A DNA stretch of 64,000 nucleotides, from the IMG/VR virus record IMGVR_UViG_3300050034_000334. One strand, written 5' to 3'. Origin of the DNA: a virus. Taxonomy: Duplodnaviria > Caudoviricetes. The notes under the pieces are model-generated. The model was not told the origin of the DNA. It was given only the letters and a program-made list of their open reading frames with translations, and did not search any database. The translations under genes and the position numbers were made by a program. This document shows, piece by piece, positions 1 through 64,000 of this stretch. The number at the start of each line of letters is the position of its first letter. Position 1 is the first letter of the stretch.

Positions 1-446
1 AGGAACTCTGTTTCGTGCTCTTCAGGATGGTAGAATTCCTTCTTCTTGTCCTCAAATTGAGAGGGCATCCACTTCGTCACCTGTTCCTTGCACTCCAACT
101 CAGCCCTCTTCTCGTTAGGGAGCGCGTCATAGTCTTCTTGTGAAATTCCCCAGTGTTCTTCAGGGAAATCCATCCACTTCCCAGATGGGACCGGGTAAGG
201 ATCTCCTGCTTTCATCCAGATCTGGGAGTGCTCCCAGTCACTGAGTACATAACAAGTGTACGTGCCATCGCTGTAAGAAGCCATAGGCTGGATTGTCTTC
301 TTCAGGAATCCAATCACAGTCCGAACACAGCGGTTGCGGAACTCTTGGACCATCGGGGAGAAGAATGGATCCACCTTGTGATCCAGCTTGATCTCCTGAA
401 TGATCTCTTCCGCCGATTTTGCTTTCTTGAGAAGTTTTGAGTTCAT
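1..446 (-). CDS. Hypothetical protein, 3' end truncated by the window edge
   Basis: Hand translation from ATG at 446 (MNSKLLKKAKSAEEIIQEIKLDHKVDPFF...) stays open to position 1; not in the ORF track. Confidence 0.7.
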   Translation of the reverse strand, partial: MNSKLLKKAKSAEEIIQEIKLDHKVDPFFSPMVQEFRNRCVRTVIGFLKKTIQPMASYSDGTYTCYVLSDWEHSQIWMKAGDPYPVPSGKWMDFPEEHWGISQEDYDALPNEKRAELECKEQVTKWMPSQFEDKKKEFYHPEEHETEF

Positions 447-448
447 GA

Positions 449-1153
449 CTATAGAGAAAGAGAAAGTTCACAAAAGGAACATCCTGGTTTTTTAATTCCT
501 CGATTGAGATGCCAACGTGTGTGATGAGCCTTTGGAAGACTTCGAGCAGCTATCCGACCGGCTCTTTGTAGGGTTTCTCTGGAATGAGACTTGCCTCCAA
601 GGGAGTGAACTTCACGAGACATGCGGGTTGACATTTCTTCCGGATGTTCTTCCGCATATTTCCGGCAACCAGCTACTCGAGGAGTTTCGTCTTGGACTGC
701 ACGGGCTGCCTTGATTTTGTCAATGGTTTCCTCCGAAGTGAGATGTCCCATCATCTTGGCAGAGAACCTTTCTTTATGACCAGGACGTTGCCACATGAGA
801 CGAGTGTTTTCAATTATCTTGAGACGAGATTCTTCAGAGTGAGGTGCAGTATGCCCTTCTCCACCTTTGCAAATATTGTATCCGATTTCAGGATCACGAG
901 CTAAGAAAATCTTAATCAGTGCTTGTTCCCAAACACAGAGAGCCTCATTATTTGCACAATCAGTAACGAGAGGATAGATAGTGAAATTATCCCAACCATA
1001 CTTTCGAACAGCATTATAGAGATGAGGCTTTCCAGCATCGCCTTTCAGAATTGAATCTTTCTGCCTAGACCAATAATGTTGAAGATTGTTCTCTTTCGTT
1101 TTACCGACATAGATCTTGCAGTTTACCACATTGACGATCACGTAGACAAACAT
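449..1153 (-). CDS. GIY-YIG homing endonuclease with NUMOD-like basic tail
   Basis: N-terminus FVYVIVNVVNCKIYVGKT...GYNICKGGEG. Confidence 0.85.
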   Translation of the reverse strand: MFVYVIVNVVNCKIYVGKTKENNLQHYWSRQKDSILKGDAGKPHLYNAVRKYGWDNFTIYPLVTDCANNEALCVWEQALIKIFLARDPEIGYNICKGGEGHTAPHSEESRLKIIENTRLMWQRPGHKERFSAKMMGHLTSEETIDKIKAARAVQDETPRVAGCRKYAEEHPEEMSTRMSREVHSLGGKSHSRETLQRAGRIAARSLPKAHHTRWHLNRGIKKPGCSFCELSLSL

Positions 1154-1206
1154 GCCATACCTCCACTCACTGATACTGGTGGAGATTGGAAAGTACGTTT
1201 TCTTGT

Positions 1207-2268
1207 CTAGCCCAATAGCCAGCGTTGCTGTCTGAGACCCACACTCGCTGGTCTGTTCGCGGTGATTAGAGGTGCCCAGGTTTCGAACATAGCAGTGTAG
1301 GTCTGTCCTAGACCTTGGTACAGAGAGGATTTATTGATGTCCAAACTCACACCATTCAAGCTGTATCCGAACTCTTCTTCCGCCCAGCGAGCTGATTCTC
1401 CCAGCAAGCACTTGGCCGCCGCGCCGACCGCCGCCGCTTCAGCCCAGTCTTCAGGAATCGAGCGAATGTTGTAGTTGGTGAGAGCCATAGGGTTCCAGGT
1501 ATTGAGTTGGGCAATCGTGATCTTCAGCATGAGTGTGATTGTCATGTCGACCCAGATATACCCCACTCTCGAAGTGTATCCTGCTACGATCTTGCTCGGA
1601 GTTGGAGGACGGAAATGGTAGTTTCTATCCGGATTGGTGTCTGAAAGAAGCTCTCTGACACTCATGATCATCTGTGCTGTCTTTTGGTCCATCCCAGGCT
1701 TCCGAGCTACGATCATCGACGGTGCTTCGAAACTGTTGGAAGCGTAGTCGACCACCTGCACGAAGAAGTCTTCAGTCACCACATCAGAAACTAGGACAGG
1801 AGTTGAAGTTGGAGTGAACTGAGCATTGCTCGATTGACCGACCCAGATATCAGTTGAATTTGTGGTCAGGATTTGAGCAGGGGTCAATCCGTTGATCTGC
1901 ATGCTACCAGTGGAAGCCAGCACCATTGTCGCAGAAGCGAGTGTGACATTCTGGATGACAATCTCCCCGGGAATGAACACACCAGAGGTGATTGCTCCTG
2001 CTACGTTGCTGACAGGATACTGAACCAGATTCCATCGCAGTTGATACTCACCTTCCCAGCTGGTCGGGATAGTGATTGGAACATAGTAAGCTCCGATGTT
2101 CGTGTTTCCAGGAGTCTGACTTAACACGACCGGCGAGAACACTCCACTGACATTACTGTAGATGTCATAATTGATGGCGGTCGGATTCATCAGCATTCCA
2201 TTGGCATCATGGATGAGAATGCCCAGATCGCCTGGTCCTAGAGTTTTTCCTTGGGTCAAAGTCTGCAC
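1207..2268 (-). CDS. Putative virion structural protein (neck/head-completion-like)
   Basis: 353 aa; beta-rich N-terminal half; carries a ~60-aa module shared with two baseplate proteins in this window; exact role inferred. Confidence 0.5.
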   Translation of the reverse strand: MQTLTQGKTLGPGDLGILIHDANGMLMNPTAINYDIYSNVSGVFSPVVLSQTPGNTNIGAYYVPITIPTSWEGEYQLRWNLVQYPVSNVAGAITSGVFIPGEIVIQNVTLASATMVLASTGSMQINGLTPAQILTTNSTDIWVGQSSNAQFTPTSTPVLVSDVVTEDFFVQVVDYASNSFEAPSMIVARKPGMDQKTAQMIMSVRELLSDTNPDRNYHFRPPTPSKIVAGYTSRVGYIWVDMTITLMLKITIAQLNTWNPMALTNYNIRSIPEDWAEAAAVGAAAKCLLGESARWAEEEFGYSLNGVSLDINKSSLYQGLGQTYTAMFETWAPLITANRPASVGLRQQRWLLG

Positions 2269-3146
2269 GAGCTCACCACCTCACTTAGAACTTGAAAGCC
2301 ATTCCTTGGCTTCATTCCTCGTTTCCATCCGTTGGCTTCATATTTCTGCCATTCTTCTTGTTTTATGGCTTTGCTTCCAAGGATTTCATGATGGATTCTT
2401 ATCCTCCCCTTGTTTCCTTTTCCCATTGACTGCACCTGATTCAAGTGATCATCTGTTCCAAAGTACGTTTTCCGAAGAATCTCAAGAGTTTTCCTCCGAT
2501 GTTTCGCAGCCTCTTCCGTAGCATTCCATATACGAACACTCTGTTTAGATTTCTCAATTCTAAAAGGATGTGAAGCCAGTCTTTCACGATGAGATTTTCC
2601 TTCTTCACTGTCATTCCAATTCTTCAAATGAGCGATGGCCTCTGCGGATCCCAACCAGTTATCTCGCACATAATCCCATCCTTTAGACATAGCTTTTCTT
2701 GTAAACTGCTTTCCTCTTTCAGTATTGTGCCAAGCAGCAAGCCTTGCCAATTTCTTGGGACTGCGCCTCGAGGCTTGAGCCTTAAGACTATTTCTAACAG
2801 AGCCACCAATCAAAATTCTAGTTTCTTCAGAGTGCTTCCATCCGCTAACTCCTTCTCCTCCATCTGTATGATTAATCAGTATTCCAGTTCCATTATCTTT
2901 CCTACCATACAAATAAATCAGGTTCATCTCCAGTTGAAGAGCATCCTTCTCATAAAGATTTCCAGCCAAGATCACTATGTTCAAAGGATCAGCTGGAATA
3001 GGAGTCTTCCTGTGATCTTCATACGGACGAAGATTCCTCCCCTTACCTATGTAGTAAGGAGCTCCCTTTGGTGCCGTTTGAGAATCCTTAGAACGAAGGT
3101 ATGCGTACACGAAAAACTCTTGTTCACCTTGTGTTAGAGCAACCAT
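2256..3146 (-). CDS. GIY-YIG-family (Seg-like) endonuclease
   Basis: FFVYAYLR...YYIGKG...GILINHTDGGEG followed by a basic helical tail. Confidence 0.8.
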   Translation of the reverse strand: MVALTQGEQEFFVYAYLRSKDSQTAPKGAPYYIGKGRNLRPYEDHRKTPIPADPLNIVILAGNLYEKDALQLEMNLIYLYGRKDNGTGILINHTDGGEGVSGWKHSEETRILIGGSVRNSLKAQASRRSPKKLARLAAWHNTERGKQFTRKAMSKGWDYVRDNWLGSAEAIAHLKNWNDSEEGKSHRERLASHPFRIEKSKQSVRIWNATEEAAKHRRKTLEILRKTYFGTDDHLNQVQSMGKGNKGRIRIHHEILGSKAIKQEEWQKYEANGWKRGMKPRNGFQVLSEVVSSCRL

Positions 3147-3180
3147 ACTAAGGATCAGGAAGTCAAGTAAGTTTCCACAT

Positions 3181-3209
3181 TACCCGAAACTCGTGTCCCT
3201 TCGGTAGAA
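3181..3209 (+). promoter_or_regulatory. Phage promoter motif TACCCGA-N16-GTAGAA
   Basis: One of 11 copies with a fixed 16-nt spacer; lies upstream of the GGAGG RBS and ATG 3226. Confidence 0.7.
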
Positions 3210-3225
3210 AGAACTGGAGGGAATC

Positions 3226-3444
3226 ATGAACAAAGCACTATTAAAATCGCTCAAACAGGCAGTTCGATACATTGAAGTCACGAATGCATACCGTGGAGCA
3301 ATGACTGCTGCTGAAGTAGAAGCAGCGATCAAGCGTAACATCAATGACTCTCGCGTGGAAATCGGAGCCAACAGTTGCACCACGCTGGACTCATTTGATA
3401 TTCATGCTGCCAAGGCGGCTATTAAACTGGCCGAAGAGGTATAA
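3226..3444 (+). CDS. Hypothetical protein
   Basis: Promoter motif and GGAGG RBS upstream. Confidence 0.7.
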   Translation: MNKALLKSLKQAVRYIEVTNAYRGAMTAAEVEAAIKRNINDSRVEIGANSCTTLDSFDIHAAKAAIKLAEEV

Positions 3445-3495
3445 TCAAGAAAAACGGTCGCCCGAAGACGACCGCTTGACTTGTAAAGGATCTCG

Positions 3496-3753
3496 TTACA
3501 CGGCGGACAAGGTCATTCTATTTCTAGACTCGATCTTTGTGGGCTTGGGATCTGGGTTCAGCATGGTCATTCTAGAGGGACTTTTGGAACCTTGATTTTC
3601 AGGGGTGAATCTCAAGTATCCCTTCGAAATGCTCTGTTTCAGAAAAACTTCAAGCTCTTTTGCCAATTTGGGGTTTGATGTTTGAACTACCAGATCTCCA
3701 CTTCCAGTGAGAAAATCAGTAATCATGATTTCAGTAGTAACTTCCGCTTCCAT
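3496..3753 (-). CDS. Hypothetical protein
   Basis: 85-aa ORF filling the intergenic gap, AGGAG upstream. Confidence 0.6.
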   Translation of the reverse strand: MEAEVTTEIMITDFLTGSGDLVVQTSNPKLAKELEVFLKQSISKGYLRFTPENQGSKSPSRMTMLNPDPKPTKIESRNRMTLSAV

Positions 3754-3829
3754 TTCGTTTTCCTATCTCCTGAATTCAATGATATACCTAGATTTCCCAC
3801 GAGGGTAACTGTTTTACACCTGATTTCAC

Positions 3830-3858
3830 TACCCGAAACTCACATGAACTCCGTAGAG
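3830..3858 (+). promoter_or_regulatory. Phage promoter motif TACCCGA-N16-GTAGAG
   Basis: Exact motif, 6 nt upstream of ATG 3865. Confidence 0.7.
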
Positions 3859-3864
3859 AGAAGT

Positions 3865-4104
3865 ATGGAAAATAGAGCAAAGGTCATCAAGCAGAAGTAC
3901 ACCACAGCCAAAGCCAAGCTCCCTTCTTGGGCGCGCAACCTTCAGGTCGATGACGATCCTCGCCTCCCGGTGAAGACTCTCGAGAACTTGAAGCAAGCTG
4001 TTCGTGACGAGATCACGATGTACCTTCGCGGCCTGAACCCTCTCACCGACAAGCAGTATGCTCAACTCCGCGAATGGCAGGATTGGGCCGGGAGATCACT
4101 GTGA
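3865..4104 (+). CDS. Hypothetical protein (MENRAKVIKQKY...)
   Basis: ATG 6 nt after the promoter -10-like box; 3' part of track ORF 3682..4104. Confidence 0.6.
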   Translation: MENRAKVIKQKYTTAKAKLPSWARNLQVDDDPRLPVKTLENLKQAVRDEITMYLRGLNPLTDKQYAQLREWQDWAGRSL

Positions 4105-4330
4105 AGAGACTGACTTCGGTGGCTCTTACCTCTACACCTTCGCTGACCCGACTGGCAATGTCATCAAGTGGTTCGCTTCCAACGAACTGCAGCTGGGCGA
4201 CGGAAGCTACAATGTGAATTCCATGATTGACGCCATCGGAAAGATTGTTAGTTTGAAAGGAACCATCACCAAACACGAAGAGTACAACGGTGTCAAGGCA
4301 ACCTACATCAACCGGGCTGTGATAGTGTAA
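4058..4330 (+). pseudogene. Probable C-terminal fragment of a phage OB-fold-like protein
   Basis: ETDFGGSYLYTFADPTGNVIKWF...LKGTITKHEEYNGVKATYINRA recalls the C-terminus of a common phage protein; no convincing start or RBS, overlaps the upstream gene out of frame. Confidence 0.4.
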
Positions 4331-4394
4331 CCATAATTCAACTACATTTTCACCTACAGGATTCTCTATAGCATCACAGTAAAGGAGAATCCAC

Positions 4395-5534
4395 ATGCTC
4401 AAACTGGACTATTATGGCCAGAACGATGGAACCACGGTTCCTAACGTGGTTTTGACTGGCACCCCAGGGGTTGACCAGACTACCCTCACCAACGCTGGTT
4501 ACCTTGGCGGAAAAGTTATGGCCATGGTGGGAACGTACTCAGCAGATGGATTCCCACTCATCGCGCCTTGCGATGCGTACACCATGAACCCCTATGGACT
4601 GCTCGCAAACGGTCCTGGAGAGTTCGCTGGGGCAATCGGACCTTCCGGCTCCAAGAAAGCTCCAATCTTCCGCGCAATGCTCAAGGGCGGAGTGGACAGT
4701 CAAGCATATGCCGGCAGTGGATTCGTCGCCGGACATCCCATCTACTGCGGTGCCGGAGTCAACTCTGGACTCATGGTTGCGACCGCTCCGATCATTCCTC
4801 TGGCGCTGACCAATCCCTCGGTAGTTCTGGCACAAGTTGCTGCAGTTTCCACCGCGACGTTTACCTTCAACGCTGCCGCAGACACCCTCTTTGGCAACTT
4901 CGTTGTTGGACTTGGCGCAAGAACTCTGATTACAAACCCCACTCCAACCGTACCCACTGCCCTGGTTCCTGCGACCGCGACCTACACCTTTGCCGCTGCC
5001 GGCGACACTGTGATTGGCAGCTTTGTGATCAACATCGCTGCGGTTGGCGCAGTTACCACTGTCATCCCTGCAAGAACAACTCTTGGCGGTGCTGTCACTC
5101 TGCTGAATACCGCTGGCAATCTTCCTGCTGGAGTGACCGCCTCTGTCTCTGGTGCCTCGATCGTCTTTACAGGTATCGTTGGAACAGGCAACACTCTGAC
5201 GGTCTCTGCGACTGCGGTCTATGACGTGGTGACAACCACCACCACTATCGTTATTCCGGATGACACGACCCTTCCAGCCGCCGTTCTTCTGCTGAATGCT
5301 CTGCCGGCTGCTGGTGGTCTTCCCACCGGAGTGGTTGCCACTAACCCTGGCGCTGGTGCAACGATCGTTCTTACCGGCAGTCCAGTTGGAATCGGCAACG
5401 ATCTGGTCATCACCGGAACTTCACTCTTCGACGTCAAGGCAACGGGAGGAGTTGCTGTTCCTCCCATTGGCATCTGCATGGCGCCACCTTCGGCAACCAA
5501 CAGTTTCTTCCTGAAATTCGCGTCCTTGCTGTAA
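4395..5534 (+). CDS. Putative capsid decoration/cement protein with internal Ala/Thr/Gly/Val-rich insertion
   Basis: AAGGAG RBS; own terminator; core split around two internal repeats; function inferred. Confidence 0.5.
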   Translation: MLKLDYYGQNDGTTVPNVVLTGTPGVDQTTLTNAGYLGGKVMAMVGTYSADGFPLIAPCDAYTMNPYGLLANGPGEFAGAIGPSGSKKAPIFRAMLKGGVDSQAYAGSGFVAGHPIYCGAGVNSGLMVATAPIIPLALTNPSVVLAQVAAVSTATFTFNAAADTLFGNFVVGLGARTLITNPTPTVPTALVPATATYTFAAAGDTVIGSFVINIAAVGAVTTVIPARTTLGGAVTLLNTAGNLPAGVTASVSGASIVFTGIVGTGNTLTVSATAVYDVVTTTTTIVIPDDTTLPAAVLLLNALPAAGGLPTGVVATNPGAGATIVLTGSPVGIGNDLVITGTSLFDVKATGGVAVPPIGICMAPPSATNSFFLKFASLL

Positions 5535-5555
5535 TCAGTATTTGCCGCTAAGACC

Positions 5556-5594
5556 AGAACCTCTCCGAGATTAAGCGGAGAGGTTCTTCTTTTT
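5556..5594 (+). terminator. Intrinsic terminator
   Basis: 12-bp stem agaacctctccg/cggagaggttct followed by tcttttt. Confidence 0.85.
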
Positions 5595-6365
5595 GAATTC
5601 AGATCTCTTGAAGTGATAGAGATCGTCTGCACGACCGCACACTCCACAAGTGGGATCCTTGGGATCAGGTTCACCCTCCGAGAAATCTGGTTCCCACTGA
5701 TGATGAAAGGCCTCTGCTTCATCCCTGATCCAACCCAACACAGTTGAGACCGCTTGCTTGTGAGGAATGGTCCGCACGTCCTTGGTCTTGGACTGGCAGG
5801 GCTTGATCTTGCAACACTCACACTTGTCAGTTCCCGCCAGTTCGAACTTCTTCCTGGATGAGATGATAGCCTCGAACTTCGGCGCCAGAGTCTTGTAAGG
5901 ATCGAAGGGCTTGATATTCCCCTTGGCCGCCCTGCGGGACAGCGTCTGATCGATGCAACGCTGGAGAGGGGTGTCGAGAAAGCCAAAGATGAAGTGATGC
6001 TCATTGAGTTCATCAGCCAAACTGTTGTAGCGACTGAACAGACCGGAGATCAGCAAACCTTCATACAGGACGTTGCCCAGAGGAGCCCACTCACGAATGA
6101 GATCACAGATCTTATCCTGAGTGTTGATCCCGTCACATCCACCACACTCATTGACATAGGAGCCTAGAACATACAAATCTTTGGGTTGCATCTGTTTGTT
6201 ATTTGGATTCTTAGGAGGGATAACCACGTTCTTACACACGTATCCACGGATCTTGCCTTTTTCATCCAGAATGGGCTGACCATCGTATACACTCAGAATC
6301 GCTCTGACAATGGTACTTTTCCCTCCGCCATTCGTGGAGCGGATGTTCACAACTAGGTTCCCCAT
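5571..6365 (-). CDS. P-loop kinase of the type linked to phage thymidine hypermodification (5-hmdU DNA kinase-like)
   Basis: VNIRSTNGGGKST Walker A; GSYVNECGGCDGI; LYEGLLIS; FLDTPLQRCI. Confidence 0.65.
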   Translation of the reverse strand: MGNLVVNIRSTNGGGKSTIVRAILSVYDGQPILDEKGKIRGYVCKNVVIPPKNPNNKQMQPKDLYVLGSYVNECGGCDGINTQDKICDLIREWAPLGNVLYEGLLISGLFSRYNSLADELNEHHFIFGFLDTPLQRCIDQTLSRRAAKGNIKPFDPYKTLAPKFEAIISSRKKFELAGTDKCECCKIKPCQSKTKDVRTIPHKQAVSTVLGWIRDEAEAFHHQWEPDFSEGEPDPKDPTCGVCGRADDLYHFKRSEFKKKNLSA

Positions 6366-6406
6366 TCGTTAATTCCCCTAACATTGAGACTTCCTGTTTC
6401 CAGGTT

Positions 6407-7282
6407 ATGAGAACTAATACTGAGAAAATCTGTTCATGTGGTAAGTCATTCAGAATGACATATAGGCTGGAGGGAATTCCCACCAATAAATGTCTTGCTT
6501 GTTCCTTCCCAGAAGAAATTGCTCGAAGAAAGGAGCGTTTCAAGGGATCCAGTAATCCTAGATTTGGAAAACCAGGCACTATGAAAGGAAGAAATCCGTA
6601 TGATCTGTGGGTTGAGAAGTACGGAACGGAAGAAGCCGATCGTCGTAAATCTGAACTCAACTCTAAACAGGGACGTCCTCATACAAAGGATTGGAAAGAA
6701 GATCACAGTAGGAAAATGACTGAATCTAATTCCATGGCTGGCCGTTCTATATACTCAGTCTGGCTGGAGAACTATGGGAAGGAAGAAGCCGACTGTAGGA
6801 TGATAGCATCCAGAGCTAAATGGAGTCTAGCTTCTTCCGGATCCAACAACCCCATGTTTGGAAAACCCTCTCCTATCGGTTCCGGTTGTGGATGGAGCGG
6901 CTGGTATCGGGTTCACTACTTTCGAAGTCTCCTTGAACTCTCTTACATGCTCAAATTTGATGAGGAAGGTACTGTTTGGGAATCCGCTGAGAAGAAATAC
7001 CACAAAATTCCCTACCAGACTTCAACCGGATCTAAGAATTTCTTTCCTGATTTCTATCTTCCTCTCACAGAGGAATTTGTTGAAATCAAACCTCGAGCAT
7101 TGACGTACACAGAGGGTAATAAGGCCAAATTTGCTGCCGCCAAAAATCTCCTAGGAGATAAGTTCAAAGTGCTCACAGAAGACAACATTCACAAGATACA
7201 AGGAGATCAACTGAGTCACTTAGTTTCTTCTGGAACGGTCAAGCTACTTCCAAAATGGCAAAACCGACTTTCAATCTCGTAA
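6407..7282 (+). CDS. PD-(D/E)XK (TnsA-N-like) homing endonuclease with NUMOD-like repeats
   Basis: FRSLLELSY...FFPDFYL...FVEIKP; repeated NPRFGK/NPMFGK motifs. Confidence 0.75.
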   Translation: MRTNTEKICSCGKSFRMTYRLEGIPTNKCLACSFPEEIARRKERFKGSSNPRFGKPGTMKGRNPYDLWVEKYGTEEADRRKSELNSKQGRPHTKDWKEDHSRKMTESNSMAGRSIYSVWLENYGKEEADCRMIASRAKWSLASSGSNNPMFGKPSPIGSGCGWSGWYRVHYFRSLLELSYMLKFDEEGTVWESAEKKYHKIPYQTSTGSKNFFPDFYLPLTEEFVEIKPRALTYTEGNKAKFAAAKNLLGDKFKVLTEDNIHKIQGDQLSHLVSSGTVKLLPKWQNRLSIS

Positions 7283-7299
7283 CACAAGGAGAAAATTTC

Positions 7300-7854
7300 A
7301 TGGCGTCGTTTAGCATCGCATTCGCCTGGACAATGGTCTTTGAAGACCCCAAACTCCAATACGCACAAGTTGATGACGTGCCTAATCAGTATGACGGCAA
7401 TGGAAAACGGATTGGTGCATTTGCCATTTCCGGAATCAACAGTGCTGCTTTCCCCACTCAGTTTGCCAAGATCGCCCTGGTTCCTCAGTCGCAGAGAGGT
7501 CCGGATGTTCAGGCTTTCTATCAAGGTAACTTCTGGGGCATCCACTATGGTCAGCTGGCTGATGACATTGCCAAGAGATTGTTCGATGCAGGAGTCAATG
7601 CTGGAGAAGTGACCGCTGTCGAAATCTTCCAGAAGGCCATCAACTCTCTCGGTGGAACACTCAAGGTGGACGGAGGCATGGGTCCCATGACCGTGGCCGC
7701 CGCCAATGCTCTTGACATCAGTCATCTGGTTTCAGCCTTTCAGAACTTCCGTCTGGCTCACTACCAAGACATCGTGGCCAAGAATCCCAACGATGCTAAA
7801 TTCCTCGGCACTGCTGCCAAACCTGGTCCTTGGTGGAAGAGAGCGATGGCCTAA
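7300..7854 (+). CDS. GH108-family lysozyme/endolysin with C-terminal peptidoglycan-binding region
   Basis: FED...AISGINS; FYQGNFW; IAKRLFDAGVNAG; LKVDGGMGPMT; AAGGAG RBS. Confidence 0.8.
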   Translation: MASFSIAFAWTMVFEDPKLQYAQVDDVPNQYDGNGKRIGAFAISGINSAAFPTQFAKIALVPQSQRGPDVQAFYQGNFWGIHYGQLADDIAKRLFDAGVNAGEVTAVEIFQKAINSLGGTLKVDGGMGPMTVAAANALDISHLVSAFQNFRLAHYQDIVAKNPNDAKFLGTAAKPGPWWKRAMA

Positions 7855-7889
7855 TCATCCAGGGTGAACATAGGTTCGTCCTGTTCCAG

Positions 7890-8420
7890 TCAGGTATCAA
7901 GCAAGTCTCCCATGTCCTTCACTTTGGCCATTTCTATGTCGCGCCGCCGCTCGTTGGGAGACTTGCGGGTCTTGTTCAGAGGAAGTGATTGCAGGCGGGA
8001 GACGGCCTCATTGAAATTCAAGCCATCTTCCAACTGCTCATCAGAGATGTCTCCCTTGCGATGAAGGAACTCGGCAACTGTGCCCAGCAGGATCCTAAGT
8101 TGATCCACAGCAATCACTGCTGTAGGATTAGGACGAGCAGCCGCTTCGGCAATCTGGTGCTGGGCATACTCCTCGGGATAGTAGAAGAGCATCGCTTTGG
8201 TCAGGTAGGACTGAGACTTGAGCAGATCCTGGAAGCCGTTCTTGTCCTGATGACGATCAATGTACTTGCTGATCTGAGCATCCAGGTACGGAAGTCCGGC
8301 TGCGTAGTCCCAGTGCTGAATGATCCCTGAGCAATGAGGGCATTTGGACTTCTTGTTGTAATGACTTCCACCAACCTGCTTCACTGGATGGTCTTCGATA
8401 TTTGGCATGAGATCCTCCAT
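7890..8420 (-). CDS. DUF3310 / T7 gp1.7-like nucleotide kinase domain protein
   Basis: QVGGSHY...IQHWDY...KYIDRHQDKNGFQDLLKSQSYL. Confidence 0.75.
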   Translation of the reverse strand: MEDLMPNIEDHPVKQVGGSHYNKKSKCPHCSGIIQHWDYAAGLPYLDAQISKYIDRHQDKNGFQDLLKSQSYLTKAMLFYYPEEYAQHQIAEAAARPNPTAVIAVDQLRILLGTVAEFLHRKGDISDEQLEDGLNFNEAVSRLQSLPLNKTRKSPNERRRDIEMAKVKDMGDLLDT

Positions 8421-8441
8421 TTGACTATTACTGTGGAAATC

Positions 8442-9038
8442 TCAGTTCTGCCAAATCCAAACCCGGTTCAATTCAGGAGAAGTGGCACGACTGCGGATGA
8501 AGGAAAGATTGTACTCTTCGTGAGGCAGAGCCATAATCTTCTTCTGTCCATGAATCTTCACGTTTCATACATTTCCACCTGACTCTGGAGGAGGAAGGTT
8601 CTGGTCGATCCACTCAGTGACCCATGAGGCAATCACAACTTCTGGTTGATAGAAGTCAACTGCTTCCACTGCGTCTAGGGTGTGAACCTCGCTGGGATAC
8701 TTTATGACAGGCTGTCTCATGATTGCATAGTGCTGGCGGATCTCTGGCCATTCCTGCATCCTGTTGTCTGTTGCAGCTATACCCAAATAGTGAGCCAGGT
8801 CTCCAGAACCAGCACCAATCTCAATTGCTTTTCTTCCGTTGATACGCTCACGAAGCCATGCCACGAGTTCAGTAGTCGGCAGCCCATACCTGGCATTCTG
8901 ATTGCACCAGACTCGCAAGGCGTCATGTGAAATCTGATCGTAGGATTCAGCGGGAAGCAACTTGAGTCTGCCATTCGCTTCCAGAAGATCCGGAAGAGAC
9001 AATGAGTTCGAAAGGATGCTGATTTCCACTGAATTCAT
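8442..9038 (-). pseudogene. SAM-binding (methyltransferase-like) protein interrupted by an in-frame TGA at 8565-8567
   Basis: IEIGAGSG motif; after ...GGNV* the same frame continues 40 codons (NVKIHGQKKIMALPHEEY...NRVWIWQN*). Confidence 0.55.
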
Positions 9039-9295
9039 CTCTCTTCCATAAGTTTGTCGACCTCTTCGTCGTCAGCAATTTGCTTCTTCTGGATCTCGTC
9101 CTTGATCCTTGCATACTCGGTTTTCAGGGCCTCTCCCTGGCAATCCTTTGCATGGGTGATCTCAGACCCTCCCTTGCCGCCCACGTCGGAATGACCGCAG
9201 AAATGGCAGCGGGTACGACCCCAATCAATGTCGTAGTAATACTGGTACTTCTCTACAAACTGCATTGCCTGTTCGGTGACACTCTCAACGCTCAT
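9035..9295 (-). CDS. Hypothetical protein with CxxC...HxxxC
   Basis: Overlaps the downstream gene by 4 nt (coupled). Confidence 0.65.
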   Translation of the reverse strand: MSVESVTEQAMQFVEKYQYYYDIDWGRTRCHFCGHSDVGGKGGSEITHAKDCQGEALKTEYARIKDEIQKKQIADDEEVDKLMEER

Positions 9296-9313
9296 AGTTT
9301 TCTCTACGGAATT

Positions 9314-10027
9314 TCATGCCAGAGCGGGTACAAATTCGATATCCCATCTATCACATGATTCCTTTGAGAGAAATTGACCCATCGCTCGCCTAGTCATCAT
9401 CTGATTGCGAATACTTTTGCGGATTTGTTCAGGAGAGTTTACCTGCCCTTTGTGTGATTCACTAAGTCTGTCAACTGTTTCCTGTGAGGCTTTCTGGCCT
9501 ATCCTCCGACTTCGAATATCAGCAATCTGCTGTTCTGACCAAGGGTTTTCTCTTCGTATCTTGGACAACAATTGCTTCTGTTCAGCACTCATAGGCCCTT
9601 TTGTCTTGCCTCTCTGTACATCACCAATTTTCTTTCTGGAGGCTGCTGTATGACAGTAGTTCCCCCTTCTTCTTCGAGTTTCAACTCTTTTTCGTATTTC
9701 TTCTTGAGACTGAACTCTTCCAGCACCACTGTACGCCTTAGCTAGACTGTTGTATCCATTGTGGAAAGCATCTAGCTTATCAATCCAGAATTGTTCTCGT
9801 TCTTCCAATTTTGCTCTGTTTGGGTTAGTAATTTCTTCAAGCACATTCCAATCCCAAACCTCTGAACCATACTTCTTCCAGGAACGAAGCAGCTTTGGGC
9901 CGGTGTGGCTCCCGTCTTTGAATCCTTGAATATGAATTTGCCATCTTCCATAAATATCCACAGAACTTCCAACGTAGGACTTCTTGGAATTCCGATTGTA
10001 TATTTGATATACACCAGCAGTCTTCAC
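9314..10027 (-). CDS. GIY-YIG homing endonuclease with NUMOD3 repeats
   Basis: GVYQIYNRNSKKSYVGSS; GYN; HTAASRKKI and ETVDRLSESHKG repeats. Confidence 0.9.
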   Translation of the reverse strand: MKTAGVYQIYNRNSKKSYVGSSVDIYGRWQIHIQGFKDGSHTGPKLLRSWKKYGSEVWDWNVLEEITNPNRAKLEEREQFWIDKLDAFHNGYNSLAKAYSGAGRVQSQEEIRKRVETRRRRGNYCHTAASRKKIGDVQRGKTKGPMSAEQKQLLSKIRRENPWSEQQIADIRSRRIGQKASQETVDRLSESHKGQVNSPEQIRKSIRNQMMTRRAMGQFLSKESCDRWDIEFVPALA

Positions 10028-10059
10028 TCTTCGTCTACCTCCAGAATCGGAAGCAGAAG

Positions 10060-12183
10060 TCAGGAAATTCCTAACATCGTCAAAAAGCGACTTGGCTCAA
10101 CCGGGGTCTTAGTCCATCCTGTGCTAGTCTTCTTCAGAAGAAAAGTTGGTACACAGATAGTCACTTTGTTTCTGGCCCTAGTGAGTGCCACGTAAAATAG
10201 GCGCATTTCTTCCTCGATTTCTGTTTCATTTCCCATCGAATACATATGGGGCAATGAGCCTTCATAACAGTTCGTTAGAAAAATCGCATCCCATTCTAAT
10301 CCCTTGGCCTTGTGAATGGTGGAGATGACCACACGACCATCCTTGTCTTCATCCTTGGCCTGTTCATCCATGGACAACTGAAAGACCACGTCTGCCAAGT
10401 TCATGATGTTCGTTTCAAGGAGACCGACTACGAGGAGCGCGAGCCGCTCGAGGTTCTCGAGCTTGATGGTCAGCTTCTCAACATCCTTCCTGTACTTGTC
10501 TCTGAGATAGTTGCTGTATCCCGAGAGCTTGATTGCGAAGTCGAATGCGTTGACCGGGTCATCGTGTTTCTGCTGGATGTGCTTGACGATATCGACGAAG
10601 GCACCGGCCTTGTCTTTGTTCACTGCCCAGCATCCCGACAGGAGATCCCCGGCGAACTGCTTGTTGGCAACGTCACGAATTTTCTCTAGGGCGACCGTAC
10701 CAAGACCTCTCTTGGGAGCCGCTATCGCTCGATTCAAAGCCATGAAATCCTTGGGATTGACCGCCAGTCGGAGATAAGCAAGGACATCACGGACCTCCTC
10801 GGTCTGAAGAAGTCCTTGGCCGCCGCGCACCACATAGGGGATGCGCAACTTGACCAGTTCGGCCTCTAGGTCGCGAACCTGGCTCTTGCCCGATCTGACA
10901 AGGATTGCGTTCTCCTTGTAGGGAGTCGTCTGCCGATCACGATAGATCTGTGAAGCGATCCGATTGGCGATCTCCCGGGGAGTACCGTCGTCCTCTCCAC
11001 CCTTCATCAAGCTGGTGGTGCCTGTGTGTCCCAGTTCTCCTCTGGCAGAGGCCATCTGTAGAGGGATAGTCATCACCATTTTCTTCTGCACAGCGTTCGC
11101 TAGACCAACGATCTCAGGCACGCTCCGGTAGTTCTGAGCGAGCCGGTAGAGTGTTGGGGTTACACCACGCCACTTCTCACTGTAAGCCTTGAGGATCTCT
11201 GGAGCAGCGCCGTTGAAGCCGTAGATACTTTGTGACAAATCTCCTACAACGAACAAGTTGAAATTGTCCACAGGAATGAGAGATTCCACAAACTGCCATT
11301 GAACCGGACTAAGGTCCTGAACCTCGTCCACAAGGACATAGTTGAACATCTTGGCCCAAGCAGTTGCCCAGGATTTATCAGCCTGAACACGTCGCACCAC
11401 TAGATGGAGCATGTCCGAAAAATCTAATGTAGACGTGGCTTGTTTTTCATCTTCGAACTTCTTCCACAGATAAACTACCTCAGAATCAAGAGCATGATAT
11501 CCTGAATGACTATGCAGGGATTGCTGATGAATTTCAGCAGTATAATCAGTTGAAAACCCAACTCCTCTGGCACGATGATAGGCAATTCGTTCAAGCAAAT
11601 TCCAGGGATTGAACTGATCACGATCACTTTCTTTAATTTCACGATCGATGATCTTTTTAAGCAGGATACCCTGATCATAGTCATCTAGTAGAGACACTCT
11701 CTCCTGCAGACCAAATCCTCTAGGATTTCTTCTAATTGCTGCCAGAGCCAACGAGTGAATTGTGGATACTCGAGGCACTCTATCTCTAGGGGTGTCAACA
11801 GTGACTCCTAGTCTATCAGCCATCTCGTTTGCAGCTTTATTGGTGAAAGTTAGAGCAGCTAATTTGCGAGGTTCTTGTCCGGCCTCTGCAATGAGCCATC
11901 TCACTCTTTCAGTAAGAACTAGAGTTTTTCCACTACCTGCTCCAGCAATCAAGCACACCGGGGATCCTACAGGATGTCTAACCACAAGTTGTTGTTCTTC
12001 GTTCATGATAATCTCCAATACTAAACTTCCTGAACCAAGGATCACAGTTCCTTTGCAGCCATTCATGAAGCAGAATCCTCCAATCGAAGGAAATTTAGAC
12101 TCTGCTCCACACTTGGGACATGTACCCGGTTTGGTGAGAAGGTTCGCAATCTGACTTTGTTGCAAAACCTTGAGGCGAGTCAT
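10060..12183 (-). CDS. uvrD: UvrD/PcrA-family SF1 DNA helicase (alternative start ATG 12006)
   Basis: AGAGSGKT, DEVQD, QSIYGFNGA, NYRS, STIHKAKGLEW, RLFYVALTRA. Confidence 0.93.
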   Translation of the reverse strand: MTRLKVLQQSQIANLLTKPGTCPKCGAESKFPSIGGFCFMNGCKGTVILGSGSLVLEIIMNEEQQLVVRHPVGSPVCLIAGAGSGKTLVLTERVRWLIAEAGQEPRKLAALTFTNKAANEMADRLGVTVDTPRDRVPRVSTIHSLALAAIRRNPRGFGLQERVSLLDDYDQGILLKKIIDREIKESDRDQFNPWNLLERIAYHRARGVGFSTDYTAEIHQQSLHSHSGYHALDSEVVYLWKKFEDEKQATSTLDFSDMLHLVVRRVQADKSWATAWAKMFNYVLVDEVQDLSPVQWQFVESLIPVDNFNLFVVGDLSQSIYGFNGAAPEILKAYSEKWRGVTPTLYRLAQNYRSVPEIVGLANAVQKKMVMTIPLQMASARGELGHTGTTSLMKGGEDDGTPREIANRIASQIYRDRQTTPYKENAILVRSGKSQVRDLEAELVKLRIPYVVRGGQGLLQTEEVRDVLAYLRLAVNPKDFMALNRAIAAPKRGLGTVALEKIRDVANKQFAGDLLSGCWAVNKDKAGAFVDIVKHIQQKHDDPVNAFDFAIKLSGYSNYLRDKYRKDVEKLTIKLENLERLALLVVGLLETNIMNLADVVFQLSMDEQAKDEDKDGRVVISTIHKAKGLEWDAIFLTNCYEGSLPHMYSMGNETEIEEEMRLFYVALTRARNKVTICVPTFLLKKTSTGWTKTPVEPSRFLTMLGIS

Positions 12184-12461
12184 TCCTTGTAACCAGAAAG
12201 TATTTCGGCTGTGTCTCGGTCAATCAGCACATACCGACATGATCTTGAATCCCTCGGATCTGTGAAACAGGCAAATTCACTCGCATCGTAGCAGAAACCC
12301 GCTGCCTCAAATGCTCCATTGTTCACCACAGCGATGAGTGCTTTCCCTGCTGGGATATCCTCATAGGTTTTGGGTGCAGAGGCCAGGAGCACTCCGTTGT
12401 ACTTCTCGGCTATTTCCTGAGCCTTGCCATGGTTGTAGTCTGTCTGAATGTAGTAACCCAT
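12180..12461 (-). CDS. Hypothetical protein
   Basis: ATGA overlap with the helicase ORF. Confidence 0.7.
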   Translation of the reverse strand: MGYYIQTDYNHGKAQEIAEKYNGVLLASAPKTYEDIPAGKALIAVVNNGAFEAAGFCYDASEFACFTDPRDSRSCRYVLIDRDTAEILSGYKE

Positions 12462-12494
12462 GATTTTTGCCCCCTTTGAGGTATATACTGATGT

Positions 12495-13136
12495 TCAGTT
12501 CACTGAACAAGTGAAACCTTTGGGAAGATCTTGCAAGTCATACCGCAGGAGTTTGCTACCGGCGATGCATCTCACGATTTCGTCAGGAGTCACAGGGCAG
12601 ACCGGAGGATAGGGACTTTCCTTGAGAGTCTGAACCACCTGTCCCGGGATACGACCCACAGAGTACTCAGGACGCATGATGAGCGGAGCATCCACGCAAA
12701 CTTCGCGGCCTCTGATCATCTTTCCCTTCTCGTCGCGAACCTCAGGTGTGATTCCCCAGAGCAGATGACCCAGGGCATGGTGCATCATCATGCCGGCATA
12801 GGTTCCTGCCAGACTCTTGATCCTCTTGCATCCACGCTTGATCGCTTCGGCCTCGACAACCTTGTAGAGTTCCGTGGCATATCCTTTGCGACGGATGGCG
12901 ACCGGAGTGTAGGCTGTGTACCAGTTGGCATAGGGTTCCCAGATGTTCTTGCTCTTCTTGCCGAAATAGGTGACATTCAGCGTGAGCAGGGCACCAGCCG
13001 GGTCACGGAGGATATAGAGGGGTGCCCCTCTGAAGACTCCCATATCAACTTCTGACAGGACTGAGGATTTCTCTCCGATATCCTTGACGATCCTTCTGGC
13101 TTCTTTGGGCTCAGTTACGATTTCAATCGTGTTCAC
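12495..13136 (-). CDS. GNAT-family acetyltransferase
   Basis: Acetyl-CoA motif A: AYTPVAIRRKGYATELY; GTG start overlaps the upstream TGA (GTGA). Confidence 0.7.
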   Translation of the reverse strand: MNTIEIVTEPKEARRIVKDIGEKSSVLSEVDMGVFRGAPLYILRDPAGALLTLNVTYFGKKSKNIWEPYANWYTAYTPVAIRRKGYATELYKVVEAEAIKRGCKRIKSLAGTYAGMMMHHALGHLLWGITPEVRDEKGKMIRGREVCVDAPLIMRPEYSVGRIPGQVVQTLKESPYPPVCPVTPDEIVRCIAGSKLLRYDLQDLPKGFTCSVN

Positions 13137-15010
13137 TTGGACACTCCAATCGGTGCGTTGGGTAGCAGTCCTCGATTGATCATCGGCCACAAGCCGATCA
13201 TTCGACCTTCATCTCTAAGGACGTGCTCCATGGATCGGGTAACTCTGACTCTTGGAGGATCTACCAACTCTCCAAGATACTCATGAATGAGGTTTTCTTT
13301 CCTGAATTGCCATAGAACATTCCAGTCTATTCCGCTGGTGATATCCTGCTGATCTTGCATCTGCTGAATCTCGTCCGCCATTCGATCAAGGTAGTATGGC
13401 AGATAGCGACCTTTGGTGGTCCGGAAGTATCCCTTGTATGCACACAGACACGACTCCATGAACCAGTGATCCATGCCCAGCAGAGGGTACTCAACTTGGA
13501 TCTCCTTGATCAGAATTTCGAGCTCTTTCTCGAGCCAAGCCCACTGCTCCTTGTTGAGTTTTTCGAAGGCCCAATCGGCTTTGCCCAGGACGATGCAGAG
13601 GCCAGCGCGTGGCGAGTCAGCTTCTTTAAGGAAGACTGTGTCAGCCTGGAGAGGCATTCCCATACAGCGAGCAAGGCACTCAGTGTAGATGTACACACTG
13701 TAACGACCGAAGCGCATGAATTGGTTCAGGGCCTTGGTCACGTTGTGGAAGTTCTCAATCTTGTTGGTGGAGGTGAGGTGCTTGGCGAAGAATTCCTCCT
13801 GGGCAGTCGAGGTCTGTTTGCCCATCTGCTTGACATAGTCCTCGAACATCTCCACGAAGTGACCCTTGAGATACTTCCGGTCCGTGTTGTACCTCAGCTT
13901 CTTCCAGTTCTCAGTATGCCAACGACGGAGCCGCCCGATGTCGATCTTCTCGAACTCAGGAAATTCCTGCATCACATAGAAGACAGAGCCGGGGTGATAG
14001 AACACTCCATACAAGTAACAAATCCAGTACTCCTGACTCTTTGACATCTCCCACCGGCGGAAGACGTAGTTCAGCAGAGCATAGTTTGGATCTATCTCCC
14101 AGGAGGCCACGGAGGATACACAGTACCTTTTGAATGAGTCACGAAGAGCCTTGCGATGGTCTCCTCCGGTCCAAATTGGGAGGTCAAGAATCACATGCTT
14201 GCTGTCAAAAGGGACCGAATGCTTGCTCATCATGACGTTCGCAATGGGAGGTCTCTCAAATCTCTTCTCAGGAGCATAGTACGTTTTGTATCTCTGAGAA
14301 CTGACGGACTTTCCTGTACCAGAGAAGGTGTATATGGTGTAAGGTTCACACTCCTGAACTGTACACTTGTGTCCCTCGAACTCGAAGGCTCTCATGATGA
14401 TGTCCTGAGTGGAAGCGAATCCTTGCATGGACAATTCAGGACAGTCAAACATCCACAAAGGTCTCAAGTGGTCCCGCATCAGATAGATGGACCCCAGATA
14501 GTCTAGGAATCCACAAGCAAAGATAGGAGGAGCCACTTCATAAACTTTTCGAAAAGCCTCAGCAATGGTGCCTTTCAATGCATGACGTAAGAATATCTCG
14601 GAGTCATTGGCGGTCTCGGTGTCGATCTTGTAATCGGCTTCGAACTCTTCCTTGGTCGCCATAGACACCAGACCGTTATGGACGATCGCCAGCTGCGGAG
14701 TGCTGAGAGGCTGAGTGTTATTGTTGTCATGCCAGTCTCCACTGGTGGAGTACCGGCAATGTCCAATCATGGTCTTCGGAATCTTGCAAGACAGATCCGT
14801 CCAGCCAGCCGTTTCCAGCAGGGCCTCAGCACAAATTGGCGCCTTGAAGGTCTTGACCTCTCCCTGTTGCCAGGTTGGACCTTCCACCCAAGACACCCCA
14901 GACGCGTGCTTCCCACGAACCTGAGCCTCAATCATCAGCCGCTCAAATACCTTGAAGGCATCGTGTGCTCGGTCAGTATTGTACAGCTTGTACCCAACGA
15001 TTCCGCACAT
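13133..15010 (-). CDS. Class II glutamine amidotransferase fused to an amino acid:DNA transferase (aGPT-Pplase2/ADDT-like) domain
   Basis: N-half MCGIVG, GHCRYST, HNG, NDSE; C-half DPNY, YNTDRKYLKGHF, FGRYS, ESCLCAYK, RYLPYYLDR. Confidence 0.75.
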   Translation of the reverse strand: MCGIVGYKLYNTDRAHDAFKVFERLMIEAQVRGKHASGVSWVEGPTWQQGEVKTFKAPICAEALLETAGWTDLSCKIPKTMIGHCRYSTSGDWHDNNNTQPLSTPQLAIVHNGLVSMATKEEFEADYKIDTETANDSEIFLRHALKGTIAEAFRKVYEVAPPIFACGFLDYLGSIYLMRDHLRPLWMFDCPELSMQGFASTQDIIMRAFEFEGHKCTVQECEPYTIYTFSGTGKSVSSQRYKTYYAPEKRFERPPIANVMMSKHSVPFDSKHVILDLPIWTGGDHRKALRDSFKRYCVSSVASWEIDPNYALLNYVFRRWEMSKSQEYWICYLYGVFYHPGSVFYVMQEFPEFEKIDIGRLRRWHTENWKKLRYNTDRKYLKGHFVEMFEDYVKQMGKQTSTAQEEFFAKHLTSTNKIENFHNVTKALNQFMRFGRYSVYIYTECLARCMGMPLQADTVFLKEADSPRAGLCIVLGKADWAFEKLNKEQWAWLEKELEILIKEIQVEYPLLGMDHWFMESCLCAYKGYFRTTKGRYLPYYLDRMADEIQQMQDQQDITSGIDWNVLWQFRKENLIHEYLGELVDPPRVRVTRSMEHVLRDEGRMIGLWPMINRGLLPNAPIGVSK

Positions 15011-15059
15011 AGATTCCTAATCGTCCCCAGTTAGTCAATACTGGAAAATCGAGGATTAT

Positions 15060-15257
15060 CTAGATTTGGGTCATCTTCTCTTGAAGAACAGCGAGCCCAT
15101 CCAGCACCATTGCCACAAGCAGCGTTTGGCGATGGACGTTCAATCTCAGAGCATGCTCTTCGATCAGATTCGCTTGCGACTCAGGAATTCGCAACGTGAA
15201 CGCCTTGAATGGTTCTTTCTTTCCCAGGTTATTCACCAGATTTTCAACGTAGCTCAT
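15060..15257 (-). CDS. Small ribbon-helix-helix-like DNA-binding protein
   Basis: KAFTLRIPESQANLIEEHALRLNVHRQTLL pattern; ATGA overlap with the Nudix gene. Confidence 0.55.
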   Translation of the reverse strand: MSYVENLVNNLGKKEPFKAFTLRIPESQANLIEEHALRLNVHRQTLLVAMVLDGLAVLQEKMTQI

Positions 15258-15709
15258 AACCACCCCATGTGTCGAAACTTCTCGATGCACGGATACCAGA
15301 TCTTGTCCTGCAGCTTCGGCAAATCTGTTACTGGGACCCACTGCCAGTCGCTACTCTTGGTTGGCTCTGTGTTGACCGGCTCGCCGCCGATCCATTCTCC
15401 GACGAAGTAGATCGTGATGTAATGCTTGCCCTGTTCCCGACTGATGTCCTCGGTGAATCCGACGAGATGGACTTTTCCCAAAGTTAGACCCGTCTCTTCT
15501 TCGGTCTCACGACGAGCCGCTTCAGATGCCAACTCGTACTTCTCTACATGACCGCCTGGTAAACTGAGGAATCCATATCCGTATTCCTTCCTGCGAATTC
15601 CCAACAGGATGTACTCCAGCCCAATCCCTTCCGGGTCTCCACCAGGAAGGTACTTGTGGACGATCATGCCGGTGCCAACACCGGGCCTCTCAATAGAGTC
15701 TGAACTCAC
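15254..15709 (-). CDS. Nudix hydrolase
   Basis: Nudix box GGHVEKYELASEAARRETEEETGL. Confidence 0.92.
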   Translation of the reverse strand: MSSDSIERPGVGTGMIVHKYLPGGDPEGIGLEYILLGIRRKEYGYGFLSLPGGHVEKYELASEAARRETEEETGLTLGKVHLVGFTEDISREQGKHYITIYFVGEWIGGEPVNTEPTKSSDWQWVPVTDLPKLQDKIWYPCIEKFRHMGWL

Positions 15710-16302
15710 TGTTTGCCTCTGGCTTTCTCTACAGTTTCCCGATCGATGGCCGGGTATTCAAAGACGATAGGCATCTTCCGCTTGGCGACTTCAACCTTGA
15801 CCCAGAGCGGATGACCTTGGAAGATCACTTGGCCGGTGCGATAGGCAATGGCGAGCACTTGTTCTTGACGAGGACCGTTGCTCTCGTATGGAACGATTAT
15901 GACACCATGATCAATGGCGATTTGTTCGTCAGTGATGTGGTAGGTGTGCTTGACCGCCAGCGGACCTTTGCTGGGCTTGAAGAGATTGCCAAATGCTGCC
16001 AGAGCCCAGGCGACCTGAAATCTCTGGTAGACTGTTCGCTTCTCAGGAAAGTTGATGAAGTCGACATATCCGAACCCAGGACGCAAGGTTTGTTCGTCGA
16101 GCCATGACTTCGCAGCAAGGAATTCCTCGATGGTCACATCACCATCAATCTTGGGTGTCGGATCCTCAGAAGTGGCACTCAAACCCAGTAGCCTTGAGGC
16201 TGTGTCCTTGAGGGCTTGAAAATTGAACCACCGGCGATATGCTTTCTCGCTGTAGTCCTCATCCGGCTTCTTCAACTGTGCTGCTGTGGCTCTCTTGAAC
16301 AT
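15706..16302 (-). CDS. Hypothetical protein
   Basis: Overlap-coupled in the minus-strand operon. Confidence 0.7.
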   Translation of the reverse strand: MFKRATAAQLKKPDEDYSEKAYRRWFNFQALKDTASRLLGLSATSEDPTPKIDGDVTIEEFLAAKSWLDEQTLRPGFGYVDFINFPEKRTVYQRFQVAWALAAFGNLFKPSKGPLAVKHTYHITDEQIAIDHGVIIVPYESNGPRQEQVLAIAYRTGQVIFQGHPLWVKVEVAKRKMPIVFEYPAIDRETVEKARGKQ

Positions 16303-16574
16303 CAGTGTGCCACTCGTAGGACAGTGAGCGGTGTGTCGATAACGGAGTCATTGTCCCAGCCCAAAGAGGCCAGCAGTTCCAGCAGAGTTGTTTTGTGCTT
16401 GTTCGTGTTGTAACGAGTGACGATCATGGGCAGTCCCTCGTTGCCGATGTTGGGCTCGTTGCCCACGTGAAGCTCGGAGTGGACCTTGATGAACTCCTTC
16501 GCCTCCTCACGAGTGCCAGCGAAGTCGACCTTGAGTGTGCCCTGAGTGTGGATCTTACGTCTTAGTGACATCAT
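16302..16574 (-). CDS. Hypothetical protein
   Basis: Overlap-coupled; phage-like codon usage. Confidence 0.7.
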   Translation of the reverse strand: MMSLRRKIHTQGTLKVDFAGTREEAKEFIKVHSELHVGNEPNIGNEGLPMIVTRYNTNKHKTTLLELLASLGWDNDSVIDTPLTVLRVAH

Positions 16575-16828
16575 GCCATCCTTTCACTTCTTCCGTCTGG
16601 TGATGCTACCCAACGAATCCCAGTGGCTTGTTCGATTGCCTCTTTCGCCCAGGGGAGCAACTCTTGTTTCTCAATCAGACCAAAATCGAACTCGGTGATC
16701 TGCGTTCCATCTTCTGTATATCCTGCTGATTTCTCAGCACGACCAGCCTTGCGCTGATAACGGACATGGATGGGACCAAAGACTTCAAGCATTATATCCC
16801 AGCCGCCATATTGTCTGCCGTTACTCAT
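16571..16828 (-). CDS. Hypothetical protein
   Basis: Overlap-coupled. Confidence 0.65.
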   Translation of the reverse strand: MSNGRQYGGWDIMLEVFGPIHVRYQRKAGRAEKSAGYTEDGTQITEFDFGLIEKQELLPWAKEAIEQATGIRWVASPDGRSERMA

Positions 16829-16836
16829 GTGAATCC

Positions 16837-17061
16837 TCAGTAGCGAGAAGACGGCCTTGTTGACTTCCCACAGATAAGACAGTTGTCACAGTCACGTCCA
16901 GATGAAGCATCTTCGCCCCAAGGGAAGGTATGATCACAGGCCGCCACCAGAGGGTTCAGGGTCTTATCTCTGAATTCCTTGAGAGCAATCTCCTGCTGAT
17001 CCCTGAATGCCTGGACATCCTTCGTGGCCTGACGAATCACAGCGATCTGCTCACTGGTCAT
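16837..17061 (-). CDS. Hypothetical protein with C/H cluster (CDH...CxxCxxC)
   Basis: 74-aa ORF in the operon. Confidence 0.65.
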   Translation of the reverse strand: MTSEQIAVIRQATKDVQAFRDQQEIALKEFRDKTLNPLVAACDHTFPWGEDASSGRDCDNCLICGKSTRPSSRY

Positions 17062-17242
17062 GTTCCCATCCTAGGCTCTTGCTGATCTCTGGTGAGAAGC
17101 CACCCAATTCTCTGAGCCGGGTGGCGAAATAGGTTCCTGCTTCGTCTTGGAGCAGTGGATTTCCTACTGGAGCAAAACGCCACAACCGACACAGTTCGTA
17201 TCGAGTCATGGCGTCGATTTCAGCTTTTTGTTCAGGAGTCAT
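17051..17242 (-). CDS. Hypothetical protein (MTPEQKAEID...)
   Basis: TAATG overlap with the upstream gene. Confidence 0.7.
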   Translation of the reverse strand: MTPEQKAEIDAMTRYELCRLWRFAPVGNPLLQDEAGTYFATRLRELGGFSPEISKSLGWEHDQ

Positions 17243-17802
17243 TACAGTTCGAATTCTCCAAGAGCGGTGTCCGCCGCGTCGCGCTGTTCCTGCAACCAGG
17301 CTTCTTTGTTCTCCACCCACTCTTCGTGCTTCTCTTCGTCATCGAGGGAAGGCTCGCTCTCTTCGTCCTCAAAGGATGTGCCGTCAACTTCATCGGCAGC
17401 GGTGTTCAGGGAATCGAGGAAGGTGTCGAGCGCATCGACCTTCTCCTGCATGTCAGAAGAATCGCGAAGGCCATCCGGCAGAGCTTCGAGGGCCTCTTCG
17501 TACTCACCCTTCACTTCTTCGCAGGTAGTGGCGCAGTCACGCAGAGCCTGAGCGATATCGCTGATATCTTCGGCAGCCGTAACATTGGCCGACGCATCCT
17601 CAATGGCAGAGTAGACGCCACTGAGTTTGGATGTGGTCAACTGAGACTGGGTGGGATGGCCGTGCTTCGAATGCTGGCGGCGAGAAGCAGACTTGTAGGG
17701 CGTCCACTCGAAATACTGGTCACCGGCGACGATCAGGTCGGGACACTTCTCGCAGGGATATTCCCTGCCGGCTTTGCTCTTTTTGTGCTCTGTAACTCGC
17801 AT
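17242..17802 (-). CDS. Hypothetical protein, CxxC N-terminus and acidic helical C-terminus
   Basis: First gene after a promoter motif. Confidence 0.75.
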   Translation of the reverse strand: MRVTEHKKSKAGREYPCEKCPDLIVAGDQYFEWTPYKSASRRQHSKHGHPTQSQLTTSKLSGVYSAIEDASANVTAAEDISDIAQALRDCATTCEEVKGEYEEALEALPDGLRDSSDMQEKVDALDTFLDSLNTAADEVDGTSFEDEESEPSLDDEEKHEEWVENKEAWLQEQRDAADTALGEFEL

Positions 17803-17808
17803 ACTTCA

Positions 17809-17837
17809 CTCTACCAGTAGAATCGTAAATTCGGGTA
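17809..17837 (-). promoter_or_regulatory. Phage promoter motif TACCCGA-N16-GTAGAG
   Basis: Exact motif, 6 nt before ATG 17802. Confidence 0.7.
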
Positions 17838-17871
17838 ATGCCAAGAAACTGACTATCCGTCCCTATAGTAG

Positions 17872-18642
17872 ATGACTACAAATCTATACGCAGAGAAACT
17901 GGAGCAAAACGCCATCAGCAACAAGTACACTCGATGGTATCTACGTCTTTGCCTCAGAGCAGGTAATCGAAGTGATCTTCAAGGATACATTGAAGAACAT
18001 CATGTCCTTCCTAGATGTCTCGGAGGAAATTCTGAAAAGACTAATCTTGTGATTTTAACCGCAAGAGAACATTTCATTGCTCATCTTCTCCTCACTAAAA
18101 TGTTCAGAGGGCAACGGTTGTACAAGATGCTGGCCGCTGCTTTCTTCATGGCAAACCGTACTCGGATGTATCGAGGAAGCCGCACTTATCAAACTCTACG
18201 AGAAAACTATGCCCAGGAAGTGAGTAACCATTTCAAGGGAGTTCCAATTTGTTCAGACGTGCTGGCCGCAAGGATCGGAAAGTCTCACGACCATCATGTT
18301 CTTCCACATCCTGTTCACCAATGTATACTCGTTGGAGAAACAATAGCTGAATTTGGGCACGATCCTCGTATTCTTAAATCTATGAGTAACCGCAAAGTGA
18401 AAGTCAGGTATCCCTGCTGTGGAACTATTTTAGACCGGCCATTCTATGCAGCCAATAAAGGATTGAACTACTGTAAATCCTGTTTTATACAGAAGAATCT
18501 GGAGGCAATGAATACCTTTCAAGGGCGCAAAGAAGCTGCTGAAAGGATGCGTGATAAGTGGACAAAAGCATCCTTCCGGGAGCATACCTCTCGAGCAGTA
18601 TCCAATGCGAACAAGACTAGGAGAACTCCACCAAGTACCTGA
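17872..18642 (+). CDS. HNH (MobE-like) homing endonuclease
   Basis: KYTRWY...EEHHVLPRCLGG...NLVILTAREHFIAHLLLTKM. Confidence 0.85.
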   Translation: MTTNLYAEKLEQNAISNKYTRWYLRLCLRAGNRSDLQGYIEEHHVLPRCLGGNSEKTNLVILTAREHFIAHLLLTKMFRGQRLYKMLAAAFFMANRTRMYRGSRTYQTLRENYAQEVSNHFKGVPICSDVLAARIGKSHDHHVLPHPVHQCILVGETIAEFGHDPRILKSMSNRKVKVRYPCCGTILDRPFYAANKGLNYCKSCFIQKNLEAMNTFQGRKEAAERMRDKWTKASFREHTSRAVSNANKTRRTPPST

Positions 18643-20083
18643 TGTTGGCTTGGCTTACTCTGTAGACTATGGCCTCATGATTCATGATTCCACTTCTTCC
18701 TGGTACTGCATTGCAAGAATCATACCCAGACTGCTTTCCGTTGCCTGGTCCAGAAGGAACGTACTCTCTCCCCATGGCCACATCCACTAAGAACATATAG
18801 CAGTTTTTGTCTTTGTTTCCACCGTCCCAGTAACCATATGAATAGTTCAAACTTTTCGTGCTATTTTCACTGAAATACAATCCATTTCCGAACATCGCGC
18901 CGGTGGTGGAGATGGTGCTCAGTGCATTGGGCATGACCAAGCCACGCTTGAGGATCGACAGCACGTTGAACATACGAGTTCCGTGCCACAATTCCTTGAT
19001 GTTGCCGACCTTGTGACCGTCGGTGTCGAAAGCCTTGATCATGTGAGGGATGGTAACCTCATAGACCCGAACTGGCTTCAACACGGAGGACTGATGACCA
19101 CGAGTGCCGGTCGTGAGATACTTGTGCTTGATGCGCTCGATGAGTTTGTTGTCCGAAACCAAAGTGAGTTTGCATTCAAAGGTCGAAGGAGCAGCCACGA
19201 CTTTCTTGTCAGTGACCTTGTTGGCCGCGTTCACGGCATCCGTGATGCGCTGTTCGGCGATTTCGATCGAGGTTTCGATCTGGTCGAGCAAAGAGGTCTG
19301 CTTCGCGAGATCGATGAAATCTTTGTGCCATCCCCGCAGACGAGGAGTAGCTTGGGGAACCAAGCGGAGGTATCTGCTGAGCAGACCAGGTTCACCGGGC
19401 TTGCCACAGTAGATAGGATTTTCGGTGTCGTTCTTGCGAACGAACGGCTCCATCTGAGAGAGGATTGTACGGGCACCTTGAACTGCTTCGAGAGTCACAA
19501 CGCCCATCGCGGTGCGAACGATGCCCGTTGCCAGGTCTATGTCCATGCCGCCTTGTTCGATACCACCAGTCGCCTTGATGAGTTCGTGCCTGTTCGCTTC
19601 CGCAAGTTTCTTGACCAGTTCAGCCGTGACAGGACAGGCACCGGCGATTTCCTTGACAGCCACTCTCTTGACTTCTTCCTTGGCCATTGACGATCCGCCG
19701 TTGCCATTGGAAGGCCGATTGAAAGAGACTTTGCCCGACTCAGCTTCGCCGCCCACGATCGTGATTTCCGTGTAGCTTGGCTCAGGGAAAGGCTTGTGAG
19801 TCTTCTCGTAGACCTTGGAGAGGAAGTCCCTCTCGCTGGAAGAAACAGTCTTCTTCAGAAGTTTGAAACGGATCTCGTTATTGATGACTGTCATGTCGAG
19901 AGGGAAGGTGAGACCTGAGCGCACAAGAGGTTTGGTCTGCGTGGCCATTGGGCCACCCACTCTGCCCCACTCGTATTTGACAGTATTGTCGTCGTAGACG
20001 GTATAGGTCCAGGCCTTATTGTGATTAGCGTCAGCATTTGCCTCAACTGCGATGAACTTCCGATGCTCGATTATACCAGCCAT
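18617..20083 (-). CDS. PARP-family ADP-ribosyltransferase with N-terminal WGR domain
   Basis: EWGRVG (WGR); LWHGT, FGNGLYF, KSLNY, NHEAIVY (H-Y-E triad). Confidence 0.9.
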   Translation of the reverse strand: MAGIIEHRKFIAVEANADANHNKAWTYTVYDDNTVKYEWGRVGGPMATQTKPLVRSGLTFPLDMTVINNEIRFKLLKKTVSSSERDFLSKVYEKTHKPFPEPSYTEITIVGGEAESGKVSFNRPSNGNGGSSMAKEEVKRVAVKEIAGACPVTAELVKKLAEANRHELIKATGGIEQGGMDIDLATGIVRTAMGVVTLEAVQGARTILSQMEPFVRKNDTENPIYCGKPGEPGLLSRYLRLVPQATPRLRGWHKDFIDLAKQTSLLDQIETSIEIAEQRITDAVNAANKVTDKKVVAAPSTFECKLTLVSDNKLIERIKHKYLTTGTRGHQSSVLKPVRVYEVTIPHMIKAFDTDGHKVGNIKELWHGTRMFNVLSILKRGLVMPNALSTISTTGAMFGNGLYFSENSTKSLNYSYGYWDGGNKDKNCYMFLVDVAMGREYVPSGPGNGKQSGYDSCNAVPGRSGIMNHEAIVYRVSQANIRYLVEFS

Positions 20084-20089
20084 GCACTT

Positions 20090-20118
20090 CTCTACTGTCT
20101 TTGAGTGAAAATCGGGTA
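20090..20118 (-). promoter_or_regulatory. Phage promoter motif TACCCGA-N16-GTAGAG
   Basis: Exact motif, 6 nt before the PARP ATG. Confidence 0.7.
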
Positions 20119-20205
20119 ATCTATTTGACTTCCCAATCCATAGTGTACGTGCCAATCGCGACCCTGGCAGGTCCACTGGCCCTATGACTGAGAAGGAGTC
20201 ACAGC

Positions 20206-20940
20206 ATGATAAATGGAACAGAAAGTCCCATCTATTGCCAGAAATATCTCGATAAGATCTCTGAAATTTCCCTTGACAACAAGTACACCAAGTGGTATCT
20301 GAAATTGTGTCGGAAGGCTGCTCTCAGAGACCATCCGGCCAAAGTAGATATGCACCACATTCTTCCATTCTGTTTTGATCTAGGTGGAGAAAGTGATTCA
20401 GACAACCTGGCTCACCTTTCTCTTCGAGAACACTTCGTCTGCCATCTGCTTCTCACCAGAATGATGACAGGCACTCGTCGATACCAGATGCTAGCGGCTG
20501 CTTTCCTGATGGCCAACCGGGTCAAATCCTCACGTGCATATGAGTATCTTCGCATTCAGAGAGATATAGAACAAGGGCCTCTTCACAGTATACGACTCAA
20601 GGAAACTCACAGGAATCACCCTGAAATCCAAGTGAGGCGGAAGGTTACTCTGGCTTCAAAACCCACACTGACTTGTCCCAGATGTCACAGGAATTTCCGG
20701 TATCCAGACCATCTCCTGCCAGGTAAACACATATGCAGAATCAAGAACGAGAAGGCCGCTCGGACTCACCGAGAACTAGGATCGGGGAGTATGAACCGTC
20801 TCCGAGAAACGATGGCTGGGTACACTCAGGATCTGGAGTGCTGTCACTGCAAGAGGATTTTCAAACTTCCCTGGAGATGGCGCAAGCATGTGGGATGCGT
20901 GGGGAATTCTAGTTCGTCAAAAGATGGTACCAAATCCTAA
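20206..20940 (+). CDS. HNH (MobE-like) homing endonuclease
   Basis: KYTKWY...MHHILP...NLAHLSLREHFVCHLLLTRM. Confidence 0.85.
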   Translation: MINGTESPIYCQKYLDKISEISLDNKYTKWYLKLCRKAALRDHPAKVDMHHILPFCFDLGGESDSDNLAHLSLREHFVCHLLLTRMMTGTRRYQMLAAAFLMANRVKSSRAYEYLRIQRDIEQGPLHSIRLKETHRNHPEIQVRRKVTLASKPTLTCPRCHRNFRYPDHLLPGKHICRIKNEKAARTHRELGSGSMNRLRETMAGYTQDLECCHCKRIFKLPWRWRKHVGCVGNSSSSKDGTKS

Positions 20941-20945
20941 GTCAA

Positions 20946-21812
20946 TCAAAATGTCTTCCGGAATGAACTTGTTGCCACCGTCAGCATCGGATGAGCCGCC
21001 AGTTCGTCCTTGCCAATCATTTGGATAGTTGGTGCCAGTGAACTTTTCATCAGTGTTGGAGAACCTCTCCGGAACAACTGATAGCTCGACAATTCAGTCC
21101 CCAACTTGTGGCCGGACGTCGTGCGATGATGAGTGACATCCGTGAGATGCCAGTCAGGACCGATGAACTGCTTGTACCATTCACCCACCGCTTGGAAGTA
21201 CTCCGGGAGGTTGGTGATCGTCTGTCCCAGCATCTTGGAGTAGACCTCATACGACTTCTTGCCATACTGCAGGAAGTGAACTCCACAGTCGTTCAGCAGC
21301 AGGAACTTCTGGGCTGAATTAAACGATTCGACAGTAGTATCCCGGTATTCTCCCTTCCAGAACTTTGTGGGAGTGTACTCGTTGTAGTCGAGGAAGATGA
21401 AGTCTGGCTTGACACTGAGGAGCTTCGCCCGTTCCTTCTTGTCGAAGAAGTTCAGACGCGAGATGAAAGCCTGAGGGAAGTTCGCCAGCAGTAGCTCGAG
21501 GCAGCCCATGTCGATGTCGTTCAGATAGACCTGGGTCGGATCCTGTTCGAAGAGCTTCGCGTCGATCCCTGCGCCGCCCAAAGGCTCCATGTAGGACTTG
21601 TACTGTCCATCGACCTTCTGTTGGAGAACGTACGAACACAGCTTCCGGATGGACATGCTGCCACTGGCGAAACCGAAGTCACCGGGCTGATTCTTCTTGA
21701 GAAACTCTGCGAGCCATGATGTAGAATCGCTCAGATGTTCAAACTGAGATCCAAACTGAAGAAGATGTGGAGGCACTACTATGGATTTTCCGTTGCATAG
21801 ATCAAATCTCAT
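20946..21812 (-). CDS. SAM-dependent methyltransferase-like protein (Dam-like motif order, atypical catalytic motif)
   Basis: YMEPLGGAGI motif I, YLNDID, IFLDYNEY in place of DPPY. Confidence 0.6.
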   Translation of the reverse strand: MRFDLCNGKSIVVPPHLLQFGSQFEHLSDSTSWLAEFLKKNQPGDFGFASGSMSIRKLCSYVLQQKVDGQYKSYMEPLGGAGIDAKLFEQDPTQVYLNDIDMGCLELLLANFPQAFISRLNFFDKKERAKLLSVKPDFIFLDYNEYTPTKFWKGEYRDTTVESFNSAQKFLLLNDCGVHFLQYGKKSYEVYSKMLGQTITNLPEYFQAVGEWYKQFIGPDWHLTDVTHHRTTSGHKLGTELSSYQLFRRGSPTLMKSSLAPTIQMIGKDELAAHPMLTVATSSFRKTF

Positions 21813-22365
21813 CTTGCTCCTCGTGTAACCCATCCCACAATCTCTGATACTCTTCACGAACTTCTTCAGCCAAAAGAAAATCTCGTGGACAGTTGTTAGC
21901 TTTCATCAATTCCACTACGTCAGCTACATCTTTCTGACGAGTATTTGGATTACCCAAGTAACTGGATAGTTTGATTTCAATAATCTGTTGAAGACTTGCA
22001 ATGATTGGTCTCTTGGATACTTGCGTTGGCATAGGAAGTTTCAGCGGTCCACGTCCAACCGATCCTCCTCCAGGAAGTAGATCGACTTCCACTTTAGACG
22101 CACGATCAGTAACAGTCATACTTGAACCTGGATTTGCTCGAAAGCCACTGATGGACAACTTGTCTTTTGCCTCTTGTACGCTGGGAACCACCAAGTCAAC
22201 ATCGATAGTAAATCGTGGATATCCATTTTCCTGAACAGCGTACCCACCAACAACCAAAGAAGGAATTCCTGCATCTGCAAGAATGGCCACAGCACTTCTC
22301 ATTGTTTTTTCAATGTCGGTGGAGTTAGAAACCTTGCGCAGCAGCTTTGCTTTCAGGTTAGACAT
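21802..22365 (-). CDS. Pol-beta-superfamily nucleotidyltransferase (AbiEii/DUF6036-like)
   Basis: VVGGYAV...PRFTIDVDLVV, VEVDLL, K...R.KD..D. Confidence 0.8.
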   Translation of the reverse strand: MSNLKAKLLRKVSNSTDIEKTMRSAVAILADAGIPSLVVGGYAVQENGYPRFTIDVDLVVPSVQEAKDKLSISGFRANPGSSMTVTDRASKVEVDLLPGGGSVGRGPLKLPMPTQVSKRPIIASLQQIIEIKLSSYLGNPNTRQKDVADVVELMKANNCPRDFLLAEEVREEYQRLWDGLHEEQDEI

Positions 22366-22742
22366 CAGATTTTCTCCGCTATCACAATGCAGTTTTCCTT
22401 CGGGTTAGGCCCAACGATCCAAGCACCGGATTTACTTCTGGCCTCAATACCTTCTTCCGGCTTGGAGAATCCAAACCATCCAGCGATGATCGTAGCTGCG
22501 ATCATGTTAGGGAACCGACCAGTGATTGGAATGGAGATCGAGAGATGACGATAGTTCTGTCCATGTGATACTGTAAAGCTGAACACGCAGTGATAGGTGT
22601 CTAGAAAGCAGCAGTGGCCGGGGATGTCGCCAGGAGAGACTGCGTTGGGAGCATCGAGGATATAAGGGTGAGACATCGCATAGGCTATAACAATGTCGAC
22701 TTTGTCTTTGTTCTCGTCACTGAGAGTGAGAAATCTTGCCAT
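22365..22742 (-). CDS. Hypothetical protein
   Basis: Overlap-coupled to the nucleotidyltransferase. Confidence 0.7.
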   Translation of the reverse strand: MARFLTLSDENKDKVDIVIAYAMSHPYILDAPNAVSPGDIPGHCCFLDTYHCVFSFTVSHGQNYRHLSISIPITGRFPNMIAATIIAGWFGFSKPEEGIEARSKSGAWIVGPNPKENCIVIAEKI

Positions 22743-22762
22743 TGGAACCTTCTAACACGAAA

Positions 22763-22786
22763 TCCGGAGACCTTTCGATCTCCGGA
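22763..22786 (-). terminator. Probable intrinsic terminator
   Basis: 8-bp stem tccggaga/tctccgga followed by tttcgtgtt on the minus strand. Confidence 0.55.
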
Positions 22787-22822
22787 CTCGGGAATTGTCG
22801 AGGGCCATAGCCCACAGACGTC

Positions 22823-23572
22823 CTAGACGAACAGCTTGGCGATGTGCGAGAACTGCGAGAACGTGACTGCCTGGATGGGGCTGTCGATGTTCAGGCCGAT
22901 GCTCTGAGTGATGGCGCGAATCTCCTGCGACTTGACACCGAGAATATCGTCGCCGGCAATGAACGGTCCGAAGGTCCACTTGATACCAACGGTCGTGCGG
23001 AAGCCGGGAAGTCCAATGCACTCACAGTTGATGCCGGCCTCGCGAACCACGGTTGCGATACCCAGCAACCCAACGCGCGAAGGGACATTGACGATGACCT
23101 GTGCGCCCACGCGAACGGCTGCCAGCTTGGAGCGCATGCGAAGAAGGCCATTGACAAGGGCGTCGTCGGTTTCGGTCGAGATCACTCCCAGATGAGCCAG
23201 CTTGAAGGAGCGAAGCTCGTTGGCCATGTCCTGGCGAGCCTGAAGATAGGAAGGTGCCGTGGGATCCGGATCGACAGTGGTGTCATCGTCGTCCTGATCG
23301 ATGTAATCGGGATCGTCGCTATCAGTCTGAGATAGAAAGGAGGGAACAGGATCCACGCCATTGGAAGCGGAATGAATCTCGGTGTCAACCACGTTGCCGC
23401 TGAAGAAGGCGAGCAGGTTCCGGCGAGCACAGGCAAGTGCCAGCTTCTTGTTGTCAGCCATACGCTGTGCAAATCTGATGGGAAGTCCGGTGGAGAGGGT
23501 CTCTTCCAGACGATAGGCGGCGAGGTTTGCCCAGTAGAAACCAGGCGTGATGTTCTGCTCATTGGCAGTCAT
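22823..23572 (-). CDS. Hypothetical protein with acidic linker
   Basis: AAGGAG RBS before ATG 23572. Confidence 0.75.
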   Translation of the reverse strand: MTANEQNITPGFYWANLAAYRLEETLSTGLPIRFAQRMADNKKLALACARRNLLAFFSGNVVDTEIHSASNGVDPVPSFLSQTDSDDPDYIDQDDDDTTVDPDPTAPSYLQARQDMANELRSFKLAHLGVISTETDDALVNGLLRMRSKLAAVRVGAQVIVNVPSRVGLLGIATVVREAGINCECIGLPGFRTTVGIKWTFGPFIAGDDILGVKSQEIRAITQSIGLNIDSPIQAVTFSQFSHIAKLFV

Positions 23573-23713
23573 GGGTGCTCCTTGGTGTTGCTCTTCAGTG
23601 TTCGAATACCATGACCGAAGATTCATCCCTTCGATTCTGCATCCGAAGACCGTCGTAGTTTCGCTTATCCAGCGAACTCATGATACTACACTTTCCTCTG
23701 TTTCAGCGCGAAA

Positions 23714-24049
23714 TTATTTTGCCCACATCCAATTCCAGATGTATTCGACCTTGTCCTGGTGTGTGACGAACCAGTATACGAAAACCAGGAGGAATGTGGT
23801 CTCGCACAGTACACCGAAAACGAACAAGAGGGCGCGAAGGGTGCGAAGAACATTGAGCATGTTGTCCAATCTCAGTGGCAAAGAGGCTGCTGCTTGGCAC
23901 TTGGGACAGACCAGAGAAGAATCCTTGGTCCAGTTTGGACCATTCCGGTCTATCTCGCCGTGAATGGGACAGATTCCCTTCCACCAGCAGTAGATCTCAC
24001 GCTTCGTTTCACTTATCCAGTGAACTGTTTGTTGCCAGAATTTATTCAT
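23714..24049 (-). CDS. Hypothetical membrane protein (CxxH/CxxC plus C-terminal TM)
   Basis: Hydrophobic stretch ALLFVFGVLCETTFLLVFVYWFV. Confidence 0.65.
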   Translation of the reverse strand: MNKFWQQTVHWISETKREIYCWWKGICPIHGEIDRNGPNWTKDSSLVCPKCQAAASLPLRLDNMLNVLRTLRALLFVFGVLCETTFLLVFVYWFVTHQDKVEYIWNWMWAK

Positions 24050-24082
24050 CGATTCCCTCTACCACCGGGTGGAGAGAAACGG

Positions 24083-24748
24083 TTACTGGGCAACCACTTC
24101 GAAGCGAACCGACTTGATCCACTTCTCGGCTTCGGCCTTCGGAACGATCCACTTGCCTTTGCGCTTCTCACCGACAAGCTGACTCGATCGGAGAGCCTTC
24201 ATCACAAGAGTTTCGGTGCTACCGGCCAATTTGGCTACTGTACTAGCACTCCAAAATCCTCTTGGAGCAGGATTGGAACCTTGACGACGCTTCTTGCGAG
24301 GAGCAGGCACTGGGAGATCTTCGATGTTAGGGAGTCCAGGAGCTTCGACCCTGGGGATGACAATCTCCTCTTCGTCGTCCAGGGCGAAGTTGAAGATCTT
24401 CTTCTGCTTGAAGTATTGAGTTTGGACGATGTCGAAGTAGTTCAACAGGGAGAGTGTCACATCCTTGGACTTGTCGCGACACCACTCGATCAGATTGAGG
24501 AGATACCAGTCAGGTAGATCTCTCCTCTTGAACTCGTTCATCAAAGTCCGGATGCCCTCGGGATTGATGTCATGTGAATTGCGGCGCTCGCCGCGCTCCG
24601 TGGTCACCTTGCCTTTGGTGATTGGCCAAAACTCCTCGCACCAGGAGACCGCAGTATCGAACACCTCTTGTGGATCAACGCATGTGTTAATGGAGCGTTC
24701 GATGAATGGAACCAGTTTGGGATCATTAAAGGGTCGCATCATACCCAC
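24083..24748 (-). CDS. Protein with C-terminal excisionase/MerR-like HTH
   Basis: WSASTVAKLAG...ALRSSQLVGEKRKGKWIVPKAEAEKWI. Confidence 0.65.
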   Translation of the reverse strand: MGMMRPFNDPKLVPFIERSINTCVDPQEVFDTAVSWCEEFWPITKGKVTTERGERRNSHDINPEGIRTLMNEFKRRDLPDWYLLNLIEWCRDKSKDVTLSLLNYFDIVQTQYFKQKKIFNFALDDEEEIVIPRVEAPGLPNIEDLPVPAPRKKRRQGSNPAPRGFWSASTVAKLAGSTETLVMKALRSSQLVGEKRKGKWIVPKAEAEKWIKSVRFEVVAQ

Positions 24749-24799
24749 TCAATACTGGGGAATTCAGGACTACCAAAATCAGAACAAAGGATGGATGTC

Positions 24800-25225
24800 A
24801 TGAAGATCTGGATTTGTTTGTTCTTGGTTTGTGCTCCATTGTTGCTTGGTCAAACAGCTAAAAAGACGACTCAGTATGTCAAGACCAAAAGTGTTCAAGC
24901 AAGCACTGGATGCGCCTTAGTCGATAGGACACAGTGCTCTCTCAATGCCATGTTGACGTCTGTCAGATCACTCAATACCGTGGAAACCATGAGAGTCTAC
25001 CAGCAAGGAGGACACGATCTGCTTCTTCCTGACTGGCTGGCTGAAAACCAGACGAGACTGTCCTTTTACAACACAGGATGTCTGTACGGAGATAGACTGG
25101 TTACCGGATGGCTGATCAGACGAGGACATCCTCGCTGGGCGAAGGCGGTCACCATCATAGACATGGGAGTGGTCATTCCATTTACAGCACGAAATATGAA
25201 GGTAGATTTTCAGTCTACGAAGTAG
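24800..25225 (+). CDS. Putative exported/membrane protein
   Basis: Signal-peptide-like MKIWICLFLVCAPLLLG. Confidence 0.6.
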   Translation: MKIWICLFLVCAPLLLGQTAKKTTQYVKTKSVQASTGCALVDRTQCSLNAMLTSVRSLNTVETMRVYQQGGHDLLLPDWLAENQTRLSFYNTGCLYGDRLVTGWLIRRGHPRWAKAVTIIDMGVVIPFTARNMKVDFQSTK

Positions 25226-25226
25226 T

Positions 25227-25303
25227 TGGAGGACGGAGAGAGAATCGAACTCTCGCATTATGGGATTTGCAGTCCCACGCCTTACCGTCTTGGCTATCCG
25301 TCC
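25227..25303 (-). tRNA. tRNA-Cys(GCA)
   Basis: Cloverleaf, loop CTGCAAA, GTTCGATT, encoded CCA. Confidence 0.93.
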
Positions 25304-25310
25304 TCAATTT

Positions 25311-25385
25311 TGGCACCGCCGAAGGGATTCGAACCCCTACACCTGGCTCCAAAGGCCAGAGTCCTGCCATTAAACGACGGCGGTG
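25311..25385 (-). tRNA. tRNA-Gln(TTG)
   Basis: Cloverleaf, loop CTTTGGA, GTTCGAAT, encoded CCA. Confidence 0.93.
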
Positions 25386-25395
25386 TATTTCTAAC

Positions 25396-25605
25396 TCATA
25401 CTGATACAAAATGACACGAGTTGTGCCACTCTCTTGACATGAACGAACCCTTGGGCCGGTCAGGATTCTCAACCAGCAGACTGACCCCTCCACTATCTTC
25501 GTTGTGAGTGTCTCGAACGACGTAAAATTCGGGTGCAGGCCGCCAGTACACAAGATCCTTCGCGGCCTCCTTCATCCGAACTTTGTCGCCCTTCTTGTAT
25601 TCCAT
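25396..25605 (-). CDS. Hypothetical protein inside the tRNA array
   Basis: 69 aa, directly after the endonuclease stop. Confidence 0.6.
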   Translation of the reverse strand: MEYKKGDKVRMKEAAKDLVYWRPAPEFYVVRDTHNEDSGGVSLLVENPDRPKGSFMSREWHNSCHFVSV

Positions 25606-25606
25606 C

Positions 25607-26524
25607 TCACACCTTCATAAATTTCTTGTCTCTCAATTCTTGCATGCTCAATTTCTTCCTAGAAAGTCCGAATTTCTTGGCCCATTCATGAACTGTCATA
25701 GCACTGACGCCGTAGATATTTCCAATTTGGCGATAACCAGTGTGTTCTAAGTGAGTTCTAAGTTCTTCAACCGGCGGAATTTTCTTCATTAGACCACAAG
25801 CTGAACTGCAGTGAACTACTGTTTTGTCCCTAGTCACGAATTCTTTCTCGCACTTAGGACAAACTCGGACAAATTCAGAAATTGCACCTCTCCCTGGCAA
25901 CCAGCCTAGACGAATTCTCTCTTTAGCCTCACTCTCTGGCACCGAAATAACCTCTGAATTTTTGTACATCCACATATTTCCAAAAGAGTGATTATTTTCT
26001 CCCATTGCGAGCCTAGACATCTCTTTTCTACATTCAAGAGTATGATGCTTACCTCTACGAGATTCTGCCAATCTCCTACAAGCAGCTAGAAGTTTTGGAG
26101 TAACCCGCTTGGGAAGGACTCTAATCCTGTTCCACTTCTCCATAAATTCTCTAGCAAATTCAGGATCTCGTCGCCTTCTTTCTTGAACCTTCTGAGAGCC
26201 CAGTCTTCCCCAGGATACTCTGTCAAATTTGAAGTGAGTGTTGACGTAGTCAAACCCACCAGATCCCCCTTTTCTCAGATTCATACAAAGAGGATCTTTC
26301 CGATGAAGTTCTACTACCTCATCTTCTTTCTTCCAGGCTTCCTCCTGAGTTTCAAACTCGAAGAGAATTTCTTTCTTAAAACTTGCTGGACCATACTTTG
26401 CAACGGCTCGTATGATGTAAGTACCAGAACCAAGATACTCATCATTTGGGTTATCAGTCTTATGAACACCCAAGTAGAACTTGCCGTTGACCAAATTCAC
26501 TGTTTTGTATACAGTGTATATCAT
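25607..26524 (-). CDS. GIY-YIG homing endonuclease inside the tRNA array
   Basis: MIYTVYKTVNLVNGKFYLGVHKT...YLGSG; GGAGG RBS. Confidence 0.88.
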   Translation of the reverse strand: MIYTVYKTVNLVNGKFYLGVHKTDNPNDEYLGSGTYIIRAVAKYGPASFKKEILFEFETQEEAWKKEDEVVELHRKDPLCMNLRKGGSGGFDYVNTHFKFDRVSWGRLGSQKVQERRRRDPEFAREFMEKWNRIRVLPKRVTPKLLAACRRLAESRRGKHHTLECRKEMSRLAMGENNHSFGNMWMYKNSEVISVPESEAKERIRLGWLPGRGAISEFVRVCPKCEKEFVTRDKTVVHCSSACGLMKKIPPVEELRTHLEHTGYRQIGNIYGVSAMTVHEWAKKFGLSRKKLSMQELRDKKFMKV

Positions 26525-26568
26525 GAACCCTCCTGTACCCTCTACTTGGATACTGGAAGTCACGAAAG

Positions 26569-26641
<73 letters not shown>

Positions 26642-26656
26642 ACTACTTCTAAACTC

Positions 26657-26738
26657 TGGAGCCTTGGGAGGGACTCGAACCCCCGTTGTGTTATAGCAGA
26701 TTACAGATCTGCTGCTGTCGCCGCTGAGCCACCAAGGC
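26657..26738 (-). tRNA. Atypical tRNA, most likely Thr(TGT); Tyr(GTA) register possible
   Basis: Stem gcaga/tctgc, loop TCTGTAA, 11-nt variable region, G1-C72, C2-G71, U73, CCA. Confidence 0.75.
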
Positions 26739-27311
26739 TAGTCTCGTGACTTGAATCCTTTGTTGCATAGGACTCTTATCAGATGTTAACTTACAGTCTC
26801 CATTTACTGCATTTCTTCCTCTTCCCCAGTTTAGTGCTTTGTACGTTGGAGTGATCGCATGACAACATGGACAGAGCAATAACACGTTATCCGGAGAGTT
26901 ATCCTTCCAATCTCCATTCTCGTGTTCTAGTTCAATAGGTGCAATTCCAGTTACCAGATTGACTTCACACCATCCACAACGCTGACATTTATTTCCAAAC
27001 AAGTGAATGAGAGCTCGCTTAGTCCTTCCGTGAGTTTCTTCCTTTGGAGATAGCGTTCTTTCCAGCCAACGCTTAATCCAAATTGAAAGTTCGTAGCTGC
27101 TCTTACATTTGTTAGAGCAGTAAGTATTAGCAGATTTGATACCAGTTCCACAACCAGGACAAAACTTTACGACCTTTTCTGGTTTCTTCTTCACCAACCC
27201 CAGTTTGGTCAGATGATATCGGACATTGGTTTGACTTGCACCTAGTTGTTCCGCTATCTTCCAACTGCTAAATCCTGCTGTCCACAACCGAGTTAGCTCA
27301 ACTATATCCAT
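26691..27311 (-). CDS. HNH homing endonuclease inside the tRNA array (3' end runs into the next tRNA)
   Basis: CQRCG...LEHENGDWKDNSPDNVLLLCPCCH. Confidence 0.85.
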   Translation of the reverse strand: MDIVELTRLWTAGFSSWKIAEQLGASQTNVRYHLTKLGLVKKKPEKVVKFCPGCGTGIKSANTYCSNKCKSSYELSIWIKRWLERTLSPKEETHGRTKRALIHLFGNKCQRCGWCEVNLVTGIAPIELEHENGDWKDNSPDNVLLLCPCCHAITPTYKALNWGRGRNAVNGDCKLTSDKSPMQQRIQVTRLALVAQRRQQQICNLL

Positions 27312-27346
27312 ACCCAGATTCCTAAAGTCGGAAAACAGGTGAGCTA

Positions 27347-27423
27347 TGGAGCACCCCATCGGATTCGAACCGATGTCCACTGAGTACGAAACAGTGATCC
27401 TAAACCAACTAGACGAGAGGTGC
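27347..27423 (-). tRNA. tRNA-Thr(CGT)
   Basis: Cloverleaf, loop TTCGTAC with a U31-U39 mismatch, CCA. Confidence 0.82.
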
Positions 27424-27437
27424 ATACTACGAAACTT

Positions 27438-27513
27438 TGGTGGACGAGAATGGTCTTGAACCATCCACCTTTCCCTTATCAGGGGAATGCTCTACCACAT
27501 GAGCTACTCGTCC
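27438..27513 (-). tRNA. tRNA-Ile(GAT)
   Basis: Cloverleaf, loop CTGATAA, CCA. Confidence 0.93.
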
Positions 27514-27525
27514 ATTTTGACTCCC

Positions 27526-27557
27526 AAAACACGAATGCCGCCCTTATTCTGGCGGCA
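27526..27557 (-). terminator. Attenuator terminator hairpin upstream of the tRNA array
   Basis: tgccgcc-8nt-ggcggca followed by ttcgtgtttt; its 5' arm can instead pair with leader segment 27599-27607. Confidence 0.7.
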
Positions 27558-27582
27558 GATCATACGAGATTTTGTTGTTCTC

Positions 27583-27657
27583 TTACTCTCGCAGACTCCC
27601 ACCGCCACCCGTTTGGGTGCATGTAATGGTGATGCTAGTTTGCAACGTCTGCTTCAT
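27583..27657 (-). CDS. Thr/Ile/Gln/Cys-rich leader peptide MKQTLQTSITITCTQTGGGGSLRE
   Basis: Hand translation; thrL-like composition; ATG 7 nt after the promoter -10-like box. Confidence 0.75.
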   Translation of the reverse strand: MKQTLQTSITITCTQTGGGGSLRE

Positions 27658-27664
27658 GATTTGA

Positions 27665-27693
27665 TGATACCTCAACTTTTCCCATTCCGGGAA
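27665..27693 (-). promoter_or_regulatory. Promoter motif TTCCCGG-N16-GTATCA
   Basis: Same architecture as the copies at 54150 and 57945. Confidence 0.65.
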
Positions 27694-27694
27694 A

Positions 27695-27925
27695 TTATTT
27701 TGCTTCCCCAAACTGGAGACTCATTACTTCTCCTGCCAGAAAGGGTGGCGCCAGCACAACTGCTTCAAACAAGATTCGAGAAGTGTGTCCTTTGTGTTCA
27801 GCTACAAACGATTCCAAATCAGCATTGACAACTGTCTCTCTATGAGAAGAACATCTCTCACAAGATACACTCATAATCTGGAACTCTACATCCATAGCAT
27901 TCTTTCGAGATTGTTCTACCCTCAT
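27695..27925 (-). CDS. Hypothetical protein (CxxC, H-x2-H)
   Basis: 76-aa ORF. Confidence 0.55.
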   Translation of the reverse strand: MRVEQSRKNAMDVEFQIMSVSCERCSSHRETVVNADLESFVAEHKGHTSRILFEAVVLAPPFLAGEVMSLQFGEAK

Positions 27926-27939
27926 GATCAGAGGAACGG

Positions 27940-28188
27940 TTAGGCTTCGTTTTCCTGACCAAACCAGGTGTTGATCTTGTTTTCGACATACCCATCACTG
28001 ACGAGGAACGGATGGTGAATCACAGTCACTGTGAGAGTGGGTTCGACATACTCGAATTTCACTTTGCAGCCCATCTTATCAATGTTTCCGCTGTCACCCA
28101 CCAACTGAACACCTTCGTTGGTTAGATCTATGCGAATCTTTTCAAGCTGCTGACGATTCAGTGTGAAGGTTTGAACTGTCTGTGGCAT
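27940..28188 (-). CDS. Hypothetical protein
   Basis: AAGGAG RBS; 82 aa. Confidence 0.75.
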   Translation of the reverse strand: MPQTVQTFTLNRQQLEKIRIDLTNEGVQLVGDSGNIDKMGCKVKFEYVEPTLTVTVIHHPFLVSDGYVENKINTWFGQENEA

Positions 28189-28237
28189 GTGATCTCCTTC
28201 AGTGATGTAATACTCATCTTATTGCTTCTGCAGAAAG

Positions 28238-28921
28238 TTACATTAGGGTACTTCTCAACATTCGTTCTCGCTCCCGTCTAGAATGCTGAGCCTCAGATAG
28301 TTTAGCACGAACTTTCGTTGATCTCAAAGCAGTGCCTGCGTTTTCTAGACGCTTCGAGGACTCCTTGAAATTTGAACTATGATAGTAACAAACCGGAGAA
28401 CAGAATAACCGACTATTTCTTTTGGAGAATGGTACGGAAAAAGGTCTGCTGCATATAAGGCAAATCTTAGTTAGTGGTGGATTGCCAACTCCTTTTTTGG
28501 CATCACTTATCCTTTTACCCATCAATTTTCTAGTATCAGCGTTGGCAGGATTTGCATGCCATGATCTACGAGTAGTACTCAGTAGTTGACGAGTTGCTTC
28601 AGAATGAGGTCCAGTGAATCCCTCACCACCCTTACAAATGTTGTAGCCGTATTCAGGATCTCGAGATCTAAGGAACTCTATAAATTCCTTCTCTCTTTGA
28701 TCCAGTTCTTCCCTGGTTTCAATATCTGAAAGAAGAGCGTGAATGCTCCACAAGGAGGGATCTGGGTACTTCCTCATCGAATTGTAGAGATAGGATCTTC
28801 CGTTTCTTTGATGGCGAGCATCCCAAAATTTACCCTTGAGATAGGCTTTCAAATCCTTTCCCTTGTGCTGACCTACATAGTATTTCCCAGTGACGTGATT
28901 CACTATCAAATAGATGAACAT
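28238..28921 (-). CDS. GIY-YIG homing endonuclease
   Basis: MFIYLIVNHVTGKYYVGQ...GYNICKGGEG; paralog of 449..1153. Confidence 0.88.
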   Translation of the reverse strand: MFIYLIVNHVTGKYYVGQHKGKDLKAYLKGKFWDARHQRNGRSYLYNSMRKYPDPSLWSIHALLSDIETREELDQREKEFIEFLRSRDPEYGYNICKGGEGFTGPHSEATRQLLSTTRRSWHANPANADTRKLMGKRISDAKKGVGNPPLTKICLICSRPFSVPFSKRNSRLFCSPVCYYHSSNFKESSKRLENAGTALRSTKVRAKLSEAQHSRRERERMLRSTLM

Positions 28922-28966
28922 TTCTTCAACCTCTAATGAGAGGTAAGAAGTCAGGAAACGCGGGCA

Positions 28967-30433
28967 CTAACCTAAATTCAGAATCGTTAGAGTGTCGGTG
29001 CCCATCTCCCAGGCAGTGTCAATACGAGGAGCCAACAGGCCCCTGGCCTTCGTGATTACTCCAGGTGGCAAATAGGCGCCAGTATCATCCACCAGAGCCA
29101 CATCAGAGTAACAATCCGGATTGAGAGTGTAGGATGTCTGAGTGGAATCGGTCCAGGTGAGGACAGCGCCGGTTGCCGGCGGAACTGTGAAAGTCACTGT
29201 GGCGATTGTGGTTACTGGAGCAGGAGCAGTCGTTGGAGTAAAGTGAGCTCCACTTGCTTGGCCAACCCAGATGTGACTGGCATCTGGAGATCCAGTGATC
29301 GCTCCAAAGATCATCACTCCGCCAACCTGACCAATGATGTTGGCATGTGCTCCCGTGGAAGCCTGAATCACCTCTTCGTTGGCAGTGAATATACCACTCG
29401 TGATCGAGCCATAGGCCATCGTCGAACTGTAGGTGGAGAACGTGTAATCAGTTCCCTCAGTGAGTTGAACACCACCAGCATAGATTACAACAGTTCCTGA
29501 TACCACAGGAGCCGCGAACTGGTAGAACGTGTTGGTCCCATTTCCTGTTCCGAACGATGTGCTGTACTCCACCTTGAATGCCGCAGGCAGAGCAGCGAAC
29601 TGCAATGAACTGAGAATCATGCCAAAGTCAATCGGAAATGACTGACCCACATTCTTACCCAGGGCTGTCAACTGCGTCTCCGGAAGGGTCTGATCATAAA
29701 ATGGCGACTGTGTGAACGTGGTCTCCCAAGTTCCGGTGTCTGTGTTGCGGACATAGATTCTCAAGAAGTCCGTGATCGAATTGAGAATCGACTCCATGCT
29801 AAGACTCTCGGTCTGAATGGTGGTGAAATTCAGTCCAATGTGAGCAGGCTTATTCAAGTCGATCGCAGTGTACAAATTTGAAGTGATCTGCTGAATCTGG
29901 TTGATGTTGACGATGTTGATTTCAAGATCGGAGGGATTGCCGCTTCCGTAGTTGATGGACACAACGATCCCATTGTGATCGGTCATGTTGTATCCATCGC
30001 CAACCTTCTTGTAGAGTTCGACGACCGTGATCATCTTCCCAGTGTAGGCTTCAATGATCTCAGCAATGGCTATCGCAGTCGAACCTTGCTGGTAAGCAGG
30101 GATCAGGTTGACGATCATCTGCTTGTAGTCAAGGTCGTACTGGGTGCTTCCTGGATACCCGCTGCTGATGAACAGAGGAGTAGCAAACCTGCGCTTGATG
30201 TCTGGAGGAGTCAGGTATTCAGGATTCTTGGCCACGATGTCGTATGCAGTCATGTACTCCAGTCGCGCAAGTTCGATGGCGACCGCTCTCTGAACATGAC
30301 CCCACAGATTGTCGTCGTTCCTTGAGATGTAGAAGTTGGCAACAGCCGACATGAGGGCATTGAAACGAGCATCCTCGTATCGTAGCAGATCCTCACGGGT
30401 TCGGAGGTACGCGATATCGGCCTGGAATGCCAT
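28967..30433 (-). CDS. Putative baseplate wedge/tail-formation protein
   Basis: Downstream of the baseplate J-like gene; YQQGST...IIEAYTG and LNKPAHIG motifs. Confidence 0.6.
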   Translation of the reverse strand: MAFQADIAYLRTREDLLRYEDARFNALMSAVANFYISRNDDNLWGHVQRAVAIELARLEYMTAYDIVAKNPEYLTPPDIKRRFATPLFISSGYPGSTQYDLDYKQMIVNLIPAYQQGSTAIAIAEIIEAYTGKMITVVELYKKVGDGYNMTDHNGIVVSINYGSGNPSDLEINIVNINQIQQITSNLYTAIDLNKPAHIGLNFTTIQTESLSMESILNSITDFLRIYVRNTDTGTWETTFTQSPFYDQTLPETQLTALGKNVGQSFPIDFGMILSSLQFAALPAAFKVEYSTSFGTGNGTNTFYQFAAPVVSGTVVIYAGGVQLTEGTDYTFSTYSSTMAYGSITSGIFTANEEVIQASTGAHANIIGQVGGVMIFGAITGSPDASHIWVGQASGAHFTPTTAPAPVTTIATVTFTVPPATGAVLTWTDSTQTSYTLNPDCYSDVALVDDTGAYLPPGVITKARGLLAPRIDTAWEMGTDTLTILNLG

Positions 30434-33400
30434 TAGCTCCCCACAATGTAGTCAATCGTGATGTTTCCTGGTGACAGATACTCAGTGGAGGACGTGGTGA
30501 TATCCTTGGCCCCTTCTTCGTTCCACACCTGATAGGTCACTCTGTACGAGTTGGAGTTGGCTGAGTTCTGATAGGTCGGAATGCGGATCCATACATCACC
30601 AGCAGCCGAGATGAAGAACGACTGATCAATTCTTCCCTGGAATTCGGTGAGGCTGAACGTCCGAGTGTAGGACTCACTCTCGTAGAGGAAACCCACATAG
30701 GCATTGGCCGTTCCTCCAGAGTTCAGCGTGCTGTTCTGAAGGATGGCATAGGCCACGTACACTTGATTTCCCATGGATACCCAAGGAGTGTTGCTGGGAA
30801 TCAGGAAGCCAATGTCGTAGGCTCCGTCAGACTTAGCACACTTCGTGATAGGAATCTGAACACCAGTCACTCCAGGCTGGGACCTTACCTGCTGAACAAG
30901 CAGCGATTGGTCCAGGTCAGTCTGAGAGTTGTTGAGGACTATTCCAATAGCCGAACGCACCAGGTTGTCTACAGTATCCTGGGTTGCTGTTGGACTGATG
31001 GTCACGGTCATCGTGATATCCACCGGGCTGGCGACCATCGCCTTCACGAGCACATCTGCATCAGCGTGCTTGCTTGTCGCCAAAGTGGCCGCAAGTTGAT
31101 CTACCCAGGTTGGAATCTGAGTACTGACCGCGAAGACCTCTGATGCATAGTAGGAAATGAACAGAGGATAGGTCGTTCCTCCAGTGAGGAAAGGCATCGT
31201 CGAACTTCCGCCAGACTTAGCTGTAATCGAAGTCTGGCCAGAGGTGTGATCGACAGTCAGAATGAAGTCACGATTTTCCTGCAAGACTGTCCAGATTGGA
31301 ACTGAAGTGGTTCCGCTATTCCACACCACCTTGATGTATCTGCTGGTGAGAGGCACCGGCGGAGTCGCATTGATCAGTGAAACATCACTGGTTAGAGTGG
31401 TGAGTCCGTAGCTGTTTGGCAACCAGGTGTTGTAGATGAAACCAGACTGAGTTAAATACGAGGGAACTGTTCCTGTCAAAGTGAGGGTGTCAGTGTAGAA
31501 GTTGACCTTCTCGGTCAGGATGAACTTGTAGTATGTCACCACAACCGATGGGCTTCCATTCAGGGGAATGCCGGACTGATTCAGTATGTTCAGGCCAACC
31601 AACTGCAAGTTGTACTGTTCATAAGGACCAGCAGAAGTGATCGTGTAGTCCACTCCAAAAACATAGGGTGGCCCAACAGGATCGTAAGCATTGACAACCG
31701 TGAATCCCTTGGGAGGAGAAATGGCCCCGGTGCTGGGATCGATCATCATCACCATGTTGCTGTCGATCAGTAAGCTGGTGATTGGAGAGACGTAGACAAG
31801 CGTAACCTGCTGAACTGCCGACTGAGTGCTGTCTACCTGCACCGCATCACCCGCCGCGTTGGATCCTCCAGAGAGTAGAAAGTCCTGTGTATGGATAAGT
31901 TCAATGTTCGAAGGATCGATGACTCCAGTTTGAGGTCCTGTCACTGAATTGATGCTCAGCAACGGCTGCGAAGGAGGATTGTAGAAAATGTCCTCATGGT
32001 AGCGACCTGTCAGAATATAGTTGGCATTGCCTGAGGCCATTACTCCTGTGATGAAAGCTCCATTAGTCTGAGTTCCAGGGACTTGAACTCCATTCACTAG
32101 AGTGTATGTCAGTTCTGCTGGGTTGACAAAGATGGAAGCCGTCAATCCAGCTGGATTGTTGTAAACTTGAGCAGTTTGAACTCCCAAATACACCATTCTG
32201 CCCAAACTTGTTGCTGAAAGACTCAGAACCATGTAGAGAGGACTTGTTAGACTATTCACACTGAACTTGATGGAACTCGAATTGCTCAGCAGATTCAATG
32301 TCAGAGATCCGGTCTCAGAGTAGTTGTACACCACATTGTTGATCTGTTCAGAGAAGGAAGTTCCACGAGTGTAGATGTCAACACAGCCAAATATGTGCTT
32401 GCCTGACCTCTTGATGATGAGTCCTGAATCGGAAATATCCGCCGGCAGCCAGTCGCGAAGCATCTCGTCATCTCCGGCAGCGACAACCATGGCTTGAACA
32501 ATTCCTGGTGTTTGAATGGCAGTTCCCCAGTACCCGTATCGGGTACCAGTGTCGACTCCGACAATCTTCTTGTTCTTGATGCGCTCTGCGAAACGAGAGT
32601 TGAGTTCCGTGTCTACTGCAGGAGAAGTTCCACTTTGATTGATGCAGGACATTCCTTGAGGTACACCAGAAACTGTCTGACGGATAGCTCCAGCACCAAT
32701 TGTGCCCACACTTCCTGCTGTCTGACAGACCACCGGAATATCGACTGACCACCAACCCTTTGTGGCGTTGTAGAGACTATCAGCGTATCTCGGATCGATT
32801 GAGGCACTTCCCTGAGTGGTGAAGTTCACTGATGCCGTGGAACTATCAGCCAGGGTTGCTACAACGGCTCCCTGCTGAATGCTGATCAAGGTGGTGGGAC
32901 GGACATAGGTGAAGAAGGTCACTGTTCCAGCAGAGTATGTGGGACCTCCTCTAGTTAGACCCGCGTCTTCACCGGCCACATCGAAGGCATGGTCGATGTA
33001 TGACTGGATGTCTGTGCTGTTAAGACCGAAGGCCGCCGCCAGCTGCTGTTTCACAGAAGAATCTGAAACTGGGTCACTGTATCCATTCCCATTGGCATTG
33101 TCAATCTGAGCCAAGGCTGAAATGCTCTGGCAGCACAGAGCATACCACTGCCTGACCGACATGTTGCTGATCTCAACAGCGAACGGGTCGATGAAGAGGT
33201 CACGATTCTCTGAACGAGGAGTGAGGTCCAAGTCAGGATAGATTCTGATGATCTGAGAGATCATCCTCTGGGCAACGTCCTCTTTCCTCTGAAGCGCAAG
33301 GAAATCAGTCGGGTTGACTGCCTTCAGGTTGACAAAGCCACAAGTGATCGGTCCGACCTGCTGAGATTCATAAATCTGGTTCGAAGTGGGATCCTGCAGG

Positions 33401-34251
33401 ATCGTAGAAGCCACTGCGTAGAAGATATCAGCATTGACGTAGGACTGAGCAATCGAGACTGAGTCAAAAGTCGTAGTCGTGAAGTTCTCTGTGACTGTGT
33501 AACTGAGGGTGTAATTTCCAGTTATGAGACCAGGAGTGTTGACCATCGCGGATTCTAGACTGCTGGTCTGAACATTTGCGGATCGAGTCACGCTATTGAC
33601 CAGATCTCCCACTTGAGCATATGGAACGGTGATGCCAGTAGGATCAGTGCTGATCTGAATCCGAACCCCGAGAAGATTGTTGTAGGGAGGAGTCACCCAC
33701 TCGAGTACACAGGATTGTTGCTGCTTGTAGCAACGGAAACCAGAAGGAGGAGAAATGCGAACAGCCAGGTTGATGTCGTTGTAAAAGACAAGGTAGAACT
33801 GAATTGAAGAATCGGTGGTGCCAGTACTCAGCACGAGGACTTGAGAAGGAGTCGTGATCTGTTGAACAGGTAGATTTCCGGCCCAAAGAAGAGTTGTTGC
33901 CCCGGTTGGCGTGAAGACAGCCTTGCTAGTCACTCCTGTCCAGTAATCAGTGGCTGTAGGAGCACCTGTAATGGTCTTCAGATACATTGCTGTGCTGGCG
34001 TTGAGGATAGTTCCATCAATGACAGCGGTCGCCCCGGTGCTGTCTTGAACGACAGCTTCATTCACGAGGAAGGAGGTCGTGCTGGTCACTGAGCCAGGAA
34101 CTTCAAGATCCAACGGAAATACCTGACTATATGCCTGAACAACCACATTGTTCGTTCCATTCGCAGTTTGCACCAAAAATGGGAGAGAAGCGACATCAAC
34201 CGACAGCGTACTGTTGGCAACAATGTTCGGTGATAGGATAGTCAAGCTCAT
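30433..34251 (-). CDS. Large baseplate J/gp6-like wedge protein
   Basis: 1272 aa; DLTPRSENRDLFIDP, GTVTFFTY, DIPVVCQTAGSVGTI, DTELNSRF, HADADVLVK. Confidence 0.75.
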   Translation of the reverse strand: MSLTILSPNIVANSTLSVDVASLPFLVQTANGTNNVVVQAYSQVFPLDLEVPGSVTSTTSFLVNEAVVQDSTGATAVIDGTILNASTAMYLKTITGAPTATDYWTGVTSKAVFTPTGATTLLWAGNLPVQQITTPSQVLVLSTGTTDSSIQFYLVFYNDINLAVRISPPSGFRCYKQQQSCVLEWVTPPYNNLLGVRIQISTDPTGITVPYAQVGDLVNSVTRSANVQTSSLESAMVNTPGLITGNYTLSYTVTENFTTTTFDSVSIAQSYVNADIFYAVASTILQDPTSNQIYESQQVGPITCGFVNLKAVNPTDFLALQRKEDVAQRMISQIIRIYPDLDLTPRSENRDLFIDPFAVEISNMSVRQWYALCCQSISALAQIDNANGNGYSDPVSDSSVKQQLAAAFGLNSTDIQSYIDHAFDVAGEDAGLTRGGPTYSAGTVTFFTYVRPTTLISIQQGAVVATLADSSTASVNFTTQGSASIDPRYADSLYNATKGWWSVDIPVVCQTAGSVGTIGAGAIRQTVSGVPQGMSCINQSGTSPAVDTELNSRFAERIKNKKIVGVDTGTRYGYWGTAIQTPGIVQAMVVAAGDDEMLRDWLPADISDSGLIIKRSGKHIFGCVDIYTRGTSFSEQINNVVYNYSETGSLTLNLLSNSSSIKFSVNSLTSPLYMVLSLSATSLGRMVYLGVQTAQVYNNPAGLTASIFVNPAELTYTLVNGVQVPGTQTNGAFITGVMASGNANYILTGRYHEDIFYNPPSQPLLSINSVTGPQTGVIDPSNIELIHTQDFLLSGGSNAAGDAVQVDSTQSAVQQVTLVYVSPITSLLIDSNMVMMIDPSTGAISPPKGFTVVNAYDPVGPPYVFGVDYTITSAGPYEQYNLQLVGLNILNQSGIPLNGSPSVVVTYYKFILTEKVNFYTDTLTLTGTVPSYLTQSGFIYNTWLPNSYGLTTLTSDVSLINATPPVPLTSRYIKVVWNSGTTSVPIWTVLQENRDFILTVDHTSGQTSITAKSGGSSTMPFLTGGTTYPLFISYYASEVFAVSTQIPTWVDQLAATLATSKHADADVLVKAMVASPVDITMTVTISPTATQDTVDNLVRSAIGIVLNNSQTDLDQSLLVQQVRSQPGVTGVQIPITKCAKSDGAYDIGFLIPSNTPWVSMGNQVYVAYAILQNSTLNSGGTANAYVGFLYESESYTRTFSLTEFQGRIDQSFFISAAGDVWIRIPTYQNSANSNSYRVTYQVWNEEGAKDITTSSTEYLSPGNITIDYIVGS

Positions 34252-35069
34252 GGGGTGTTGTTCGCTCTCAGGGTGAAATTGATGTTTTGCAGTGACGATG
34301 CTTTCTGGTTAGAGGTGACTGCAATTGACACTCTGACCAGATTTGGATTGTTCGGATCTTGCTGAGCAGAAATGCCATTGATCGCTACAAGAGTCTCTCC
34401 GTTATCCAAATGTTGAATGGTTGCTTGTGACCTTTGAATGTTCTGCATGTTGGTCAGAGCATTCGTGACCTCTTGACTGATATCGGTGTCTGTGATGTTC
34501 ACACCAAACTTCTTACCGATGTAGTCCTTGATGTGACACACAAGCTGAGGATAAAACCCACAAGTCGACGTGAGGATCCACTTCAGGCTGCGCTGTATGA
34601 GTTTGTCCTGTCCCCAAATATGGAGCAGGCCGCCAGAATTTTGAATGTGCAAATCATTGACGTGCGAAGTTCCATTGCAGCGCAAACAGAAATCCACGAA
34701 TGTTCGGTACGAAACTTCCAGCAGAGGCTGAGATAGCCGAACCTCCTGTTTGAACATGATCTTGAAGAAAGGTTCATCAAGAGAAAGAGTATCCGGATCT
34801 TTGAGAACCTGCCAACCATACAAGTTATGATTCTGAGGAACTGCAACTCCGCCTATGAACACCTTGATCTGACTGGCACCATTCAAAGGAGCTCTCATGC
34901 TCATGTTTGGATCAGCCGCCAGCAGAAAGGTCCGATAATCAAACGGACTTACGGCATACCTCTCCAGGGATTGAAGATGGTCACAACCTGCCGACTTGAT
35001 GGAGAGGTCATAGCTCATGTTGTTGTCGTAGGACTCTGATAAGTGCGGTTGGAAATTGCCAGTTCCCAA
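34248..35069 (-). CDS. Putative gp25/GpW-like baseplate protein
   Basis: C-terminal KLIQRSLKWILT...YIGKK...LVAINGISAQQDPNNPNLVRVSIAVTS; position before the J-like gene. Confidence 0.6.
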   Translation of the reverse strand: MGTGNFQPHLSESYDNNMSYDLSIKSAGCDHLQSLERYAVSPFDYRTFLLAADPNMSMRAPLNGASQIKVFIGGVAVPQNHNLYGWQVLKDPDTLSLDEPFFKIMFKQEVRLSQPLLEVSYRTFVDFCLRCNGTSHVNDLHIQNSGGLLHIWGQDKLIQRSLKWILTSTCGFYPQLVCHIKDYIGKKFGVNITDTDISQEVTNALTNMQNIQRSQATIQHLDNGETLVAINGISAQQDPNNPNLVRVSIAVTSNQKASSLQNINFTLRANNTP

Positions 35070-35638
35070 GGAGTTGGAGGATCCATCTGATTGACCCGGA
35101 ATCTCGCCACTCCTTGGTATAGATCTGTCGTGTCCTGAACCAACACCGCCTGGTATTGGGGTTGAGAAAACATGTTTTCCAGGTTCTGTAGCTGAGTTGT
35201 AGTTTCTGTCGCCGCGCCATTGGCGTCCTGGGCATCATCCTCATTCATCTCTATGAGAGTTCTCACATGGTTCATGGAGAACACGCCGTCATCTTGACGA
35301 TTGAGAGTGTGCTGAAAGTTGTCCTTGATGGTAGACACAGTCACCATGGGAGCATGATCATTTCTGTAGGCATACGAGAAGTGACCATTGGGACCGGGCT
35401 TCCACGAATCTTTCTGGAATGTGGGAGTCAGAGGCTCCTCGTGAAACTCTGCATAGTACTGCTCTAGCAGACCGGCTGTCTTTCTAAACTGCTGAGCACG
35501 CATCTGATGATGCTGCTGGATCGGAGTGAAGTTGGCCGCCTTCTTGTTTACCCAGCTTTCAAACGCAACTTTCTGGCTGTGAGACAAATGGCCCAGGAAA
35601 TTGAAAGGAGGTCCGATGTTTGCATACGAAGTCGACAA
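35015..35638 (-). CDS. Hypothetical virion-module protein
   Basis: 207 aa in the structural operon. Confidence 0.7.
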   Translation of the reverse strand: MSTSYANIGPPFNFLGHLSHSQKVAFESWVNKKAANFTPIQQHHQMRAQQFRKTAGLLEQYYAEFHEEPLTPTFQKDSWKPGPNGHFSYAYRNDHAPMVTVSTIKDNFQHTLNRQDDGVFSMNHVRTLIEMNEDDAQDANGAATETTTQLQNLENMFSQPQYQAVLVQDTTDLYQGVARFRVNQMDPPTPWELAISNRTYQSPTTTT

Positions 35639-35649
35639 TCAAGCCTCCA

Positions 35650-37872
35650 TTATCCAACGAAATAGCTGACCGTTACCGAGAAATAGTAGAAGAAGCTGCG
35701 GGTGGTGCCATTGTCTACAATGGTCACTTGGAATCCGACACCGAAGGAAGAATCATTGACGATTGCCGGCGTGAGTGCTGCACCCCACATGTCATTTCCT
35801 CCGCCAAATCCCACCACTGTTGGAGAACTCTGATTGTAGAGGCCAGGGTTCTTGGCGGTGCCAATTATGCTTCCCTGATAGAACAGAGCCACTCCTGTGA
35901 GAATACCATCTCCAGCATTCTGACCTTGCCAATCCACACTTGCCGATACACCGTAGATGGTCGCATTAGAGGGTACTCCGAGCCCAAAGCCATAGGCTCT
36001 GATGTAGTCAGTAACTGTGCCTCCGCCGACACCTTCCTTTGTACGGAGCGCATTGGCTCCTTGGAAGTTGTTGTACTCGTACTGCGAGGTGTTGTATGTG
36101 AGAGAAGCAGAATTGGGATAGGTCGTACCCGCTTTGTTCAGTACAGTTACACTTACGACGGTTATGGGCACGTTGCCTCCGTAGTAAGTGAAATTTGAGT
36201 GTGTAACAAAGCTGGTTCCATACAGATAGGTGACTGGTCCAGAGATAGTGACATTCAAGTTGGAGACAACCGTACTGCTGACATTCACCACCGGAGTGGC
36301 TACAGCCGTCCATCCAGTGATCCAAGCATTCCCAGTGCCACCCATCACTGGAGTGGCTGTCACTACAGCAGAGCCAAAATAGGAATCAAACGTGAGAACA
36401 CAGGTCGTTCCATTTTGCAGCGGAGGCAATGGCTTGACCAGGGAAATAGTGAACGTCACCGGACTGCCATCAGCTGCCACTGATGTGGGACTGACGTTTG
36501 GAGATGCTCCTATTCCTGGATTTACCAGCCAGTCAACTTCAATTCCTAAACTCTGACCTCCACCCTGACTTGTAACTTGGAACATATCGGCAAATCCGGA
36601 TCTGTACCAAGCCAGGTCGTCCTGTGTAATGGTGATGTTGGTCTTTGCCACATTGGGATCAGAGGAGTTGCCATTGTAGTACAGGCCGACAGACCCTGAT
36701 ACGGGATACGTGAAACTCAACTTGCCTGAATAGCTTCCGTTGTCTCCGGTTACATTCAACATCCCTGGTGGTGGATTGGTTGGAGATGCTCCGTTGAAAC
36801 TGGGAAGAACGAAGTCCGTTCCGCTAGATGTGCTGTTCGTGAGGAACACATATCCAGTGGAGCCTTCCAACAAGCCCAAATAGGGACGAGTGTTGTAACT
36901 AATCCCCTGAACTTGGACATTGATTGTTGCTGAAGATCCTACCACATAGGGACCCTGGCTGGTTGGAGTCAAAACCAAATTGCCATTAATGGCGCCAGGA
37001 GGAGCAGGAACGATGGTGGAAGCAACTGGAAGGATCAGAGATCCGGCTCCAGTTCCGTAGAAGAGGTCGAACTGGCATTGAGAAGCACCAGAAGCGAAGC
37101 AGATTTCAAACGGATAGACACCTGCAGTCGGGAAGTTGACCACAAAATTATCGGTCTGATTGTATGGATAGACCGAAGGAGGACCTGTAAGACCAGAATC
37201 TCCAAGCAATGGACTGTATCCCTTGATCGGAGTTGTGATCATGCCATTGAATCCCTGACGACCTGAGACGTACGAAGCACCCTGAATGGCGATAATGCAG
37301 GTAGAGTTCAGGACCGCCATCAGATTCATGTTGCCTGCGGACCCAACTACAAAGTTACCAGTGAGACACACCAGAGAAGGATAACTGGCGATGGTTTGAT
37401 CACCACCATATCCACCGGCTGAAGTAACAATGTTGCTGACAAACGGATTGGCTTGGTTGCCAACTGCGTGAGGATCTCCTGAAAACGAGCTCTGTGGGAA
37501 TGTATTGAACATCAAGCCGCTGATGCCGGACGCCACTGCGTTTCCAAAGTTACCGGCTGTCAATCCTGATGGGAAATTTGCGTTGTAGTTGGCTGTGTTC
37601 ACATACGCAGTGACCGGAGTGACAGCGATTGGACCATTGGTGGCTTGCCATACCACATTGACAGCATTGGACGTCAAACCAACACGAGAGATGGTAGCCT
37701 GAATGCTATCAACACCTGCTAATGTGCCGATGTCAACAATTGTTCCAGTTCCAGATCCTGTAGTTCCGGATCCTGATCCAGAAGTAGTGGAAGTATCGAC
37801 AGAAATGGAGCCAGTTCTAGGACTCCCTCCTCCCGATGGTGTAATGGTATAGTTGACTGTCTCTCTCGGCAT
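35650..37872 (-). CDS. Tail fibre/adhesin-like protein with a possible PA14-like domain
   Basis: Ser/Thr/Gly-rich beta protein; NFPTAGVYPFEICF segment. Confidence 0.6.
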   Translation of the reverse strand: MPRETVNYTITPSGGGSPRTGSISVDTSTTSGSGSGTTGSGTGTIVDIGTLAGVDSIQATISRVGLTSNAVNVVWQATNGPIAVTPVTAYVNTANYNANFPSGLTAGNFGNAVASGISGLMFNTFPQSSFSGDPHAVGNQANPFVSNIVTSAGGYGGDQTIASYPSLVCLTGNFVVGSAGNMNLMAVLNSTCIIAIQGASYVSGRQGFNGMITTPIKGYSPLLGDSGLTGPPSVYPYNQTDNFVVNFPTAGVYPFEICFASGASQCQFDLFYGTGAGSLILPVASTIVPAPPGAINGNLVLTPTSQGPYVVGSSATINVQVQGISYNTRPYLGLLEGSTGYVFLTNSTSSGTDFVLPSFNGASPTNPPPGMLNVTGDNGSYSGKLSFTYPVSGSVGLYYNGNSSDPNVAKTNITITQDDLAWYRSGFADMFQVTSQGGGQSLGIEVDWLVNPGIGASPNVSPTSVAADGSPVTFTISLVKPLPPLQNGTTCVLTFDSYFGSAVVTATPVMGGTGNAWITGWTAVATPVVNVSSTVVSNLNVTISGPVTYLYGTSFVTHSNFTYYGGNVPITVVSVTVLNKAGTTYPNSASLTYNTSQYEYNNFQGANALRTKEGVGGGTVTDYIRAYGFGLGVPSNATIYGVSASVDWQGQNAGDGILTGVALFYQGSIIGTAKNPGLYNQSSPTVVGFGGGNDMWGAALTPAIVNDSSFGVGFQVTIVDNGTTRSFFYYFSVTVSYFVG

Positions 37873-37880
37873 TTCAGTCC

Positions 37881-40800
37881 TCAACCCGCGTAGTAAGTTG
37901 GAATGGAGCCACTTGCAGGTACCAAGTAGATCGCTTCACTCGTGTACTGCAGCCACTGAAAAGTGACCGATTTTGAAATTCCCTTGTCAATCACTGACAC
38001 GGTTATGTTGTTGCTTCCCGTTGAGCCAACTAATGACCCGGTCAGTTGAATCAGAGCCACCGCACTGCCTGAAGATCCAGTTACAGATGTTACAGTTGCC
38101 GAAACTCCTGGTACTGAAGTGGATGCTGAAATAGTGCTAGTTGAAGTAGAAATCACTCCAGTTGCAACCACATAGAACGACATGTTCGGACGAGGACTGA
38201 CTGAACTGATGTTACCAGCATCCACTCCTCCTACGAATCCACTTGGAGATCCTCCAGCAACATAGTCCGGCCCTGACACCAGATACAAGTTAGAAGCTAC
38301 AGTCAGAGACAAGGTCCTTGTGACATAGGCTGTGGTAGAATCTGTCAGCCGGAAAGTGAAGCTGTATGTTCCAACCGCAGTCGAAGTGCCTGTGATAGCT
38401 CCAGTCGAAGCATTCAGATTCATGCCAATTGAAGACAAAGAAGCTGCTGAGGAAGGATCAATCGACCAAGAATAAGCTCCCACACCGCCAGTTCCAGTCA
38501 GAGTGGCGGCGCTGTAAGCCACTCCTGCTGTTGAGTTAGGAAGTGAAGAAGTGGTAATGACCAGAGTCGTATTCTGAACCCTGATGCTGAGAGTGGCTGA
38601 AACCCCGGTGTCTCCAGTGTATCCAGGGACTCCAGACAAAGCCGCATTCAAACTGTCAGTGGCCGTCACAGTAAAGGTCGAAGTGTCAGTTGCAGAAGGA
38701 GTTCCAGATATCACTCCTCCAGAACTCAGAGTCAGCCCAGTTGGGAGACTTCCAGAAGTGAGAGCCCAGCTAACAATCGGAGGATTGTTGGTGGTGGCCG
38801 CCAGGGTAGTGCTGTAAGTGCCTCCAGCAATTCCATCCGGTACAGCAATGGTTGTAACCTTGACCGATGACACAGTCGTGAAAGGAACAGGACCCGTGAA
38901 ATTCTGTCCTAGGCTGTCCTGCACCATGAAGGTGTAGTTGGCCGCCGTGAGAACTAGGTCACAAGTTCCCGAAAGTCCACCGTTGTAAGTGTATCCACTT
39001 CCACGAGTCATCTGTAAATAGTTGGGAAATGCAGGTACTCCCGTGTAGTTCCAGGTATAGGGTGGGGTGCCTCCTAGAGCACCTAGAGTTCCAATGTATC
39101 CCTGTCCACCATAGGGAGCACGAGTGATCGGACCAACACCAGAAATATCAATTGACATGGTGTTAACAGTAACTGAAATCGTAAACACCTCTGAGGTTGT
39201 GACACTAAGGCTATCAACAACCTGAATCGTCACAGATTGAGGTCCTGACAATGTTGCCGGCCCAAGGCCACTGATAGCACCACTCGAATTCATTGTAATT
39301 CCTGCAGGAAATCCTCCAGCAATTACTGACCAAGTGTATCCCAGACCAGATCCTCCACGAGCCGACATCTGAGCATTGTAGTAAGCCGATTGTGTTACGC
39401 TTGGAAGAGGAGAAGTGTTGATAATGATCAGAGAGTCATTCAGAGTGATCGGCAGGGAAGTAGTTGCCTTCACCCCTCTCGAGTCTGTGAGCGTGATCCC
39501 CAGAGTGCTCGAGAAAGCCGTGAGTGCTGTTGTTCCAGAGATAATTCCATTGGGGATCGCAACCGGCAACGATGAAGTCGAAGGTGTGAATCCTGAAGGA
39601 AGACTTCCACTGGTCAGTGTCCAAGTGTACGGTCCGACTCCTCCAACTCCCTGCAGGGAGTCACTGTACGCAATAGACGGGAAAATCTGATCAAGATAAC
39701 CTGTGAGGATCGCCAGAGGAGTGACATACTTGGAAACGAATCTCTTGTAGAGGAACCCAACCGCCCCGGTTGTCGCTATGACCTTGAACCAGACATCAAA
39801 GTATCCGGATTCCGTAGTCGTTCCCGCGACCGTCACTTGTGTTGGAGTCACACTGTTGACCACTGCTGTGATTCCAACAGGGAGCCTTCCTGCAACGATG
39901 GACACCGAAGACAAAGTTCTGTCGGCTTGAATTGACCCAGAATACGGAAGCTGAATGGTGCAATAGGGACTTCTGGGATCACCAAGGTTATCGGTCAAAA
40001 TCACCACACCAGCATAGTTGTTCCAAGTGATCGTGACTGTTCCAGTAGTCACATTGGCAACTATGTAGTTCAGGACTGTCGAATAAACATTGGTGGAAGT
40101 GAGGTATCCATAGATCAACCCAGAACTTGAATCCAATGACAAGCCGCCCGGCAGGAAAGATCCAGTTGCCAGCGAAACTGTGCAACCTGCTCCTTTGCCG
40201 AACGATGGTGAGTTGAAGAAGGGCTTCAGTGGATTCAGGGTTACTAGATTTCCGACTAGATACGGAATAGCTGAAGAACTCAAGTTTCCACCCACAACCG
40301 CCAAAGTTGCGCTGTTGGAGTTCTCCACTGTGTACTCATGGCTGACAGTTGCCACCTGATTTCCTGCAGCGAGAATTGGAACTGAAGTCGTTCCATTGGC
40401 ACTGCCGAAGAAACTGGGAGAAACTATCTGCTGGAAGATCAGGTCTCCGCTCGTCAGAGTGATGCTGATTCCGTTTGCCGAAGTTGCTGAGTACGAACCC
40501 AGGGTCAACCCAGACAAGTTCGAAGAATCGAGGGGAAGAGAAACTGTCGTTGTTGTATCCCCTGATTCCCAAAGATGATCAACAATCGGATTGTACAATC
40601 CAACATTGGCAACCTGAAGACCGACCGTGTAACTGACACTTAGATTTTCGGTGTGGGAAGCAGAGTCAGTGACCAAGAAAGACAGGGTCTGAATTCCGAT
40701 TCTACCAACTGTTGGAGTCAGAAGAAATTCCCAACGACCGTCAATCAAGGCCCCGGAAGATGTGATGCCGGCTCCGTCAGTCATGACTACAGTGTAAGGT

Positions 40801-42701
40801 CCAACTCCACCAAAGATTCCCAATCCGATTCTGAACGTCTCTCCAGCAAAGACTACTGGCAACTGAGAAGGGTCCAAAGTCAGCGTGGCAGGAGTAAGAT
40901 CGATGCCAAAGTACTGCATGGCAACGGCTCCAATGGCATCAGCCACTTGAATCGTGACAAAGAACGGTGTCGTGAAATCAGTTGTGGAGTTGTCTGTGGT
41001 CGGATATCCGCTTACGAGACCGGCAGAATTCACGATCACATTGTTGGGCAAACTACCAACCGAACCTGGAGTAACTGACCAAGTGAACGGTGCAATGCCT
41101 CCGGTATTCAGCATCTGGTAGGAATAGCTCGCCATCACTTGTGCTGAAGGCAGGTAGACATTTCCGTTGATGATGGGAAGACCAGTTGTGTTGATCGCCA
41201 GGTTGCTACGAACAGCGACGTCTACAACAATAGTATCGATGAATTCCGGGTTGCTGCTGTCACTCACTGAGAAGGTACACTGGTAGATTCCCAGAACCAT
41301 CGGAGTTCCTGTTAGCGTTCCATCAATTGAAAACTTGAGACCATAGGGAAGATCTGCAGCGTACCAGCTGTAAGGAGCGATTCCTCCAGAAGCCGTGAAG
41401 CTGATTTCACCCATCGGCAGACCAGCAATCACATCAATTTCAGGAGTCGTTCCTACCGCATTCACCAAAGGAAGATTGGAAGAATTGATGACTACTGGAG
41501 AACTGCTGGAAGTTGCCGCTGTGAGAGCAGGTGTGATATCCATCAGATCCTGCACCTGAGGTCTTCCAATGAGCGGAAAGACATCTGCTGCCATGGTGCC
41601 CAGAATTGAACTGGCGTTCTGGTAGCGAGACAATGCCACCAGCAGCTTCAATTCATTGGTCACCGTGTCGCGAACCAAAGATCTCATGATCACAGCATAA
41701 GGTTCGGGAACTCCTCCAGCCAGCGCGTCTGTGATCTCGAAGCCGGTGGTGCCATACATGCCCACCGTTCCCGTGATGATTTCTGACGAGGCCTGAGTTG
41801 GAACCCAAACTGAATTGCTGACAAAGATCGATTTGGTGATGGACCGGCGAAGTTGAACTGCCGGCGAGGCAGTCGAGTAGTCATTCTGGACTTCAACTGA
41901 AAACGTGACCGCACCAGAATTGCCAAAGATATGGCTGACCGTCTGTACACTGATGGGAAGCCAGGCAGTTGCCCCTGTTGAGAATACCAGACGCCACTGA
42001 GATGCACCAGTGTAAGTGCCAGATAATGAAATGAGAACTGGCTGGTTGATCTGAGCCGTGGTTAGGTCAACTGCCACCGAACTGTCAGTGAAGACGCTTG
42101 GAAAACTGAGGTAGTTTGTCCATCCAGGAGCATCGGCATAGTCCGGATCAGCCGACAGGGCCTGCATTTTGACACTGTATCCGTCCAAGGTTACAGTCGT
42201 CCGGAAAGAACGTGAACTGAGGGTTCCTCCAAACTCCAAACCTGTGGGAAGATTTCCTCCCACCGACTGAAGTAGAGGATCAGTGGGATTGGAAGCCGCG
42301 ATCAGCCAAATGTTCCAGTCATTGTAAACGGAGTATCCACCGTTGACTGCAGCCGGATTCCAAGCCAGTGTCAGAGTGAGATCCTCTTCAATATAGCCCA
42401 AAGTGATGGCATCCTGAAGAGGAGTTGGATTAATGGCGAGGCTGATGGTTGTTGTGGCTGTCTCTGCGGTCGGAGTAGTGGAATCTACGACTGAAAATGC
42501 CACTGAGTACGGTCCAATGGCCGACAACGATGGAGTTCCAGTGATCGCTCCGGTAGCAGTATTGAGCACCAGTCCATTCGGGAGACCTGCTGCACTGTAT
42601 GTGTACGGAGTGATGCCTCCAGTAGCCACCACGGCATTGCTGTAAGCGATGCCTGCTGTACCACTTGGAAGAGAAGTCGTAGAGAAAACCAAAGTTGACA
42701 T
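37881..42701 (-). CDS. 1606-aa protein with multiple putative Ig (He_PIG-like) repeats
   Basis: Recurrent I/L-T-T-x-S-L-P-x-G...GG-x-x-PY-T/S-W...LP-x-G-L-x-L...G-x-I-S/T-GTP units. Confidence 0.85.
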   Translation of the reverse strand: MSTLVFSTTSLPSGTAGIAYSNAVVATGGITPYTYSAAGLPNGLVLNTATGAITGTPSLSAIGPYSVAFSVVDSTTPTAETATTTISLAINPTPLQDAITLGYIEEDLTLTLAWNPAAVNGGYSVYNDWNIWLIAASNPTDPLLQSVGGNLPTGLEFGGTLSSRSFRTTVTLDGYSVKMQALSADPDYADAPGWTNYLSFPSVFTDSSVAVDLTTAQINQPVLISLSGTYTGASQWRLVFSTGATAWLPISVQTVSHIFGNSGAVTFSVEVQNDYSTASPAVQLRRSITKSIFVSNSVWVPTQASSEIITGTVGMYGTTGFEITDALAGGVPEPYAVIMRSLVRDTVTNELKLLVALSRYQNASSILGTMAADVFPLIGRPQVQDLMDITPALTAATSSSSPVVINSSNLPLVNAVGTTPEIDVIAGLPMGEISFTASGGIAPYSWYAADLPYGLKFSIDGTLTGTPMVLGIYQCTFSVSDSSNPEFIDTIVVDVAVRSNLAINTTGLPIINGNVYLPSAQVMASYSYQMLNTGGIAPFTWSVTPGSVGSLPNNVIVNSAGLVSGYPTTDNSTTDFTTPFFVTIQVADAIGAVAMQYFGIDLTPATLTLDPSQLPVVFAGETFRIGLGIFGGVGPYTVVMTDGAGITSSGALIDGRWEFLLTPTVGRIGIQTLSFLVTDSASHTENLSVSYTVGLQVANVGLYNPIVDHLWESGDTTTTVSLPLDSSNLSGLTLGSYSATSANGISITLTSGDLIFQQIVSPSFFGSANGTTSVPILAAGNQVATVSHEYTVENSNSATLAVVGGNLSSSAIPYLVGNLVTLNPLKPFFNSPSFGKGAGCTVSLATGSFLPGGLSLDSSSGLIYGYLTSTNVYSTVLNYIVANVTTGTVTITWNNYAGVVILTDNLGDPRSPYCTIQLPYSGSIQADRTLSSVSIVAGRLPVGITAVVNSVTPTQVTVAGTTTESGYFDVWFKVIATTGAVGFLYKRFVSKYVTPLAILTGYLDQIFPSIAYSDSLQGVGGVGPYTWTLTSGSLPSGFTPSTSSLPVAIPNGIISGTTALTAFSSTLGITLTDSRGVKATTSLPITLNDSLIIINTSPLPSVTQSAYYNAQMSARGGSGLGYTWSVIAGGFPAGITMNSSGAISGLGPATLSGPQSVTIQVVDSLSVTTSEVFTISVTVNTMSIDISGVGPITRAPYGGQGYIGTLGALGGTPPYTWNYTGVPAFPNYLQMTRGSGYTYNGGLSGTCDLVLTAANYTFMVQDSLGQNFTGPVPFTTVSSVKVTTIAVPDGIAGGTYSTTLAATTNNPPIVSWALTSGSLPTGLTLSSGGVISGTPSATDTSTFTVTATDSLNAALSGVPGYTGDTGVSATLSIRVQNTTLVITTSSLPNSTAGVAYSAATLTGTGGVGAYSWSIDPSSAASLSSIGMNLNASTGAITGTSTAVGTYSFTFRLTDSTTAYVTRTLSLTVASNLYLVSGPDYVAGGSPSGFVGGVDAGNISSVSPRPNMSFYVVATGVISTSTSTISASTSVPGVSATVTSVTGSSGSAVALIQLTGSLVGSTGSNNITVSVIDKGISKSVTFQWLQYTSEAIYLVPASGSIPTYYAG

Positions 42702-42711
42702 GCCTGCTCCG

Positions 42712-45700
42712 CTAACCTAGACTTGGAACTGCCGCTGAAGAAGAATCTGTGATGATGATGCCTCCAGCAAATGAATCAGTCCCTGATGTGGGATACTGCA
42801 GCACCGACATCGTGTTCAGGGATGCCTGACCTCCTGATGAGAAATCAGGACTGCAAACGATTGAAGAACTAATACCCGCAGTCGCCACAAGGATAGAACT
42901 CGTAATACCTGTTTCTCTCAAAGGTGAGTGAGTTTCCAAAACCAGTGAACTGCCATACTGCATCGCGTAAAATGGACCTGCTACTCCAGTGCAAGCTAGA
43001 TCTACTGCTGAAGAAGTCATCTGAGATCCAGAAAGGATGATTCCTTGCGTTCCTTCGCTCAGGTTGATCAAACCTTGATGCATCTCAACACTGCTCTGAT
43101 CAAAAGAGCCAGCTGTAACATTATTCACGAAGTTGCAGTCTACGAACTCAATATCTGAATCGACACCCTGCACTGCCCCGTTGATGAATCCCTGGAATGT
43201 GAAACCACTGAACACCACACGTGAGTCATTCACATAGAAAGCAGAGACTTCTCCATCTCCATAGCTGACACCTGTACCATCAATTACCGCACCAGGACCC
43301 AGGATAGTGAGAGATCCCTCTTCTTGTATTGAGTATCCTATGATTCCCAGAGCGTAGTATTTGTTAGCACGGATGGAAGAATCACCACCCAAATTCGCAA
43401 TTTCCAATGAGGAATAGCTGGACAGAAGGTACGGAATTGGTGCTCCGGTAGTTGTCACGGGAGCCGCAACATTCAAGATCACTTTATGCAGCAAGATTGG
43501 AGGAAGAGTTGCCAGCGCGGCCTGGATGGTCATCATCGGAGTAGTGAGTGACAAACCATCGTTAGAGTCCTTGCCAACTACTCCGTTCACATACAGATTC
43601 ACTGGAGAAGATGTCGTGGTGGCATATACCGATCCCGACGTGACAGTTGGGCCATGAACCGCGAATCCAACATGAGGAAGAATCTGTGTGAATCCTCTTG
43701 TTGATGGAAGACTCAGTTGAATCGTCATGCGCTTGTCGTCGGCAAGGGACTGAATGAAGTCGTTGGTATACACCGGGACTTCGAAGACATTTTCTACGTT
43801 GTTGTACAGCTTTGATTCATAGTTCGAATCAAAGTAAGATGAAACCGGCTGATTGATCAAGTCGGTATCGTTCCAAGAACTGCCAGTGGGAAGTGAGGTA
43901 ACGATGGGGAGCTCTCTGTTGTAGGGATATACATCCTTGATTCCCACCAAAGGAGCCGCGCCTGTTCCATTAGTGGTGACCAGAGCACAGTCCTGGGTGT
44001 AGATCACATCGTAATTCCGGTTGGCAACTCCCTCTCCCTGATAGGGAACAATCAGTGTTGACAACATCAACTGAGCATCTGCTCTGAAAGCCGGAAGAAT
44101 TGCTCCAGTCATGAAGAATCCCTGTACTTCGAGATTCACCGTGGCCGGAATGGTGATAGTCAGCAAGCCATTGTTGGTGAACTGCACTGAAGTAATCGGA
44201 ACCGCTGTGAGAGTGCCCGAGCCGCCGTCTACCCAGACATATCTGAGGACGTCATTTCCCGAGATTCCCTTCAACACGCAGTTCGTAGCTGCTGCCACGA
44301 TTATGTTGTTGACGCCTGAGTAGAACTTCTTAGACACCACCTGAACGCGGGTGTCCATCAGATAGGTGCCAGTGGTGTCAGCATAGGTGCCAAAGAGAAC
44401 GGTCTCTTCAATCGCCACAATCCCTCTGACCGCTGCATTGTACACGAGTTGGGCAGTGTTGGCACAAAGAACTGTGATCTGTAATGGATCAATCATGTTT
44501 CCGAGGATAGTGACTGCCATCATGTTCACTGGAGCAGAGGCTGTAGTCGCGAGGGCAACTGAGAATGGAGCTATCATGCTTCCAGCATCATTCACGCTGA
44601 CGATGTGCAATCCCTCTAGATTTGTGTTAGCCTGACTGCTGGGAATGGCCAGAGTTGTGTAGCTGCCTCCCAGAGTAACTCCGAAAATTGTGGATGTAGG
44701 CACAGTCACAGTGTTATTGATGACGAAAGTGAGAAGAGTTCCGCTGGTAGAAACTGACACCACAGGGTACAACTGACCAGAGATAGCATTCCAGGCTGTG
44801 ATCTGGGAAGCCAGCCAAGTTGTTGTTGGGACCGGATTGGGAATGCTTACTGTGGTGGTTGGTCCTGAATTGGAAGCAACAACAACTCCAGGAATGAGAT
44901 TGAGAGTAGCTCTGACTCCAAATACCTTGTTGCTGTACTCGTTGTTGATTACAGTCAGGTTACCATCTGCAGATGAGGAGTTTTCATACTCCGAAACTCC
45001 AAACACAGGCAAGCTCTTGCCGCTCGCTGTGTCAAGAAGGGTTCCACCATAGACCTGTGTGGGAATTTGTCCCAAGTCAAATCCAGATCCCTTTGCATAG
45101 CTGATTCCGAGAGTCACATACAGAGGATTGGCACCGGGATCAAAAGAAGTCCCTGCGACATTCTGAACAATCGTGATTGTGACAGTTTGCGGATTTGTTA
45201 GGTTCAACCCTGCAATGCTGACCTGGCCCTGCATGAGAAAGACTGGATTCTTGATGTTGTTGATATTGTCGTTGACCAGAGCCATGACCTGCACAAACTC
45301 AATAGTGCCAACTGAGGGAGCGACAGTGAGTGAGAATGCATCGCCCTGAACCCAAGGTCCTCCAATGATTCCAGCAACATTCTTGCTGTTGATGGAGACC
45401 TGTTGAGTTAGATAGTACAACCGATTGTCAGCGCAGAAACCGTTCATGTAGCCATCAAAGGTGCCCAGACGCAGAGTGTTTGCAATTCCTGTCTGAGCCA
45501 CTGAGATGTCATAGGTCACCTGAGATCCCAAAGAATTGACTGGCGGAATCAGAATGGTTCCTCTGCCGACTGCCTGCCGAGACTCTCCTGTGATGAGATC
45601 AACAAATCCTTTCCTGAGGACGTTGTCGTATTCATAATCCTTGAGAGAGACCGTGAGGCGAGTGTCTACCACCTCATCCGAGGTGATGCCGTCTGCAAAC

Positions 45701-46671
45701 TTGCCATCAAGACGTCCTGATACTCCAGAAGTCAGCAAGCCAGCGCCGAACGGATTTGACTGAATTGAGAAATTGCTGCTGTTCTTCTGGAAGATGACCG
45801 CCAGAGGATAGGCGTAGGAATATCCATCCAAGGCTCCGATCCCATTGGTGGTCGTGCCATCTCCGGCCCTCCACAAACCGCTGTCTCCATTAATCGTAGA
45901 CATGGGTGTGTAGGAGAAAGGGTCGGCAACAATGGGATTTCCGTTTGTGTCGGAAGCATAGACGGTGTTGGCAGGATCCGTGGGTCCGCTGTTTCCTGAC
46001 AGGAAGGTTGGCGTCAAGCCGTTCGATTGTGTGAAATTATAGGCCAGAGTCACCGGCTGAATTCGAATGGCCCACTGAATCATGGCACGAGTTGTAGTGT
46101 TGTCAGATTCAAACGGGTCAACGACATCCATGAGCAGAGAATTTGCCAGAGTCGGATCAGGCGCGGCAATGATCGACGCCATGTTAGCAGTCCGGCAGCC
46201 GTTCGGAAAGAAGAAGTTTCTAGGATATGACAGAGTGTTGTCAACATAGTATGCTGTTAGGTCGTTCTGCAAAGAAGTGTAGCGGAACTCTACAAACGCG
46301 ATGTAGACGGTGGCTGCCATATCCGCCGCCGCTGTCTGGCCAACTGGAGGAGGAAGCACCACGTTGTTTACAGTCATGTCGCTGGAAAGGTTGCCAGCGA
46401 TAGTCACGATCTCCCCTTTGAAGAGGACATTGAAGGCCGGAACCTGGAAGGTGTTGGCAACAGTCGGCGTGAGAACAAATGGAGACCAGGATACTGCCCC
46501 CGAGACCGTCTCGTTGTCCAGTATGCGCTGGCGTTTGTAGTCCTGCAGATCCTGAATCAGATTGATGTCTGCGTCGGACAGGTGATGCTCAAACATACCA
46601 ACGACAGTGGTAAGAGCCTTCTGGCTAGGATCCAGGGATCTGGAGACGACGGATTTCGGATATGTCTTCAT
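42712..46671 (-). CDS. Tail fibre/spike-like virion protein with C-terminal beta-helix-like region
   Basis: 1319 aa; LYVNGVVGKDSNDGLS...TIQAAL motif followed by repetitive beta strands. Confidence 0.65.
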   Translation of the reverse strand: MKTYPKSVVSRSLDPSQKALTTVVGMFEHHLSDADINLIQDLQDYKRQRILDNETVSGAVSWSPFVLTPTVANTFQVPAFNVLFKGEIVTIAGNLSSDMTVNNVVLPPPVGQTAAADMAATVYIAFVEFRYTSLQNDLTAYYVDNTLSYPRNFFFPNGCRTANMASIIAAPDPTLANSLLMDVVDPFESDNTTTRAMIQWAIRIQPVTLAYNFTQSNGLTPTFLSGNSGPTDPANTVYASDTNGNPIVADPFSYTPMSTINGDSGLWRAGDGTTTNGIGALDGYSYAYPLAVIFQKNSSNFSIQSNPFGAGLLTSGVSGRLDGKFADGITSDEVVDTRLTVSLKDYEYDNVLRKGFVDLITGESRQAVGRGTILIPPVNSLGSQVTYDISVAQTGIANTLRLGTFDGYMNGFCADNRLYYLTQQVSINSKNVAGIIGGPWVQGDAFSLTVAPSVGTIEFVQVMALVNDNINNIKNPVFLMQGQVSIAGLNLTNPQTVTITIVQNVAGTSFDPGANPLYVTLGISYAKGSGFDLGQIPTQVYGGTLLDTASGKSLPVFGVSEYENSSSADGNLTVINNEYSNKVFGVRATLNLIPGVVVASNSGPTTTVSIPNPVPTTTWLASQITAWNAISGQLYPVVSVSTSGTLLTFVINNTVTVPTSTIFGVTLGGSYTTLAIPSSQANTNLEGLHIVSVNDAGSMIAPFSVALATTASAPVNMMAVTILGNMIDPLQITVLCANTAQLVYNAAVRGIVAIEETVLFGTYADTTGTYLMDTRVQVVSKKFYSGVNNIIVAAATNCVLKGISGNDVLRYVWVDGGSGTLTAVPITSVQFTNNGLLTITIPATVNLEVQGFFMTGAILPAFRADAQLMLSTLIVPYQGEGVANRNYDVIYTQDCALVTTNGTGAAPLVGIKDVYPYNRELPIVTSLPTGSSWNDTDLINQPVSSYFDSNYESKLYNNVENVFEVPVYTNDFIQSLADDKRMTIQLSLPSTRGFTQILPHVGFAVHGPTVTSGSVYATTTSSPVNLYVNGVVGKDSNDGLSLTTPMMTIQAALATLPPILLHKVILNVAAPVTTTGAPIPYLLSSYSSLEIANLGGDSSIRANKYYALGIIGYSIQEEGSLTILGPGAVIDGTGVSYGDGEVSAFYVNDSRVVFSGFTFQGFINGAVQGVDSDIEFVDCNFVNNVTAGSFDQSSVEMHQGLINLSEGTQGIILSGSQMTSSAVDLACTGVAGPFYAMQYGSSLVLETHSPLRETGITSSILVATAGISSSIVCSPDFSSGGQASLNTMSVLQYPTSGTDSFAGGIIITDSSSAAVPSLG

Positions 46672-46775
46672 GTTTTCCTTGTGAACTGCTCACCCTATAA
46701 AGTGATCATGTAGTGCTTTTCCCGGATTCAAATTTTCAGAATCCAGTTAGGGTGCAATAGTCCGGAGGTAGATCC

Positions 46776-47288
46776 GTGCCAACATCGTCGATTCTGATCA
46801 TCCCAAGGCCTGGAGTTTCGTCATGTCTCATCAGTCCCAGAGACAATGATTCATTCTTCAACCCAGTTTTAATGGGACATACTGGGTTTGCTGCCAATGG
46901 AACGATGTACAATACAGGAGTTCCACAGCCTGTGGTTGCTTCCTGGTTCTCTGAAGGATTAAGTTCCACACGTGGAAATCCTGCTTTCCCCAGTACCGGG
47001 CTGGCTCTGTTGTCCAAGACGGATCTCACCATCTACGATGAATCCGATAGACATCTTCCTCTATGGATGAGGTTCGTACTTGCGGACAATCTTCTGCTTA
47101 CGAACAACTTTGATGGATTACATGGGTTCACACCCAGTGAAGTGAGCTATGCACAGGGAGTTATCAGCCTCCTGTTCACACCAGATCCCGGACTTGTTCT
47201 TCAGACCAATCTAGTTATCACTATCGATTTCTCTAAGGACACTGCTGCCATTGAGTTTATTTCGGGTCCTGGTTCGGCGGAAGCGTAG
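46776..47288 (+). CDS. Hypothetical protein
   Basis: 170-aa ORF divergent from the tail operon. Confidence 0.65.
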   Translation: MPTSSILIIPRPGVSSCLISPRDNDSFFNPVLMGHTGFAANGTMYNTGVPQPVVASWFSEGLSSTRGNPAFPSTGLALLSKTDLTIYDESDRHLPLWMRFVLADNLLLTNNFDGLHGFTPSEVSYAQGVISLLFTPDPGLVLQTNLVITIDFSKDTAAIEFISGPGSAEA

Positions 47289-47622
47289 GGTTGATGTCTA
47301 CCGTCACTCCTTCCGGAGTCACCTTGGCATCCACTGGTCCCAACTGGGAGTAATCAATTGTCTGAGGGTTGTTTATCCGCTGCCAGGTCGCGGCGGCGAT
47401 TTCACACTCTCCAGGATCCATACCAGATCTCGTGTATGTTTGGAATACATGAAGCAGGTATGTGTGCAGGTTTTCCGGAAGGACAACGACTTTGACATCC
47501 ATGTTAGAGAGATACCGGAGTTCTGAAATTTGAGGACAAATCACGAGAACGAGTATTAGATCCCTGAGTTCCACCAAATCAAAAGGAGATTCCGATGGAA
47601 ATGGCACTGAAGTATCCCACAT
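47257..47622 (-). CDS. Hypothetical protein
   Basis: 121-aa ORF; true start uncertain. Confidence 0.45.
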   Translation of the reverse strand: MWDTSVPFPSESPFDLVELRDLILVLVICPQISELRYLSNMDVKVVVLPENLHTYLLHVFQTYTRSGMDPGECEIAAATWQRINNPQTIDYSQLGPVDAKVTPEGVTVDINPTLPPNQDPK

Positions 47623-48170
47623 CCCAGAAGCTGGGAGCGTGGTCTATGATTATGACTCTGATGCTGGGGATGTTCGTTTCCGTCGGCATCGTGCAGACAA
47701 CCGGATGCACAACCAACCAGATCCAGAATAACGTCAATGCGGTGTTGAGTGCTGCTCAGGCAGTTCTCAAGGTTGCTGAACCCAATGCACCTTGGGTGCC
47801 CCAACTGACGGCAGCCATTACAGCCTTGCAACAGGCAGAAGCCTCCTGGAAGGGTGGCAGTTCAATCGCTATTGTGGAGTCTGCGTTGAACACCGTTGCC
47901 GCCGTGGCCTCAGTGATTCCTATCGCGTCAGCTTACGGTCCGTTGATTGACATCCTCGTAGCTGCGATTGACCTGGTACTGAATACCATTCAGGTGGACA
48001 ATCCGACTGTCACTGTCAAGGCAATTGCTCCGTTCGGACCGTTCAACCATCATGGCCGCGTCCAGTTGAAGAAGCCCGGAACATTCCAGAATCAGGCCGG
48101 TGCAATCAAGGCTCAGTGGAATGCTGCTGTCAAGGCGAATCCCGCGTTGGCCGCTGCGAAGCTGCAGTAA
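47595..48170 (+). CDS. Putative lipoprotein/membrane protein
   Basis: AAGGAG RBS; TM helix ending in TTGC (lipobox-like); Ala-rich helices; own terminator. Confidence 0.7.
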   Translation: MEMALKYPTSQKLGAWSMIMTLMLGMFVSVGIVQTTGCTTNQIQNNVNAVLSAAQAVLKVAEPNAPWVPQLTAAITALQQAEASWKGGSSIAIVESALNTVAAVASVIPIASAYGPLIDILVAAIDLVLNTIQVDNPTVTVKAIAPFGPFNHHGRVQLKKPGTFQNQAGAIKAQWNAAVKANPALAAAKLQ

Positions 48171-48186
48171 CTCATTCGTGCGCGAG

Positions 48187-48223
48187 AAGGCCCTTGGATT
48201 TTTGATAATCCAAGGGTCTTTTT
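48187..48223 (+). terminator. Intrinsic terminator
   Basis: cccttggatt/aatccaaggg stem followed by a T-run. Confidence 0.8.
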
Positions 48224-48638
48224 GTCTTCTCATTTCCAGACCATGGGTGGAAAATGGGTACATCGAATTTCCAATATTGATGAAAGTACCAAGACAGGCC
48301 TGTGCTTAAATTGTGGACCAGTCAAACTCAAGTTTCTAAAAGGTCAGAAGAGATGGGCCTGCAGAATACAAAGTGAAAACTGGAGTTGGCGAGGCATTTA
48401 CATCAGAAGCACTGGAATTACCTATGAACAGTTTATGAAAAAGATGAAGTCAGTAGAAGGCAAGTGTGAGATCTGTGGAAGTGATCTAAATCCAGTATTT
48501 GATCATGACCATAAGACCAATAGAGCTAGAGGAATTCTTTGTAGGGACTGTAATACAGGACTAGGATTGCTCAAAGAAGATCCCAGTGTTCTTTTGTCAG
48601 CTATTCGATATCTTGAAAAGGAGTACCCTCGTTTCTAG
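48222..48638 (+). CDS. Endonuclease VII-like HNH endonuclease
   Basis: CEICG...DHDHKTNRARGILCRDCNTGLG. Confidence 0.88.
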   Translation: MSSHFQTMGGKWVHRISNIDESTKTGLCLNCGPVKLKFLKGQKRWACRIQSENWSWRGIYIRSTGITYEQFMKKMKSVEGKCEICGSDLNPVFDHDHKTNRARGILCRDCNTGLGLLKEDPSVLLSAIRYLEKEYPRF

Positions 48639-49326
48639 TTCTTCTTTTGAGCATCAAACGAGAGACAATCCTGACTGAACCCTTCTTCTCAATTTTCTTA
48701 ATCCACGACGGAGGTATCGTCACAGCGATAGAGATGTCAGCACCTTTCAACATCGGATGCTGGGCAAGCAGAGCGTTGTCGTCCTCATATCTCATGTCCG
48801 GAACTATGTATCTGTAATATTCCGGAGGTACGACAAACTTGACTTCCACCTTGGTGGAATCAAACACGAAACCTGACGGCTGATCAATTGTACCGAAGGT
48901 GCTCTGGCCCTCTTCACCGCCGTTCAGACCTTGCCTCTTGATGCTGTCCATGTACTTGGCAAAGGTCTCATGATAGACCGGAAGTCCATTGGGATACCTG
49001 GCTCTGAGATTGTACTGGAAGGGAGAATCCCCTGTGAGACGGATGCCCCAGGGATTCATGTCGCTGTCAAGGACTGACCTTACTTCGCTAGAGAATCCCA
49101 CCAGATACAGAGAGTTGAATGGGACATGCCAGAACTGCTGGGGAGCGAGATGATCTTCAGAGTCGTCATCCACCCATGCCTTCATCCGAACAACATCGGA
49201 CATGCGATAGACACGTTCCTTAAGACGCAGAAGGGTGTGTTCCATCGCCTCTGCAGGAACATGCTTAAACTGGATGGGAACCCAGGGTCCTGGTTTTAGA
49301 ATTGTGTGATCTGACGGAGGCGGCAT
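48601..49326 (-). CDS. Hypothetical protein
   Basis: 241-aa ORF. Confidence 0.75.
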   Translation of the reverse strand: MPPPSDHTILKPGPWVPIQFKHVPAEAMEHTLLRLKERVYRMSDVVRMKAWVDDDSEDHLAPQQFWHVPFNSLYLVGFSSEVRSVLDSDMNPWGIRLTGDSPFQYNLRARYPNGLPVYHETFAKYMDSIKRQGLNGGEEGQSTFGTIDQPSGFVFDSTKVEVKFVVPPEYYRYIVPDMRYEDDNALLAQHPMLKGADISIAVTIPPSWIKKIEKKGSVRIVSRLMLKRRTRNEGTPFQDIE

Positions 49327-49467
49327 CTAGGTTAGCTGCACACCCTTTCCGAACACGAACTCAGCAAGCACCTGTGACTGCTGGTCGGCGGGAGTCTGAG
49401 CCAGAAGCTGCTCAAGTTGGGCTGCGGTCTTCTTGATCTCGGCTTCCTTATTGATCTGCTTCTTCAT
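49327..49467 (-). CDS. Small hypothetical protein (MKKQINKEAEIKKTAAQ...), 46 aa
   Basis: Hand translation; promoter motif upstream; stop abuts the next start. Confidence 0.65.
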   Translation of the reverse strand: MKKQINKEAEIKKTAAQLEQLLAQTPADQQSQVLAEFVFGKGVQLT

Positions 49468-49486
49468 GGCTTTCCCCCCTGTTCTA

Positions 49487-49515
49487 TTCTACGGAGATTT
49501 CCCATGAAACGGGTA
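49487..49515 (-). promoter_or_regulatory. Promoter motif TACCCGT-N16-GTAGAA
   Basis: 16-nt spacer match. Confidence 0.65.
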
Positions 49516-49671
49516 ATCTCTACCTAGAATAGAGAAGTTAAAATCCGGTCAATTCGACTTCGTACTCGAAGGCATCCTGCTTGATCTTCGTTTTTGTCGA
49601 ACCGGATAGATTTCATTGTTTCCCTCCACCTCTCTCTACGGAGTTCGTGCGAGTTCCAGCTAACAAATGTC

Positions 49672-49696
49672 AAAAGAAAAGGCCTCCGAAGAGGCC
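49672..49696 (-). terminator. Intrinsic terminator of the tmRNA transcript
   Basis: ggcctc-TTCG-gaggcc followed by ttttcttttg. Confidence 0.85.
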
Positions 49697-49699
49697 CTC

Positions 49700-50112
49700 T
49701 CTTTGCCACGTGATCCCGGTTTATCCAGGACCTTCTGTTGCTAGGATCGTAACCGACCCCCGACAGCGATTAAGCTGCCATTGCCAGCGGAGCGAACGAA
49801 CGGACCGGGAAGGCCAGGACGTTGCTACGACGGGCGCTGATACCATTGTCGGTAGCAGTTATTGTTTCTGTGTCCGATTACGGAGGGCCACAGCGTACCG
49901 AGTTGTTATCTCTGGTCAGTTCCAATTGTCGAATCTGTTCGCCCCCATCATAAGCACTCTGGTTCCCAACTTCTGAACAGTCTCTTCTCCAGCGACCGTA
50001 TGAAATTCTAGGCGAAGTGGAGAGTGCTTATGGTGGAGGCGCGGGTCTATGCTAACCCGGTCCAAATGGCACATCACTTTGACTTCAGCTCCGAAGAGCA
50101 TACAACCATATA
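49700..50112 (-). ncRNA. ssrA: Circularly permuted (two-piece) tmRNA
   Basis: Acceptor piece ending cgcctccACCA (50031) lies upstream of the coding piece starting GGGGGCGAACAGATTCGAC (49946); G3-U70, A73; tag ATDNGISARRSNVLAFPVRSFAPLAMAA* (49856-49770) after AATAACT. Confidence 0.9.
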
Positions 50113-50116
50113 GATA

Positions 50117-50145
50117 GTCTACTGGCTATATTTGAATTCCAGGTA
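50117..50145 (-). promoter_or_regulatory. Promoter motif TACCTGG-N16-GTAGAC driving the tmRNA
   Basis: Variant of the recurring motif directly upstream of the acceptor piece. Confidence 0.6.
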
Positions 50146-50177
50146 CATCAGTAGTATCTTTAGAGAGGTGGCGAGAT

Positions 50178-50936
50178 TTGAACAAGCGTCTGGTATACAC
50201 GGTCTATAAAACCGTGAACAAAGCAAACGGTAAGTTCTACCTTGGAGTTCATAAGACTTCAAATCCGATGGATGAGTACTTAGGTTCTGGTACTTACATC
50301 AAGCGAGCCGTTGCAAAGTATGGTCAATCTGGTTTCACGAAAGAAATCCTCTTTGAGTACGAAACTCAAGAAGAAGGATGGGACAAGGAGGATGAACTCA
50401 TTGAGTTGAATCGGAATAATCCTCTTTGTACAAACATACGGAAAGGAGGTTCTGGAGGATTTGATTATATCAACAAAAATGGATTACTGACTATGTCAGA
50501 CGAGACTAAATCTAGGTGTACTGCTAAGCTGTTAAACTGGAGGAAAGAACATCCTAATGAAATCAAAGAGAATGCTCGAATAGCTAATCTAACTAGAAGC
50601 AAGCAGTGGAAGGGAGGTAAGCATACAACTGAAGTTTGTCATAGAATCTCAGAAGTGAGTAGTGGACCACACAATAACATGCATGACAAGAAATGGGTAC
50701 ATCATCCTGAATTGGGATTTAAGGCCGTTCTTCTAGATGAAGTACAATCGTATCTAGATGCTGGATGGCTACTTGGAAGAATTAGATATCGCAAGACTAC
50801 TCATTCAACTTATGGTAAGATTTGGATAAATAATGGAGAAAGAAACAAATTGGTGTCTAATCTAGAAGAGTTTCCAGGATGGAAACGTGGAAGATTGATG
50901 ACTATGATACAACGCAGTTTTGCTTCCATCTCTTGA
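50178..50936 (+). CDS. GIY-YIG homing endonuclease
   Basis: YTVYKTVNKANGKFYLGVHKT...YLGSG; paralog of 25607..26524. Confidence 0.88.
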   Translation: MNKRLVYTVYKTVNKANGKFYLGVHKTSNPMDEYLGSGTYIKRAVAKYGQSGFTKEILFEYETQEEGWDKEDELIELNRNNPLCTNIRKGGSGGFDYINKNGLLTMSDETKSRCTAKLLNWRKEHPNEIKENARIANLTRSKQWKGGKHTTEVCHRISEVSSGPHNNMHDKKWVHHPELGFKAVLLDEVQSYLDAGWLLGRIRYRKTTHSTYGKIWINNGERNKLVSNLEEFPGWKRGRLMTMIQRSFASIS

Positions 50937-51213
50937 AGATTGTGTCCACGCGAAACCCGAAGGTCAGAACTTGTGTCCACCACCAGCGATGAACCACAAC
51001 GGCGCATACTGTGTACGCCACGCATGGAACGCCCTCACGCAAGGGCCGTGCTGCACCTGCACGCCGGAAGGCAGCACGATCACGCTAGACGACGGCGAGT
51101 ACCTTGCGCTGACCAGGATCACCGATAGCGGCTGTCCGATACACGGGATGAGCAGCGCACACGTACCAGACCCGCACGAGGGCGCAAGCACGAAGGGAGG
51201 GCCGAAGCTGTGA
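50920..51213 (+). CDS. Cys-rich hypothetical protein, possibly 5'-truncated
   Basis: Starts the GC-richer patch; no clear RBS. Confidence 0.45.
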   Translation: MLPSLEDCVHAKPEGQNLCPPPAMNHNGAYCVRHAWNALTQGPCCTCTPEGSTITLDDGEYLALTRITDSGCPIHGMSSAHVPDPHEGASTKGGPKL

Positions 51214-51428
51214 TGGGTAGGCTGATTGGTAGTGATTTTACTCAGGTAGTCCAAACGCGCAAAACACGCTGCTCTGAGTGCGGCTTCAATATCCCTGTCG
51301 GGGATACCGCTCTGGAGTCTATCAAGGACGGCAAATGTGTCAAGCGCGTATGTGGGGAGAATTGCCGGATGGACTTCGATGATCGTTTCTGGCGTGGAGT
51401 TGCGGCCAGAGACAAGAGGCTACGCTGA
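51210..51428 (+). CDS. Small zinc-finger-like hypothetical protein
   Basis: CSECG...CG.NC; overlap-coupled. Confidence 0.65.
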   Translation: MMGRLIGSDFTQVVQTRKTRCSECGFNIPVGDTALESIKDGKCVKRVCGENCRMDFDDRFWRGVAARDKRLR

Positions 51429-51691
51429 TGACCACGCCCCTGCTCATCATCCTGATCGGCGCCGTGCCGGTAGCCATTCTGAGCGCATGGCTGGACCACG
51501 CATGGCGCAAGCGGCACCCGAAGCAGATCAGCACGGCGGAGTGGCTGCGTAGGATGCGTGCTCTTGAACCTGGAGTGCCCCCTGTGCGTCGCTACGAGGG
51601 CGCGGTAGGGGTAAGCACACCAGAACGCCCTGTGAGGGATAAGAAACTGGCGCTGGTGGTCAAACCGGCGAGAAAGAACGGGACACAATGA
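51428..51691 (+). CDS. Hypothetical protein with N-terminal TM
   Basis: TGATG overlap; hydrophobic N-terminus. Confidence 0.65.
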   Translation: MTTPLLIILIGAVPVAILSAWLDHAWRKRHPKQISTAEWLRRMRALEPGVPPVRRYEGAVGVSTPERPVRDKKLALVVKPARKNGTQ

Positions 51692-51906
51692 AGACTCCAT
51701 CAGGGATTGAAATTGAGATAGGTCAGGTTTGGCGCGGTCCTGATTATGGCGTTCAAAATCGCGTGGGACACTTTGAGGATGGTATTGTCTGGCTGTACCG
51801 GAAACATTGCAACGGGCCAGATCGCATCCCTGTGAGTCGATTCAACGGTAAGCGTGGCGGATATGCGCTGTCGGCCGGCAACGATGCGACAGAGGAGAGC
51901 AAGTGA
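51688..51906 (+). CDS. Hypothetical protein
   Basis: ATGA overlap. Confidence 0.65.
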   Translation: MKTPSGIEIEIGQVWRGPDYGVQNRVGHFEDGIVWLYRKHCNGPDRIPVSRFNGKRGGYALSAGNDATEESK

Positions 51907-51932
51907 TCGCCGCTGGTCTGGCTGCTTACTTC

Positions 51933-52424
51933 CTATCTGTGATCGCCGCTTCGCACGGCCTGTAAGGGCACGAAAGCCGGGGCGTCATGCTCCGGCTTTC
52001 GTGCCTGCTCTGCGCGATACTTCTCGAACCAGAAAACTACCGGCGTTGTATCGATACTTAATTTGCCAAAACGCATCAAGTGGTGTACGTGCGTGTAGGT
52101 TGATATTGTTGGGATGCTGTTCGCAAAATAGGTGAGTATAGAGCGGAAGCCTTCGACATTTGTATCTGCCTTTAGTATGTTGCATCTGACACAAGCAGGG
52201 TAAAGATTGTCTTTATTATCGTTTTCGGGTGAATAAAGTTTCCCGGTTTCCCGTGTCTTTGTGTACCCTGCTTTAGTAACTTCGCCGTGTACATATTCTG
52301 TTTGGCGGCGAACTGGTTCCACATGATCGGCGTGCCATTTGTCGATCAACTCCTGCCCACAATAAGCGCATCGACCGCCAAACATCATGCGGATTCTTTC
52401 GCGCTCTGGCTTGCTAAGGATCAT
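51933..52424 (-). CDS. HNH endonuclease
   Basis: FGGRCAYCG...WHADHVEP...NLYPACVRCNILK; ATGA overlap with the lysozyme. Confidence 0.88.
   Translation of the reverse strand: MILSKPERERIRMMFGGRCAYCGQELIDKWHADHVEPVRRQTEYVHGEVTKAGYTKTRETGKLYSPENDNKDNLYPACVRCNILKADTNVEGFRSILTYFANSIPTISTYTHVHHLMRFGKLSIDTTPVVFWFEKYRAEQARKPEHDAPAFVPLQAVRSGDHR
51967..52005. repeat. 14-bp perfect inverted repeat at a convergent junction (possible bidirectional terminator)
   Basis: ggcacgaaagccgg ... ccggctttcgtgcc. Confidence 0.6.
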
Positions 52425-52975
52425 TTCAACGCTCTCGCCGTCCATGCGTCTTTGTAAATGGCCAGCGCGGGATTCTTGGCAATAAGCGCATCGTAGTACG
52501 CGACACGAGATTGCTGGAAGCTGCCAACAAGTGCAGGGCCGCAAGCGTTTACCTGCTCGACGGTATTTGGACCCCACTTGCCGTCACATATCAATCTCGG
52601 CAATCCAGGATCACCGCACCAATTCACGGCTTGCTGCAAGCACCTCACAGACGCCTCACTGCCGGCATTCACGGCGAAGTCAAAGACGCGCTTTGCAACT
52701 TCGTCGCTGGTCAGTTGCGCGTACCAGGACGAGCCGTTCAAGATGCACCAGAAATGGGCTAAGTAGAACGTCTTCACGAGCGGTCCACGATCAGCTTGCG
52801 GCATGTTGGCAATCGCCGTGTACTGGAGCGGGAAGGCTCCTGAGTTGATTCCTGAGATGGCGAAGCAGTGGTCAAGCGTGCAACCTTCGGGGCACCTGTC
52901 CGTCACGGTCGCGTGCATGTCGGCGGCGTCTTCATTGCTGAGGAGCCATGAATATGCGGTTTTAAACGATGCCAT
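52421..52975 (-). CDS. Second GH108-family lysozyme
   Basis: NED...FAISGINS; FYLAHFW; VAKRVFDFAVNAG; CDGKWGPNT. Confidence 0.82.
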   Translation of the reverse strand: MASFKTAYSWLLSNEDAADMHATVTDRCPEGCTLDHCFAISGINSGAFPLQYTAIANMPQADRGPLVKTFYLAHFWCILNGSSWYAQLTSDEVAKRVFDFAVNAGSEASVRCLQQAVNWCGDPGLPRLICDGKWGPNTVEQVNACGPALVGSFQQSRVAYYDALIAKNPALAIYKDAWTARALK

Positions 52976-53002
52976 TCTCTCTCCTTAAGGCCGTACAGCG
53001 CC

Positions 53003-53506
53003 TTACTCGCAAAGCCCATACTTTGATTCGCAAGAAGGGCGTTCTGTGTTACCACGAAAAATATTGAATTGCCTTCCGCCTCGATCTGTCTTTGCCCACT
53101 CGATTACTTCATCAATGAAGTTGTACCCTGTTGACTTGATCGGGTCTATCGGGGGAAAGAACGTCACACCGCTTTCAACTTCATAGCGGCGAACTTTTTC
53201 TATCATCTCAGGATAGCGTTCAATCCAGAGGAGAATGTCTTCCTTCCCGCTATTCACACACGGAGCGCAACCGACACGGCCAAATCCAAGTTTGTAAAGA
53301 TGATTGTATTCCTGCCCATGACCCTCAATGAAATCGAAGCACATCTTTTTAGTCCAGTCAGCTAAAGGCGCATGACACATACAATCGAAGTAGGAATCAA
53401 ACCAAGAGAACGGCGTATCTTTCCGGCGCTCCGACTCATCCCTTCGCACTCCAGTGTACCTCTCATAATCCAATCCTGCGTATTCTCCCATCGGGCCGAA
53501 ATGCAA
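53003..53506 (-). pseudogene. C-terminal half of a PAPS-reductase-family protein
   Basis: YTGVRRDES, PLADWT, LYKLGFGRVGCAPCV present; N-terminal SGGKDS PP-loop absent. Confidence 0.7.
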
Positions 53507-53715
53507 CTCAGGCTCCGCGTGGAACCTAGAAAAATCAGTATGTGATCGCGACCTTCATCTTGCGGAAGCGGTCGACTGCCTGCTTTGAGTGGTCAACTGC
53601 TTGCGCGGTCTGCTTCTTGGTTTGTTCCCAGAAAGAAACCATCGCCTTCCAGCAGGATTCACCGTTCAAAACCACTTTGCCGTTGACTTCAACATTCATT
53701 TTCATCACCATTCAA

Positions 53716-54140
53716 GTGGGAATCAGGCTGCGGGCCATCTGGGCGTCGTCCCACCCGATCCGCTCCCAGACAGTTCTGTCTTGCGACAGGCCGCAGCCCT
53801 CACCCTCGTTAGGAGATAGACATCTCCTGAAATTTGGGTGGAGTCAGTCGCCCTTCTCCAACTCTCAAGATTCTGGCATCCGTCAATGTCCATGAGAGAC
53901 CACTCCACTTCGTGGTTTTAAGTATTTCCTGTGGGTGATAGGCGTGGTGCAACGCCTTGTTTTGCTTCTAGGGTCGGGGAGGGATTGCTCCCTCCCGGAT
54001 CACCCTCTCCTGCTGCTGCATACAAATACCTCCGCAGCGAGTTCTCGCTCCACTGATTAGCTGCTCGTTAGGCAGCTAGAAATCGTCACCAAAGAAATAG
54101 CCATCGCGCATGGGAAGTCTCCTGTACAGATCTCACCTTG
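53716..54140 (-). ncRNA. Candidate large structured ncRNA
   Basis: More than ten stems found by eye, two GCAA tetraloops on the minus strand, no convincing long ORF, promoter motif directly upstream. Confidence 0.5.
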
Positions 54141-54149
54141 ACGAGTGAA

Positions 54150-54178
54150 TGATACTACTCTACCGAAGAAAACGGGAA
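54150..54178 (-). promoter_or_regulatory. Promoter motif TTCCCGT-N16-GTATCA
   Basis: 16-nt spacer match. Confidence 0.6.
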
Positions 54179-54183
54179 ATCAG

Positions 54184-54420
54184 TTATTTTGCCCCAAGAG
54201 TGGGCTGGGTGCCGGTCACAAATTCTACATGCCTGATTTCCTTGGCCGTCTGTTCCGGAGTGGCTTCGACGGTTTCCAGGTGCCTATCCATGTTGGGCTC
54301 TACCATCCGTTCACCCAGTGAAGGACTTTCGGCGCTGATGAAGGCGACTGGACTCAGCTTGATCATGAGTTCTCCCTTGAATCGGAAGAGACTCTTGATT
54401 GGGATTTCTGCGAATGTCAT
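54184..54420 (-). CDS. Hypothetical protein
   Basis: GAGG RBS. Confidence 0.7.
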   Translation of the reverse strand: MTFAEIPIKSLFRFKGELMIKLSPVAFISAESPSLGERMVEPNMDRHLETVEATPEQTAKEIRHVEFVTGTQPTLGAK

Positions 54421-54429
54421 GTTATGCCT

Positions 54430-54975
54430 CTAGACTGGATACGCTACTTCAGCGAGTTTCCTTCTCTTGCCGGCGGAAATAGCCGCGCACTCTTCCGGAG
54501 AGCGTTTCTTGCCCAGTCTTCCTCTAGCAAAGGACTGAAGAGTTGCCAACGCAAGCGGGTGTGGTACTCTTCCTTTCTTCAACGCAGATTGACTATCACA
54601 GAATTCCTTAGTCCTTTTCTTTCCTATATTTGCTCTGCGGATTCTTTCAACCACTTCTCTAGGCATCTTCCAACCAGACTTACCTTCTCCACCAAGGGTC
54701 TCGTTGTAGCCACTACCCAAAGAGGCAAGCGTACCTTGTGATTTGATGAACTGCTTCTCGAGATCATTCAACAAACTGACTTCGCAGCAAGCAAGTTCCT
54801 GAATGGAAAAGTTGGAAGCACCATACTTTCGGATGGCCCGATACAGAGCAAAGTCAAGTCCGCTTTTTGCGTTGGCGACATGGTCCTTCCATCTCCCAGC
54901 CACCGATTTCGAGGTTTGTCCAACATACTTCTTCTGATTCACCAAGTTGACAATAAGATAGATGAATCCATTCAT
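54430..54975 (-). CDS. GIY-YIG homing endonuclease
   Basis: GFIYLIVNLVNQKKYVGQT...GYNETLGGEG. Confidence 0.9.
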   Translation of the reverse strand: MNGFIYLIVNLVNQKKYVGQTSKSVAGRWKDHVANAKSGLDFALYRAIRKYGASNFSIQELACCEVSLLNDLEKQFIKSQGTLASLGSGYNETLGGEGKSGWKMPREVVERIRRANIGKKRTKEFCDSQSALKKGRVPHPLALATLQSFARGRLGKKRSPEECAAISAGKRRKLAEVAYPV

Positions 54976-55139
54976 ACCTGATAGGTTCCTTCGAAACAGT
55001 CTTTGACATCCTGAAGTCCACAAGTACACTTTGGAGGAGGCTTCGTTCCGCCTTCTGCCACCTTCTTGTTCCACTCGCTCACTTTGCACTCAGGTGTGTG
55101 CTCAGCTTGCTCGAGGTACTCTTGTGCCTTGCTTAGCAT
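54972..55139 (-). CDS. Small hypothetical protein (H..C...C.C)
   Basis: Overlap-coupled; start uncertain. Confidence 0.55.
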   Translation of the reverse strand: MLSKAQEYLEQAEHTPECKVSEWNKKVAEGGTKPPPKCTCGLQDVKDCFEGTYQV

Positions 55140-56187
55140 TTTCGGTTGCCCACTTGGTGATGATTCCATCCCAGGGTGTCTTCTGAGAGTTTGCTCTCTT
55201 CCAGGATGCAACGCGGCGGTCCCAGGATGACGATTTGTACTTGTTCACAGCCTCTACGAAATCCTTGGGAAGTTCAATCTCGATCTTGTAGTAGGACTCA
55301 GTCTGCTTGGCATTGAACGGAGCAACCAATGCTCTGGCTTTCTTCAGATAATCACGGAGCCAGCGAAGCTCAGTGTCAATCTTGGGATCGTCCTCATCCT
55401 TCTTGAGAGCATCGTTCATCAAGCGAAGCAAGCTGGTGCAGTAGTTGGTACGAGGAGTGCTGTACTTCAGATCTCTGAATTTGTCTTCCTTTTCACTACC
55501 TGCCAGAGCCGCTTCCATCTCCGCACGATACTTTTGGAGCTTTCCGTACTCAACCGCTGTGAGATCAGCACCTTCAAGTTTCTGACCACACAGCTTCTCA
55601 TACTTCTTTATGATCTCTGGCATGCGATTATTCTTATCATCTGCCAGAAGTGAAAGTAGCAGTTGCTCGAGCTCAGGCCACCGCTTGGGAGCAATGTGAG
55701 GAGGAGACGTCCATCTCTCTTTGGAACCATAGGAATTTGTGTTATTGAACGCGAACTCGCCTGAAGTTCCGCCGTAGTAATACATCATGTCGTAGTCATC
55801 TTTGACTGCAATCATGGCTGCTTCAAGACTAGCATCACGCTCCTTGTAATTCTTGAAAGCGTTGAATGTCAGCACATCTCCGAATCTCGTAGAACAGCAA
55901 GCCAGAACGAGGTCATGAAGATCCTGGCGCCAAGGCGACGAGCATCTGTAGTAGTATTGCTTGAGGAAGGCCTCCAGCTTGTTTCCGACCTTTTCGATGC
56001 CGGTAGTCTCAGTGTCGTATGAATCCTTGGTAGTCGGAGGCGGAGTTGCCACTCCCTGCTTCAGCAAGGCAATTGCTGCTTCTTCGAACTCTGGCCAAGG
56101 CTTCTCAGCATTGACTCTGAGATAGGTGTTGCTAACGAAGTTCTGTTTGTAATAGGTGAGGACTGCCTGCAGGTCGTTCATGGTCAT
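55102..56187 (-). CDS. Hypothetical helical protein
   Basis: Long ORF with phage-like codon usage; start MTMNDL inferred. Confidence 0.75.
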   Translation of the reverse strand: MTMNDLQAVLTYYKQNFVSNTYLRVNAEKPWPEFEEAAIALLKQGVATPPPTTKDSYDTETTGIEKVGNKLEAFLKQYYYRCSSPWRQDLHDLVLACCSTRFGDVLTFNAFKNYKERDASLEAAMIAVKDDYDMMYYYGGTSGEFAFNNTNSYGSKERWTSPPHIAPKRWPELEQLLLSLLADDKNNRMPEIIKKYEKLCGQKLEGADLTAVEYGKLQKYRAEMEAALAGSEKEDKFRDLKYSTPRTNYCTSLLRLMNDALKKDEDDPKIDTELRWLRDYLKKARALVAPFNAKQTESYYKIEIELPKDFVEAVNKYKSSSWDRRVASWKRANSQKTPWDGIITKWATENAKQGTRVPRAS

Positions 56188-56361
56188 CTTCTGCAGCAGG
56201 GGTCGAACCAAAGATAACCCAAATCTAACGGCTCGTACAAAACTTTCTGCACATGAACGAAGAGCGAACTGGAAAATTGTTGGACACTGTAAAAGTACTC
56301 TTGAGCTAGCATCCCGAAAGATGGAAATACTCAGGAGAACGACAGTCAATGACCGCCACAG

Positions 56362-56580
56362 TTAGGTAGATAATCCAATCCAACGGCTCGTGTGCAAACT
56401 GTGGGCAACCCACCGGGCTGCCTCTGGACTATCGATACGCTGAATATTCAGAAAAGTAAACACTTTTAATTGAACATCTGACTTTTTGCTCCATTGTATG
56501 GAATGTTCATACTGCCACACCAATCCTTGTAGACCAGGCTTCGACACCTGCAGTCGTAGTTGTGCTTCCTCTAGAGCCAA
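56362..56580 (-). CDS. Hypothetical ORF, doubtful
   Basis: Overlaps the endonuclease on the opposite strand. Confidence 0.25.
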   Translation of the reverse strand: MALEEAQLRLQVSKPGLQGLVWQYEHSIQWSKKSDVQLKVFTFLNIQRIDSPEAARWVAHSLHTSRWIGLST

Positions 56581-57304
56581 CAGTAATCGAAAACTATCTG
56601 AGGAGACTAAAGAGAAAATTAGAAGAACTCTTCAATCCAAGTATCCTGTCAGAAAATGCCCTATATGTGAAAAATTGTTCCGTCGTAAACAAGAGTACTG
56701 CAGCAGGTCTTGTGACATGAAATCTAGAATGAGAGATCCTGTCCAGAGGAAAGCAGTGTCTGATTTTATGAAATCTGCTCCTCATAAGGGCTGGAAATCG
56801 AGATCGATGTCCTCCTATGCAGAGCTGTTTTGGATTGACATTCTCGCTAGAGAACAAGTCAGCTTTATCCGTGAAAAAGTCATGTCAAAGAAGAGCTTAG
56901 GAATTGAATCCTCCGGAAGCTATTTCCTCGACTTTTTCTTTCCTCAATTGAACCTAGATTTAGAAATAGATGGTAGCCAACATCTCAATCCTGTGGCAAA
57001 AACCAAAGATGACGAACGTGATTTAATCCTAGAAAGAAATGGGATTCATGTTGTGAGAATGCCTTGGAAGGGATTGACCAGACATCTAAAATTCACATTT
57101 TCACAAGTGGAAGAAGTTCTTATAATGGTCGGGGTGAGGCATTTCGAAAGCCCAACCTCATGTTCCCAAAACATGTGCTCTACCCTTGAGCTACACCCCG
57201 ACATGTTAAACCTTTTCTGCGTGCCGGATTTGACCGGCGTTTCCGTCCTCAATGGACGGCGTGCTGTCCGCTTACGGAATCCTGCCCAGGCGATGCGTCT
57301 ATAG
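56486..57304 (+). CDS. Vsr/DUF559-like PD-(D/E)XK endonuclease with zinc fingers; frame runs on antisense through tRNA-Pro
   Basis: CSRSC repeats; YFLDFF...LEIDGSQH...DDERD...GIHVVR. Confidence 0.75.
   Translation: MLHCMECSYCHTNPCRPGFDTCSRSCASSRANSNRKLSEETKEKIRRTLQSKYPVRKCPICEKLFRRKQEYCSRSCDMKSRMRDPVQRKAVSDFMKSAPHKGWKSRSMSSYAELFWIDILAREQVSFIREKVMSKKSLGIESSGSYFLDFFFPQLNLDLEIDGSQHLNPVAKTKDDERDLILERNGIHVVRMPWKGLTRHLKFTFSQVEEVLIMVGVRHFESPTSCSQNMCSTLELHPDMLNLFCVPDLTGVSVLNGRRAVRLRNPAQAMRL
57126..57200 (-). tRNA. tRNA-Pro(TGG)
   Basis: Cloverleaf, loop TTTGGGA, CCA. Confidence 0.88.
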
Positions 57305-57388
57305 CCACAAAGTCCAGACATTCTACCTGCTGCCCTTTGTTCTCACCCGTCGGCAAGATCTCAGGCTCTATTGCACTATCGCAAACTT

Positions 57389-57465
57389 TGGTCGGGATAA
57401 CTGGATTCGAACCAGCGACCTCACCCACCCCAAGGGTGCGCTCTACCAGGCTGAGCCATATCCCG
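57389..57465 (-). tRNA. tRNA-Pro(GGG)
   Basis: Cloverleaf, loop TTGGGGT, CCA. Confidence 0.93.
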
Positions 57466-57562
57466 ACAAACTGTGCCGCGTCCGATGTTGTCTCTTGTCA
57501 ACTTGAGGCTGGTTGGCTCTTCAAGTCACATCCTAGTGCGGCTTACTACGCTCTTCAAACTT

Positions 57563-57637
57563 TGGTGGACTCGAACGGGATTGAACCGCCGACGCCAACC
57601 TCTTCAGGGTTGCGCTCTACCACTGAGCTACGAGTCC
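57563..57637 (-). tRNA. tRNA-Phe(GAA)
   Basis: Cloverleaf, loop CTGAAGA, CCA. Confidence 0.93.
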
Positions 57638-57652
57638 ACATACAGCAAAAAT

Positions 57653-57729
57653 TGGTCGGCGTGGTCAGATTTGAACTGACGGCCCCTTGTTCCCGAAACA
57701 AGTGCGCTACCAGGCTGCGCTACACACCG
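57653..57729 (-). tRNA. tRNA-Pro(CGG)
   Basis: Cloverleaf, loop TTCGGGA, CCA. Confidence 0.93.
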
Positions 57730-57840
57730 ATGTTACATAGCACAGTTGTCTAGGATTGGAGAACGGAATTGTGTGAGGAATTTCTTCTCACCCTCCTGCT
57801 AGAGCAACTGGCGTCGCCCGAGGAGAGGAGTCTTTAGGAC

Positions 57841-57900
57841 TTAACCCTCCGCGAGCCTTGCAGGTTGCGGTCGAAATCGAAATGTTGGTCGCATTCTCAT
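57841..57900 (-). CDS. Pro/Phe/Arg-rich putative leader peptide MRMRPTFRFRPQPARLAEG
   Basis: Hand translation; ATG 7 nt after the promoter -10-like box; precedes the Pro/Phe tRNA array. Confidence 0.6.
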   Translation of the reverse strand: MRMRPTFRFRPQPARLAEG

Positions 57901-57907
57901 GATCTCA

Positions 57908-57973
57908 CTCTACTGACCTGGTTCGAAAACCGGGTACAAATCGATGATACCTCAGTTTTTGGAAATACGGGAA
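57908..57973 (-). promoter_or_regulatory. Tandem promoters: TACCCGG-N16-GTAGAG (57908-57936) and TTCCCGT-N16-GTATCA (57945-57973)
   Basis: Both motif classes, each with an exact 16-nt spacer. Confidence 0.7.
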
Positions 57974-57984
57974 GAAAAATTTGC

Positions 57985-58146
57985 CTAGGACATCCAACCA
58001 CGAAAACGGAGCTTGGTGGGAGCATCCTCTAGAAGCTGTTTGCCCATACGACGCATGGCCTTGGCCGCGAACTTCTTGCGGAATTGACGAGCCTTGCTGG
58101 GACGCTTGCAGCTGACGTCGATCTGCTCAATGGAGACGAATTTCAT
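57985..58146 (-). CDS. Small basic protein (MKFVSIEQIDVSCKRPSKARQFRKK...), 53 aa
   Basis: Hand translation; AAGGTGA RBS. Confidence 0.7.
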   Translation of the reverse strand: MKFVSIEQIDVSCKRPSKARQFRKKFAAKAMRRMGKQLLEDAPTKLRFRGWMS

Positions 58147-58218
58147 GTCTTCACCTTTTCTGAGCTATACTGAACTCAAGTTCACTGAATAAGTGAAACA
58201 GTCGTTGAAAAGTGTATC

Positions 58219-58512
58219 TTAATCGTTGAAAAGTGTAACCTTGATGCCGCGAGCCTCAGGAACGGTGCGAAGACTTTCGCGAGTGGGAATCAGTTCGTAT
58301 GCCAGCAGGTCGCCTTCTTCATCGCGAACCACGTTGTCGACTACGAAAGTCACTTCTTTGCGTCCAACAATCACCAGGCCCTCATCGCAGGCATCAGGAT
58401 AAACCCGCTGGAAAATGCTGCCGCCACCTTGAAGATCGCTCAGTTCGGCGCAAAGGACCGTTTGTCCGTCTTCCGTGGTCTTGGTGAATTTCTGGATGCT
58501 AAAAGTTGCCAT
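58219..58512 (-). CDS. Hypothetical protein
   Basis: Promoter motif and GGAGG upstream. Confidence 0.75.
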   Translation of the reverse strand: MATFSIQKFTKTTEDGQTVLCAELSDLQGGGSIFQRVYPDACDEGLVIVGRKEVTFVVDNVVRDEEGDLLAYELIPTRESLRTVPEARGIKVTLFND

Positions 58513-58532
58513 TTGTCATTCCCTCCCTCATT

Positions 58533-58561
58533 CTCTACTGACAGAGAACTCGGATCGGGTA
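58533..58561 (-). promoter_or_regulatory. Promoter motif TACCCGA-N16-GTAGAG
   Basis: Exact motif. Confidence 0.7.
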
Positions 58562-58569
58562 ACAGACCG

Positions 58570-59112
58570 CTAGTCCTTCCACTTTCTGTTCTTGCGACCG
58601 ATCTGCTTCATCCTCTTCATCCACTTGTCCATCAGCATCGAACGATCCAGCTTCTTCAGGTAGTCCACGATCAGGACTCCGTTCAGATGATCGATCTCAT
58701 GCTGAATGCGGCGAGCCTCTTCACCAGTGAAGGTGCGGCTGAATGGAATGAGCTTCACTTCCGGATCGTCATCCTCACCAATTGCGGTGATCGTGATTTC
58801 CCGATAGCGAGGGACTGAAACCCTGATCTGCGGAAGGCTGAGACATCCTTCCAGCTTGGCATCCTTCTCTTCAGAGTGAGCAGTGATGACTGGATTGACC
58901 AGTCCTAGTAGCATTCCACTGTTGGACTGATAGACAATGATGCGCCGGGTATCTCCTGCCTGATTGGCAGCTAAACCAGCCGCCTTATGACTATCCACCA
59001 CGATCTTCATGTAGTGCAGGATGTCGAGCGTGCCTTCGATATCAGCCGGGAAGTCCACCGGAATACACGGATGCAACAGGATTGAATCTGGGTACTGCTT
59101 TACTGGCATCAT
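58570..59112 (-). CDS. def: Peptide deformylase
   Basis: Motifs AAGLAANQAG, EGCLS, QHEIDHLNG. Confidence 0.95.
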   Translation of the reverse strand: MMPVKQYPDSILLHPCIPVDFPADIEGTLDILHYMKIVVDSHKAAGLAANQAGDTRRIIVYQSNSGMLLGLVNPVITAHSEEKDAKLEGCLSLPQIRVSVPRYREITITAIGEDDDPEVKLIPFSRTFTGEEARRIQHEIDHLNGVLIVDYLKKLDRSMLMDKWMKRMKQIGRKNRKWKD

Positions 59113-59236
59113 CTCTTTCCTTCTCTTCCTCGACATCCGGAGGGTTGCAATCCGGGCAGGGAATGGTCCCCTTGCTGTTGCTGATAAACCCAACATCCTT
59201 ACAATGCTTGCATTCGATACTCGGCTGCGGCTTCAA
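59042..59236 (-). CDS. Small zinc-finger protein
   Basis: CKHC...CPDC; GGGAGG RBS before a TTG start. Confidence 0.6.
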   Translation of the reverse strand: MKPQPSIECKHCKDVGFISNSKGTIPCPDCNPPDVEEEKERDDASKAVPRFNPVASVYSGGLPG

Positions 59237-59334
59237 ACCCGATCCTCCCCATCATATTACTCTACTGACGACTAGGAAGACCAAACTTTCCTAGAGTACT
59301 CTTCTACGGAATGTCCAACAAAAGTAGCTACTGT

Positions 59335-59727
59335 CTAGAACTCCAGGCTCAGGATATGGTTTCGAATACTGGCCAAATTGGCTTTTGAGAGGATCTTCAC
59401 TCTTGTTGGAAGGCTGCCACGCAGTTCACTCTCAGAAATTCCAGAGATCATCATCACGTGTTTTGGTTTTGTGGATTCATCCCAGGTCAGGATCTCGTTC
59501 AGAAACTCCACTCCTGATACATAGGGCATCTGATAATCGCTCATCACGAGATCAAACGGAACTCCATCTATTGATGCGCGGCGGCAAGCTGATATTGCAG
59601 CACCGCCATTCCAGGTTGTCTTGATGTTTTCAGCAGAGTAACCCAGGTCTATGATCATAGTACATAGAGCATCCTGGATTTCCTTGTCATCGTCTACAAC
59701 AAGGACTTTCACGTCTTTCACTTCCAT
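59335..59727 (-). CDS. Stand-alone CheY-like response regulator receiver
   Basis: VLVVDDD, FDLVMSDYQMPYVSGVEFL, MMISG, LSK. Confidence 0.9.
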   Translation of the reverse strand: MEVKDVKVLVVDDDKEIQDALCTMIIDLGYSAENIKTTWNGGAAISACRRASIDGVPFDLVMSDYQMPYVSGVEFLNEILTWDESTKPKHVMMISGISESELRGSLPTRVKILSKANLASIRNHILSLEF

Positions 59728-60206
59728 TGGAGTTTCACCCGTTCTATCAAGAATTTCTGAGCAGCTTCATGATCGTCAAGATTCACACCCTTGATAATTC
59801 CAGATTCTACAATTCCGCTCAGGCAGGAAGGCCGTCCGGTCAGGAAATCGAATGAACCGACCGGAGACTTCTGCACAGTGTTGCTTATCCAATCAGCCTC
59901 GCCGCCTTGGTACTCGTTGGCGTCATCAATGGCTTGTTGAGCAGAAACAGCGTTCTCAACTTTCTCGGCATCGTAGCAAGTTTGGTAGATGGACACACCC
60001 TCTAATCGAACGATTTCGTAGTTGTACACTGCTCCATTCCAACCGTAGACCATCCAAATGGGATTGGAAATTCCCACTTGCTCCGGAGTCTCCAAGTCTA
60101 CTTCTGCACATACAGCCATGCCGCCCAAGTAACCACAGTCAGGTTCCTGTTCGGTAGAAGTAAACGTGGACCAGTTTTTAGAACTGGGGATCAGGATTGA
60201 TGACAC
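59718..60206 (-). CDS. Hypothetical protein
   Basis: 162-aa ORF in the operon. Confidence 0.7.
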   Translation of the reverse strand: MSSILIPSSKNWSTFTSTEQEPDCGYLGGMAVCAEVDLETPEQVGISNPIWMVYGWNGAVYNYEIVRLEGVSIYQTCYDAEKVENAVSAQQAIDDANEYQGGEADWISNTVQKSPVGSFDFLTGRPSCLSGIVESGIIKGVNLDDHEAAQKFLIERVKLQWK

Positions 60207-60253
60207 TTTGAGGCTCTCCTATGAATCGTCTACGCGATCGCTATGAAGAAGAG

Positions 60254-61186
60254 CTAATTCTGTGGTCGTTCATCACAGGAGAACACAAGGAAAGGGCAGT
60301 TGGTGAATCTCGAGGTCAGATTGTGGAACTCGTCATTCGTGTTGAAGAAGTCGGTGACGATCTGAACAGATTTCATTCTGGGAATCAGAACCTTGACATT
60401 TGCAGTCCGGACCGCCCCATAGACATGACTGGTGACCCAGCGCGAGAACAAGACTTCGTTCAGAATTTCGCCACCACTCTTGCTGATGAACGAGTAGTCG
60501 ATCCCAGGAGTCTTGAAGCTGCCATCCTCCTGAGGAATGATGATGCCTGGCGTTGCCGGCCACGAGATGAAGTAGACGCGGGTGCCAGGGATGGTCACGA
60601 GATACTTGTCGCCACCGGCTCCGATCATGCTCACATTGAGAGAGTCCGCAAAGGCCGGTGTGCTTCCAGTAGGAGACACTCTCCAACTGTTCGCCATGCC
60701 GAACTTCTCAATCATCCGGAGAGCCTTGAGTGCAGACAAATCGTTGTTGTAACGCAGATCATCGAACCGGGTGGCATTCTTGACCATGGTGGCTTTGGAC
60801 ACGAAAGGCGACTTTTCCTTGTCCTTGTAGAAGGCCTCGAGACTATCAAGTTGCTTCTTCGCTTCGGCTGTGTTGTAAGCAAATCCCAAGTATTTCTGCA
60901 GGTTCATCAAGACTTGAGTGAACAGACTGTAGTCCAGCAGACCATAGAGATGGTCAAGGATCTGCTCCTGATCGTAGGGAGTCTGCACAGAACGAACCTC
61001 TGGTCCCTTCTCAAACCAGACGTCAGTCAATTTTCTTCCTAGAATACCACTCCAATGATCCGTACGACTGAATGGGAGCATGGTGAAAACTCGATGAAAT
61101 TCCCTTTCTAGGGATTCTTCAGAGGAGAACATACTGATAATTTCCTCTGCGAATTTCTTTGCCACACGTTGATATACTTCCTGCAT
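60254..61186 (-). CDS. Hypothetical protein
   Basis: 310-aa ORF, GGAG RBS. Confidence 0.75.
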   Translation of the reverse strand: MQEVYQRVAKKFAEEIISMFSSEESLEREFHRVFTMLPFSRTDHWSGILGRKLTDVWFEKGPEVRSVQTPYDQEQILDHLYGLLDYSLFTQVLMNLQKYLGFAYNTAEAKKQLDSLEAFYKDKEKSPFVSKATMVKNATRFDDLRYNNDLSALKALRMIEKFGMANSWRVSPTGSTPAFADSLNVSMIGAGGDKYLVTIPGTRVYFISWPATPGIIIPQEDGSFKTPGIDYSFISKSGGEILNEVLFSRWVTSHVYGAVRTANVKVLIPRMKSVQIVTDFFNTNDEFHNLTSRFTNCPFLVFSCDERPQN

Positions 61187-61944
61187 AGGTTTCTCCCATC
61201 ACTTGGTAATACTGTGTTGTTAGCTATCATGTGACACATACTAATAAAGACGTCTGTGGGAATTGCGTTTTTCATCAAGTTCACTGTTTTGTGTACCCAT
61301 TGAACATTTCCCAGTTTGTATCCTAAACTTGTATCTATCCTATCCAACGAAGCTGTAAACTCGTTGAAGTCTGAAGGAGCACTAGGAAGAGTAATCTCTA
61401 CCCCGGACAGCGCACAACACCTATCCTGGTCAAGTAGTAGAGCATAGGCTTCTTCCTTGCTGATTTCAAATTCGATATTCCTGTACTGAGCACAGTCTTT
61501 AATCTTTTTCCAGACTGGCCCAGGAATTGCCCATTTTGGATATATTTCTTTGGGTCTAATCCAACGAGTTTCCTTAATCTGACAGCCACAACTAACCGTT
61601 AGTTTATGTCTCAAGTTGTGGATTGAAACCTCCTTAGTAACTCCACAATCACAAGAAACTCTAACTCTTCCTCCAGGACCGGGAACAATGTCGGAAACGA
61701 CTAGCCTTCCAAATCTCCGACCTATTTCCTTCTTTGTCCTTTCATTAGCGGCTTTCCAGCTATTTTCTTTGAGACTTGCAAATCGGCATTCAGGACTGCA
61801 GAACATAGTGTTCACAAAGGAAGGAGATACTTGAAATTCTTTTGAACAAAATTGACAGTTTAGAGTGAATCGATGAAAGAATTTCTTGCTGCACTTTTCT
61901 CGAATTGCAGGATCAACATCCAATCCACATTTGGTACAAATCAT
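61108..61944 (-). CDS. HNH-related homing endonuclease
   Basis: FGRLVV...CDCG...SCGC; CALSG...ASLDRID...GYKLGNVQWVHKTVNLMK. Confidence 0.85.
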   Translation of the reverse strand: MICTKCGLDVDPAIREKCSKKFFHRFTLNCQFCSKEFQVSPSFVNTMFCSPECRFASLKENSWKAANERTKKEIGRRFGRLVVSDIVPGPGGRVRVSCDCGVTKEVSIHNLRHKLTVSCGCQIKETRWIRPKEIYPKWAIPGPVWKKIKDCAQYRNIEFEISKEEAYALLLDQDRCCALSGVEITLPSAPSDFNEFTASLDRIDTSLGYKLGNVQWVHKTVNLMKNAIPTDVFISMCHMIANNTVLPSDGRNLCRKYINVWQRNSQRKLSVCSPLKNP

Positions 61945-62007
61945 CAGTAACTCCTTTGTAAGAGGAGCATGAAGTCAATATACGAATAGAAAGTCAGTTC
62001 TCACTTT

Positions 62008-62487
62008 CTAGTCATATGTGTCCTCAACTTTGGCAAAGAATTGTTTGAGAGATTCTACTTCTGGACGTTCGTAGAGCCGATTCTTGTGACCACAAGCCGG
62101 GCAGGTGAACTGACCTTCCCCAGAGTTCCAATAGTCCCCTTCAGTGCATCCGGAAGGCGGAGTGTACCAATGTGTCTGAATGTATGTCAGTTGGTTGACA
62201 GGAAACTGGGCTCCACATCCGCTCCACTCTCCGCTGCCTCCAGTGATCGACCACCCCAAACAAGTGATCAGTGTGGTCTTGGTGGCTTCACGCTCTCCAG
62301 CCCGGAGGATGCGGAGCTTCTCGTTCAGCTTTGCAATCTTGGCCCTGATAGACAGCATCTCTTCAGAAGGAACGATCCCCTGGCGAGAGATTTCTGCATA
62401 GGGACTGTGTTCGCCCTTGTGGCCCTTGAGCAGATTACAGGTGAATCCCCACCGGAACTTCGCAATGTGTTTGTAGGGTTCGTCTGG
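62008..62487 (-). CDS. Hypothetical protein with zinc-ribbon motifs; start uncertain
   Basis: GCGAQF...FTCPACG; 3' portion of track ORF 62008..62643. Confidence 0.6.
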   Translation of the reverse strand, partial: PDEPYKHIAKFRWGFTCNLLKGHKGEHSPYAEISRQGIVPSEEMLSIRAKIAKLNEKLRILRAGEREATKTTLITCLGWSITGGSGEWSGCGAQFPVNQLTYIQTHWYTPPSGCTEGDYWNSGEGQFTCPACGHKNRLYERPEVESLKQFFAKVEDTYD

Positions 62488-62488
62488 T

Positions 62489-62731
62489 TCACGAACACTC
62501 TCCCGGCAAATTGTTGACCAGTCCATCAGTCGCACCTTCTTGCACAAAATAGACATCGAAGTCCATGTTCTTGGCCTGCGTGACGTTAGAGGCATCCACG
62601 TCCAACTCGCATTCTTTGGCAATAGCGAGAGCCTGAGTGACATTGTCGGCCACGACTGTTGCGATCTTCTCGTGCAGGCCAGAGTAGTATCTCAATTGCC
62701 ACAACTTGCTTTTTCCAATTTTCATCAGCAC
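62489..62731 (-). CDS. Hypothetical protein
   Basis: GAGGTG RBS. Confidence 0.6.
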   Translation of the reverse strand: MLMKIGKSKLWQLRYYSGLHEKIATVVADNVTQALAIAKECELDVDASNVTQAKNMDFDVYFVQEGATDGLVNNLPGECS

Positions 62732-62735
62732 CTCG

Positions 62736-63389
62736 TTACTTTTGACATTTCTTACAGTAGTTGCGAAATCCGGATGGTCGGCAGTTACAGCGGTAGAATT
62801 CGTCTGTGGGCAAGTATTCTTGATGCCCGCTGCACCAAGCAGTTCCTTGTGGAGCTAAATGATGTCTACCTAGTCTAAGTTTGAGAAGACCTTGGCTTAT
62901 TTTGGATCTAGTATCGCCAGATCGTTCCTTACCCAACATAGGGTGACTTTTTGCATCCAGTTCTCTAACAGCTTTAGATACCGCACTACGTTGCAGTTGA
63001 CCATTTGTTTTGCCATAACGATGATTCTTTGCTCCCATCTGAGCTTCACTTACTTTCTTGCGAGCACTTTCAGTTAGACCACAACCACCATCTCCTCCCG
63101 GAGTCATGTTGTAGCCATACCCAGCTATGTTGGCTCTATACTGAGCGATATACATCTTTTCTTGATCGGCAAGATCTTGCTTTGAACCTATTCCTGAGGA
63201 CAAAACGCTAATTTCAAACGTCTGCGCTCCGTATTTCCTCATAGCTCGGTAAAGGTAGCAATCTCCTCTTACAGCATCTCTCAGATGTCTTTGCCAACGA
63301 TCTTTGACATGTTCTCCCACGAATTTTCCCACGTACACTTTGTTGTTAACTGTATTCGTCACGAGGTAGACCAGCATGTCACAACTCAC
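62736..63389 (-). CDS. GIY-YIG homing endonuclease
   Basis: LVYLVTNTVNNKVYVGK...GYNMTPGGDG. Confidence 0.9.
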   Translation of the reverse strand: MSCDMLVYLVTNTVNNKVYVGKFVGEHVKDRWQRHLRDAVRGDCYLYRAMRKYGAQTFEISVLSSGIGSKQDLADQEKMYIAQYRANIAGYGYNMTPGGDGGCGLTESARKKVSEAQMGAKNHRYGKTNGQLQRSAVSKAVRELDAKSHPMLGKERSGDTRSKISQGLLKLRLGRHHLAPQGTAWCSGHQEYLPTDEFYRCNCRPSGFRNYCKKCQK

Positions 63390-64000
63390 AAATCTCTACA
63401 GCTTTGTCAAAGATTGAGTCATCGTCAGTAAGTGCTCTGAGCACTTCTAAGGCATCCGACGATTCAATACCTTCAACAGCCTCATCCATAACTGAAAAGA
63501 AGGCAGACATTTCGCCTGTTTTATTGCCTACCTTTTCCATTCCCTTGTCGGCCATCGTGAAGATAACTTCAAGTGGTTTCACAGGGATAGGAAGTTCCTT
63601 GTAAGCCATGCCCTTTTCAGAGAAGGAGAGTAGAGCCAAAGATACCGGGCGATCCACCTCATCCATATTTAGAGCCGCCCTTGCTACTGAGCCAAGATGA
63701 ATATGTGTTACATTTCCCACTGTAACAGTTTCTTTTCTACTATGGTCATGTCCCCAACATACAAAATCGTAGTCAGTTTCAGCCAAAGCAGGATAACCAA
63801 TCGGGTTGTAAGGAATGCCTGTGTTACCGAAGGTCGCGTTCTCGGCATCCGGGTGACCATAGGCATGGAGTAATGCTATCCGATAGGTGACGCCCTGAGG
63901 ACGAGGAGGAGCATCTAGGATAAGTGGAAGGAGCGCGGTCTCGTCACAGTAGGGATAGCCTTCCACCAGTACGGAGATGGTCTCATCACGATTGGTGAAA
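63379..64000 (-). CDS. SbcD/Mre11-like metallophosphoesterase (gp47-like recombination nuclease), N-terminus outside the window
   Basis: LLHAY...DFVCWGHDH...HLGSVARA; frame open to the window edge. Confidence 0.8.
   Translation of the reverse strand, partial: FTNRDETISVLVEGYPYCDETALLPLILDAPPRPQGVTYRIALLHAYGHPDAENATFGNTGIPYNPIGYPALAETDYDFVCWGHDHSRKETVTVGNVTHIHLGSVARAALNMDEVDRPVSLALLSFSEKGMAYKELPIPVKPLEVIFTMADKGMEKVGNKTGEMSAFFSVMDEAVEGIESSDALEVLRALTDDDSIFDKAVEICEL

Follow-up and report, generated by a model that had tools for sequence, protein, structure and literature searches.

A candidate leader-peptide attenuator ahead of a tRNA operon in a peat-soil jumbo phage, and its counterparts at other phage tRNA arrays

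How phages dose the tRNAs that they encode, and why they carry tRNA genes at all, is an old open question, for which the current ideas are codon-usage compensation and escape from tRNA-targeting defences. The window analyzed here, a stretch of 64,000 nt (64 kb) from a peat-soil jumbo phage (IMG/VR record IMGVR_UViG_3300050034_000334), poses the question at a single locus. On its minus strand, a promoter-like motif is followed by a short open reading frame (sORF), a terminator hairpin, a U-rich tail and six tRNA genes, and the central codons of the sORF are largely those that the six tRNAs read. Does the phage let its ribosomes decide when these tRNAs are made? We consider it likely that the locus is a ribosome-mediated (leader-peptide) transcription attenuator gating the tRNA operon, and that the phage probably makes the tRNAs of this array only when ribosomes run short of them. 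The support for this reading is comparative. The elements of the leader, which we call leader A, are the following.

27693..27688, minus strand: −35-like hexamer TTCCCG, putative promoter element
27674..27663, minus strand: 12-mer TGAGGTATCATC with the −10-like TATCAT (27669..27664), present in 2 copies in the 64 kb
27657..27583, minus strand: leader sORF A, 24 codons plus stop, MKQTLQTSITITCTQTGGGGSLRE, with the ATG at 27657 and the TAA at 27585..27583
27619..27606, minus strand: "1:2" anti-antiterminator hairpin CACCC-AAAC-GGGTG, inside the sORF
27607..27599, minus strand: antiterminator 5' strand TGGCGGTGG, codons 17-20, forming 9 bp with 27558..27550
27558..27550, minus strand: antiterminator 3' strand CTGCCGCCA, overlapping the terminator 5' arm
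27557..27536, minus strand: intrinsic terminator TGCCGCC-8 nt-GGCGGCA, 7 bp with 6 G-C pairs
27535..27526, minus strand: U-rich tail TTCGTGTTTT from the terminator scan, with an interrupted U-tract

A preliminary description of this DNA had placed a promoter-like motif and a 25-codon sORF (stop codon included) at these positions, and we find both there. The two hexamers are separated by an 18-nt spacer, and TATCAT lies 6 nt from the ATG. The only 2 copies of TGAGGTATCATC in the 64 kb each lie upstream of a tRNA array; at least two matches to it occurred in 5 of 100 shuffles. A simple sigma-70 scan did not call the motif, and the transcription start is guessed from the motif itself. This shared motif is our sole reason for regarding TTCCCG-N18-TATCAT as a putative promoter. 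When IMG/VR was scanned with it, 35 of the 36 matches were unrelated, and the remaining one, on contig L027, was the only relative. The genes upstream of leader A run on the same strand, so read-in transcription may also occur. No Shine-Dalgarno sequence precedes the sORF at normal spacing, and its translation would presumably be leaderless or poorly initiated.

The tRNA genes that follow (array A, 25227..27513, minus strand) were called by ARAGORN, with endonuclease-like ORFs inserted between them.

27513..27438, minus strand: tRNA-Ile(GAT)
27423..27347, minus strand: tRNA-Thr(CGT)
26738..26657, minus strand: tRNA-Thr(TGT)
26641..26568, minus strand: tRNA-Thr(GGT)
25384..25311, minus strand: tRNA-Gln(TTG)
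25303..25227, minus strand: tRNA-Cys(GCA)

These are the six tRNAs named previously, directly downstream and on the same strand, and our recount of the leader agrees with the earlier one: 12 of the 14 codons from 3 to 16 are cognate to the six tRNAs, the eight codons 9-16 are cognate without interruption, and each of the four Thr codons occurs. We counted the ten codons read by the array A tRNAs in every stop-free 14-codon window of the six frames. The 12 of 14 in leader A is the unique maximum of the 64 kb, with 10 of 14 as the next best value; in long ORFs the same ten codons make up 18% of all codons. Leader A covers six of the six anticodons in its array (P = 0.017 against random leaders with the phage's codon usage).

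Array A has some peculiarities of its own. At 82 nt, tRNA-Thr(TGT) (26657-26738, minus strand) is unusually long for a class I tRNA. The segment 26412-26812 over tRNA-Thr(GGT) shows very high summed contig depth and many loose ends in four peat/permafrost RNA libraries, and other organisms in these peat/permafrost samples, possibly the host group, have tRNA-Thr genes at least 90% similar to the phage's. Endonuclease-like ORFs are found at 25607-26626, 26691-27464 and 28238-28921 (all minus strand) as well as at L002:12254-12961 and L002:13802-14449. Those between tRNA genes carry GIY-YIG-like N-termini, NUMOD3 and zinc-finger/HTH features, and their sites differ among near-identical contigs. 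Homing-endonuclease traffic appears to be concentrated at the tRNA arrays.

The preliminary description had also proposed three mutually exclusive pairings in the leader RNA. The 1:2 hairpin forms in the minimum-free-energy fold, in which free leader A adopts the CACCC/GGGTG hairpin together with the terminator (z = −3.2). The 2:3 antiterminator pairing is real, with 7 Watson-Crick and 2 G-U pairs among its 9 bp and a duplex energy of −14.1 kcal/mol, compared with −9.2 ± 2.2 kcal/mol for shuffles of the sORF end (p = 0.024). The 3:4 terminator and its U-rich tail were called independently by a terminator scan. The hairpin begins 25 nt past the stop codon, 12 nt separate the U-rich tail from tRNA-Ile(GAT), and the sORF as a whole ends 69 nt from that gene on the same strand. 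The region shows no enrichment of terminator-like sites, with 2 observed and 3.4 expected. A search with Rfam covariance models returned no Thr_leader, other leader or T-box match, and gave only two sub-threshold, unrelated matches at E ≤ 10.

We modeled the effect of a ribosome by masking 28 nt around each A-site codon and folding the remainder at equilibrium. With the ribosome at codons 11-13, the center of the cognate run, the antiterminator reaches only P 0.34-0.50, and the terminator still holds P 0.4-0.6 at the best stall sites. For every position between codon 14 and the stop, the antiterminator drops to 0.00 and the terminator to no less than P 0.94. The equilibrium switch of leader A is partial and weak.

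The other copy of the 12-mer marks a second module in the window.

57973..57841, minus strand: module B, with TTCCCG at 57973..57968, the 12-mer motif at 57954..57943 and an sORF at 57900..57841, MRMRPTFRFRPQPARLAEG
57126..57729, minus strand: array B, tRNA-Pro(CGG), Phe(GAA), Pro(GGG) and Pro(TGG), called by ARAGORN

Here TTCCCG lies at the same 18-nt distance from the 12-mer motif as in leader A. Leader B contains CCA, CCG and CCT once each and TTT twice, and covers four of the four anticodons of its array (P = 0.03). Its plain count of 5 cognate codons in 9 is not rare by itself, and a terminator search found no convincing intrinsic terminator for the module; for both reasons, module B is only partly supportive. 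Leader B (57841-57900, minus strand) also contains three CGA codons, each adjoining a Pro or Phe codon, and array B has no tRNA-Arg; CGA is the rarest Arg codon of the phage, at 4.9 per 1000. In the near-identical 55-kb contig G002, about 490 nt with a reverse-strand ORF (L027:8430-8915) lie between leader B and tRNA-Pro(CGG), directly after the leader's GGGTGAG, and a terminator, if one was once present at that site, would be disrupted by the insertion.

Contigs nearly identical to the window offer a first comparison. The sORF of leader A is identical in all 12 of them, so module A itself displays no co-variation at this distance. The same six anticodons follow it although the insertions differ, and the tRNA-Ile gene behind the invariant leader has different sequences in L001 and L002. 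As far as these contigs go, this shows that the leader cassette is kept. Most of them have one T more in the U-rich tail. Used as queries, the neighboring 488-aa, 82-aa and helicase proteins found only near-identical contigs, and a nucleotide search in phages gave generic tRNA matches only.

The leader A region is also contained in peat and permafrost metatranscriptomes, as assembled contigs. Contig breaks within it (27558-27615 in library X1 and 27595-27686 in X2) were considered as transcript ends and set aside, since contigs give no starts, ends or strand. In permafrost RNA library X4, a 349-nt contig matches only 27526-27674, a segment bounded by the end of the U-tract on one side and the first base of the promoter motif on the other, and both of its flanks are unlike the window. 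This contig suggests that the leader cassette may be kept in a diverged context.

The contig G002 carries leader B nearly unchanged and, in addition, a third array of ten tRNAs (Val, Gly, Asp, Ala and Glu) that jointly read all 16 GNN codons. The sORF in front of it, leader C (L063:2868-2972), has GNN at 18 of 20 consecutive codons and serves ten of the ten anticodons. It is followed by a 10-bp terminator with a T-run that ends just before the first tRNA, and the last third of the sORF holds a perfect 10-bp antiterminator. In masked folding, the antiterminator has P of about 0.9 for stalls at most of codons 2-24, with exceptions at codons 4-6 and 24 (0.66-0.76) and at codons 20-21, where the terminator is favored; for most later positions up to the stop, and for the free RNA, the terminator has P > 0.9. 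Within this model, the computed switch of leader C is sharp and clean.

The nearest cultured relative is the Tunturiibacter phage Tunturi_5 (PP885688, 309 kb), whose helicase is 52% identical and whose host is an acidobacterium (Acidobacteriota) from tundra soil; Tunturi 5 and Tunturiibacter psychrotolerans X4BP1 form a cultured phage/host pair (PMC11924767). The genome contains about 40 tRNA genes in three regions, each of which stands behind an sORF and a strong terminator.

Leu/Cys/Tyr/Ser tRNAs: leader codons 4-18 are only Leu, Cys, Ser and Tyr
Asn?/Gln/Gly/Thr/Pro/His/Ala/Phe tRNAs (module T2): leader rich in exactly these, with the first tRNA taken as Asn from the Tunturi paper's count and homologous arrays
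Trp/Asp/Met/Lys/Val/Arg/Glu/Ile/Gly tRNAs: leader is the annotated 49-aa ORF308, 77% cognate over the whole peptide at the amino-acid level

A scan with the Tunturi RtcB protein revealed two more members of the lineage, L079 and L080, with five more modules. These phages distribute their tRNAs differently among their arrays. The tRNA-Cys gene belongs to array A in our phage and to the Leu/Ser/Tyr array in Tunturi_5, where the leader has two Cys codons; the Cys codons follow the gene. The tRNAs that form one Thr/Gln/Pro/Phe/Ala/Gly block in Tunturi_5 are here distributed over A, B and part of C, and the leaders are divided to match. In L080, the array headed by Trp has no Asp or Glu tRNA and an additional Thr tRNA; Asp and Glu codons are missing from its leader, which contains three Thr codons. 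On this comparison, leader composition is seen to track array composition where the tRNAs are partitioned differently.

Full-length equilibrium folding of module T1 lets the 11-bp terminator win at every ribosome position, and equilibrium models would thus understate any kinetic switch. Tunturi_5 also has a gene for a tRNA nucleotidyltransferase between two of its tRNA regions and one for an RtcB-type ligase inside the second (L078:4136-5584 and 14763-15944), which fits an investment by the phage in tRNA repair and supply.

Altogether, four phage genomes or contigs of the lineage show this design at 10 further tRNA arrays. The expectation that leader codons at other arrays would follow the content of those arrays was borne out against permuted controls. 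At the amino-acid level, across 11 modules, 64 of 67 amino acids that have a tRNA in an array are present in its own leader, compared with 73 of 153 of the remaining amino acids (Fisher 4e-13), and when leaders and arrays were re-paired at random, 1 of 200,000 permutations reached the observed sum. At the anticodon level, each of six leaders has its highest z-score with its own array (2.8-4.2), the true assignment ranking 1 of 720, and 57 of the 59 anticodons are covered. The complementarity of the sORF end to the terminator 5' arm likewise exceeds chance: the duplex is above shuffles in 9 of 11 modules at p ≤ 0.066, with a combined p of 1.2e-8. Modules T3 and L080-2 show no significant antiterminator in the same test.

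A comparable arrangement is found in the unrelated Caulobacter phage phiCbK (JX100813), whose host belongs to the Alphaproteobacteria and in which promoter, sORF and terminator stand before tRNA sub-arrays much as in leader A. The record annotates terminators before the sub-arrays as well as a hypothetical protein, and two of the three modules that we checked fit the design. The clearest is the sORF at L142:4842-4940, which contains Phe, Val, Ile, Gln and Gly codons and is followed by tRNAs for exactly these; a TTGACA-N17-TAGGGT promoter sequence lies 7 nt 5' of the ATG, the stop codon is 25 nt from the annotated terminator, and the antiterminator has 11 bp (p = 0.001). The gp083 frame before the Pro/Lys/Leu/Ser tRNAs is less clean, with Ala and Thr abundant alongside its cognate residues (Leu, Ser, Lys, Pro); the third module, for Glu/Asp, is weak. 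The phiCbK genome paper mentions neither leaders nor attenuation. Seven arrays in unrelated RtcB-encoding phage contigs gave no matched leader in a crude 12-codon scan of low power; that scan yields p = 0.03-0.05 even for true modules with large codon sets, so this result is weak evidence of absence.

What the sORFs do could differ from what we propose. They may be translated sensors of the same tRNAs whose output differs from the classical antitermination upon stalling. Candidate outputs are termination by Rho, protection of the untranslated tRNA transcript through coupling, an effect on how the RNA is processed or how stable it is, and a switch of the opposite sign. A matched sORF without an intrinsic terminator in module B, the behavior of modules T3 and L080-2, and the partial computed switch of leader A all speak for such an output. 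Against it, a canonical hairpin and U-tract stand 20-31 nt past the stop codon in 10 of 11 modules, mostly at 24-25 nt, and, over all modules together, the 3' end of the sORF is more complementary to the 5' arm of the terminator than expected by chance. At this distance, a ribosome at the stop codon would mask the antiterminator strand and leave the terminator untouched, which would fix the sign of the switch: fast decoding terminates and stalling reads through. We regard an output of another kind as unlikely.

More improbable still, and quite doubtful in our view, is that the leader RNA senses the tRNAs directly, without ribosomes, by codon-anticodon pairing in the manner of a T-box specifier. 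Leader codons are indeed complementary to every downstream anticodon, but the matching triplets all fall in one frame that runs from ATG to stop, with the MK- starts typical of leader peptides; there is no match to a T-box or any other Rfam family, and one short RNA would have to sense up to 15 anticodons. We give least credence of all to a chance frame whose hairpin is the terminator of the upstream late genes, or to small proteins with a function of their own, to which the lack of enrichment of terminator-like sites, the Thr-rich stretches common in the phage's structural proteins and the annotation of ORF308 (Tunturi_5) and gp083 (phiCbK) as hypothetical proteins might point, but against which stand the unique 12-of-14 maximum in 64 kb, the own-array match reached in a single permutation of 200,000 with its Fisher value of 4e-13, and peptide sequences that are not conserved across the lineage while their composition follows the arrays.

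Under the attenuation reading, the locus would work as follows. Transcription would begin at the TTCCCG-N18-TATCAT element, and the first 75 nt would encode the 24-codon leader, whose central codons are read by the Ile, three Thr, Gln and Cys tRNAs downstream. If decoding is fast, the ribosome would reach the stop codon and cover the G-rich segment 27607..27599, the terminator at 27557..27536 would form, and RNA polymerase would halt 13 nt short of tRNA-Ile. If any cognate aminoacyl-tRNA is scarce, the ribosome would stall at about codons 9-13 and mask the CACC(C) strand; the freed G-rich segment could then pair with the 5' arm of the terminator and polymerase would enter the tRNA genes. We infer, in other words, that stalling causes readthrough and that shortage of the cognate tRNAs is the physiological trigger. 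The tRNA products would in turn relieve the stall, a negative feedback on decoding capacity. With less confidence than for leader A itself, we think it reasonably likely that phages of unrelated lineages (Acidobacteriota jumbo phages and the Caulobacter phiCbK-like phages) use multivalent leader-peptide attenuators of this kind as decoding-capacity sensors, one per tRNA block.

If this is true, a leader that reads the very tRNAs it gates would feed the speed of decoding directly back to the supply of tRNA. Each tRNA block would be transcribed only when ribosomes stall on the codons that it serves, making the supply self-tuning, and the splitting of arrays into blocks and the terminators before tRNA genes would be explained. 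The response would extend automatically to host tRNA depletion or cleavage; a link to anticodon nucleases is speculation. Synthetic biology, too, would gain natural sensors of several codons at once. The idea can be tested directly in Tunturi 5 with its cultured host, and phiCbK with Caulobacter is a standard laboratory system.

To our knowledge, examples of leader-peptide control logic had until now been limited to amino-acid and synthetase genes. The preliminary description knew of no case for tRNA operons, and our full-text searches, which included the Tunturi and phiCbK genome papers and an attenuation survey, likewise found no description of leader-peptide attenuation of tRNA genes. Its appeal to the thrL/trpL logic holds at the level of sequence: the parts stand in the right order, they recur at 10 further arrays, and leader composition appears to track the arrays. 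As in the thrL, trpL, hisL, leuL, pheL and ilvL leaders, a short ORF starting MK- is followed by a run of regulatory codons. In leader A the run is of Thr/Ile codons, as in ThrL, and the Gly codons after it form a G-rich RNA segment that pairs back with the ACC-rich stretch. As in leader-peptide attenuators generally, antiterminator and intrinsic terminator compete for the latter's 5' arm, and the stop codon is sited so that a terminating ribosome masks the antiterminator; as in the thr and ilv leaders, several amino acids would be sensed together. The mechanism class is therefore classical. What is new is that tRNA genes are the regulated target and that up to 15 anticodons are sampled in one leader. 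In the thrL/trpL class, the regulated genes serve biosynthesis or transport or encode synthetases, whereas here they are tRNAs, and the product sensed would be a tRNA rather than an amino acid. The phage leaders sample up to nine amino acids and 15 anticodons about once each, unlike the long one-codon runs of that class, and leader A differs from thrL in its phage context and in lacking sequence homology to it (no Rfam Thr_leader match). T-box riboswitches also link expression to the state of one particular tRNA by choosing between terminator and antiterminator. A T-box, however, makes direct contact with a single uncharged tRNA, and the genes under its control are those for synthetases or amino acids, whereas here we propose that an in-frame sORF is translated to read the tRNAs whose genes it precedes.

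What the first reader, a model, noticed from the sequence alone, without database searches (positions are those of the whole stretch)
49672..50145. Circularly permuted two-piece tmRNA in a phage
Seen on the minus strand, in order: promoter; acceptor piece (about 50110-50031, ending ggac-cgggt-tagcatag-acccg-cgcctcc-ACCA); intervening segment closed by a 12-bp inverted repeat (cataagcactct/agagtgcttatg); coding piece from GGGGGCG (49946); terminator. The acceptor stem has G3-U70 and A73 (Ala identity). Cross-piece pairings are visible (aattgg/ccattt, tgac/gtca, acaac/gttgt). The tag is a long 28 aa ending LAMAA, and the T-loop is an atypical 8 nt. Known: permuted ssrA occurs in alphaproteobacteria, some cyanobacteria and some betaproteobacteria; phage tmRNAs I know of are mostly one-piece. 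Inference: an independent permutation or capture, which standard annotation would probably miss.
Basis: partly seen in the sequence, partly recalled or inferred. Interest (0 to 1): 0.85.

Follow-up and report, generated by a model that had tools for sequence, protein, structure and literature searches.

The report
Two-piece tmRNA gene in peat jumbo phage
An uncultured giant phage from peat soils carries a real, rearranged ("two-piece") copy of the ribosome-rescue RNA tmRNA that is abundant in peat RNA samples; such genes are already known in phages, so it is a sound but not a new kind of find.

Summary
On the minus strand, 50109-49672 is a circularly permuted tmRNA gene: acceptor piece ending in CCA, an 84-nt stem-closed intervening segment (IVS), coding piece, then terminator. 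It scores 64.8 bits on Rfam tmRNA_permuted and 61.6 on alpha_tmRNA, both above threshold. G3:U70, A73, the 8-nt T-loop and the 28-aa tag ending LAMAA are all as described. The promoter is not confirmed.

The kind is already known. Two-piece tmRNAs were reported in 53 of 133 distinct phage tmRNAs (PMC9004378). This scan has also noted them in hundreds of other genomes.

What this work adds:
- The nearest cultured relative is Tunturiibacter phage Tunturi_5, a 309-kb phage of Acidobacteriota. Sampled Terriglobia (Acidobacteriota) have one-piece tmRNA.
- Tunturi_5 has its own permuted tmRNA with a 34-aa tag. It is not annotated and not mentioned in its paper.
- Default ARAGORN misses both genes.
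- RNA contigs from four peat or permafrost metatranscriptome runs cover the gene at depth 8-617, against 0-4 on the flanks. They run through the IVS, so cutting into two pieces is not shown.
- A near-identical phage carries a deeply different allele (10-aa tag) around an almost identical IVS. In this window a homing endonuclease gene sits at the gene's 5' edge.

No close donor was found among the bacterial genomes searched. Whether this was a capture or an independent permutation stays open.

The parts
50031..50109 (-). Acceptor piece. It holds a 5' hairpin GCUC-UUCG-GAGC (50099-88), P2 3' strands (GUCA 50083-80; CCAUUUG 50069-63), GAC, the T arm, the acceptor 3' strand CGCCUCC, A73 and an encoded CCA.
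   Evidence: Sequence. Rfam alignments. 50109 is where RNA contigs of an endonuclease-free variant stop matching the window.
50042..50059 (-). T arm: 5-bp stem CGGGU/ACCCG with an atypical 8-nt loop UAGCAUAG.
   Evidence: Of 120 IMG/VR acceptor ends matched by the alpha-type pattern, 116 have the usual 7-nt loop. Relatives Tunturi_5, S allele and L314 have UUCGAUU, UUCGACU and UUCAACU.
49947..50030 (-). Intervening segment, 84 nt, a long hairpin that extends the acceptor stem. It is presumed to be cut out.
   Evidence: Fold of -28.0 kcal/mol. The block of acceptor stem strands + CCA + IVS (50041-49940) is 97 of 101 identical to the otherwise divergent S allele. Its ends UAAGCAC...GUGCUUAUGAU recur in other viral permuted tmRNAs.
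49940..49946 (-). Acceptor 5' strand GGGGGCG. G3 pairs with U70, the alanine identity pair.
49901..49928 (-). P2 5' strands of the coding piece: CAAUUGG 49928-22, UGAC 49918-15, CAACU/ACAAC 49906-01.
   Evidence: Rfam alignment and inspection. The outer helix covaries across the family: GCUAG/CUAGC, GCUCG/CGAGC, GCAUG/CAUGC, AGCUG/CAACU.
49868..49900 (-). Pseudoknot PK1 candidate: CGG/CCG and CUGUG/CACAG, ahead of the resume codon.
   Evidence: Inspection. This segment is 74% identical to Tunturi_5, against 49% +/- 4 for shuffles. The C-G pair becomes G-U in Tunturi_5.
49770..49856 (-). Tag reading frame: resume codon GCU, 28 aa ending LAMAA, stop UAA.
49704..49769 (-). 3' tail of the coding piece, with two hairpins and GCAACAGAA. 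RNA contigs end at 49704, 49729 (twice) and 49775.
49672..49696 (-). Intrinsic terminator: GGCCUC-UUCG-GAGGCC then UUUUCUUUU.
   Evidence: 100% identical in the S-allele phage.
50110..50177 (-). Spacer between the endonuclease gene and the tmRNA gene. It is the only room for a promoter in this haplotype, and none is verified.
50178..50936 (+). GIY-YIG (Seg-like) homing endonuclease gene, transcribed away from the tmRNA gene. It is absent from the S-allele phage and from RNA contigs of a W-allele variant.
   Evidence: phrog_314 E 1.6e-31. Weak Pfam GIY-YIG match, E 0.016. Absence shown.
50940..50982 (-). 43-nt backbone element. In endonuclease-free genomes it directly abuts the tmRNA gene.
   Evidence: 100% match to L123 3191-3233. 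RNA contigs X16 and X17 join it to position 50109.

Best explanation
This is a phage-encoded, circularly permuted tmRNA (ssrA) gene of an uncultured jumbo phage from peat.

Shown:
- The gene order, the alanine identity elements, an intact tag frame and a terminator.
- Membership of the permuted tmRNA family by covariance model.
- RNA of this stretch stands far above its flanks in peat and permafrost RNA libraries.
- A counterpart exists in the cultured relative Tunturi_5.

Inferred:
- One precursor is made.
- The long hairpin of the intervening segment stacks on the acceptor stem.
- RNase P cuts before G1 (49946), and the 3' end is trimmed back to the encoded CCA (50031).
- The two pieces stay paired through the acceptor stem and the P2 helices.
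- Host AlaRS charges the RNA through G3:U70.
- SmpB, for which no gene was found in these 64 kb, delivers it with EF-Tu to ribosomes stalled on broken mRNAs.
- Translation resumes at GCU and adds a 28-residue tag ending in AA, which frees the ribosome during infection.

The gene is a phage-lineage tmRNA, not a copy of the likely host's. Sampled Terriglobia (Acidobacteriota) carry one-piece tmRNAs with a 9-residue tag.
For: - Rfam RF04321 64.8 bits and RF01849 61.6 bits, both above threshold.
- 7-bp acceptor stem with G3:U70, A73 and CCA; tag frame with Ala resume codon and AA-stop.
- Family counterparts with covarying P2 helices and long tags of 26-34 aa: Tunturi_5 (86.4 bits; tag), L313/L314 (73.1 bits) and L129 (68.1 bits).
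- RNA-library contigs from 4 runs (4 studies) cover 49704-50109 at depth 617, 154, 54 and 8. The flanks laid in the same call are at 0-3.7.
- The exact stretch is held by 12 DNA runs, 11 labelled peat metagenome and 1 bioreactor metagenome.
- Phage context and kinship to Tunturi_5: helicase 52% identical; the 1606-aa protein hits only Tunturi_5.
- Terriglobia tmRNAs are one-piece.
Against: - The T-loop has 8 nt and is non-canonical.
- Model scores are less than half those of bacterial alpha tmRNAs.
- ARAGORN needs an 80% threshold to call it.
- The covariance model finds mismatches in the middle P2 helix, and free-energy folding prefers other pairings.
- All RNA evidence is from assembled contigs that run through the intervening segment. 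So no processing site, no two pieces and no strand is shown.
- The best-covered contigs come from a variant without the endonuclease gene. Expression of exactly this haplotype is therefore not shown separately.
- No SmpB gene in the window (best tblastn E 0.37).
- No promoter match.
Confidence: 0.7

Rival explanations
1. Decoy rather than rescuer. The RNA binds host SmpB, and perhaps AlaRS or EF-Tu, and so blocks or diverts the host's own trans-translation without efficient tagging. The tRNA-like-domain-only RNA of mycobacteriophage DS6A is thought to work this way.
For: - Odd T-loop and weak P2b helix.
- The tag is unlike the 9-aa tag ANTQFAYAA that I read from the Terriglobia tmRNA sequences printed.
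- The DS6A-type precedent is cited in PMC4131195 and PMC11915505.
Against: - The whole message-like part is kept: PK1, resume context, open frame and stop.
- PK1 and the resume context are the best-conserved part against Tunturi_5 and L314.
- Tags in two lineage members end in AMAA.
Confidence: 0.12
2. Decaying relic. The gene is transcribed but no longer works, and the S allele of the sister phage is the working form.
For: - The S allele scores 103 bits, has a canonical T-loop and a standard 10-aa tag.
- This allele scores 64.8 bits, and an endonuclease gene has been inserted at its 5' edge.
Against: - Identical copies are in 12 DNA runs filed between 2020 and 2025.
- The RNA is highly abundant.
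- The acceptor identity and the frame are intact.
- Long tags are the rule in the family, not the exception.
Confidence: 0.1
3. Host ssrA on a mis-assigned contig or at a prophage edge, not a phage gene.
For: tmRNA genes are common integration sites, so many viral-contig hits could be host flanks (own knowledge; PMC4383910 is listed).
Against: - The gene lies inside more than 250 kb of phage-like DNA (scan notes).
- It sits between endonuclease genes and Tunturi_5-like genes.
- The same backbone carries it in several assemblies.
- Sampled Terriglobia have one-piece tmRNAs.
- No hit in 401 alphaproteobacterial genomes.
Confidence: 0.02

Closest known systems
Phage-encoded two-piece tmRNAs (OM43 phage Melnitz, pelagimyophages and other aquatic phages; Buchholz et al. 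2022, PMC9004378)
   Same: - Permuted ssrA carried by a large lytic-type phage.
- The gene form does not match the (likely) host's own tmRNA.
- IVS ends UAARCAC...GUGCUUAUGAU are shared with many viral contigs.
   Different: - Soil/peat jumbo phage of a Tunturi_5-like lineage.
- No glutamine riboswitch hit.
- 8-nt T-loop and 28-aa tag.
- Missed by default ARAGORN, the tool used for that census.
Alphaproteobacterial two-piece tmRNA (Caulobacter type; Rfam RF01849)
   Same: - Gene order, a 5' hairpin on the acceptor piece, a GCAACAGAA tail and a tag start A-T-D-N (alpha: A-N-D-N).
- It passes the family threshold.
   Different: - The T-loop is not the alpha GGCNNUA type.
- Its RF04321 score is under half that of real alpha tmRNAs.
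- No BLAST relative in 401 alpha genomes.
- The lineage relatives do not reach the alpha model.
Permuted tmRNA of Tunturiibacter phage Tunturi_5 (PP885688.1, 157899-158195, found here; not annotated)
   Same: - Same phage lineage, permuted order and G3:U70.
- Near-identical PK1 and resume region.
- Long basic tag ending AMAA.
   Different: - Canonical T-loop, 36-nt IVS and 34-aa tag.
- The rest of the RNA is at shuffle-level identity.
One-piece phage tmRNAs (mycobacteriophage Bxz1 group, Bacillus phage G) and the tRNA-like-domain-only RNA of DS6A (PMC4131195)
   Same: A phage-borne tmRNA-related RNA in a phage with many tRNA genes.
   Different: Those are in standard gene order or lack a tag. 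This one is permuted and has a full tag frame.

Membership tests
tmRNA, permuted (two-piece) form (Rfam RF04321) | Covariance-model score at or above the curated threshold | tested here: met
   64.8 bits against 47, over the full model 1-213.
tmRNA, permuted (two-piece) form (Rfam RF04321) | Gene order: 3' half of the tRNA-like domain with CCA, then spacer, then 5' half and tag | tested here: met
   Sequence and alignment.
tmRNA, permuted (two-piece) form (Rfam RF04321) | Alanine identity: 7-bp acceptor stem with G3:U70 and A73 | tested here: met
   GGGGGCG pairs with CGCCUCC, followed by A and CCA.
tmRNA, permuted (two-piece) form (Rfam RF04321) | T arm with a 7-nt T-loop | tested here: not met
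   The 5-bp stem is present, but the loop is 8 nt, UAGCAUAG.
tmRNA, permuted (two-piece) form (Rfam RF04321) | P2 helices that hold the two pieces together | tested here: inconclusive
   - Inner helix is 6 pairs plus a U-U mismatch.
- Outer helix is 4 of 5 pairs and covaries in the family.
- Middle helix is mismatched in the model alignment, though GUCA/UGAC is available.
- Minimum-energy folding does not recover them.
tmRNA, permuted (two-piece) form (Rfam RF04321) | Tag frame: Ala resume codon after PK1, hydrophobic C-terminus ending AA, stop codon | tested here: met
   GCU at 49856, tag ending LAMAA, UAA at 49772-70.
tmRNA, permuted (two-piece) form (Rfam RF04321) | Precursor cut into two stable RNAs | not testable with these tools
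   Only assembled contigs of RNA runs were available, and they span the spacer.
tmRNA, permuted (two-piece) form (Rfam RF04321) | Alanylation, SmpB binding and tagging | not testable with these tools
   Biochemical. No SmpB gene in the window.
Alphaproteobacterial subtype (Rfam RF01849) | Model threshold and alpha-typical features (5' hairpin, GGCNNUA T-loop, ANDN tag start, GCAACAGAA tail) | tested here: inconclusive
   - 61.6 bits against 50, over the full model. Hairpin, tail and ATDN are present; the T-loop is not.
- Beta model 18.7 bits, cyano model none.
- Relatives Tunturi_5 and L314 do not reach the alpha model.
- No alpha genome match.

The most novel reading that the evidence does not exclude
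The permuted tmRNAs of this jumbo-phage lineage (this window, Tunturi_5, L313/L314) come from a permutation event separate from the alpha, beta and cyanobacterial ones. The lineage probably infects Acidobacteriota. In addition, phage populations keep two deeply divergent tmRNA alleles (28-aa and 10-aa tags). These alleles are exchanged as two patches around a shared intervening segment. Recombination stimulated by the adjacent homing endonuclease helps the exchange, perhaps to match different hosts or defences.
Probability: 0.15. Interest if true: 0.65.

Novelty: new member of a known kind. Interest (0 to 1): 0.4.

Why it matters
- It extends phage-borne two-piece tmRNAs from aquatic phages to soil and peat jumbo phages related to a cultured phage of Acidobacteriota.
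- A common detector (ARAGORN at default settings) misses both this gene and the one in Tunturi_5.
- Tunturi_5 with Tunturiibacter psychrotolerans is a laboratory phage-host pair. Processing, charging and the unusually long tag could be tested there.
- The high RNA signal in field samples suggests the RNA is made in quantity during natural infections.
- The two alleles on one backbone give a natural experiment on what a phage tmRNA is for.

Tried and rejected
- blastn of the locus against 50,697 phage records: no match.
- A pattern for the IVS start in IMG/VR: apart from the window's own contig, only the S-allele and L129 contigs were real tmRNAs; the other hits were coding sequence.
- A PK1/resume pattern scanned over 185,579 species genomes. 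Apart from chance coding hits it found only one-piece Terriglobia tmRNAs. I first took this as a host-capture signal.
- A local-alignment panel of 147 tmRNAs (Acidobacteriota, alpha and beta two-piece, Burkholderiales, 28 from other bacterial groups, viral alpha-like): no group stood out as donor for any segment of W, S or Tunturi_5. That reading is dropped.
- The S allele looked beta-type (67.9 bits). However, real beta two-piece tmRNAs score 169-296 bits, and ordinary tmRNAs reach about 50 on that model. It is left unassigned.
- BLASTP of the two long tags: not significant.
- The endonuclease-free W junction was not found in IMG/VR, so it is known only from RNA-run contigs.
- The 12-mer shared upstream of both tRNA arrays is not upstream of the tmRNA gene.
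- Keiler 2000 and Sharkady & Williams 2004 could not be read.

Full report
**1. The observation**

- The acceptor piece ends GAC, CGGGU, UAGCAUAG, ACCCG, CGCCUCC, ACCA, with the CCA ending at 50031.
- An 84-nt intervening segment (IVS, 50030-49947) is closed by a 12-bp inverted repeat.
- GGGGGCG at 49946 opens the coding piece.
- The acceptor stem has 7 pairs with G3:U70, followed by A73.

Rfam places the stretch in tmRNA_permuted (RF04321: 64.8 bits, threshold 47) and in alpha_tmRNA (RF01849: 61.6 bits, threshold 50, whole model). The tag frame from GCU (49856) gives ATDNGISARRSNVLAFPVRSFAPLAMAA and a stop. A GC-rich hairpin with a U tract follows at 49696-49672.

ARAGORN finds ten tRNAs in the window but not this gene. 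It misses the gene at default and 90% thresholds, and calls it, with the same tag, at 80%. No sigma-70-like promoter passes the scan.

**2. Context**

The window is phage DNA.
- It holds at least six GIY-YIG and two HNH homing endonuclease genes, a terminase-small-like gene, endolysin-like genes, a peptide deformylase and two tRNA arrays.
- The window's own assembly is not held. An IMG/VR fragment with the identical tmRNA gene is rated 7% complete at 20.8 kb. Notes from this scan place at least 68 kb before and 120 kb after the window.

The helicase is 52% identical to that of Tunturiibacter phage Tunturi_5. The 1606-aa protein matches no other phage record. Tunturi_5 is a 309-kb myovirus of an acidobacterium from tundra soil (PMC11924767).

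The 14 DNA runs that hold the stretch are 13 labelled peat metagenome and 1 labelled bioreactor metagenome. I therefore take the host to be a member of the Acidobacteriota, at roughly 60%. This is an inference from kinship and habitat. Terriglobia tmRNA genes are of the ordinary one-piece form, with tag ANTQFAYAA as I read it from those sequences.

**3. A lineage trait**

- Tunturi_5 has a permuted tmRNA of its own. It scores 86.4 bits on RF04321 and lies at 157899-158195 in a 667-nt gap without annotation.
- Its paper never mentions tmRNA, and default ARAGORN misses it.
- It keeps G3:U70, has a canonical T-loop, a 36-nt IVS and a 34-aa tag ending AFAMAA.
- Against the window's gene, only the PK1/resume segment is clearly alike: 74% against 49% +/- 4 for shuffles.
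- A pattern from that segment found one more member, L313/L314. It scores 73.1 bits and has a 26-aa tag starting ATSGING.
- Another large-phage contig, L129, has a 28-aa tag. Long tags are thus usual here; the commonest bacterial tag length is 10 aa (PMC11915505).
- The outer cross-piece helix changes on both sides while staying paired: GCUAG/CUAGC, GCUCG/CGAGC, GCAUG/CAUGC. In the window it is AGCUG/CAACU, with one mismatch.

**4. Expression**

Six peat or permafrost metatranscriptome runs hold 58-67% of the stretch's sampled words. I laid four of them, from four studies, on 49500-50350.

| Run | Contig span | Depth |
|---|---|---|
| X16 | 49704-50109 | 617 |
| X17 | 49729-50109 | 154 |
| X18 | 49775-50095 | 54 |
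| X15 | 49729-50083 | 8 |

Both flanks in the same runs show depth 0-3.7. That contrast argues for a stable, abundant RNA rather than carried-over DNA.

The limits are real:
- These are contigs. They run through the IVS.
- They show neither strand, nor ends, nor cutting.
- Adapter sequence abuts 49704 (X16) and 49775 (X18), which hints at fragment ends there.
- The X16 and X17 contigs continue upstream of 50109 into the 43-nt element that lies at 50982-50940 in the window. They therefore come from a variant without the endonuclease gene.

**5. How it most likely works**

Sections 1 to 4 cover what is shown. The steps below are inferred.
- RNase P cuts before G1.
- The 3' end is trimmed back to the encoded CCA.
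- The pieces stay paired through the acceptor stem and P2.
- Host AlaRS charges the RNA through G3:U70.
- SmpB and EF-Tu deliver it to stalled ribosomes, where the 28-aa tag is added.

No SmpB gene lies in these 64 kb, but most of the genome was not visible to me.

Rivals:
- A decoy that soaks up host SmpB. The odd T-loop fits this. The well-kept PK1, resume context and tag frame argue against it.
- A decaying relic. Identical copies in many samples and strong RNA signal argue against it.
- Host contamination, which the context excludes.

**6. Origin**

The gene passes the alpha model. It has an alpha-like 5' hairpin, a GCAACAGAA tail and a tag start ATDN, where alpha tmRNAs have ANDN.

Several results weaken an alpha assignment:
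- Real alpha tmRNAs score 142-154 bits on RF04321.
- 401 sampled alphaproteobacterial genomes give no real BLAST match.
- Its relatives do not reach the alpha model.
- A panel of 147 tmRNAs points to no donor group.

A recent capture from any of the bacterial genomes searched is not supported. An old alpha origin and a separate permutation both remain possible.

**7. Two alleles and an endonuclease gene (a side finding)**

A phage with 96-99% identical flanks (L123, L163, L165) carries another allele, here called S. It scores 103 bits, has a canonical T-loop and the tag AEPYALPMAA.

Identity between the window's allele (W) and S, by segment:

| Segment | Identity |
|---|---|
| Acceptor piece | 59% |
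| Acceptor strands + CCA + IVS | 96% (97 of 101) |
| Coding piece up to the stop | 47% |
| Tail after the tag | 55% |
| Terminator and onward | 100% |

Spacers normally drift fastest. This pattern therefore indicates patchwise replacement by recombination, not point mutation.

In the window, an 831-nt cassette with a Seg-like GIY-YIG endonuclease gene (phrog_314, E 1.6e-31) lies exactly between the 43-nt backbone element and the acceptor piece. Homologues of that enzyme sit beside tRNA genes in many viral contigs, and beside the tmRNA gene in L129. A link between the endonuclease and the allele exchange is only a hypothesis. A W allele without the cassette exists, but is so far seen only in RNA-run contigs.

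**8. Novelty**

- Two-piece tmRNAs in phages are in print: PMC9004378 counts 53 of 133 distinct phage tmRNAs.
- tmRNA and SmpB in huge phages are described in PMC7162821.
- 79 phage tmRNA sequences are in the 2025 database (PMC11915505).
- This scan has noted phage permuted tmRNAs in hundreds of other genomes.

So this is a new member of a known kind. It has useful extras: a cultured relative, field RNA evidence, a detector blind spot and an allele pair.

Noticed in passing
window 49940-50041 compared with L123 3286-3385: Two deeply divergent tmRNA alleles sit on near-identical phage backbones. The mature parts are 47-59% identical, while the intervening segment block is 96% and the terminator 100% identical. 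This is a recombination mosaic in which the spacer is the conserved part.
   Followed up: partly
window 50110-50940: An 831-nt cassette with a GIY-YIG homing endonuclease gene is inserted exactly at the 5' edge of the tmRNA gene. It is absent from the S-allele phage and from RNA-run contigs of a W-allele variant. Homologues flank tRNA genes in many viral contigs, and the tmRNA gene in L129.
   Followed up: partly
L277 1501-1797 (Tunturi_5, PP885688.1 157899-158195): The cultured jumbo phage Tunturi_5 has a permuted tmRNA gene with a 34-aa tag. It is not annotated and not mentioned in the paper, and default ARAGORN misses it.
   Followed up: yes
window 50982-53505 and 54443-54980: About 2.5 kb and a further 0.5 kb are absent from the 96-99% identical relative L123. 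The larger block holds an HNH endonuclease gene (51933-52577), an endolysin-like ORF and the end of a PAPS-reductase-like ORF. The smaller lies within a GIY-YIG endonuclease gene (54430-55089). This is an endonuclease-rich variable region.
   Followed up: partly
window 49537-49616 (minus): The small ORF just after the tmRNA terminator has a good ribosome-binding site (GGAGGG). Relative to L123 it carries a 62-nt deletion. L123 has an intact 47-codon ORF; here the ORF is frameshifted to 26 codons.
   Followed up: no
window 27663-27674 and 57943-57954 (minus): The exact 12-mer TGAGGTATCATC occurs only twice in the window, both times upstream of a tRNA array. It may be a phage promoter element. 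It is not upstream of the tmRNA gene.
   Followed up: partly
window 58570-59196 (minus): A peptide deformylase gene (phrog_2890, E 1.4e-27) lies next to the Pro/Phe tRNA cluster. It is another translation-related gene of the phage.
   Followed up: no
window 49916-50101 (minus): A 61-codon ATG ORF overlaps the acceptor piece and the whole intervening segment. It has no ribosome-binding site that I can see, and its start lies in sequence that differs in the S allele. It is probably spurious.
   Followed up: no

What the first reader, a model, noticed from the sequence alone, without database searches (positions are those of the whole stretch)
53716..54178. Candidate ~400-nt ornate non-coding RNA with its own promoter
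Seen: nested and long-range pairings ggctgcgg/ccgcagcc (53726/53791), ctggg/cccag, ctgtc-GCAA-gacag, ggagat/atctcc, gtggagt/actccac (53838/53902), aggtattt/aaatactt (54024/53920), gggtgat/atcaccc, gggaggga-GCAA-tccctccc, aggcgt/acgcct and tagctgc/gcagcta. A possible pseudoknot is gtggga/tcccac. No RNase P, group II D5 or riboswitch signature was recognised. Known: phages carry large structured RNAs of unknown function (GOLLD, ROOL) near tRNAs. Inference: a new or divergent member of such a class.
Basis: partly seen in the sequence, partly recalled or inferred. Interest (0 to 1): 0.7.

Follow-up and report, generated by a model that had tools for sequence, protein, structure and literature searches.

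The report
Structured leader of phage tmRNA unit
The hairpin-rich 470-base gap is real and has its own phage promoter, but it is most likely the folded front end of a short transcript that carries a tiny gene and the phage's ribosome-rescue RNA, not a new giant ornate RNA like GOLLD or ROOL.

Summary
The listed complementary segments all exist, on the minus strand, where both tetraloops read GCAA. The gap has no ORF with a known relative. It starts with an exact copy of this peat jumbo phage's bipartite promoter motif, in the TTCCCG-N17-GTATCAT form, which otherwise occurs in the window only before the two tRNA-array leaders. An SD-led 11-codon mini-ORF follows.

Folding is only modestly better than chance overall (z -2.0). 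Two modules carry the signal: 54031-53920 and 53799-53716, each z about -3. Rfam gives nothing even at E<10. No homolog exists outside this one phage species. No helix shows a compensatory change.

Natural strains delete whole modules. One lineage keeps only the promoter, mini-ORF and first hairpins, fused to a foreign 68-aa gene. In endonuclease-free strains the next features downstream are a 54-aa gene, a two-piece tmRNA and a strong terminator, with no other promoter motif. Metatranscriptome contigs bridge leader, gene and the tmRNA's first piece.

Best reading (0.5): a structured 5' leader of a small tmRNA unit. Rivals are a stand-alone sRNA or no RNA-level function. GOLLD/ROOL kinship is not supported. 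Interest is low to moderate.

The parts
54149..54178 (-). Phage promoter motif TTCCCG-N17-GTATCAT. The transcription start is inferred near 54145.
   Evidence: TWMCCG-N17-GTAK has 13 exact sites in the window against 0.27 expected; 0 of 100 shuffles reach 13. The TTCCCG...GTATCAT form has 3 exact sites, all on the minus strand. The other two (27693-27664 and 57973-57944) precede the tRNA-array leaders.
54113..54148 (-). Hypervariable 5' untranslated start, holding the Shine-Dalgarno AGGAGA (54123-54118).
   Evidence: Most differences between haplotypes fall here, including a 14-nt deletion in the L006 type. AGGAG is kept in 3 of 4 haplotypes. The segment has no fold signal, z +0.8.
54076..54111 (-). 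11-codon mini-ORF MRDGYFFGDDF with its stop codon. The UAG lies in the 5' arm of the next hairpin.
   Evidence: Read directly from the sequence. The peptide is identical in all haplotypes, and the one change (54097, L006 type) is synonymous. Translation is inferred, not shown.
54036..54078 (-). Two small hairpins: UAGCUGC/GCAGCUA (54078-54058) and AGCGA-GAAC-UCGCU (54049-54036).
   Evidence: Pair probability is 0.96 for the first. Both are invariant in all five haplotype types, including the L006 type.
53968..54033 (-). Second Shine-Dalgarno GGAGG (54033-54029), AUG (54021) and a 17-codon frame ending at UAG (53970-53968). It overlaps module C.
   Evidence: Translation, coordinates. In the L006 type this frame runs by accident into a foreign gene.
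53920..54031 (-). Module C, a three-way-junction candidate. It holds the GGGAGGGA-GCAA-UCCCUCCC hairpin and the AGGCGU/ACGCCU hairpin. Closing pairs GGGUGAU/AUCACCC and AGGUAUUU/AAAUACUU are possible.
   Evidence: z is -3.2 and -4.1 in the scan. 90 nt (54001-53912) are deleted in the L006-L009 type. U>C at 54026 breaks the closing helix in L030 and L032. The loop varies: GCAA, GUAA or GUA.
53830..53911 (-). Module D, a weakly structured linker with small hairpins. The possible long-range pair is GUGGAGU/ACUCCAC.
   Evidence: z is -1.2. The first 60 nt are kept in the L006 type. The recombination joint lies at GAAGG, 53852.
53811..53828 (-). Hairpin AGGAGAU-GUCU-AUCUCCU.
   Evidence: Pair probability is 0.95. 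L010 replaces it with a longer, different hairpin.
53716..53799 (-). Module E, a Y-shaped domain. P1 is GGGCUGCGG/CCGCAGCCU, P2 is CUGUC-GCAA-GACAG and P3 is CUGUCUGGG/CCCAGAUGG. A possible pseudoknot GUGGGA/UCCCAC ends 17 nt before the real start codon.
   Evidence: z is -3.0. Pair probabilities are 0.83-0.96. The module is absent in the L006 type and in L010. It is invariant in the haplotypes that have it.
53535..53699 (-). 54-aa gene. The real start is MNVEVNGK..., not the 58-aa frame.
   Evidence: Homolog P0003 starts at MNVEV. The gene is frameshifted by a 13-nt deletion in L030 and L032, absent in the L006 type and L010, and has no family.
53509..53528 (-). Weak terminator-like hairpin after the 54-aa gene. 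The conserved module ends at 53505.
   Evidence: Found. All rearrangement joints lie at 53505.
49723..50139 (-). Two-piece tmRNA. In endonuclease-free strains it follows the 54-aa gene after 55 nt and is followed by a strong terminator.
   Evidence: Rfam hit. In L013, ARAGORN places it at 3232-3617 and Rfam at 3263-3526. No promoter motif lies in between. Sequence.

Best explanation
The stretch is the long, partly folded 5' leader of a short phage transcription unit, not a free-standing ornate RNA. Transcription starts at a phage-type promoter (54178-54149, minus strand) directly behind the stop codon of the 78-aa gene. The RNA begins with a variable untranslated start and an SD-led 11-codon mini-ORF. 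Small invariant hairpins follow, then two independently stable modules (C and E), and the RNA runs into a 54-aa gene. In strains without the inserted homing-endonuclease and 2.5-kb cassettes it continues 55 nt later into the two-piece tmRNA gene and its strong terminator. The leader is therefore the part that must be cut away from the tmRNA precursor. Its hairpins most likely act in cis, by protecting the 5' end, guiding processing, or coupling downstream expression to translation of the mini-ORF, as proposed for the leaders of this phage's tRNA arrays, which use the same promoter form. Shown: the motif, the mini-ORF, the hairpins, the gene order, the natural deletions, and presence in RNA libraries. 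Inferred: the start site, co-transcription with the tmRNA, and any regulatory role.
For: (1) The promoter motif is strongly enriched: 13 sites against 0.27 expected. The TTCCCG-N17-GTATCAT form occurs exactly three times, at this site and before the two tRNA-array leaders.
(2) As at those two sites, a mini-ORF follows. Its SD is kept through a hypervariable stretch in 3 of 4 haplotypes.
(3) In L013, which carries no endonuclease gene between the leader and the tmRNA, the only motif sites are this one and one after the tmRNA. Between them lie the leader, the 54-aa gene, the tmRNA (ARAGORN 3232-3617) and a GC hairpin with a U tract.
(4) RNA-library contigs of two studies (X10, 731 nt; X4) run from the leader through the 54-aa gene. 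They end 115 and 110 nt past 53505, which is L013 ~3322 and ~3317. The CCA of the tmRNA acceptor piece is at 3322-3324, and DNA contigs go on past it. The X10 contig ends upstream at about 54118, about 25 nt after the inferred start.
(5) The L006-L009 lineage, five contigs from four or more samples, keeps the promoter, mini-ORF, first hairpins and 60 nt of module D. It fuses them 33 nt before the start of a foreign 68-aa gene, so this part works as a portable promoter-leader.
(6) L030 and L032 have a frameshifted 54-aa gene but an intact leader and tmRNA.
(7) Single substitutions in helices mostly keep pairing on the minus strand only: A-U to G.U at 53936 and 53839, U.G to C-G at 53885, and C-G to U.G at 53896.
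Against: No intrinsic terminator or clear antiterminator pair follows the mini-ORF on the minus strand, so a classical attenuator is not seen. The mini-ORF codons (Asp, Phe, Gly, Tyr, Arg) have no evident link to a tmRNA. The competing pairing between the mini-ORF and the 3' strand of module C (-12.8 kcal/mol) is matched by 3.4% of random windows. In the window's own genome, 3.4 kb including an opposite-strand endonuclease gene separate the leader from the tmRNA. Contigs cannot prove a single transcript, strand or start. Modules C and E are lost in viable strains, so they may be dispensable or functionless. A distant phage with the same small gene beside a two-piece tmRNA (L029) has no such leader. 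In run X1, bubble unitigs at 53957-54047 have depths of 337-463, while the contigs they merge into average 45 and 126. That fits a short abundant species as well as it fits a leader.
Confidence: 0.5

Rival explanations
1. A stand-alone stable small RNA of roughly 200-430 nt is made from this promoter, for example about 54145 to about 53930. It ends by processing or non-canonical termination after module C and acts in trans on host or phage targets or binds a protein.
For: It has its own promoter of the form used for stable-RNA genes. Eighteen RNA libraries from many studies hold the stretch. In run X1 the two arms of a one-letter bubble (53957-54016, depths 337 and 96) and the next unitigs (370 and 463) are far deeper than the whole-length means of the contigs they merge into: 45 for 53986 to 53505 and beyond, and 126 for 54018-54572. 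Depth must therefore fall on both sides of about 54140-53930 (a weak, model-based inference). Module C has z -3.2 to -4.1. The phage carries several other small structured RNAs (earlier notes).
Against: No terminator follows module C on the minus strand. Contigs of X4 and X10 continue at one depth through the downstream gene. The 90-nt core of module C is deleted in a widespread lineage. There is no Rfam family, no homolog and no covariation. Contig depths are single averages and cannot show ends.
Confidence: 0.2
2. There is no RNA-level function. The gap is a recombination-prone spacer in a hypervariable, endonuclease-ridden region. Its perfect GC-rich palindromes are DNA-level features or young scars, and transcription through it is incidental.
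For: Nearly all helices are perfect Watson-Crick palindromes. The plus strand folds at least as well, z -3.5 against -2.0. Five different rearrangement joints lie in or at the edge of the module: 54443, 54001/53912, 53852, 53815 and 53505. Modules are lost without loss of the lineage. Divergence in the gap is no lower than in the flanking ORFs. A GNRA loop is lost in one haplotype, and a closing helix is broken in two.
Against: The promoter motif and the SD-led mini-ORF are placed as at the tRNA leaders. Two modules are in the top 1-3% of the window for fold z-score. Four of six substitutions in helices keep pairing on the minus strand only. That count is too small to be significant.
Confidence: 0.2
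3. Module E (53799-53716) is a ligand- or factor-sensing translational operator, riboswitch-like, for the 54-aa gene. A pseudoknot GUGGGA/UCCCAC next to the start region gates initiation.
For: It is a Y-shaped domain with a GCAA loop, z -3.0 and helix probabilities of 0.83-0.96. The 3' pseudoknot arm ends 17 nt before the real AUG at 53699.
Against: No riboswitch family matches at E<10. Homologs of the gene elsewhere (P0003, P0009) have no such upstream element. L030 and L032 keep the module while the gene is frameshifted. A 6-bp loop-tail match is common by chance. There is no variation to test.
Confidence: 0.07
4. The stretch is a degenerate group I (or other) intron or another mobile-element RNA tied to the neighbouring GIY-YIG homing endonuclease gene.
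For: A GIY-YIG gene lies 250 nt upstream. A truncated PAPS-reductase fragment lies downstream (profile positions 105-173 of 175). GNRA loops are typical of group I introns.
Against: No intron model matches at E<10. The endonuclease gene comes and goes independently of the stretch, and so does the PAPS-reductase cassette. The flanking 78-aa and 54-aa frames are separate genes with their own starts. No allele shows a precise excision.
Confidence: 0.03

Closest known systems
GOLLD and ROOL large ornate RNAs of phages and prophages (Rfam families; PMC12286853)
   Same: It is non-coding, phage-encoded and lies near tRNA-type genes. It has several hairpins with GNRA loops and a possible pseudoknot.
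   Different: The covariance models give no match even at E<10. At most about 430 nt lie behind the promoter, whereas many GOLLD members exceed 800 nt (PMC12286853). Only two of the five segments fold better than chance. There is no family beyond one phage species, no covariation, and whole modules are deleted in viable strains.
Leader regions of this phage's own tRNA arrays (earlier scan notes e1-5322924 and e1-5322927), modelled on leader-peptide attenuators such as trpL and thrL
   Same: It uses the same rare promoter form TTCCCG-N17-GTATCAT, followed by a short ORF and then structure, ahead of a stable-RNA gene.
   Different: It is three times longer. No terminator hairpin with a U tract follows the mini-ORF. 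The codons are not matched to the product. A protein gene sits between the leader and the RNA gene.
5' leaders of tmRNA (ssrA) precursors, including phage two-piece tmRNA genes
   Same: It lies upstream of a permuted tmRNA in one inferred transcription unit. It has to be removed to give the mature acceptor piece.
   Different: By my own knowledge, known ssrA leaders are short and carry no ORFs. Here about 430 nt of folded RNA plus a 54-aa gene precede the tmRNA. A distant phage with the same gene pair lacks the leader.
Group I introns with GIY-YIG homing endonucleases (T4 td / I-TevI type)
   Same: A GIY-YIG gene is adjacent, there are GNRA-capped hairpins, and the size is a few hundred nt.
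   Different: There is no model match, no split host gene, and the endonuclease is free-standing and independently variable.

Membership tests
GOLLD / ROOL (large ornate phage RNAs) | Match to the family covariance model (sequence plus structure) | tested here: not met
   There is no hit at gathering score in the window. No hit of any of 4227 families reaches E<=10 in 53400-54500, apart from two chance hits (a snoRNA and a miRNA) outside or at the edge.
GOLLD / ROOL (large ornate phage RNAs) | Large size (many GOLLD members exceed 800 nt; ROOL about 500-600 nt, from my own knowledge) with one integrated multi-pseudoknot fold | tested here: not met
   At most about 430-445 nt lie between the inferred start and the next gene. 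The fold signal is confined to two modules of about 110 and 85 nt. The GOLLD size is from PMC12286853.
GOLLD / ROOL (large ornate phage RNAs) | Structure conserved with covariation across many phages and prophages | tested here: not met
   There are no homologs outside one phage species: phages, viral contigs, metagenome contigs. Among 7 haplotypes no helix has a two-sided change. Modules are deleted in some strains.
GOLLD / ROOL (large ornate phage RNAs) | Location in phage genomes near tRNA islands | tested here: met
   tRNA genes lie at 57126-57729 and the tmRNA at 49723-50139.
Group I intron | Conserved catalytic core recognised by the Rfam model | tested here: not met
   No match at E<=10.
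Group I intron | Interrupts a gene whose two exons flank it, with intron-less alleles that are continuous | tested here: not met
   The flanking frames are separate small genes. The variants show internal deletions and replacements, never a precise excision.
Leader-peptide transcription attenuator (trpL type; this phage's tRNA-array leaders) | Promoter followed by a short translated ORF | tested here: met
   The promoter motif is at 54178-54149, the SD AGGAGA at 54123-54118 and the 11-codon ORF at 54111-54076. Translation itself is not shown.
Leader-peptide transcription attenuator (trpL type; this phage's tRNA-array leaders) | Terminator hairpin with a U tract after the ORF, and a mutually exclusive antiterminator | tested here: not met
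   There is no terminator-like site on the minus strand between 54076 and 53529. The one competing pairing found is no better than 3.4% of random windows.
Leader-peptide transcription attenuator (trpL type; this phage's tRNA-array leaders) | Leader codons matched to the regulated product | tested here: inconclusive
   The leader has Asp x3, Phe x3, Gly x2, Tyr and Arg. The downstream products are a 54-aa protein and a tmRNA, and no obvious match exists.
5' leader of a tmRNA precursor | Same transcription unit as the tmRNA, with no promoter in between and a terminator after the tmRNA | tested here: met
   In L013 the motif sites are only at 2537-2563 and 3837-3863, and the tmRNA is at 3232-3617, followed by a GC hairpin and U tract. 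RNA contigs bridge the leader to the tmRNA acceptor piece. This is weak support, because contigs do not prove one transcript, and the window's own genome has insertions in between.
Riboswitch or ribozyme classes in Rfam | Match to any curated model | tested here: not met
   No match at E<=10.

The most novel reading that the evidence does not exclude
The leader is a translation-sensing control region for a phage tmRNA. Ribosomes pausing on the 11-codon mini-ORF would remodel the folded leader and raise processing or read-through into the two-piece tmRNA. The phage would then make its ribosome-rescue RNA when translation falters. This would be the tmRNA counterpart of the codon-matched leaders before its tRNA arrays, and it shares their promoter form.
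Probability: 0.12. Interest if true: 0.65.

Novelty: new member of a known kind. Interest (0 to 1): 0.3.

Why it matters
If the leader reading holds, this jumbo phage drives its tmRNA from the same special promoter form as its tRNA arrays and again puts a mini-ORF first. That extends the picture of phage-controlled translation machinery from tRNAs to ribosome rescue. It also gives a natural deletion series (L006 type, L010, L030/L032) for testing what the folded modules do. As a candidate for a new class of large ornate RNA it does not hold up. It is confined to one phage species, it is modular, and parts of it are dispensable. It should not be added to lists of GOLLD/ROOL-like RNAs without end mapping and more distant relatives.

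Tried and rejected
**Searches that found no relative or no family**
- Rfam at gathering score and at E<=10 gave nothing relevant.
- Cultured phages gave no match by DNA or by the three neighbouring proteins.
- The first viral-contig pattern had a mistyped gap and found nothing. The corrected pattern found only the two near-identical records.
- The single metagenome scan gave four loci and no new lineage.
- Protein searches with the 58-aa, 78-aa and L006 100-aa frames gave only near-identical clusters, plus P0003 and P0006.
- A profile search of 1.8 billion representatives with the 54-aa gene gave five hits, of which only P0009 was useful.
- PHROGs and Pfam gave nothing for the small frames or the 415-aa neighbour.

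**Other dead ends**
- The window holds no repeat copies of the hairpins.
- The own-genome search failed because the assembly is not held, and the records behind L016 and L017 are not held either. Paralogous leaders elsewhere in the 340-kb genome could therefore not be searched.
- The L006 100-aa ORF is not a gene disrupted in the window. It is an accidental in-frame run of leader sequence into a foreign 68-aa gene with its own SD and GTG start.
- A translational hop across the 90-nt module was rejected, because the frames on the two sides do not agree between lineages.
- Leader-tmRNA complementarity is no better than shuffles, 14 of 40 as good.
- The pairing between the mini-ORF and the module C 3' strand is not significant.
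- I did not use the count of structure pairs, to avoid typing a 496-character structure string. Pair counts were made by script instead.

**RNA-run cover**
- Stretches without cover in runs X10 and X13 (upstream of 54113, and the gaps) are not used as evidence.
- Contig depths are single averages per contig.

Full report
**What is there.** The window is part of an uncultured jumbo phage from peat. It holds ten tRNA genes and a two-piece tmRNA, and almost all genes here lie on the minus strand. The finding covers the gap between a 78-aa frame (54420-54184) and a frame called as 58 aa (53711-53535), both on the minus strand. No frame in the gap has a family. Natural variants break or delete the longest frames.

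**Is the fold more than chance?** Only in part.
- The whole 472 nt has z -2.0 on the minus strand and -3.5 on the plus strand.
- Split into five segments, the first 180 nt have no signal (z +0.8 and +0.6).
- Module C (54030-53910) has z -3.2, the linker D -1.2, and module E (53830-53712) -3.0.
- In a scan of the window with 120-nt stretches, 1.5% reach z <= -3. The stretch over module C scores -4.1 and the one over E -2.8.
- The ensemble supports the local hairpins (probabilities 0.83-0.97) but not the three long-range pairings, which compete with local alternatives.

So there are two well-folded modules and some small hairpins. A single ornate 400-nt fold is not demonstrated.

**The promoter is real as a motif, and it sits on the minus strand.** I tested it: 13 exact sites in the window against 0.27 expected, and none of 100 shuffles reaches 13. 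Eleven sites are on the minus strand. A sub-form, TTCCCG-N17-GTATCAT, occurs exactly three times:
- at 27693-27664, before the leader of the Thr/Ile/Gln/Cys tRNA array;
- at 57973-57944, before the leader of the Pro/Phe array;
- at 54178-54149, six bases after the stop codon of the 78-aa frame.

The sigma-70-type scan finds nothing here. About 30 nt after the motif comes AGGAGA, then six bases, then the frame AUG CGC GAU GGC UAU UUC UUU GGU GAC GAU UUC UAG. The stop codon of that frame is the first triplet of the hairpin UAGCUGC/GCAGCUA. The stretch between motif and AUG is the most variable part of the whole module. AGGAG is nevertheless kept in three of four haplotypes, and the only change inside the mini-ORF is synonymous. 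With so few changes this is suggestive only.

**What it is attached to.** Homolog P0003 shows that the downstream gene starts at MNVEVNGK (53699), so it is 54 aa long. Comparison with 25 related contigs shows that 54443-53505 is a conserved block bounded by variable insertions.
- A GIY-YIG endonuclease gene (54979-54444) is replaced by another endonuclease gene at a different spot in L004, L011 and L013.
- A 2.5-kb cassette (50983-53504) with a truncated PAPS-reductase fragment is present only in window-type genomes.
- A further GIY-YIG-like frame (50178-50936, plus strand) lies before the tmRNA in window- and G001-type genomes.

In L013, L019 and L030, which lack both the cassette and that frame, the 54-aa gene is followed after 55 nt by the permuted tmRNA. 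ARAGORN places it at L013 3232-3617 and Rfam at 3263-3526. A GC hairpin with a U tract follows. The promoter motif occurs in L013 only at the start of the leader and again after the tmRNA. The simplest unit is therefore promoter, leader, 54-aa gene, tmRNA, terminator.

**RNA data.** Eighteen metatranscriptome runs from many studies hold the stretch. Only contigs were available, so strand, ends and levels cannot be read directly.
- Contigs of X10 (731 nt) and X4 bridge the leader and the 54-aa gene and go on for 115 and 110 nt past 53505.
- Their first 30 letters there match L013. In L013 these ends fall at about 3322 and 3317, next to the CCA (3322-3324) of the tmRNA acceptor piece, while DNA contigs continue.
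- The X10 contig ends upstream at about 54118.
- In X1, the two arms of a one-letter bubble at 53957-54016 have depths 337 and 96, and the adjoining unitigs 370 and 463. The contigs they merge into average only 45 and 126. Depth must therefore fall on both sides of roughly 54140-53930.

This last point fits an abundant promoter-proximal leader fragment or a separate small RNA. It is a model-based inference from one run.

**Natural variants as a deletion series**.
- *L006-L009* (four or more samples) keep the promoter, a shortened 5' start, the mini-ORF, both small hairpins and 60 nt of D. They lack 90 nt of module C (54001-53912, with a 2-nt microhomology), module E, the 54-aa gene and the tmRNA. 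At GAAGG (53852) they join a foreign segment 33 nt before the GTG of a 68-aa gene, which elsewhere sits in another context (L026-L028). The 100-aa ORF called there is an accidental read-in.
- *L010* replaces the AGGAGAU hairpin and lacks module E and the 54-aa gene.
- *L030 and L032* carry a 13-nt frameshift in the 54-aa gene, with the leader and tmRNA intact.
- *Point changes.* Four keep pairing on the minus strand only (53936, 53839, 53885, 53896). One breaks a terminal pair (53892). One breaks AGGUAUUU/AAAUACUU and its local alternative (54026). The GCAA loop of module C becomes GUAA or GUA, and the AGGCGU loop gains AU.
- No helix has a two-sided change.

The promoter-proximal 190 nt behave as a portable promoter-leader. 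Modules C and E are dispensable for lineage survival.

**Relatives.** None were found beyond this species. Searches covered cultured phages, IMG/VR, JGI metagenome contigs, 5.8 billion proteins and 1.8 billion representatives. One distant phage contig (L029) has a 41-aa homolog of the small gene among tRNAs, next to a two-piece tmRNA. It has neither the leader nor the promoter motif. The gene-tmRNA neighbourhood thus recurs, but the folded leader does not.

**Reading.**
- Most likely (0.5): the stretch is the structured 5' leader of a small stable-RNA unit. Its role is cis-acting or a processing by-product.
- A stand-alone small RNA (0.2) and a functionless, recombination-prone spacer (0.2) remain open.
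- A riboswitch-like operator in module E (0.07) and an intron remnant (0.03) are unlikely.
- A classical attenuator is not seen, because no terminator follows the mini-ORF and the only competing pairing I found is not significant.

**Comparison with GOLLD and ROOL.** The shared features are the phage setting near tRNA-type genes and GNRA-capped hairpins. The defining features are not met: no model match, not the size, no conserved covarying architecture (PMC12286853).

**Verdict.** The stretch is a new member of a known kind (a phage leader or non-coding RNA), of low to moderate interest. Its main value is the link between the RNA-gene promoter form, a mini-ORF and the tmRNA.

Noticed in passing
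window 54444-54979 (-), L013:1570-2124: GIY-YIG homing endonuclease genes occupy alternative sites between the 415-aa and 78-aa genes. The window and G001 types have one at 54979-54444, fused in frame to the start of a small 54/55-aa frame. L004, L011 and L013 lack it and carry a different 184-aa GIY-YIG gene about 150 nt further upstream. An RNA contig (X4) shows the endonuclease-free joint.
   Followed up: partly
window 50983-53504: A 2.5-kb GC-richer cassette holds a PAPS-reductase C-terminal fragment only (Pfam positions 105-173 of 175), a PG_binding_3 protein and an HNH-like frame. It is present in window-type genomes (L016, L017, L031) and absent in G001, L005, L013 and others. No N-terminal half of the reductase was found nearby.
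   Followed up: partly
window 49723-50139 versus L013:3232-3617: The tmRNA differs between strains. L013, L019 and L030 have a canonical T-arm (GGGUUCGACUCCC) and the tag AEPYALPMAA by ARAGORN. The window's copy reads GGGUUAGCAUAGACCC at that place. ARAGORN does not call it there, though Rfam does. The L006-L009 lineage and L010 have no tmRNA at all.
   Followed up: partly
window 50940-50995 (-), L013:3215-3262: A direct repeat GUGGACACAAGUU occurs twice around a small hairpin just before the tmRNA. In window-type and G001-type genomes the second copy is cut by the insertion that carries the plus-strand GIY-YIG-like frame 50178-50936.
   Followed up: no
window 53666-53678: A 13-nt deletion frameshifts the 54-aa gene in two haplotypes from different samples (L030, L032), so this small gene is dispensable.
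   Followed up: yes
L029:1845-2800: A distant phage contig carries a two-piece tmRNA, several tRNAs and a 41-aa homolog (P0009) of the 54-aa gene wedged between tRNA genes. The small gene may be functionally tied to tRNA/tmRNA clusters.
   Followed up: partly
window, 13 sites (e.g. 3181, 9330, 17837, 49515, 58561): The promoter motif has two forms. TA(C/A)CCG-N17-GTAG (10 sites) precedes protein genes. TTCCCG-N17-GTATCAT (3 sites) occurs only before tRNA and tmRNA leaders, which may mark a separate promoter class for stable-RNA units. At 54186-54160 a one-mismatch GTAG-type site overlaps the GTAT-type site by 8 nt.
   Followed up: partly
window 53940-53967 (+): On the plus strand the AGGCGU/ACGCCU hairpin is followed by UGUUUUGCUU, which looks like a terminator for antisense transcription. 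A 238-nt RNA contig from another locus or organism shares these 34 nt with three differences (X4).
   Followed up: no
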